Positions 1 to 16,600 of a DNA stretch of 16,600 nucleotides are shown here, piece after piece. Position 1 is the first letter of the stretch, and the number at the start of each line of letters is the position of its first letter. The DNA is taken from IMG/VR virus record IMGVR_UViG_2654587792_000017; one strand, 5' to 3'. The notes beneath the pieces are model-generated. The model was not told where the DNA came from and ran no database searches. It was given only the letters and a program-made list of their open reading frames with translations. The DNA is from a virus (taxonomy: Duplodnaviria > Heunggongvirae > Uroviricota > Caudoviricetes). Both the position numbers and the translations under genes were made by a program.

Positions 1-2
1 TA

Positions 3-347
3 GGTATTTTTGACAAGAAACAGATTTACTACCGCATGGACTTTAGTGGCTTCGTTATGCTGGTTATGGGATTTAACGGGGCAAAAGCCGATGCTGTTAA
101 AGAAGCCTATATCAATGCGTTTAACTGGATGTCAGCAGAACTCCGTAAGTACAGCGAAAGTTATGAAGCAGAACGTAACGCCGTAATGCTGGAGTACATG
201 AAAGAGAAGGATGTCGCCAGCATGTCAGGCCGTCTGCTCAATCGCTGGGGGAGAACGAAAAAACCTCAATTGCTTGCAAAGCTGGAACGTCTGGAGAGAC
301 AGGGACAGTTTTTATTACCGGGATTCGATAAAGGTATTCAAGCCTGA
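3..347 (+). CDS. Phage protein, 5'-truncated by the window edge; possible C-terminal region of an antirepressor/Rha-type regulator
   Basis: The frame is open from position 3 with no in-frame stop, and the first ATG is at 36, so the gene most likely begins upstream of the window. The motif LVMGFNGAKADAVKEAYINAFNWM resembles, from memory, the C-terminal domain of phage antirepressor-type proteins. Functional assignment is tentative. Confidence 0.45.
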   Translation, partial: GIFDKKQIYYRMDFSGFVMLVMGFNGAKADAVKEAYINAFNWMSAELRKYSESYEAERNAVMLEYMKEKDVASMSGRLLNRWGRTKKPQLLAKLERLERQGQFLLPGFDKGIQA

Positions 348-645
348 CACATTATGCGCTGTATCGTCGCCGTATTCCCGCATTAACCATGACCGTAGCC
401 CGACAGGGAGACTCCTCTGCGCGAGTGTGCGGGGATAATCAAAAACGATACACACCGGGGTTTACCGCGTTAACGGAGCGCGGCGTTGTCCCCTCATGGT
501 CGCTGGTTCGGTGCGATGGTGGAAGAAACCGGACGATGTGTTACCTCGCAAGACCTGTTATGTCATGTGTCTGATTTGTGATTTAAGTCGGATAATTGTC
601 GTTGCCATTAAGCAGAGGATTGATGGCCGACAGGGTGGCATTGTT

Positions 646-662
646 AGAATAAGACTTATTCT
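646..662. promoter_or_regulatory. Perfect 17-bp palindrome (AGAATAAG-A-CTTATTCT) just upstream of the lipoprotein gene; candidate operator
   Basis: Direct reading: agaataag at 646-653 and its reverse complement cttattct at 655-662, about 20 bp before the lipoprotein start region. A possible -35-like ttgtta lies at 640-645. Confidence 0.3.
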
Positions 663-682
663 TATCTGTGCCGGGAATGAAA

Positions 683-1009
683 ATGAAAAGAAATCTTCCG
701 TTAATTATTTTGTTGTCTTCTCTGGTTATGGGCTGTACGCAACATAAAACAGATATGCCCCGACAGTTGGTTAAGGCATTACCACAATATCCGGCCTATG
801 CAGCGGCAAATTATATAAAGGGACGGGTTGATGTGAAGTTTGATATTGGTGCTGATGGTACTGTCACCCGAATTGAGTTTATCCGTTCAGAGCCGCACCA
901 TCTGTTTGATGAGCAGGTTGTAAAGGCGATGGCAAAATGGCGATTTGAGAAGGACAGGCCGCGTAAAGGCGTGAAGAAAACGTTTATCTTTAGTCCTTCT
1001 GCACCCTGA
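683..1009 (+). CDS. Lipoprotein with TonB C-terminal-like domain (moron-type accessory gene)
   Basis: ORF 668..1009 (GTG at 668; ATG at 677 and 683). ATG 683 has GGGAA 5-6 nt upstream. The N-terminus MKRNLPLIILLSSLVMGC is a signal peptide ending in a lipobox-like VMGC. The remainder (YPAYAAANYIKGRVDVKFDIGADGTVTRIEF...FDEQVVKAMAKWRFEK) matches the TonB C-terminal domain pattern. The gene is visibly AT-richer than the flanking structural genes. Confidence 0.7.
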   Translation: MKRNLPLIILLSSLVMGCTQHKTDMPRQLVKALPQYPAYAAANYIKGRVDVKFDIGADGTVTRIEFIRSEPHHLFDEQVVKAMAKWRFEKDRPRKGVKKTFIFSPSAP

Positions 1010-1140
1010 TTATTTCATCAGAAATTAATTATCACTCTGTTGTTATTCTGTACATTCCGGCTGGGTAAGTCTTGTTCCGCCGGGTATGAAGATGAAATAT
1101 TGTTGGAGGACAGTGGGTACCTGCTCCTGTAACCGAACGT

Positions 1141-1341
1141 TCATTTCTCGTTATTTGTCATGCTGGCCGGACGCAGATGCGTTGCATCTGTTGCCAGCCT
1201 TCTCCTGCAGGCTTCAATAACCCACGCTGAAAAGTTACCGGAACCTTTATGTTCAAGGGCGATATTGATCTGTTCAATCATGTGATTGGGGAAACGGATA
1301 TTGCGGATTGTGGTTCTGCGGGTCCGGTTTTTCGATGACAT
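1141..1341 (-). CDS. Small YlcI/YnfO-family (DUF3950-like) prophage protein
   Basis: 66-aa ORF on the minus strand with a GAGGAAAG Shine-Dalgarno 6-7 nt upstream of its ATG (reverse complement of plus-strand 1345-1352). The sequence MSSKNRTRRTTIRNIRFPNHMIEQINIALEHKGSGNFSAWVIEACRRRL resembles, by recollection, small proteins found upstream of the terminase in E. coli cryptic prophages (YlcI/YnfO). Confidence 0.6.
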   Translation of the reverse strand: MSSKNRTRRTTIRNIRFPNHMIEQINIALEHKGSGNFSAWVIEACRRRLATDATHLRPASMTNNEK

Positions 1342-1382
1342 TTTCTTTCCTCTGGTGACAAGCTATATGGAGAGGATTTTAC

Positions 1383-1748
1383 ATGGCTGTGCTTCGTACG
1401 TTACCGGGCAGAATCAAAACTCTGAACACCCGGCGGGTGAATGTCCTGAAGGGTGAACAGCGTCGGGTCAGTGGTAGTGCCCGGGTTTCCCTCAAGCGTC
1501 GTATCTGGCTGAGGGATGCCGGACAGTGCTGTCTCTGTGGGCGTGTGGTTGACCTTTGTGACAGTGAACTTGAGCACCGCATTGCACTTCAGTTCGGTGG
1601 TGGTAATGAGGAGACGAATCTCTGGACGCTCTGTACCGAATGCCATCGACAAAAGTCTGCTCGTGAAGCGGCGAGTGGTATGCCAGACCCGACGCTGCCG
1701 GAGGTGTCCGGAGGTAGTGGCAGAGCGGACGACATCATCGGACTGTAA
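1383..1748 (+). CDS. HNH endonuclease (packaging-associated)
   Basis: 121 aa with a Cys-rich HNH motif: CCLCGR...CDSELEHRIALQFGG...NLWTLCTECHRQK. GGAGAGGA Shine-Dalgarno 8 nt before the ATG. It sits immediately upstream of the putative cos and terminase small subunit, as in HK97-like phages. Confidence 0.85.
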   Translation: MAVLRTLPGRIKTLNTRRVNVLKGEQRRVSGSARVSLKRRIWLRDAGQCCLCGRVVDLCDSELEHRIALQFGGGNEETNLWTLCTECHRQKSAREAASGMPDPTLPEVSGGSGRADDIIGL

Positions 1749-1756
1749 CCCGACCC

Positions 1757-1809
1757 GGGGGGGGGTATCATCCGGCGTAAAAAAAGATCGCTTTGGACAC
1801 CGCCCCCCC
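1757..1809. other. G9 and C7 homopolymer tracts flanking a ~37 bp spacer; candidate cosN/cos-cleavage region
   Basis: Direct reading: nine G at 1757-1765 and seven C at 1803-1809, with an A7 tract between them, in the non-coding gap between the HNH gene and terS. The position is consistent with a cos site. This is inference only. Confidence 0.3.
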
Positions 1810-1840
1810 TCTCACGCAGAGAAAAAATTCCCGTTTCAGG

Positions 1841-1968
1841 GCAGTTAACATGTTAACTGGCTGTCCGGGCATTTTTGCGGTTTTTATCTTTATTATTCAG
1901 TTTGTTGTGCGGAAAAAATGTTAACTGGCTTTTTCAGCAAATGTTAACCAGGCAGCAGTTAACATTTG
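1841..1968. promoter_or_regulatory. Cluster of GTTAAC-centred direct and inverted repeats with A/T tracts; candidate cosB-like terminase small-subunit binding sites
   Basis: Five GTTAAC hexamers in about 125 bp. GTTAACATGTTAAC at 1844-1857; the 13-mer ATGTTAACTGGCT repeated exactly at 1850-1862 and 1918-1930; a perfect inverted repeat AAATGTTAAC (1939-1948) / GTTAACATTT (1958-1967) with a 9-bp spacer; phased T/A tracts between them. It lies immediately upstream of terS. Confidence 0.5.
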
Positions 1969-2039
1969 CGGCATGAGACGCCGGGAAAAATGGGCTGAAC
2001 CATACCCGGCTGAGTGCGTTCTGGACCCGGGAGGAGGCT

Positions 2040-2579
2040 GTGCTGACAACGCAAAAACGAAAATTTGCGCTGGCGCTCATGTCCGGGAAAAACAAAACAG
2101 CGTCAGCCATTGCCGCTGGTTATTCGGCGAAGACCGCCAGGGTTAAAGGCTCGCAGCTGGCAAAAGATCCGGAGGTGCTTGCGTTTATAGCCCGTAAACA
2201 ATGCGAGACGGTGGAGGTGGATGAGGTTCCTGTTTACCGGCAGAAAAAATCAGAGCAGGAGGATAAACCCCGTCGCCGTGAGGCGGCTGCAATACCACAG
2301 CCGGACGAAAACAATCCGGAGATGCCACCGTCCGCGGTGATGTCTCCTGGTATTGAATATATGGAGGATGGTCTTCCCGATCCGGTGAAAGCGATGGGGC
2401 GTCTTCTGGTGGAGAACATTAATACCGACCCCAGGCTGGCGCAGTTCACGCACCATAAAAAAGGGGATGCCGGTAAAAAATCGGCAAAAGGTGACGCGGC
2501 GAAAAAAGCGGCTAACCGTTTTGCGGTGCCACCACCACCCCGCCTGGTGGTGAATAATGATAATGAGGGCAACGGATGA
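2040..2579 (+). CDS. Terminase small subunit
   Basis: 179 aa, GTG start with GGGAGGAGG Shine-Dalgarno. N-terminal helix-turn-helix-like region MLTTQKRKFALALMSGKNKTASAIAAGYSAKTARVKGSQLAKDPEVLAFI typical of P27/HK97-type small terminase subunits, with a low-complexity C-terminal tail. The stop overlaps the terL start (ATGA). Confidence 0.85.
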   Translation: MLTTQKRKFALALMSGKNKTASAIAAGYSAKTARVKGSQLAKDPEVLAFIARKQCETVEVDEVPVYRQKKSEQEDKPRRREAAAIPQPDENNPEMPPSAVMSPGIEYMEDGLPDPVKAMGRLLVENINTDPRLAQFTHHKKGDAGKKSAKGDAAKKAANRFAVPPPPRLVVNNDNEGNG

Positions 2580-4237
2580 TACCTGTGTGGAGCACGGCCT
2601 GCCCGGACTGGGCAGAGCGCCTGAAAAAGGGGCTGTCGATTATTCCGGCTCCGATTTATCCGGACCAGGCTGCACATGCACTGGCGATTTTTAAACAACT
2701 GCGAATTGTGGATGCACCGGGTAGCCCGACATTCGGGGAGTCCTGTGCACCGTGGGTGTTTGACCTGGTGGCGGCCCTGTTTGGCTCCTACGATGCGCAG
2801 ACCGGTGTTCGCCATATCAAGGAAGTGTTTATCCTTATCCCCAAGAAAAACAGTAAGTCCACGCTGGCTGCGGGGATCATGATGACGGCGCTGTTACTGA
2901 ACTGGCGGCAGGCGGCGGGCTACACCATTCTGGCCCCGACCGTGGAGGTGGCGGCTAACGCCTTCAACCCTGCCAGGGATATGGTACGACGGGACGATGA
3001 TCTGGATGACCTCTGTCAGGTGCAGACACATATCCGGACCATCACCCATCGGGTGACGGACACCACCCTGAAGGTGGTGGCAGCCGATCCGAATACGGTG
3101 TCCGGTATCAAGTCCGTGGGGACACTGATTGATGAACTGTGGCTGTTTGGCAAGCAGTACAAGGCGGAAGACATGCTACGTGAAGCCATCGGCGGGCTTG
3201 CCTCCCGTCCGGAAGGGTTTGTGGTGTATACGACCACCCAGTCGAATGAACCGCCCGCCGGGGTGTTCAGACAGAAACTGCAGTATGCCCGGGATGTCCG
3301 TGACGGCAAAATTCATGATCCGCACTTTCTGCCGGTGATTTTTGAGCATCCTCCTGAAATGGTGGAAAGCGGGGCTCACCTGCTGATGGAAAACCTCGCC
3401 ATGGTTAACCCGAATCTCGGTTATTCGGTGGATGAGGCCTTTCTGTACCGGGAGTACCGTAAAGCCCGGGAGGCTGGTGAGGAAGCATTTCGTGGCTTCA
3501 TGTCAAAACACGCCAATGTGGAAATCGGTCTTGCCCTGCGTTCTGACCGCTGGGCGGGCGCGGATTTCTGGGAGCAGCAGGGCAGGCGCGTCAGCCTGGA
3601 CGATATCCTGCAGCGCGCTGATGTGGTGACGGTGGGGATTGACGGCGGGGGCCTGGATGATCTGCTGGGAATGTACGTGACTGGCCGTGACAGGGAAACC
3701 CGCGAATGGCTGGGCTGGGGCCATGCCTGGGTGCATGAAACCGCGGTGGTCAGACGGAAGAGTGAGGCATCCCGGTTTCAGGATTTTGTGGCCTGTGGAG
3801 ACATGACGATTGTCCGTCGGGTCGGGGATGACACGGCGGAAGTGGCGGAGTATGTGCGTCGTATTCATGAGGCTGAGTTACTGGATCATATCGGTATTGA
3901 CCCGTCAGGTGTGGGGCAGATTCTGGATTCACTGGCGGAAGCCGGGATCCCCGATGAGAGTGTGGTGGGGATAAGCCAGGGCTGGAAGCTGGGCGGGGCC
4001 ATCAAAACCACCGAGCGCAAACTGGCTGAAGGGGTGCTGATTCACGGTGATCAGCCCCTGATGGCCTGGTGTGTCGGTAATGCCCGGGTGGAGCCTAAAG
4101 GTAACGCCATTCTTATCACCAAACAGGCCAGCGGACGGGGAAAAATTGACCCGCTGATGGCGCTGTTCAATGCGGTCTCCCTGATGTCCCTTAACCCGGA
4201 ACCGAAAAAGAAAGAATATGCGGTTTTTTTCATATAA
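2576..4237 (+). CDS. Terminase large subunit
   Basis: 553 aa with a Walker A-like ATPase motif (LIPKKNSKSTLAAG) and a C-terminal nuclease-like region. Start overlaps the terS stop. The size and position fit an HK97-family TerL. Confidence 0.92.
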   Translation: MIPVWSTACPDWAERLKKGLSIIPAPIYPDQAAHALAIFKQLRIVDAPGSPTFGESCAPWVFDLVAALFGSYDAQTGVRHIKEVFILIPKKNSKSTLAAGIMMTALLLNWRQAAGYTILAPTVEVAANAFNPARDMVRRDDDLDDLCQVQTHIRTITHRVTDTTLKVVAADPNTVSGIKSVGTLIDELWLFGKQYKAEDMLREAIGGLASRPEGFVVYTTTQSNEPPAGVFRQKLQYARDVRDGKIHDPHFLPVIFEHPPEMVESGAHLLMENLAMVNPNLGYSVDEAFLYREYRKAREAGEEAFRGFMSKHANVEIGLALRSDRWAGADFWEQQGRRVSLDDILQRADVVTVGIDGGGLDDLLGMYVTGRDRETREWLGWGHAWVHETAVVRRKSEASRFQDFVACGDMTIVRRVGDDTAEVAEYVRRIHEAELLDHIGIDPSGVGQILDSLAEAGIPDESVVGISQGWKLGGAIKTTERKLAEGVLIHGDQPLMAWCVGNARVEPKGNAILITKQASGRGKIDPLMALFNAVSLMSLNPEPKKKEYAVFFI

Positions 4238-4263
4238 CCCTGTTCACACTGTAACCATCACGA

Positions 4264-4283
4264 ACCGCTGCGGCGGTTTTTTT
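4264..4283 (+). terminator. Intrinsic terminator-like hairpin (ACCGC-TGCG-GCGGT followed by T7)
   Basis: 5-bp GC-rich stem at 4264-4268 and 4273-4277, a 4-nt loop, then a T-run at 4277-4283. It follows the terL stop directly. Confidence 0.5.
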
Positions 4284-4300
4284 ATTTTCAGGAGGCTGAT

Positions 4301-6238
4301 GTGACTCTTAAACGGGCCTGTTCCCTGCTGACGGTGAAATCCTTCAGCGAGGATGAACGGGTGATCACCGGGATTGCGTCAACGCCTTCTCCGGATCGGG
4401 ATGGTGACATCCTGGAGCCGGAGGGCGCGGAGTTTGGCAGTGCGATCCCGTTTCTCTGGCAGCATGACCATTCCCGCCCGGTGGGGCAGTGTACGGTACG
4501 CCGGGTCAGCGAAGGGCTGGAAATCACGGCAACACTGGTGAAGCCCGTACCGGATATGCCGTCGCAACTGGCTGCCCGGCTGGATGAGGTCTGGGCGGCC
4601 ATTAAGACCGGGCTGGTCAGGGGGCTGTCCGTGGGCTTCCGTCCCCATGAATACACCTTTCTGGACGGAGGCGGACTGCATTTTCTGCGCTGGGAACTGA
4701 TGGAGGTGTCTGCCGTCACCGTGCCCGCGAATGCGGAATGCACCATCCGGACCATTAAATCTTACGACCGCCCGTTTTCTGCCGCGTCCGGCAACCGGAA
4801 ACCGGTGGTGAAAATCGCATCTTCTGCCGGCGCTTCGGCACAGTCAATAACCTCTTTTCATAAGGAAAAGTCAGCAATGAATACTGGTGAACAGATTAAA
4901 AGTTTTGAAAACAAGCGTGCGGCGCTGGCAGCCTCCCTTGAGGAGATCATGAACAAAGCCGCAGAGGAAGGCCGCACACTGGATGTGGAAGAGGAAGAGC
5001 ACTACGACAACACCGCAGCGGAAATCCGTCAGGTGGATGCGCACCTGAAGCGTCTGCGTGAACTGGAAACCAGTAAGGCCGCCACGGCACAGCCGGTGAA
5101 ACAGGCCGGTAACGGGAATGTGGCCACGGTGGCTTCAGCGCCGGTGATCCGTGTTGAGCAGAAACTGGAGAAGGGGATTGGTTTCGCCCGCTTTGCCAAA
5201 TCACTGGCTGCGGCTAAAGGCGTCCGATCTGAAGCCCTGGAAGTGGCCCGTCGTCAGTATCCGGATGACAGTCGTCTGCATCATGTCCTGAAATCGGCAG
5301 TGGGCGCGGGGACCACCACGGATCCGCAGTGGGCAGGCAGCCTGTCTGAATATCAGGAATACGCACAGGACTTTATTGATTACCTGCGTCCGCAGACCAT
5401 TATCGGGCGATTTGGTCAGGGCGGGATCCCTGCACTTCGTCAGGTGCCGTTCAATATCCGTGTGCACGCCCAGGTGTCCGGCGGTGCTGCCGGCTGGGTG
5501 GGTGAGGGTAAGGCAAAACCCCTGACGAAGTTTGATTTTGAATCCATCACCTTCAGTCATGCGAAGGTGTCGGCCATTGCGGTACTGACGGAAGAATTGA
5601 TCCGTTTTTCCAGTCCGGCTGCTGATGCACTGGTCCGTAATGCGCTGGCGGAAGCGGTGGTGGCGCGTCTGGATACAGACTTTGTGGACCCGAAAAAAGC
5701 CGCAGTGGCAGATGTCTCCCCGGCGTCCATCACCCATGATGTGAAGGGCACGGCATCAACCGGTAACCCGGATGCGGATGCAGAGGCTGCGTTTGGACAG
5801 TTTGTGGCAGCAAACCTGCAGCCCACCGGTGCGGTCTGGCTGATGTCCAGCACCAATGCCCTGGCACTGTCCATGCGTAAAAATGCGCTGGGTCAGAAGG
5901 AATACCCGGACATGACCCTGCTGGGTGGCTCCTTCCAGGGGCTGCCGGTGATTGTCTCCCAGTACGTGGGTGACCAGCTGGTGCTGGTGAATGCCCCGGA
6001 TATTTATCTGGCGGATGACGGAGGCGTGGCAGTGGATATGTCCCGCGAGGCATCACTGGAAATGCAGTCTGAGCCGACCGGCGACAGTACCACGCCGTCC
6101 CCGGTGGAGCTGGTTTCCATGTTCCAGACAGGCAGCGTGGCCATCCGTGCGGAGCGCTGGATCAACTGGCGTCGTCGCCGTACCGCGGCGGTGGCGGTGA
6201 TCACCGGAGTGAACTACGGCAGTGCGTCCGGCGGCTGA
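4301..6238 (+). CDS. Prohead protease / scaffold / major capsid protein fusion (HK97-fold)
   Basis: 645 aa, GTG start with CAGGAGG Shine-Dalgarno. Residues ~1-160 carry HK97 gp4-type prohead protease motifs (GIASTPSPDRDGD, WQHDHSRPVGQ, GLSVGFRP, LMEVSAVTVPAN). Residues ~190-260 are charged and coiled-coil-like (delta/scaffold-like). The C-terminal ~380 aa look like an HK97-type major capsid protein. No stop codon separates the protease from the capsid part. Confidence 0.85.
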   Translation: MTLKRACSLLTVKSFSEDERVITGIASTPSPDRDGDILEPEGAEFGSAIPFLWQHDHSRPVGQCTVRRVSEGLEITATLVKPVPDMPSQLAARLDEVWAAIKTGLVRGLSVGFRPHEYTFLDGGGLHFLRWELMEVSAVTVPANAECTIRTIKSYDRPFSAASGNRKPVVKIASSAGASAQSITSFHKEKSAMNTGEQIKSFENKRAALAASLEEIMNKAAEEGRTLDVEEEEHYDNTAAEIRQVDAHLKRLRELETSKAATAQPVKQAGNGNVATVASAPVIRVEQKLEKGIGFARFAKSLAAAKGVRSEALEVARRQYPDDSRLHHVLKSAVGAGTTTDPQWAGSLSEYQEYAQDFIDYLRPQTIIGRFGQGGIPALRQVPFNIRVHAQVSGGAAGWVGEGKAKPLTKFDFESITFSHAKVSAIAVLTEELIRFSSPAADALVRNALAEAVVARLDTDFVDPKKAAVADVSPASITHDVKGTASTGNPDADAEAAFGQFVAANLQPTGAVWLMSSTNALALSMRKNALGQKEYPDMTLLGGSFQGLPVIVSQYVGDQLVLVNAPDIYLADDGGVAVDMSREASLEMQSEPTGDSTTPSPVELVSMFQTGSVAIRAERWINWRRRRTAAVAVITGVNYGSASGG

Positions 6239-6254
6239 GTCTGATAAGGAGGAC

Positions 6255-6272
6255 GGGAGGCGTGCGCCTCCC
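6255..6272 (+). other. Perfect 8-bp GC-rich inverted repeat (GGGAGGCG-TG-CGCCTCCC) directly after the capsid stop
   Basis: Direct reading. It is preceded by a strong Shine-Dalgarno-like TAAGGAGG at 6245-6252 and has no T-run after it, so it looks like an RNA-stabilising or translational-control hairpin rather than a terminator. Confidence 0.35.
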
Positions 6273-6282
6273 GTAACAGGTC

Positions 6283-6504
6283 ATGGCAAAGATCCGATAT
6301 CTGCAGGGCACGCATGATGCCCGGGCCGGGGATATCCGTGATGTGGCACAGCCGTGTGCGGAGGTGCTGGTTCGCCTGGGAAAGGCGGAGTACATCACGG
6401 TGCGACGTCCGGCAGGTCAGAAAAAGAAACGTGATGCGGAGCATGGCGAATGTGGAACCTTTTACGGCGAACCCGAAAAAACCAGAAATCAGGACGTGAC
6501 GTAA
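6283..6504 (+). CDS. Hypothetical small protein (73 aa) between capsid and portal genes
   Basis: ORF in the 211-bp gap between capsid and portal. Its Shine-Dalgarno is weak and it overlaps the portal start by 55 nt. No recognisable motif. Uncertain. Confidence 0.3.
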   Translation: MAKIRYLQGTHDARAGDIRDVAQPCAEVLVRLGKAEYITVRRPAGQKKKRDAEHGECGTFYGEPEKTRNQDVT

Positions 6505-15000: not shown

Positions 15001-15269
15001 GGGCGGGACTGATGGGGGAGGCCGGACCTGAAGCCATTATGCCTCTGACGCGGGCGGCGGATGGCTCGCTGGGTGTGCGCGCGGTGGGTAGTATGTACGG
15101 CAGTGCGGGTCTGGTGTATTCCCCGGTCTACCATATCGCCATTCAGAATGACGGGACTAATGGCCAGATAGGGCCGGAGGCGGCAGGCAGCCTTGTGCAA
15201 CTGATTGACCAGCGGGTGCAGGCGGTGATGCTGTCCATGCGACGTGACGGAGGAATGCTGAGTGGCTGA
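12027..15269 (+). CDS. Tail tape measure protein
   Basis: 1080 aa, GAGAAAGGTG Shine-Dalgarno. Long Ala/Gln-rich coiled-coil-like stretches, then a Gly-rich C-terminal region. Position after G/GT and before M/L/K homologues. Confidence 0.92.
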   Translation: MATLRELIIKISANSQSFQSEIQRASRMGSEYYRTLQNGGRQAAAAAREQRRALAELNSQLTEIRGSAVGMAGAFAGAFATGHLISLADEWSSVNARLKQASQSSDEFSSSQKVLMDISQRTGTAFSDNAALFARSAASMREYGYSADDVLKVTEAISTGLKISGASTAEAGSVITQFSQALAQGVLRGEEFNSVNESGDRIIRALAAGMGVARKDLKAMADDGKLTADKVVPALISQLEVLRDEYAAMPETVSDGITKVENAFMAWVGGANEASGVTKTLSGVLNGVAGQIDNVATAVGALVAVGGARYFGNMASGAMSATAGLVTAARNEVALAEAQFRGTQIATARARAAVYRAQQAVAAARGTEMQIAAEARLAATQERLNRNIAARSAAQNALNSTTAVGSRLMSGALGLVGGVPGLVMLGAAAWYTLYQNQEQARESARQYALTIDEIAHKTSSMSLPEASDNEGRTRAALTEQNRLIDEQASRVKSLQEKIAGYQYVLANPGWTTGDGFMINHLTSVKTVTEGLAQATEQLAVEQSRLAQMQEKAQSIQDVLAGLEDRRVALIRQQAAEQNKVYQSMLVMNGQHTEFNRLLGLGNELLQQRQGLVNVPLRLPQATLDDKQQSALTKTERELALSRLKGEEKERARLGYAADDLGFVGDPYQEARQRYISNALEAWRNNEANKPKSRGGKSETEKAEDSFSRLLKQQKEQLALAGQNTELAKLKYQTAQGELKTLTEMQKQELLRNATLIDQQKIREQLRSREDTLKNDNVAARASNDAELLGYGQGERARERMRELQQIRDSFRQKDADLQSQYQTGDISEDFYRQALAQNAQYLSERLKEQEAFYAESDVQRADWQKGLQEGFSNWVDNASDYASQAAQLATEGISGMVNNITEMLNGNKVEWRSWASSVLQEISKVLMNAAIVNGIKTAANGMSGAGGFLGSIGDWLGGAVANAKGGVYTSANLSAYSNSIVDTPTYFAFAKGAGLMGEAGPEAIMPLTRAADGSLGVRAVGSMYGSAGLVYSPVYHIAIQNDGTNGQIGPEAAGSLVQLIDQRVQAVMLSMRRDGGMLSG

Positions 15270-15603
15270 GATAAAAACGCTGCATCTGGTCCCGCGTGAA
15301 GGGATGCAGGTGAGTGAGAAACCGTCGGTGGCGAGGGTGCGGTTTGGTGACGGTTATGAACAGCGTCGCCCCACAGGGCTGAATCCTCAACTGAAGACGT
15401 TTCAGGCGGTGTTCCGGGTGACGGATGAGTCAACCCGGCGCTGGCTGGAAGAGTTTTTATCGTGGCATGGTGGTTACCGTGCCTTTTTGTGGCGACCGCC
15501 GAAACATAACCGGACGGTGAGGGTTGTGTGCCGTGAGTGGAGTGTCACGGATAATGCCCGGTACAGTGATTTCAGTTGCACGATAGAGCAGGTGGTGAAC
15601 TGA
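15262..15603 (+). CDS. M: Minor tail protein (lambda gpM-like)
   Basis: 113 aa, GTG start with GGAGGA Shine-Dalgarno, overlapping the tape measure stop. The motifs VRFGDGYEQR, FLWRPP and the C-terminal EQVVN match my recollection of lambda gpM. Confidence 0.85.
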   Translation: MAEIKTLHLVPREGMQVSEKPSVARVRFGDGYEQRRPTGLNPQLKTFQAVFRVTDESTRRWLEEFLSWHGGYRAFLWRPPKHNRTVRVVCREWSVTDNARYSDFSCTIEQVVN

Positions 15604-16301
15604 TGCAGGATATTCACGAAGAAAGCCTGAACGAGTCGGTTAAGTCAGAGCAGTCACCGCGTGTGGTACTCTGGGAAATCGACCTGACGGTGCAGGGCGG
15701 TGAGCGCTATTTTTTCTGCAATGAACTGAATGAAAAAGGGGAGCCGGTCACCTGGCAGGGGCGTGAATATCAGGCGTACCCGATTGACGGCAGCGGCTTT
15801 GAGATGAACGGGAAGGGCAGCAGTGCCAGACCGTCGCTGACGGTGTCCAATCTGTTTGGCCTTGTCACCGGAATGGCGGAGGACCTGCAGAGCCTGGTGG
15901 GGGCCACGGTGGTCCGCCGCCGGGTGTATGCCCGTTTTCTGGATGCGGTGAATTTTGTGGCAGGCAATCCGGAGGCCGACCCGGAGCAGGAGCTGACTGA
16001 CCGGTGGGTGGTGGAGCAGATGTCATCGCTGACGGCCATGACGGCCTCGTTTGTGCTGGCCACACCGACCGAGACGGACGGGGCGCTGTTTCCCGGTCGC
16101 ATCATGCTGGCGAACACCTGTATGTGGACCTACCGCTCTGATGAGTGTGGTTACACGGGCGGGGCTGTGGCGGATGAGTTCGATAAACCCACCACCGATA
16201 TCCGTAAGGACAGATGCAGCAAGTGCATGCGCGGGTGTGAGATGCGCGGCATGGTGGCTAATTTTGGCGGTTTCCTTTCCATTAACAAACTTTCGCAGTA
16301 A
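15603..16301 (+). CDS. L: Minor tail protein (lambda gpL-like)
   Basis: ATG at 15603 overlaps the M stop (TGATG); the listed ORF begins 27 nt earlier at 15576. Strong resemblance to lambda gpL as I recall it: MQDI..., VVLWEIDLT, GGERYFFCNE, EKGEPVTWQG, GRIMLANTC, and the C-terminal NFGGFLSINKLSQ. Confidence 0.9.
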   Translation: MQDIHEESLNESVKSEQSPRVVLWEIDLTVQGGERYFFCNELNEKGEPVTWQGREYQAYPIDGSGFEMNGKGSSARPSLTVSNLFGLVTGMAEDLQSLVGATVVRRRVYARFLDAVNFVAGNPEADPEQELTDRWVVEQMSSLTAMTASFVLATPTETDGALFPGRIMLANTCMWTYRSDECGYTGGAVADEFDKPTTDIRKDRCSKCMRGCEMRGMVANFGGFLSINKLSQ

Positions 16302-16306
16302 ATCCA

Positions 16307-16600
16307 ATGACACAGACAGAATCAGTGATTCTGGCACACACCCGGCGGTGTGTGCCTGCGGAGTCGTGCGGCTTCGTGGTGAGAACGCCGGAGGGGGAGC
16401 GGTATATCCCTTGTGTGAATATCTCTGCAGAGCCGGAGGCGTATTTTCGTATTGCACCGGAAGACTGGCTGCGGGCAGAGATGCAGGGGGAGATTGTGGC
16501 ACTGGTCCACAGTCATCCCGGTGGTCTGCCCTGGCTGAGCGAGGCCGACCGGCGGCTGCAGATAAAAAGTGCACTGTCCTGGTGGCTGGTCTGCCGGGGG
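16307..16600 (+). CDS. K: Tail assembly protein (lambda gpK-like), 3'-truncated by the window end
   Basis: Not in the ORF table because no stop is reached. ATG at 16307; translation MTQTESVILAHTRRCVPAESCGFVV...ALVHSHPGG..WLSEADRRLQ carries the JAB/MPN-like HSHPGG motif and matches my recollection of the lambda gpK N-terminus. The frame is open to 16600. Confidence 0.85.
   Translation, partial: MTQTESVILAHTRRCVPAESCGFVVRTPEGERYIPCVNISAEPEAYFRIAPEDWLRAEMQGEIVALVHSHPGGLPWLSEADRRLQIKSALSWWLVCRG

Follow-up and report, generated by a model that had tools for sequence, protein, structure and literature searches.

The window analyzed here, a 16,600-nucleotide stretch of DNA from IMG/VR virus record IMGVR_UViG_2654587792_000017, contains a small gene for a protein in which a lipoprotein signal is joined to a domain of the TonB type. 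The locus is described below through the setting of the gene, its distribution and conservation, the architecture of its product, its upstream region, and the regulation of its homologues.

Genomic Setting and Lysis Genes

The window belongs to a lambdoid prophage with an HK97-type head from Shiga-toxigenic Escherichia coli. Its closest phage relatives are Stx1a phages; over positions 165-2600, it shares 94% identity with Stx1a-converting phages and with phage JLK-2012. The features considered here are collected in Table 1. The same gene has a RefSeq entry, WP_000828070.1 (“TonB family protein,” 108 aa), that begins with the ATG at 683. The mechanical open reading frame extends from a GTG start over positions 668-1009, and an in-frame ATG at 677 is an alternative start; a GGGA (673-676) lies 7 nt 5′ of ATG 683. 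Homologue P0001, 99% identical to the window protein, also has 108 aa.

Table 1. Features of the TonB-C lipoprotein locus and its neighborhood in the window.
Feature	Position	Strand	Basis or remark
Rha-family regulator gene, 3′ end			upstream neighbor of the TonB-C lipoprotein gene
Variable cassette	534..1186		presence/absence comparison with phages
CRP-like motif TGTGA-N6-TCGGA	577..592	.	~72 nt 5′ of the expected start; near-invariant in all five alleles compared
Candidate sigma-70 promoter	620..650	+	-35 TTGATG (620-625), 19-nt spacer, extended -10 TGtTAGAAT (642-650); read from sequence and allele alignment
Palindrome AGAATAAGACTTATTCT, 8+1+8	646..662	.	candidate operator; overlaps the -10 hexamer and the expected transcription start
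Fur-box-like GATAAG-AATAAG-T-CTTATT	648..666	-	13/19 to consensus; where distant homologues carry canonical Fur boxes
TonB-C lipoprotein CDS	683..1009	+	108 aa plus stop; RefSeq start ATG 683
Predicted lipoprotein signal peptide MKRNLPLIILLSSLVMG plus lipid-modified Cys18 (codon 734-736)	683..736	+	lipoprotein rule
TonB C-terminal domain (residues 26-103)	758..991	+	ungapped alignment to E. coli TonB 153-230; YP motif and strand beta3
DUF3950/YnfO gene	1141-1341	-	downstream, convergent to the TonB-C lipoprotein gene
HNH endonuclease gene	1383-1748		downstream of ynfO
Small terminase subunit gene	2040-2579
Large terminase subunit gene (terL)	2576-4237

The first-pass annotation had described the gene as a moron carried between regulatory and packaging genes. 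The location is correct for the window itself, with the Rha gene upstream; in the relatives, the slot is better described as following the lysis cassette and preceding the packaging genes. This slot, after the lysis cassette, before cos/terminase and on the late-gene strand, is common to five different prophage backgrounds. In phage 21, PhiR47_2, ev017, and Perceval the gene occupies it next to bor. Homologues are also found in a post-lysis, pre-terminase position in a Klebsiella phage and in an unrelated prophage with a DUF2514 spanin gene, and the 89% allele comes after an Rz1 gene. Terminator prediction over the region 300-1450 gave no intrinsic terminator before or after the gene. Since the gene is on the same strand as the lysis operon and no terminator is predicted before it, late read-through from that operon in lytic growth is likely.

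A lipoprotein gene situated just 3′ of lysis genes could be a lysis accessory or a spanin, and its top match among the PHROGs is indeed phrog_1267 (E=1.9e-42), labeled “Rz-like spanin.” However, genuine Rz/Rz1 genes are found upstream of the gene in phage 21, L030, and strain E2863, and collinear phages do without the gene altogether. In the curated annotation of phage 21, S21, R21, and Rz/Rz1 precede a gene that is named “TonB C-terminal domain protein.” The product is a globular TonB domain with neither the C-terminal membrane helix that a unimolecular spanin needs nor a short proline-rich body like that of Rz1. The spanin reading was thus rejected as extremely improbable.

Moron Status, Prevalence, and Selection

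The designation as a moron is supported by the presence or absence of the gene in collinear phages, its deviant base composition, conserved promoter-like elements, and a transcribed homologue of 71% identity in a lysogen. The GC content of the gene is 44.0% (GC3 41%), against 55.5% for positions 1187-4237 (GC3 of terL 66%), so that it is AT-richer than its neighbors, as had been claimed. In Stx2 phage 1717 and many relatives, the variable cassette is replaced by an unrelated AT-rich segment of 246 bp. The flanks match 230 phage records, only 15 of which encode the protein.

In bacterial genomes the gene is common. Of 5426 complete E. coli genomes, 417 contain positions 600-1100 at 95-100% identity, in every case in the chromosome and under the annotation “TonB family protein,” and 1225 have the phage 21 allele; both alleles together give a prevalence of roughly 30%. 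The two alleles share 71% of their amino acids, and the comparison between them yields a dN/dS of 0.12 at a dS of about 1.5. The gene is under strong purifying selection.

An example of expression is provided by adherent-invasive strain (AIEC) LF82, in which the Perceval copy LF82_160 (“TonB fragment”), the 71% homologue of the window protein, is transcribed 8-fold over the prophage background in lysogenic culture; the authors counted it as a moron, and the same prophage carries sitABCD (PMC9928086).

Old annotations such as “partial tonB-like” and “TonB fragment,” together with many truncated or frameshifted copies in assemblies, would fit a decaying, functionless fragment of a captured tonB gene. 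The selection analysis largely refutes such an origin without function. Transcription of the homologue in a lysogen, the prevalence in E. coli, and the lipoprotein signal, which was gained and is conserved across the family, also speak against it, and we assign it next to no probability.

A TonB C-Terminal Domain behind a Lipoprotein Signal

Profile, sequence, and predicted fold all identify the domain as a TonB C-terminal domain, as the first-pass annotation had proposed. In profile searches, Pfam TonB_C (PF03544) matches with 56 bits (cut-off 24.6; E=5.5e-15) and TIGR01352 with 56.5 bits (cut-off 27.1). Models for full-length TonB equivalogs match via their residues ~152-240 only; NF008084, for instance, scores 73 bits with a cut-off of 315. 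Against PDB sequences, phmmer gives E~1e-16 to the TonB C-terminal domains of E. coli and Salmonella in a single ungapped stretch. With residues 153-230 of E. coli TonB, the protein aligns over 78 residues without a gap, at 39.7% identity; the TonB sequence was taken from a strain of E. coli that itself carries the prophage gene. The AlphaFold2 model, built from 20 homologues (mean pLDDT 87), has the same fold: its top Foldseek matches are the TonB C-terminal domains 1u07, 2gsk_B, and 2grx_C (probability 1.00, rmsd 1.0-1.4 Å), including the copies of TonB bound to BtuB (2gsk_B, rmsd 1.0) and to FhuA (2grx_C, rmsd 1.1). Among viral proteins, no structural relative was found in BFVD at E<=0.001.

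The residues P161, Q162, Y163, and P164 of TonB are retained, and each of the five conserved aromatic positions has an aromatic residue, identical in four cases (F180, F202, W213, and F230) and changed to Phe at Y215. Several interface residues differ from those of TonB: Q160 is replaced by L, R166 by Y, and V225/V226 by K/K. The counterpart of TonB 233-239 is missing. The homologue family also has conserved motifs of its own, YYAxAN and SEPxHLFD, distinct from TonB.

These conserved surface motifs, unlike TonB, are one of the reasons to consider a conversion lipoprotein comparable to Bor, in which the TonB-type fold would serve another ligand, such as peptidoglycan, a host factor, or a different envelope protein, and would contribute to serum resistance, envelope stability, or colonization. 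The gene shares the bor slot in phage 21 and PhiR47_2 and is enriched in pathogenic E. coli lineages, e.g., STEC and AIEC. However, the parts that contact the TonB box, the YP region and beta3, are kept, and the predicted model is a very close structural match to receptor-bound TonB. We regard a ligand other than the TonB box as improbable.

The N-terminus has a lipobox, L-V-M-G↓C, with Cys18 behind a basic n-region and a hydrophobic h-region and with Thr at position +2, and passes a PROSITE-type lipoprotein rule. The lipoprotein signal with a VMGC lipobox postulated earlier is therefore upheld, and the signal-peptidase-II site is of the lipoprotein type by this rule; the feature is conserved family-wide in intact homologues. 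The Cys and the lipobox are retained in homologues as distant as 34-44% identity, and the +2 residue across the family is T, S, A, or V, and never Asp. With Thr and not Asp at +2, Lol sorting to the outer membrane is predicted. The predicted mature protein of 91 aa consists of the Cys, a linker of ~7 residues, and a complete TonB C-terminal domain. That the protein is itself a TonB energy transducer is ruled out, because it has neither an inner-membrane anchor nor a proline-rich rod, and its N-terminus is a cleavable lipoprotein signal.

The Upstream Region

A perfect 17-bp palindrome had been reported in front of the gene, and our analysis reproduces it: AGAATAAG-A-CTTATTCT at 646-662 has perfect 8-nt arms and one unpaired base in the center. 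All sequence features described in the first-pass annotation are thereby confirmed, whereas its interpretation is supported in part. Palindromes of this class (spacer 0-3) occur 5 times in the window, compared with 0.98 +/- 1.05 in mononucleotide shuffles (maximum 5); the palindrome alone is not beyond chance. It is, however, invariant in three alleles, with 100, 89, and 85% protein identity, while the surrounding bases vary, and it is missing from the alleles of phage 21 and P0007. The stretch TTAGAATAAGACTTATTCTTAT is likewise invariant in the three alleles, and the bases just 5′ of it, 619-638, are only 55% identical. Within the same three alleles, the hexamers TTGATG and TAGAAT (645-650) do not vary.

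The two hexamers suggest a sigma-70 promoter in which the palindrome extends over the -10 element and the start site, where a repressor operator is usually found. The allele of P0015 (85%) has no TG but a compensating 17-nt spacer. A consensus promoter scan, covering spacers of 16-18 only, gave no promoter on this strand, the one at 620-650 included. Farther upstream, the motif at 577-592 resembles a CRP site.

The palindrome was also considered as a terminator or RNA hairpin. This was rejected: the stem would comprise 8 AT-rich base pairs around a loop of a single nucleotide, terminator prediction gave nothing there, and the palindrome spans the -10 element and start site rather than lying within the transcript. 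For the conserved 192-nt block at 354-545, RNA folding is unremarkable on both strands (z = -0.7 and +0.3), and an Rfam search of the window gave no match.

Fur Boxes and the Chromosomal Homologues

An exhaustive protein search revealed many lipoproteins of ~110 aa with a TonB_C domain. Their genes come from prophages and chromosomes of Raoultella, Klebsiella, Serratia, Sodalis, and Erwinia, and several are orphan, stand-alone chromosomal genes outside prophages. In 15 of the 16 distant-homologue loci scored, a Fur box with a score of 14-17/19 is present within ~85 nt 5′ of the coding start, in most loci at a distance of 11-40 nt from the start codon, as in the case of ATTGATAATTATTATCAAT. Scores of at least 15/19 occur 16 times in 165 kb of DNA from homologue loci, almost all at these Fur-box sites. 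The family is thus associated with Fur boxes and is partly chromosomal, which bears on the nature of the palindrome and at the same time raises a rival role in iron physiology.

With regard to the palindrome, the 13/19 Fur match of the window has a three-hexamer layout like that of the homologue boxes, and it is only suggestive, given that a score of 13/19 occurs 5 times in the 16.6-kb window. The phage 21 allele has no comparable Fur match (10/19). The palindrome's own dyad, centered at 654, was tried as a Fur dyad and rejected, with ~8/18 to the family Fur palindrome. The 13/19 match is centered 3 nt downstream, at 657; as it lies off the center of the palindrome, it is at best a diverged Fur site. 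The best explanation of the palindrome is that it descends from the Fur operator of the family and has diverged and possibly been re-purposed.

With regard to iron physiology, the protein could be an envelope factor of iron starvation, namely an outer-membrane lipoprotein under Fur control whose role is to support or tune TonB-dependent transport and not to block the entry of competitors. Such a factor might organize receptors, hold TonB boxes, or bind peptidoglycan near the receptors, and the phage would keep the gene as a fitness gene, as it does sitABCD in Perceval. The boxes at the distant-homologue loci and the near-confinement of high scores to them argue for this role, as do the orphan chromosomal homologues, the co-occurrence of a homologue and sitABCD in Perceval, and the fact that tonB itself is Fur-regulated. 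However, we know of no mechanism by which an unenergized TonB domain could promote transport, and the E. coli phage alleles have a weak Fur box (13/19) or none (10/19). The sole experimental precedent, as related in PMC9841981, is also inhibitory. On balance we consider an iron-starvation factor without inhibitory action rather unlikely, although it is the main rival of the decoy discussed below.

A Possible Outer-Membrane-Tethered TonB Decoy

The reading that we prefer, tentatively, is that the gene is a moron for an outer-membrane-tethered TonB decoy that acts in lysogenic conversion. [quoted passage not shown] In TonB, strand beta3 pairs with TonB boxes; the phage domain would bind exposed TonB boxes by the same beta-strand augmentation. 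Because the decoy would not be coupled to ExbB-ExbD, it could not pull the plug and would compete with TonB. TonB boxes of incoming group B colicins may also be captured. The expected outcome would be reduced TonB-dependent entry of heterologous phages of the T1/phi80 type, colicins, and microcins, at some cost to siderophore uptake. Expression would be driven by the gene's own promoter, with the palindromic operator, which may be a diverged Fur box, over the -10 element. An operator of the Fur type would provide expression in the lysogen under iron scarcity, when the receptors are derepressed.

That such a decoy could work is plausible, since transport is inhibited by periplasmic fragments of TonB: an overexpressed periplasmic TonB domain was found to inhibit TonB-dependent iron import (Howard 2001, J Bacteriol 183:5885, as described in PMC9841981). 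Counted in favor of the decoy are the domain match, the resemblance to receptor-bound TonB structures, the conserved lipobox, the low dN/dS, the shared slot, the prevalence, the transcription in Perceval, the conserved promoter/operator block, and the precedent of T5 Llp, a lipoprotein that already works on FhuA from the periplasmic side. Counted against it is that a pure inhibitor of iron uptake induced by iron starvation would be counter-intuitive, given the Fur-boxed chromosomal relatives. The altered interface residues and the family-specific motifs could mean a different partner, and the Fur match of the window is weak (13/19). Moreover, the affinity of the TonB domain for the TonB box is weak and inhibition needed overexpression.

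The protein has no hit or model among the known defense families in PADLOC. In the searchable literature, we found no functional study of a phage TonB-C lipoprotein or of any family member, apart from the expression table for Perceval (PMC9928086).

A broader proposal, which we put forward as doubtful, is that roughly three in ten complete E. coli genomes carry an “energy-uncoupling” exclusion device. It would be a single small prophage lipoprotein that imitates the TonB docking domain at the outer membrane, occupies TonB boxes, confers broad resistance to TonB-dependent phages, group B colicins, and microcins, is switched by iron and perhaps by CRP, and descends from a hitherto unrecognized family of Fur-regulated chromosomal TonB-C lipoproteins of Enterobacterales.

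The domain annotation is old and public, and the gene itself is not new. New with respect to the searchable literature appear to be its reading as a lipoprotein, the evidence of selection, the anatomy of the promoter and operator, the Fur-boxed family, and the prevalence of ~30% in E. coli. If confirmed, the decoy would represent receptor-level exclusion that acts at the shared energy-coupling step and not on one receptor. If true, it would explain why many pathogenic E. coli (STEC, AIEC) are partially but broadly resistant to TonB-dependent phages and colicins, and it would link prophage cargo to iron signaling. Such a decoy would also be relevant to phage therapy and to siderophore-antibiotic conjugates, both of which rely on TonB-dependent uptake. 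Independently of the decoy, the Fur-boxed chromosomal relatives add a hitherto unstudied member to the response to iron starvation in Klebsiella, Raoultella, Serratia, Erwinia, and Sodalis.

Comparison with Known Systems

The closest counterpart is the C-terminal domain of E. coli TonB itself (~150-239; PDB 1U07, 2GSK, and 2GRX), with which the phage protein shares the fold of the predicted model, the YP motif, the aromatic core, and beta3. The N-terminal transmembrane helix, the proline-rich rod, and residues 233-239 of TonB are all absent from the phage protein, which is instead predicted to be lipid-anchored in the outer membrane. With such an anchor in place of helix and rod, the phage protein could not transduce energy. 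The engineered periplasmic TonB fragments, which according to PMC9841981 inhibit transport by FecA and FhuA (Howard 2001), are likewise TonB C-terminal domains in the periplasm that are not linked to energy. They are artificial, soluble, and overexpressed, whereas the phage protein is natural, diverged, predicted to be lipid-anchored, and equipped with a candidate promoter of its own.

The first-pass annotation had drawn an analogy to Cor and to the Llp protein of T5. [quoted passage not shown] Llp, which engages the periplasmic face of FhuA in this way, is an established exclusion device. Taken literally, the analogy would mean self-exclusion: the block would be confined to the TonB-dependent receptor of the carrier phage itself and would protect the lysogen and the progeny from phages of that type. 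The phage origin and predicted outer-membrane location of the lipoprotein are consistent with this, since Llp and Cor act on FhuA from that leaflet. However, phage 21 carries a homologue, and its native receptor is LamB, which is not TonB-dependent, so the expected benefit is not self-exclusion. The gene is found in phages with differing tail and packaging modules, and Pfam, PHROGs, and PADLOC give no match to Cor or Llp, whose fold is unrelated. The analogy in its own-receptor form is weakened accordingly, and we consider self-exclusion quite improbable. The action of Llp and Cor is restricted to FhuA, which serves the phage itself as receptor, and is allosteric in the case of Llp; a TonB-C decoy would be generic for TonB boxes.

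For the regulation proposed here, a parallel is provided by the Stx1 phages, whose stx1AB genes are prophage cargo under the control of Fur, the iron regulator of the host. Fur control is documented for stx1; here it is strongly indicated for the distant homologues and weakly, by the 13/19 match, for the window allele.

Bor of lambda and the Lom-type morons of lambdoid phages occupy the same slot 3′ of Rz and encode outer-membrane proteins expressed from the prophage, as the TonB-C gene is predicted to do. They differ in fold and in presumed target, and the TonB-C gene is located on the strand opposite to bor.

Chromosomal homologues and family annotation

Homologues of the TonB-C gene, which encodes a predicted lipoprotein with a TonB C-terminal domain, are found as orphan chromosomal genes in Klebsiella, Raoultella, Serratia, Sodalis, and Erwinia (loci L007, L010, and L017-L027). 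Their products are TonB_C lipoproteins of about 110 aa, and each gene is preceded by a canonical Fur box. In these genera, the iron-starvation regulon thus seems to include these orphan lipoproteins as a member not described before.

The profile phrog_1267 matches the TonB-C lipoprotein over its full length (E=1.9e-42) and is essentially the TonB-C lipoprotein family itself. The label of phrog_1267, "Rz-like spanin" in the lysis category, is an apparent annotation error, and it can be expected to spread into phage genome annotations.

Another observation concerns the phage 21-type allele, for which many database copies carry truncations, frameshifts, or fusions at the C- or N-terminus (P0010, P0012, P0018, P0021, P0027, and P0033). 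Therefore, although purifying selection prevails overall, certain genomes or assemblies contain decaying copies of the gene.

Sequence features in and around the cassette

Coordinates of the features are collected in the table. The conserved block upstream of the TonB-C gene shows 85-100% identity among the window, phage 21, the P0003 and P0007 alleles of the gene, and Stx2 phage 1717. Its conservation is independent of the TonB-C cassette, as the block is retained with or without the cassette downstream. RNA folding of the block revealed nothing unusual, and no Rfam or Pfam matches were obtained for it. The CRP-like motif is located about 72 nt ahead of the position where transcription of the TonB-C gene is expected to begin.

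A promoter consensus scan of positions 300-1450 yielded a single promoter-like match, which is antisense and situated within the TonB-C coding sequence. The two Fur-consensus matches at the end of the gene and directly past it may be explained by the AT-rich composition of the cassette alone.

Features of the window and of the E. coli E2863 locus
Feature	Location	Strand	Sequence or match	Context
Conserved block, ~190 bp	354-545			No annotated gene
CRP-like motif	577-592		TGTGATTTAAGTCGGA	Kept in 5/5 alleles compared
Sigma-70 promoter-like site	810-837	minus	TTCACA-16-TATAAT; near-consensus, 11/12	
Fur-consensus match	976-994		13/19	3' end of TonB-C gene
Fur-consensus match	1021-1039		13/19	Directly past TonB-C gene
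Perfect 18-bp palindrome	1842-1859		CAGTTAACATGTTAACTG	Between HNH endonuclease and small terminase genes
Perfect palindrome, 8-nt arms	6255-6272		GGGAGGCGTGCGCCTCCC	Structural-gene region
Perfect palindrome, 8-nt arms	16317-16333		CAGAATCAGTGATTCTG	Structural-gene region
Host tonB, E2863	L003 26192-26911 (NZ_AP018802.1 1710191-1710910)			

Among the further palindromes of the window, the 18-bp one could be a site tied to cos or to terminase/HNH action.

Host tonB adjacent to a prophage

In E. coli E2863, the host tonB gene is located just outside the right end of the prophage bearing the TonB-C gene. There, tonB is preceded by tail genes and by clustered T3SS effector genes and IS remnants. 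This neighborhood is of the classical phi80 type. The adjacency may be a coincidence or, alternatively, a clue to the original capture of a tonB piece.

Follow-up and report, generated by a model that had tools for sequence, protein, structure and literature searches.

A probable HK97-type cos site with a conserved GTTAAC array between the HNH endonuclease and small terminase genes of an Escherichia coli prophage

Genes and sequence features of the HNH-terS gap

The DNA analyzed here, referred to as the window, is a stretch of 16,600 nucleotides from IMG/VR record IMGVR_UViG_2654587792_000017, and its non-coding gap at 1749-2039 is bounded on one side by an HNH endonuclease gene (1383-1748) and on the other by a small terminase gene, terS (GTG start, 2040-2579), followed by the large terminase gene, terL, and downstream of that by a protease-capsid fusion gene and a portal gene. 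Pfam, PHROG and the map of open reading frames place HNH directly upstream of the gap and terS and terL directly downstream, which is the gene order of HK97 (Table 1). The sole match of TerL among solved structures in the PDB was HK97 TerL (6z6d, E=1e-9, residues 84-534), and the similarity of the HNH protein to HK97 gp74 was marginal (E=0.06). TerS had no BLASTP similarity to HK97 gp1, which itself has no Pfam hit, so that the two belong to different families; matches of TerS to the solved small-terminase chains 4zc3, 2cmp, and 3zqp were weak. The N-terminal part of TerS, where the PF03592 match lies, is taken to be a predicted DNA-binding domain; between the window and Salmonella phage FSL SP-016, conservation is good over the first 67 residues, above the level of the remainder (52% identity overall). 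TerS of the window has 179 residues, and in most close relatives the tblastn match spans 561 nt, or about 187 codons, suggesting a short deletion in the window gene, presumably in a linker. Just upstream of HNH are a gene for a TonB C-terminal-domain protein (668-1009; Pfam E=6e-15) and a small minus-strand open reading frame (1141-1341) at a position annotated as YlcI/YnfO family in relatives, and both are cargo of the late region in these prophages.

Prophage DNA with 95–99.7% identity to the gap occurs in 1244 of 5426 complete E. coli genomes, a single genome having as many as seven copies, and the gap also matches 94 phage records, mostly of the long-tailed Stx1a/Stx2c Pankowvirus type, in which copies are approximately 95–98% identical. 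The packaging module sits in long-tailed Stx1/Stx2c prophages of EHEC as well as in prophages of ST131 and other lineages.

The tracts and repeats from which a cos site was originally predicted, i.e. G9 at 1757-1765, C7 at 1803-1809, and five GTTAAC hexamers, were all found where they had been placed, as was an exact 13-bp direct repeat, ATGTTAACTGGCT, at 1850 and 1918. The hexamers start at 1844, 1852, 1920, 1943, and 1958, spanning 1844-1963. An inverted repeat given as 10 bp proved to be perfect but longer, at 12 bp (1937-1948 and 1958-1969). GTTAAC occurs eight times in the window against 2.1 expected, a count reached in 0 of 200 shuffles, and five of the eight fall within 120 bp. An asymmetric 10-mer, CAGTTAACAT, used in both orientations, is a better description of the repeat unit than the hexamer, and site 5 matches site 1 over 11 bp. 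A/T tracts do exist in the gap, but the phasing claimed for them did not hold up, with p of approximately 0.02–0.07 at a period of 10.0 and nothing at 10.5 or 11. A scan of 1749-2039 for the IHF consensus WATCAANNNNTTR with at most one mismatch gave no match, and promoter and terminator counts in the gap were at chance level. Between sites 3 and 4 (1926-1939) there is a small palindrome around a T-run, reading GCTTTTTCAGC in the window, CGACTTTTTCG in one related copy (L027), and TACCTTTTTGGTA in the island copy considered below (L028), in which the change looks compensatory.

A coding or structural role for the gap was weighed against these features. An open reading frame at 1850-1924, preceded by a weak AGGG, could encode a peptide that is small and hydrophobic (MLTGCPGIFAVFIFIIQFVVRKKC), and G9 and C7 are able to pair, which could point to a hairpin or a structured RNA. 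The frame of 24 codons is shortened, however, to 14 codons in L027 and 4 in L028, and it was rejected as not conserved; Rfam returned no match at E up to 1, and folding gave z = -0.7 for DNA at 1750-1815 and -1.8 for RNA of the whole gap, so that a peptide or RNA appears extremely improbable.

Table 1. Coordinates of genes and predicted cis-acting features at the HNH-terS gap of the window
Feature	Position	Strand	Basis or remark
HNH endonuclease gene	1383-1748	+	Pfam HNH E=5e-6; PHROG 589; counterpart of HK97 gp74 by position
G-run (G9), conserved upstream cos element	1757-1765	+	Present in 104/104 unique IMG/VR relatives
Spacer, variable sequence, fixed 29-nt length	1766-1794	+	Comparison across lineages
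Cleavage core GGACACCGCCCCCCCT / CTCACGCAGAGAAAAAATTCCCG (slash, cut), with invariant A6 tract at +12 to +17	1795-1833	+	Conservation across relatives
10-nt 3′ cohesive end CGCCCCCCCT	1801-1810	+	PhageTerm and record ends (Lys8385Vzw), Bcep176 terminal repeat, HK97 alignment
GTTAAC sites 1 and 2, perfect 18-bp palindrome CAGTTAACATGTTAACTG	1842-1859		ATG at 1850 is the ancestral terS start
A/T-rich spacer with conserved block TTTTTATCTTTATTATTCA, possible bend (putative)	1860-1913		Partly conserved even in the island
GTTAAC site 3 (AAATGTTAACTG)	1916-1927		Conservation in the island and long-type copies
GTTAAC sites 4 and 5, 12-bp perfect inverted repeat GCAAATGTTAAC / GTTAACATTTGC	1937-1969		Repeat search, conservation
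Variable leader with terS ribosome-binding site GGAGGAGG (2029-2036)	1970-2039	+	Outside the conserved cis signal
terS, Terminase_2 family	2040-2579	+	Pfam PF03592 E=1.6e-8, residues 2-57; PHROG 641
terL, HK97-type large terminase	2576-4237	+	Pfam TerL_ATPase and TerL_nuclease

The cut site and the upstream G-run

Ends of packaged DNA have been mapped in a phage that is near-identical to the window across the HNH-terS gap. In the Stx1 phage Lys8385Vzw (MT225100), PhageTerm applied to virion reads assigned a cos mechanism with 3′ cohesive ends and CGCCCCCCCT at the genome end (PMC7946995), and this published cohesive sequence is identical to window 1801-1810. The database record ends in ...CCGCCCCCCCT (...GACACCGCCCCCCCT) and starts with CTCACGCAG (CTCACGCAGAG). 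The C7 tract (1803-1809) is therefore part of the sticky end itself, lying inside the 10-nt overhang, and G9 is a separate element whose 3′ end is 35 bp from the overhang, which does away with the idea that the two tracts flank the nick. The ends assigned to the site in the window are transferred from this relative, combining a PhageTerm software result with database record ends, and the 3′ polarity is that of the literature. From the sequence match we infer a top-strand nick at 1810/1811 and a bottom-strand nick at 1800/1801; staggered nicks in the core would very probably generate the 10-nt 3′ cohesive end CGCCCCCCCT, with C7 as the sticky end.

More distant phages place an end at the homologous position. 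The record of Burkholderia phage Bcep176, whose TerS is 36% identical to that of the window, has the 10 nt CGCACGTTCC at both ends as a terminal repeat, and in HNH-to-terS orientation this repeat lies directly 5′ of CTCACGCGCAGAAAATTTTCCC, the motif that follows window 1810, with CTCACGC(N)CAGAAAA common to both after the repeat or cut. The HK97 record ends in ...ATGACCGCCGCCAAA, and when the ends are placed in register ACCGCCNCC coincides with window sequence. Similarity of the HK97 and window cut regions is partial, comprising ACCGCCNCC and the upstream G9, and downstream sequence differs. In HK97 the overhangs are 3′ and 10 nt long, and the HNH protein gp74 stimulates cleavage at cos. Alignment with HK97-like cos regions, one of the checks proposed with the original prediction, brought the HK97 end into register and G9 to a similar spacing, and the predicted HK97-like layout of HNH, site, terS, and terL is borne out by gene order, by the HK97-type TerL, and by mapped ends in relatives. 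We put at roughly 0.8 the probability that this E. coli prophage is packaged by an HNH-assisted system of the HK97 type whose cos site, at which replicated DNA would be cut to genome length, lies in the HNH-terS gap.

Terminase_2 small terminases are best known from phages that package from pac sites. The TerS of the window is of this family (PF03592, E=1.6e-8), and the database record of one relative was noted as having a “circularly permutated genome”, both of which would be consistent with a headful pac site such as that of SPP1/SF6 phages, whose small terminase is of the same Pfam family. That same database note also mentions cohesive ends, however, and PhageTerm on the near-identical phage returned cos with 3′ ends rather than headful packaging (PMC7946995), the 10-nt terminal repeat of Bcep176 lies at the homologous place, and HNH and an HK97-type TerL are present; a pac site is thus very unlikely.

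The core is common to 20 other Enterobacterales loci, Salmonella phage FSL SP-016, and one Acinetobacter MAG contig; it is near-invariant across Enterobacterales, the Acinetobacter MAG, and Bcep176, with the block from +1 to +27 relative to the cut invariant even in the latter two. A scan of IMG/VR with the core pattern returned 120 loci, 104 of them unique. Among these loci the overhang is fixed at 10 nt and varies by substitution, with CGCGCCCCCT found 61 times, CGCCCCCCGT 21 times, and CGCCCCCCCT 14 times. All 104 unique loci have a G-run of at least five G, ranging in length from 5 to 13, and in 97 of the 104 it lies 28–29 nt from GGACACC. In the island (L028) and in loci of Serratia, Erwinia, and Pantoea, the intervening spacer has an unrelated sequence but retains its length. 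Comparable elements occur as G9 29–30 nt upstream of GAC in HK97, as GGGGAGGGGCGGG and then TCAAATCT (as in HK97) 28 nt before GACTGCCCGCCCC in SfV, and as the G-rich GGGGAGGGGG 30 nt before GACCGC in Bcep176, and the terminase-less island likewise keeps its G-run. Because spacer length is held while sequence is free, the G-run can be regarded as an element held at a set distance in cos sites of this class without regard to TerS family, and since it is common to HK97, SfV, and Bcep176 whatever the type of TerS, it may be read by TerL or HNH. It is on the side packaged last, making a cosQ-like role or a role in docking TerL or HNH a natural guess. We would tentatively consider the G-run an accessory element and candidate target of TerL or HNH, perhaps with a cosQ-like function in termination.

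The significance of the G and C tracts derives from this conservation and not from their occurrence, as runs of G or C of at least 7 are no commoner in the window than in shuffled sequence. Proneness of the homopolymers to slippage, also part of the original prediction, fits the G-run, with its range of lengths among relatives, but not the C-run, which varies by substitution rather than length. In the PPompW prophages (L032, LC567822.1 1146-2604) an IS110-family element, ISEc20, lies inside the G-run with G7 on one side and G5 on the other, and lysis genes and HNH are absent between the tRNAs and cos. The insertion probably cripples packaging, and the G-run may be an insertion target for ISEc20. 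Of phages 1717, WGPS4, and WGPS8, which had been suspected of lacking HNH, 1717 was inspected and has the gene; the alignment to 1717 breaks at HNH because of a longer G-run (G11).

Conservation and origin of the GTTAAC array

Copies in IMG/VR fall into two classes, a short type with one or two hexamers and a long type with five, the latter at +34, +42, +110, +133, and +148 from the cut, and no complete long-type copy was found to lack a hexamer. All 30 hexamer columns are constant across 66 unique long-type copies, whereas 54 of the 112 other columns in 1834-1975 vary. Columns of the leader at 1970-2039 vary among long-type copies. The arrangement GT(A/T)AAC-AT/GT-GTTAAC at +34/+42 occurs in nearly all relatives, and in Proteus and Pantoea, in which terS starts further downstream, GTTAAC is kept at the equivalent place in non-coding DNA. 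In short-type loci with a GTG TTA ACA start (L034, L057, L063, L068, and L151 from IMG/VR), five of six unique sequences have an extra GTTAAC inside terS at approximately +275 from the cut, about 235 bp past the start, which could be a distal site or chance.

A second line of evidence comes from a 9.56-kb island, the FUJ80154/MS6198 island, which in E. coli FUJ80154 is located between cspD/yljB and clpS and flanked by imperfect 73-nt direct repeats (about 1536-11166 of L031, NZ_AP024687.1 3249500-3272000; cos copy at L028 1165-1375). The island was found in 50 complete E. coli genomes. Its genes include an integrase, regulators, an Icd-like protein, DUF4222, a primase-helicase, an SSB pseudogene, a small ORF, and PHROG 1561, together with a ClpP/major-capsid fusion gene, and it has no terS, terL, HNH, or portal gene. 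That its capsid gene might be a copy of the window capsid gene was considered and rejected, as there is no similarity. Its make-up resembles that of a phage satellite equipped with a capsid gene of its own. A helper-type cos lies at one end, in which the G-run, the core, and all five hexamers are preserved at unchanged spacing; compared with the window, hexamer columns match at 30/30 and other columns at 72/113 (Fisher p=9e-6), and similarity stops at approximately 1967. An element that needs the terminase of another and yet preserves exactly these blocks marks them as cis-acting signal. With the hexamers both invariant among phages and kept in this terminase-less island, the five-hexamer array is very probably a cis signal.

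The history of the array can be read in part from terS start codons. In nearly all enterobacterial loci the gap is short, at approximately 105 nt, and the first codons of terS, at +40, are ATG TTA ACA (Met-Leu-Thr) in the context GGAGGG-TGTAAAC-ATGTTAAC, with a GTAAAC or GTTAAC half-site 8 bp before the start hexamer. As terS starts with ATGTTAAC in most relatives, the second hexamer of the array marks where the ancestral gene started. Approximately 190 extra bp with three more hexamers are present in the E. coli lineage; the old ATGTTAAC remains at 1850, followed by two more copies of ATGTTAAC and one of CAGTTAACAT, and the working terS start is now GTGCTGAC at 2040. Bases 1941-1972 resemble the terS 5′ end, with offset 99 giving the top score among 380 offsets (19/32 identities), although local alignment for duplication was marginal (p of approximately 0.02). 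This stretch may be a decayed copy of the terS 5′ end, for which evidence is modest, and at least part of the 190-bp expansion would then have been derived from duplication of that end. A 100-bp tandem duplication of the terS 5′ region was rejected, just the 32-nt stretch being convincing.

Such a history suggests that the array could be a functionless relic of serial partial duplications of the terS 5′ end (ATG TTA AC), with the core alone as the cos signal. Consistent with this are the ATGTTAAC start codon at +40 in about 20 species, the resemblance of 1941-1972 to the terS 5′ end, and the fact that short-type phages manage with one or two hexamers. A relic would not account, however, for hexamers that are invariant while their flanks have diverged, that are kept in the island where there is no terS to translate and in non-coding DNA of Proteus and Pantoea, or for site 5, which has no counterpart in terS but has its 11-bp match to site 1. 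We regard the relic explanation as unlikely.

Recognition of the site and comparison with known packaging systems

TerS is the favored candidate to bind the GTTAAC hexamers, a role that we consider somewhat more likely than not. Most likely, the N-terminal DNA-binding domains of a Terminase_2 TerS oligomer would bind the array and position TerL and HNH on the core, with packaging then running rightward through terS and terL. The array, with five CAGTTAACAT-type sites at +34 to +153 on the terS side, would in this case act as a cosB-like initiation signal. HK97, with its unrelated TerS, lacks the hexamers and has the G-run and core, which fits a modular picture in which TerL and HNH read the core and TerS reads the array.

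An alternative explanation could be that the hexamers are operators for a phage or host factor regulating late or terS transcription, or are bound by HNH or TerL, with TerS reading the A-tract block at +6 to +27 instead. In HK97, TerS recognizes one A-tract site of 15 bp (+15 to +29), the +1 to +27 block is unchanged as far away as Bcep176 and the Acinetobacter MAG locus, and palindromic hexamers are typical of dimeric regulators; by analogy with HK97, the true target of TerS could be the invariant A6 block at +12 to +17, with the hexamers left to another protein. This seems doubtful because the gap has no promoter-like or terminator-like signal above chance, the island keeps the sites with no late genes downstream, and the TerS of the window has no relation to HK97 gp1, its matches being to another family of small terminases. 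Recognition of the array by TerS is therefore retained here as the preferred reading.

Comparison with HK97 shows a shared framework and a different TerS module. In common are the order HNH, cos, terS, and terL, a homologous terL, a 10-nt 3′ overhang, G9 at 29–30 nt upstream of GAC, and an A/T tract just downstream of the cut. HK97 differs in having one TerS site with the terS start at +50, as opposed to five GTTAAC extending to +153 and a terS start at +230 in the window, and in the unrelated families of its gp1 TerS and the Terminase_2 TerS of the window. Classification with HK97-family TerS that use a single A-tract site would thus not describe the window, which has a Terminase_2 TerS. Essentially the same site occurs in Lys8385Vzw and the Pankowvirus-type EHEC prophages BP-4795, 2851, 1717, and YYZ-2008.

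With lambda, the site has in common an element on the last-packaged side, a staggered-nick site, and a repeat array that includes an A/T-rich stretch and precedes the small-terminase gene. The lambda site differs in its 12-nt 5′ overhang and lack of HNH, whereas homologues of the window site have 10-nt overhangs that are 3′ by PhageTerm, and in its 16-bp R elements (R3/R2/R1) and IHF site, compared with repeats of 6–10 bp with a palindromic core and no IHF consensus in the window. Lambda gpNu1 and gpA are not known to be related to the terminase proteins of the window. The layout converges on the logic of lambda cosQ, cosN, and cosB, without the 5′ overhang or IHF site. For the island, the closest analogy is to the E. 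coli PICI EcCICFT073, likewise an integrase-bearing island with a helper-type cos and no terminase genes. EcCICFT073 keeps cosQ and cosN and has its own cosB read through Rpp, whereas the FUJ80154 island keeps the phage-type array of five GTTAAC, and carries a capsid fusion unrelated to that of the window.

Taken more broadly, the data raise the possibility, which we advance tentatively, that HK97-type cos sites are modular, with a near-universal unit of G-run, 28–30 bp spacer, and cut joined to an interchangeable TerS-specific module, a cosB that grew by duplication, and a copy taken by a satellite. If this is true, the unit read by TerL and HNH spans phages of E. coli, Shigella, and Burkholderia and the Acinetobacter MAG contig; the TerS site at first overlapped the terS start and expanded in E. 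coli to five sites, producing a lambda-like cosB by convergence; and a 9.6-kb satellite bearing a capsid gene copied the whole signal for packaging without a terminase of its own.

The window has a cos site of a known kind, whose 10-nt end was reported earlier from a near-identical phage. The paper on Lys8385Vzw gives the 10-nt cohesive sequence alone, without the G-run, core, or GTTAAC array (PMC7946995), packaging is not covered in the paper on phi330, and in the literature searched we found no description of the fixed-distance G-run, the extended core, or the five-site array and its start-codon origin. Conservation of the repeat array exceeds expectation. The HK97 model, with its single known TerS site, would gain an array for recognition at several sites, although the system is not of a new kind. 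The full cis signal, at about 1757-1967, and the exact end can help to orient and close phage genomes, to tell intact from crippled prophages, e.g. those with ISEc20 in the G-run, to design tools for transduction of cos plasmids, and to find satellites riding on these phages.

A further likeness is seen at the left end of HK97 (L005 1-60), where the context of the terS start, AAGGTGTTGACATATG, resembles that of the present family, GGAGGGTGTAAACATG (window 1836-1852), with the start at +50 from the cut in HK97 versus +40 in the family. This may represent residual homology of the leaders despite unrelated TerS proteins.

Follow-up and report, generated by a model that had tools for sequence, protein, structure and literature searches.

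In phage lambda, and similarly in the I/Z locus of phage Mu, the C/Nu3 locus gives two products from one reading frame, of which the long form carries the protease and the short form, translated from an internal ribosome-binding site, consists of the C-terminal assembly part. By way of the C-terminus common to both, the protease enters the procapsid together with the short form; the two starts set the stoichiometry. In herpesviruses, UL26/UL26.5 specifies a protease-assembly protein fusion together with a more abundant in-frame product that is truncated at its N-terminus (PMC11565193). Actinophages with protease, scaffold, and HK97-like capsid in one gene have been described in Microbacterium clusters EE and EL, Arthrobacter clusters AM, AU, and AN, and Rhodococcus phage RRH1, in reports that make no mention of an internal start (PMC7302621, PMC5513430). 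Pseudomonas phage PAJU2 encodes a further fusion, gp03, which is named "capsid polyprotein" in UniProt (P85500; PMC8306868). Its published reading, as cited in PMC8306868, is that one polyprotein cleaves itself autocatalytically; no internal start is referred to in the citation. The fused architecture as such is already known from PAJU2, PHROG 617, and the actinophage clusters, and its annotation reads "major head protein/prohead protease."

The gene considered here lies in a 16,600-nucleotide stretch of viral DNA (IMG/VR record IMGVR_UViG_2654587792_000017; referred to as the window), and its host element is a lambdoid Stx-type E. coli prophage (Pankowvirus/phage 2851-like). A preliminary description, made from the sequence of the window, had placed a prohead protease domain and an HK97-fold capsid protein in one 645-codon frame, and the ORF listing, Pfam, AlphaFold, and Foldseek agree on this layout (Table 1). 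The translated frame agrees with the peptide quoted in the preliminary description. The single frame starts with GTG, preceded by a Shine-Dalgarno (SD) sequence with a duplex energy of -10.3 kcal/mol with the 16S 3' end, and the 5' start codons of related fused loci are ATG (56), GTG (5), or TTG (2). PHROG 617 matches the fusion at full length (aa 1 to 639, E 4.5e-261), and the protease half matches PHROG 80, "head maturation protease" (E 6.7e-41). Pfam detects Peptidase_S78 (PF04586) at aa 48 to 152 (E 2.2e-8, 34.8 bits versus a cutoff of 21) and Phage_capsid (PF05065) at aa 386 to 635 (E 4.5e-14, 53 bits versus a cutoff of 24.2). Two residues of the protease domain, H55 (4463-4465) and S110 (4628-4630), the latter in the context G-L-S-V-G-F, are invariant across 110 fused homologues, and we take them to be the catalytic pair from what is known of S78 proteases.

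Table 1. Features of the fused protease-capsid gene and of its putative internal start site; positions are those of the window
Feature	Position (strand)	Description	Basis
Full ORF	4301..6238 (+)	Protease, linker, putative scaffold-like (delta) helices, HK97-fold capsid protein; 645 aa, 69.1 kDa	
Shine-Dalgarno AGGAGG of the full-length ORF	4290..4295 (+)	5-nt spacer to GTG	Sequence
GTG start codon	4301..4303 (+)	Start of the 645-aa fusion	ORF listing
Prohead protease domain (Peptidase_S78)	4352..4762 (+)	aa 18-154	Pfam PF04586; AlphaFold
Disordered, length-variable linker	4763..4876 (+)	aa 155-192	AlphaFold and family alignment
Low-GC, weakly folded zone	4847..4906 (+)	Around the putative internal start	GC and MFE computation
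Internal Shine-Dalgarno TAAGGA	4861..4866 (+)	H-K-E codons (caT AAG GAa), 10 nt upstream of ATG	
In-frame internal ATG (M193)	4877..4879 (+)	Proposed start of a 453-aa (48.3 kDa) scaffold-capsid product	
Helical hairpin, delta domain of the capsid precursor	4883..5086 (+)	aa 195-223 and 229-262	AlphaFold, pLDDT 88-97
Disordered segment at the delta domain/capsid body junction	5105..5137 (+)	aa 269-279	AlphaFold, pLDDT <50
HK97-fold capsid body	5168..6220 (+)	Roughly aa 290-640	Pfam PF05065; Foldseek
TGA stop	6236..6238 (+)	Common to both proposed products	Sequence

The AlphaFold model of the fusion has a pLDDT of 86.5. It exceeds 90 at aa 21 to 150 of the protease domain and falls below 50 at aa 155 to 189 of the linker, where the alignment columns are gappy and variable except for a semi-conserved P-G-A/V-S/T-G motif at aa 176 to 180. 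The helical hairpin at aa 195 to 262 would be scaffold-like by analogy with the delta domains of HK97 and T5, and maturation cleavage is predicted to fall, probably, in the disordered region at aa 269 to 279. Foldseek matched the model to the capsid proteins of Bxb1, HK97, D3, and T5 (E 1e-14 to 1e-9, probability 1.00), and a search for a solved structure of a close relative gave only a weak match, to the Bxb1 capsid protein (E 0.0018).

PAJU2 gp03, from the characterized member of the family, is 48.5% identical over aa 1 to 642 and has the same order of S78 protease, linker, delta domain, and HK97 capsid. Its neighborhood is alike (TerS, TerL, fusion, small ORFs, portal, portal-adjacent ORF), and an internal site is found at the same place (AGGAGG, 8 nt, ATG, before MKTTAEQI); the full-length start is ATG in PAJU2, as in most relatives, and GTG here. 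HK97 gp4/gp5 resembles this gene in its S78 protease family and in a capsid fold with an N-terminal helical delta domain as built-in scaffold, but HK97 has separate genes, noncovalent protease targeting, and the portal upstream, whereas the present protease/capsid fusion follows TerL and precedes the portal. In lambda, the protease is ClpP/S49-like instead of S78, and the common part is a separate scaffold, with the capsid protein E encoded by another gene, whereas here the common part would be the capsid protein with a built-in delta scaffold; two products are experimentally shown for lambda and predicted for the present gene. UL26/UL26.5 is similar in its assemblin-like protease fold class and in the HK97 fold of the capsid, but its short form has an internal transcript of its own instead of an internal ribosome-binding site, and its common part is scaffold, not capsid. 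The actinophage fusions have no detectable sequence similarity to this gene, RRH1 gp07 gives no Pfam match, and the phages that carry them have small lytic genomes with canonical portal-first order. In RRH1 gp07, GGAAGGA stands 9 nt ahead of an in-frame ATG (codon 274), which is followed by a helical segment.

At the boundary between linker and capsid precursor, the preliminary description had reported AAGGA at 4862-4866 and, after a spacer at 4867-4876, an in-frame ATG at codon 193, coordinates that are exact in the sequence. The duplex energy of the internal TAAGGA is moderate (-6.2 kcal/mol). As evidence within this window alone, SD plus ATG was rejected, since six of the 10 in-frame internal ATGs of the ORF score alike, at -5.6 kcal/mol or stronger, and across relatives 19% of the other in-frame ATGs reach -5. 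M217 and M580 have stronger SD sequences (-9.3 and -9.5), but these lie where GC is high and the sequence is folded, and relatives have no SD at the conserved M217 column. What makes the ATG at 4877 distinct from the others is the combination of low GC and weak folding, its position at the linker-helix boundary, and its conservation in the family. The surrounding 60 nt have a GC content of 0.30 versus an ORF mean of 0.60, the lowest among the in-frame 60-nt segments compared in the ORF, and an MFE of -6.9 versus -18.3 kcal/mol. In the AlphaFold model, M193 ends the disordered linker two residues ahead of the first long helix (aa 195 to 223).

Conservation was assessed at the DNA level in 65 diverse fused loci with 38 to 71% identity, from gamma-, alpha-, and betaproteobacterial, actinomycete, planctomycete, Flavobacteriaceae, and Clostridia genomes. 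Of these, 59 have ATG as the boundary codon, 3 have GTG, 2 have TTG, and 1 has no start codon there; among 150 family representatives, the M193 column holds Met in 106 and Val in 10, and the neighboring linker columns are gappy. An SD core 4-mer occurs at -18 to -5 of the boundary codon in 60 of 64 fused relatives, versus 16% at other in-frame ATGs. The mean SD duplex energy is -7.3 kcal/mol at the boundary versus -2.8 kcal/mol at 873 other in-frame ATGs (Mann-Whitney p = 4e-26), and 55 of 64 loci have a boundary SD stronger than a synonymous-codon null (Wilcoxon p = 9e-10); as the loci share descent, these p-values overstate independence. The boundary SD equals in strength the true 5' starts of the same genes (mean -6.7 kcal/mol). 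The null itself is already at -5.7, the encoded K/E/G residues carrying much of the SD; these residues could be kept for a protein reason, e.g., a cleavage site. In the family the spacer is mostly 6 to 10 nt, with a mode of 8 nt that the 10-nt spacer at 4877 exceeds.

Within 30 nt of the boundary, the GC content of the family is 0.48 versus 0.62, lower in all 64 loci, and the MFE is -9.9 versus -17.9 in essentially every locus. A composition rich in Lys, Asn, and Ile at this place could account for part of the low GC. Seven other conserved Met columns, used as a control, show SD energies of -1.7 to -3.9, GC of 0.60 to 0.63, and MFE of -16.5 to -19.7, and an initiation-like signature in SD, GC, and folding appears, among conserved Met columns, only at the 5' start and at the boundary. 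The earlier suggestion of an internal initiation region gains from the start-capable codon in 64 of the 65 loci, the start-like SD, the low GC, and the weak folding, and, at the level of sequence, this pattern supports a putative translation initiation region that is selected, not left over.

The fused arrangement holds in 65 of the 80 loci scanned but not in the remaining 15, in which protease and capsid are two genes. These 15 unfused relatives share the two-gene layout of HK97. Their protease ends just upstream of the capsid start or overlaps it (ATGA/GTGA), and their capsid gene begins at the codon equivalent to M193; in three of them (L044, L064, and L075), TAAGGA contains the in-frame TAA stop codon of the protease. 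Capsid-only homologues (P0251, P0265, and others) also begin at the M193 position, with the N-termini MNIAEQI or MKTIQERI. The claim that a delta-like helical domain of the capsid begins at M193 agrees with the starts of both groups.

According to our analysis, the gene at 4301-6238 is likely to be a nested two-product head gene, with a capsid-only protein made from an internal start. Initiation at the GTG would yield a 69-kDa polyprotein consisting of the S78 protease, a flexible linker, the delta helices, and the HK97-fold capsid. Independent initiation at TAAGGA/ATG, which we predict to occur at 4877, would yield a 48-kDa delta-capsid protein without the protease, presumably the more abundant product. 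Since both products would carry the capsid and delta parts, they would be expected to co-assemble into the procapsid, with the delta domains and any tethered protease facing inward, and, being fused, the protease would need no targeting signal of its own to reach the procapsid. How strong the two initiation sites are relative to each other may then set the fraction of capsid subunits bearing a protease. After assembly, the protease would excise itself, the linker, and the delta domains, and the mature capsid protein would extend from about aa 280 to 290 onward. We propose co-assembly and self-cleavage from the parallel with HK97 gp4/gp5, with C/Nu3 of lambda, and with the herpesvirus pair UL26/UL26.5.

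Ribosomes already translating from 4301 may block access to the internal site, which would count against internal initiation. A shorter transcript made from an internal promoter, as herpesviruses have it, was rejected as a candidate, as a consensus scan alone found no sigma-70-like site in 3900-6600; no Rfam family, as a known RNA element at the junction, was above threshold anywhere in the window. The searchable literature gave descriptions of the fusion only and no protein-level or ribosome-profiling evidence for two products; reports on CapRel/SECphi27, on the morphogenesis of Sp5, and on P1 had no bearing on this gene, and a prior description of the internal start is possible.

In principle, a lost stop or a frameshift could have joined separate genes artificially in the window, through an error of sequencing or assembly or in a pseudogene; the preliminary description had cautioned that a frame error removing a protease stop would look alike. 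Protease and capsid genes are indeed separate in some relatives, and a few database entries are evidently chimeras or truncations (P0001, P0003, P0007 to P0011). However, 93 phage records carry the same 645-codon frame at 90 to 99% identity, the fusion recurs in thousands of homologues across Enterobacterales and far beyond, thousands of them being 644 to 648 aa long with 73 to 98% identity, and full-length fusions make up about 130 of the 150 top cluster representatives (38 to 54% identity). The PHROG 617 profile (626 positions) covers both halves, and the protease/capsid junction is present in 1,251 of 5,426 complete E. coli genomes, annotated as a single capsid CDS. Such wide conservation of the fusion rules out a frame error, to which we give practically no weight. 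A genuine fusion could still be a polyprotein only, all subunits being made as the 645-aa protein and self-released, with the internal SD and ATG as an unused ancestral leftover. This is the published proposal for the PAJU2 homologue, as cited in PMC8306868; the note in the PAJU2 record reads "prohead protease fused capsid protein," databases annotate one CDS, and the unfused relatives make an ancestral start a plausible origin of the motif. We nevertheless regard it as unlikely, since a leftover should decay: the linker has diverged in both length and sequence, yet 64 of 65 fused loci, with identities as low as 38%, still have the start codon, and where ATG is replaced, it is by GTG or TTG in five of six cases. 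An SD as strong as that of real starts, beyond the amino acid requirement, is kept as well, along with the unstructured low-GC context.

It is also conceivable, if improbable in our judgment, that K/E-G...M is a signal at the protein level (a protease site or a helix cap), or that the SD-like stretch causes an elongation pause aiding protease folding, with no initiation at all. The amino acids are biased, as the strong synonymous-codon null (-5.7) indicates, maturation presumably requires a cut somewhere in the linker, and the second semi-conserved linker motif, PG(A/V)(S/T)G, shows protein-level constraint. Such a signal fits poorly with SD-encoding residues that vary among relatives (KG, KE, EG, QG, RG, ME, EV, RK) over a conserved purine core, and with a Met that gives way to GTG-Val or TTG-Leu, not to other codons. 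Nor would it account for an SD above the synonymous null in 55 of 64 loci, for a folding and GC signature that matches true 5' starts, or for unfused relatives and capsid-only proteins that start at the boundary codon.

Whether the two-product reading extends to protease-capsid fusions of tailed phages in general, as nested genes instead of polyproteins, is a question on which we are evenly divided; it would take in the large PAJU2/PHROG-617 family, which extends over many bacterial phyla, and perhaps unrelated actinophage fusions such as that of RRH1, with an abundant capsid made from a conserved internal start and the full-length product as a minority protease carrier. If so, thousands of genomes, among them roughly one in four of the complete E. 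coli genomes, would lack an annotation of the main capsid product, and lineages could switch between the fused and the unfused state by single-nucleotide changes in the TAAGGA stop/SD element. For the present gene, the principal capsid precursor, of 453 aa, would be unannotated in a very common prophage head module of E. coli, Salmonella, and Enterobacter, including many Stx1/Stx2 phages. The mechanism is not new in kind, and specialists in phage assembly would find the nesting plausible, not startling. The two tunable initiation sites would offer an experimental handle on protease dose in HK97-type capsid maturation. Use of the internal start would explain how the phage avoids one protease per capsid subunit, and the nesting of protease and scaffold known from lambda and herpesviruses would then apply to the capsid protein as well.

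The ORF fusing the prohead protease to the capsid protein has Pfam matches above the curated thresholds to Peptidase_S78 (aa 48 to 152) and Phage_capsid (aa 386 to 635). An AlphaFold model built with 110 homologues (mean pLDDT 86.5) divides it into the segments listed in the table, and Foldseek pairs the capsid body with capsid proteins of Bxb1, HK97, D3, and T5 at a probability of 1.00. Since the linker ends at residue 189 and the helices begin at 195, M193 is predicted to lie exactly at the border between the linker and a delta-like scaffold hairpin. H55 and S110, which we take from family knowledge to be the catalytic residues, are invariant in all 110 fused homologues, which fits an active Ser/His protease. 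The variable disordered linker also surrounds a semi-conserved motif, A-G-A-S-A in the window (aa 176 to 180; 4826 to 4840) and P-G-A/V-S/T-G in the consensus (P in 80 and the two glycines in 78 and 83 of 150 representatives), which might be a cleavage site or a capsid-targeting tail of the protease.

Features of the window and predicted segments of the fusion protein
Feature	Position	Strand	Remark
TerS	2040-2579		
TerL	2576-4237		
Protease-capsid fusion ORF	4301-6238	+	GTG start, 645 codons
Small ORF	6283-6504		
Portal	6450-7814		
Portal-adjacent ORF	7811-9034		
Connector and tail genes			downstream of portal-adjacent ORF
Compact protease domain	aa 18-154		AlphaFold model
Disordered linker	aa 155-189		AlphaFold model
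Two long helices	aa 195-223 and 229-262		AlphaFold model
Short disordered segment	aa 269-279		AlphaFold model
Capsid body	~aa 290-640		AlphaFold model

Homologues of 644 to 648 aa with 73 to 98% identity are plentiful in Escherichia, Salmonella, Enterobacter, Klebsiella, Serratia, Pantoea, and others. An exhaustive profile-free search over 1.84 billion cluster representatives returned 12,612 relatives, and about 130 of the best 150 (38 to 54% identity) are full-length fusions. The protease/capsid junction is present in 1,251 of 5,426 complete E. coli genomes, with up to seven copies per genome, PHROG 617 (a 626-position profile) covers both halves, and GenBank records already carry the label "major head protein/prohead protease." Pseudomonas phage PAJU2 has a homologue with 48.5% identity whose annotation reads "prohead protease fused capsid protein" and which a passage of PMC8306868 cites as a capsid polyprotein with proposed autocatalytic cleavage. 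Unrelated protease-scaffold-capsid fusions are known in several actinophage clusters (PMC7302621, PMC5513430). The preliminary description had considered that a frame error might have joined the two genes; because the fusion is kept in homologues, genomes, PHROG 617, and prior annotations, that explanation has practically no probability left. Nor is the fusion in itself new. Some database proteins, P0001 (1,079 aa), P0123 (1,094 aa), P0133 (1,091 aa), and P0003 (784 aa), contain the fusion plus extra N- or C-terminal material, e.g., domains of the TerL ATPase or the portal (in P0123 and P0133 the match with the query lies at residues 441 to 1090). Such proteins could have arisen as artefacts of assembly or reading frame, or they could be natural fusions, larger still, that take in TerL.

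An internal Shine-Dalgarno (SD) sequence and start codon had also been described at the capsid boundary, and the coordinates are exact: AAGGA at 4862 to 4866 (TAAGGA from 4861) is followed, after a long 10-nt spacer, by the in-frame ATG 4877 to 4879 (codon 193). The SD is of moderate strength (duplex energy, -6.2 kcal/mol), and two other internal ATGs of the ORF have much stronger ones. As 6 of the 10 in-frame internal ATGs reach -5.6 kcal/mol or lower (equal or stronger), the motif in the window alone is within chance. What distinguishes ATG 4877 in the single sequence is its context: over 60 nt around the codon, GC content is 0.30 (whole ORF, 0.60), which is the minimum among the in-frame 60-nt windows compared, and the local folding energy is -6.9 against -18.3 kcal/mol.

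The comparison across the family is more informative. It rests on a scan of a single genome for each species, from which 80 related loci were retrieved; their sources are Gamma-, Alpha-, and Betaproteobacteria as well as assemblies of actinomycetes, planctomycetes, Flavobacteriaceae, and Clostridia. Protease and capsid are fused in 65 loci and separate in 15; L073, a truncated locus, appears to be fused. The boundary codon of the fused loci is ATG in 59, GTG in three, TTG in two, and absent in one (L057, CTG); the corresponding column in 150 representatives holds Met in 106 and Val in 10, and the adjacent linker columns are mostly gaps. Mean SD duplex energy at this codon (64 loci) is -7.3 kcal/mol, against -2.8 for 873 other in-frame ATGs of the same ORFs (Mann-Whitney P = 4e-26, a value that ignores shared ancestry) and -6.7 for the true 5' starts. 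An SD core 4-mer at -18 to -5 precedes 60/64 boundary codons (94%) and 16% of the other ATGs, with a core-to-start gap peaking at 8 nt and mostly of 6 to 10 nt. Textbook sites occur in many distant members, e.g., cccAAGGAGGgcacgaaaATG, and PAJU2 has AGGAGG 8 nt ahead of ATG. In every locus GC content drops in the 60 nt surrounding the boundary codon (0.48, versus 0.62 in the remainder of the ORF), and folding there is far weaker across loci (-9.9 versus -17.9 kcal/mol). Seven other conserved Met columns (query positions 213, 217, 515, 526, 540, 588, and 607) served as a control, with mean SD energies of -1.7 to -3.9, GC of 0.60 to 0.63, and MFE of -16.5 to -19.7 kcal/mol. The profile of an initiation region was found only at the 5' start column (-6.9, 0.53, and -12.6 kcal/mol) and the boundary column (-8.2 with an SD core in 100%, 0.53, and -11.8 kcal/mol), which argues that structural conservation of Met does not produce it.

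In the unfused loci, separated by a frame change in 11 and an in-frame TAA in four, the gene is split exactly at the M193 position, and in four of them the capsid start overlaps the protease stop as ATGA or GTGA. Capsid-only representatives (P0200, P0234, P0251, P0261, and P0265) have N-termini such as MNIAEQI and MKTIQERI, which align with query residues 193 to 197. In three unfused loci, L044 (about 3070), L064 (about 3115), and L075 (about 3082), the protease stop TAA is the first triplet of the capsid SD TAAGGA, 6 to 9 nt before the capsid ATG, whereas the window has the identical hexamer out of frame, as caT AAG GAa. A small frame change would thus convert stop-plus-SD into read-through-plus-SD, and TAAGGA appears to be a compact element with which evolution can switch the gene pair between the separate and the fused state.

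On these comparisons, the best-supported reading is a nested two-product gene. A long product of 69.1 kDa would be initiated at GTG 4301, preceded by AGGAGG, and a short one of 48.3 kDa at ATG 4877; with the delta-capsid part common to both, co-assembly of the two is expected. Protease would enter the procapsid interior as part of the long form, at a dose set by the ratio of the two initiation rates, and during maturation it would be removed along with the linker and the delta domain. Ribosomes that elongate from GTG 4301 might get in the way of initiation at ATG 4877. The full-length start (4301 to 4303) is GTG in the E. coli lineage of the window and ATG in 56 of 63 related fused genes, which, we speculate, could tune down the protease-carrying form in this lineage compared with the product of the internal ATG. 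No experimental evidence for two products was found in the searchable literature.

A pure polyprotein with a vestigial internal start is an unlikely alternative, hard to reconcile with the retention of codon, SD, and unstructured context across wide divergence. We consider it somewhat less probable still that the boundary motif is a protein-level signal or an elongation pause. The SD expected from synonymous codons is already strong (-5.7), so that part of the signal is carried by K, E, and G residue bias; the observed SD nevertheless exceeds the amino acid expectation, calculated with each ORF's own codon usage, in 55/64 loci (Wilcoxon P = 9e-10, shared ancestry ignored). Moreover, a protein signal or pause leaves unexplained the GTG and TTG substitutions, the constant purine core encoded by differing residues (KG, KE, EG, QG, RG, ME, and EV), and the capsid starts of unfused relatives at the boundary codon.

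The window corresponds to the late region, with the head and tail genes, of a lambdoid Stx-converting siphophage of the phage 2851/BP-4795/YYZ-2008 type (genus Pankowvirus), and 93 phage records are 90 to 99% identical to positions 4201 to 6300. The order TerL, protease/capsid, (small ORFs), portal (2576 to 9034) is kept family-wide (L002 to L081; portal downstream in 74 loci, TerL upstream in 53) and inverts the portal, protease, capsid order usual in HK97-like head modules. A terminator-like GC hairpin with a T-run (4262 to 4289; GAACCGCtgcgGCGGTTT TTTTATTTT) stands after the TerL stop (4237) and before the SD of the fusion gene; similar elements precede the homologous gene, by no more than 90 nt, in 15/78 loci, mostly of Gammaproteobacteria, and occur in 2.4% of background windows. 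Possible roles include read-through under Q antitermination, stabilization of the 3' or 5' end of the mRNA, and expression partitioning. An ATGA overlap (junction at about 7795 to 7814) links the 454-aa portal ORF to the 407-aa ORF that follows it, and PAJU2 is likewise split with a 4-nt overlap, whereas one extra base in the same DNA of phage 2851 (L001, 8250 to 10829) gives a single 860-aa "portal" CDS; PHROG 2271 (859 positions) spans both parts. Since the portal-adjacent ORF of the window retains its own ATG and a strong SD (-11.3), toggling between fused and unfused states with a retained internal start recurs at this neighbouring pair. The genes for the major tail protein and the tape measure are separated by two small ORFs in succession (11252 to 11674 and 11698 to 11979), which are labelled "tail assembly chaperone" and "phage-tail protein" in phage 2851 and occupy the position of the lambda G/GT chaperone pair, normally joined via a programmed -1 frameshift.

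Lambda C/Nu3 follows the same nested protease/assembly-protein logic proposed here, as does herpesvirus UL26/UL26.5 (PMC11565193), but in the window the shared module is the capsid protein itself. Rhodococcus phage RRH1 carries an unrelated actinophage protease-capsid fusion, gp07 (4439 to 6424), without a Pfam match, in which GGAAGGA stands 9 nt ahead of an in-frame ATG (codon 274; SPEGTPA-M-NRDQLIAQL) before an apparently helical segment. GC is locally lowered there (0.62 versus 0.71), and two other ATGs of that ORF score similarly; this single case hints that nesting could be general among protease-capsid fusions. Direct evidence that initiation can be nested in a head module may be available from ribosome profiling of HFTV1, a tailed virus of archaea; the study reportedly speaks of "internal translation," "prohead," and "scaffolding." The fusion itself and the nesting of a protease with an assembly protein are known already; in the literature searched, no account turned up of a conserved internal start from which a protease-capsid fusion yields the capsid protein, and an earlier description may exist. 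Such a start is computationally well supported, biologically sensible, and probably unsurprising in principle to specialists; it matters for how a very common prophage module is annotated, and the model is directly testable.
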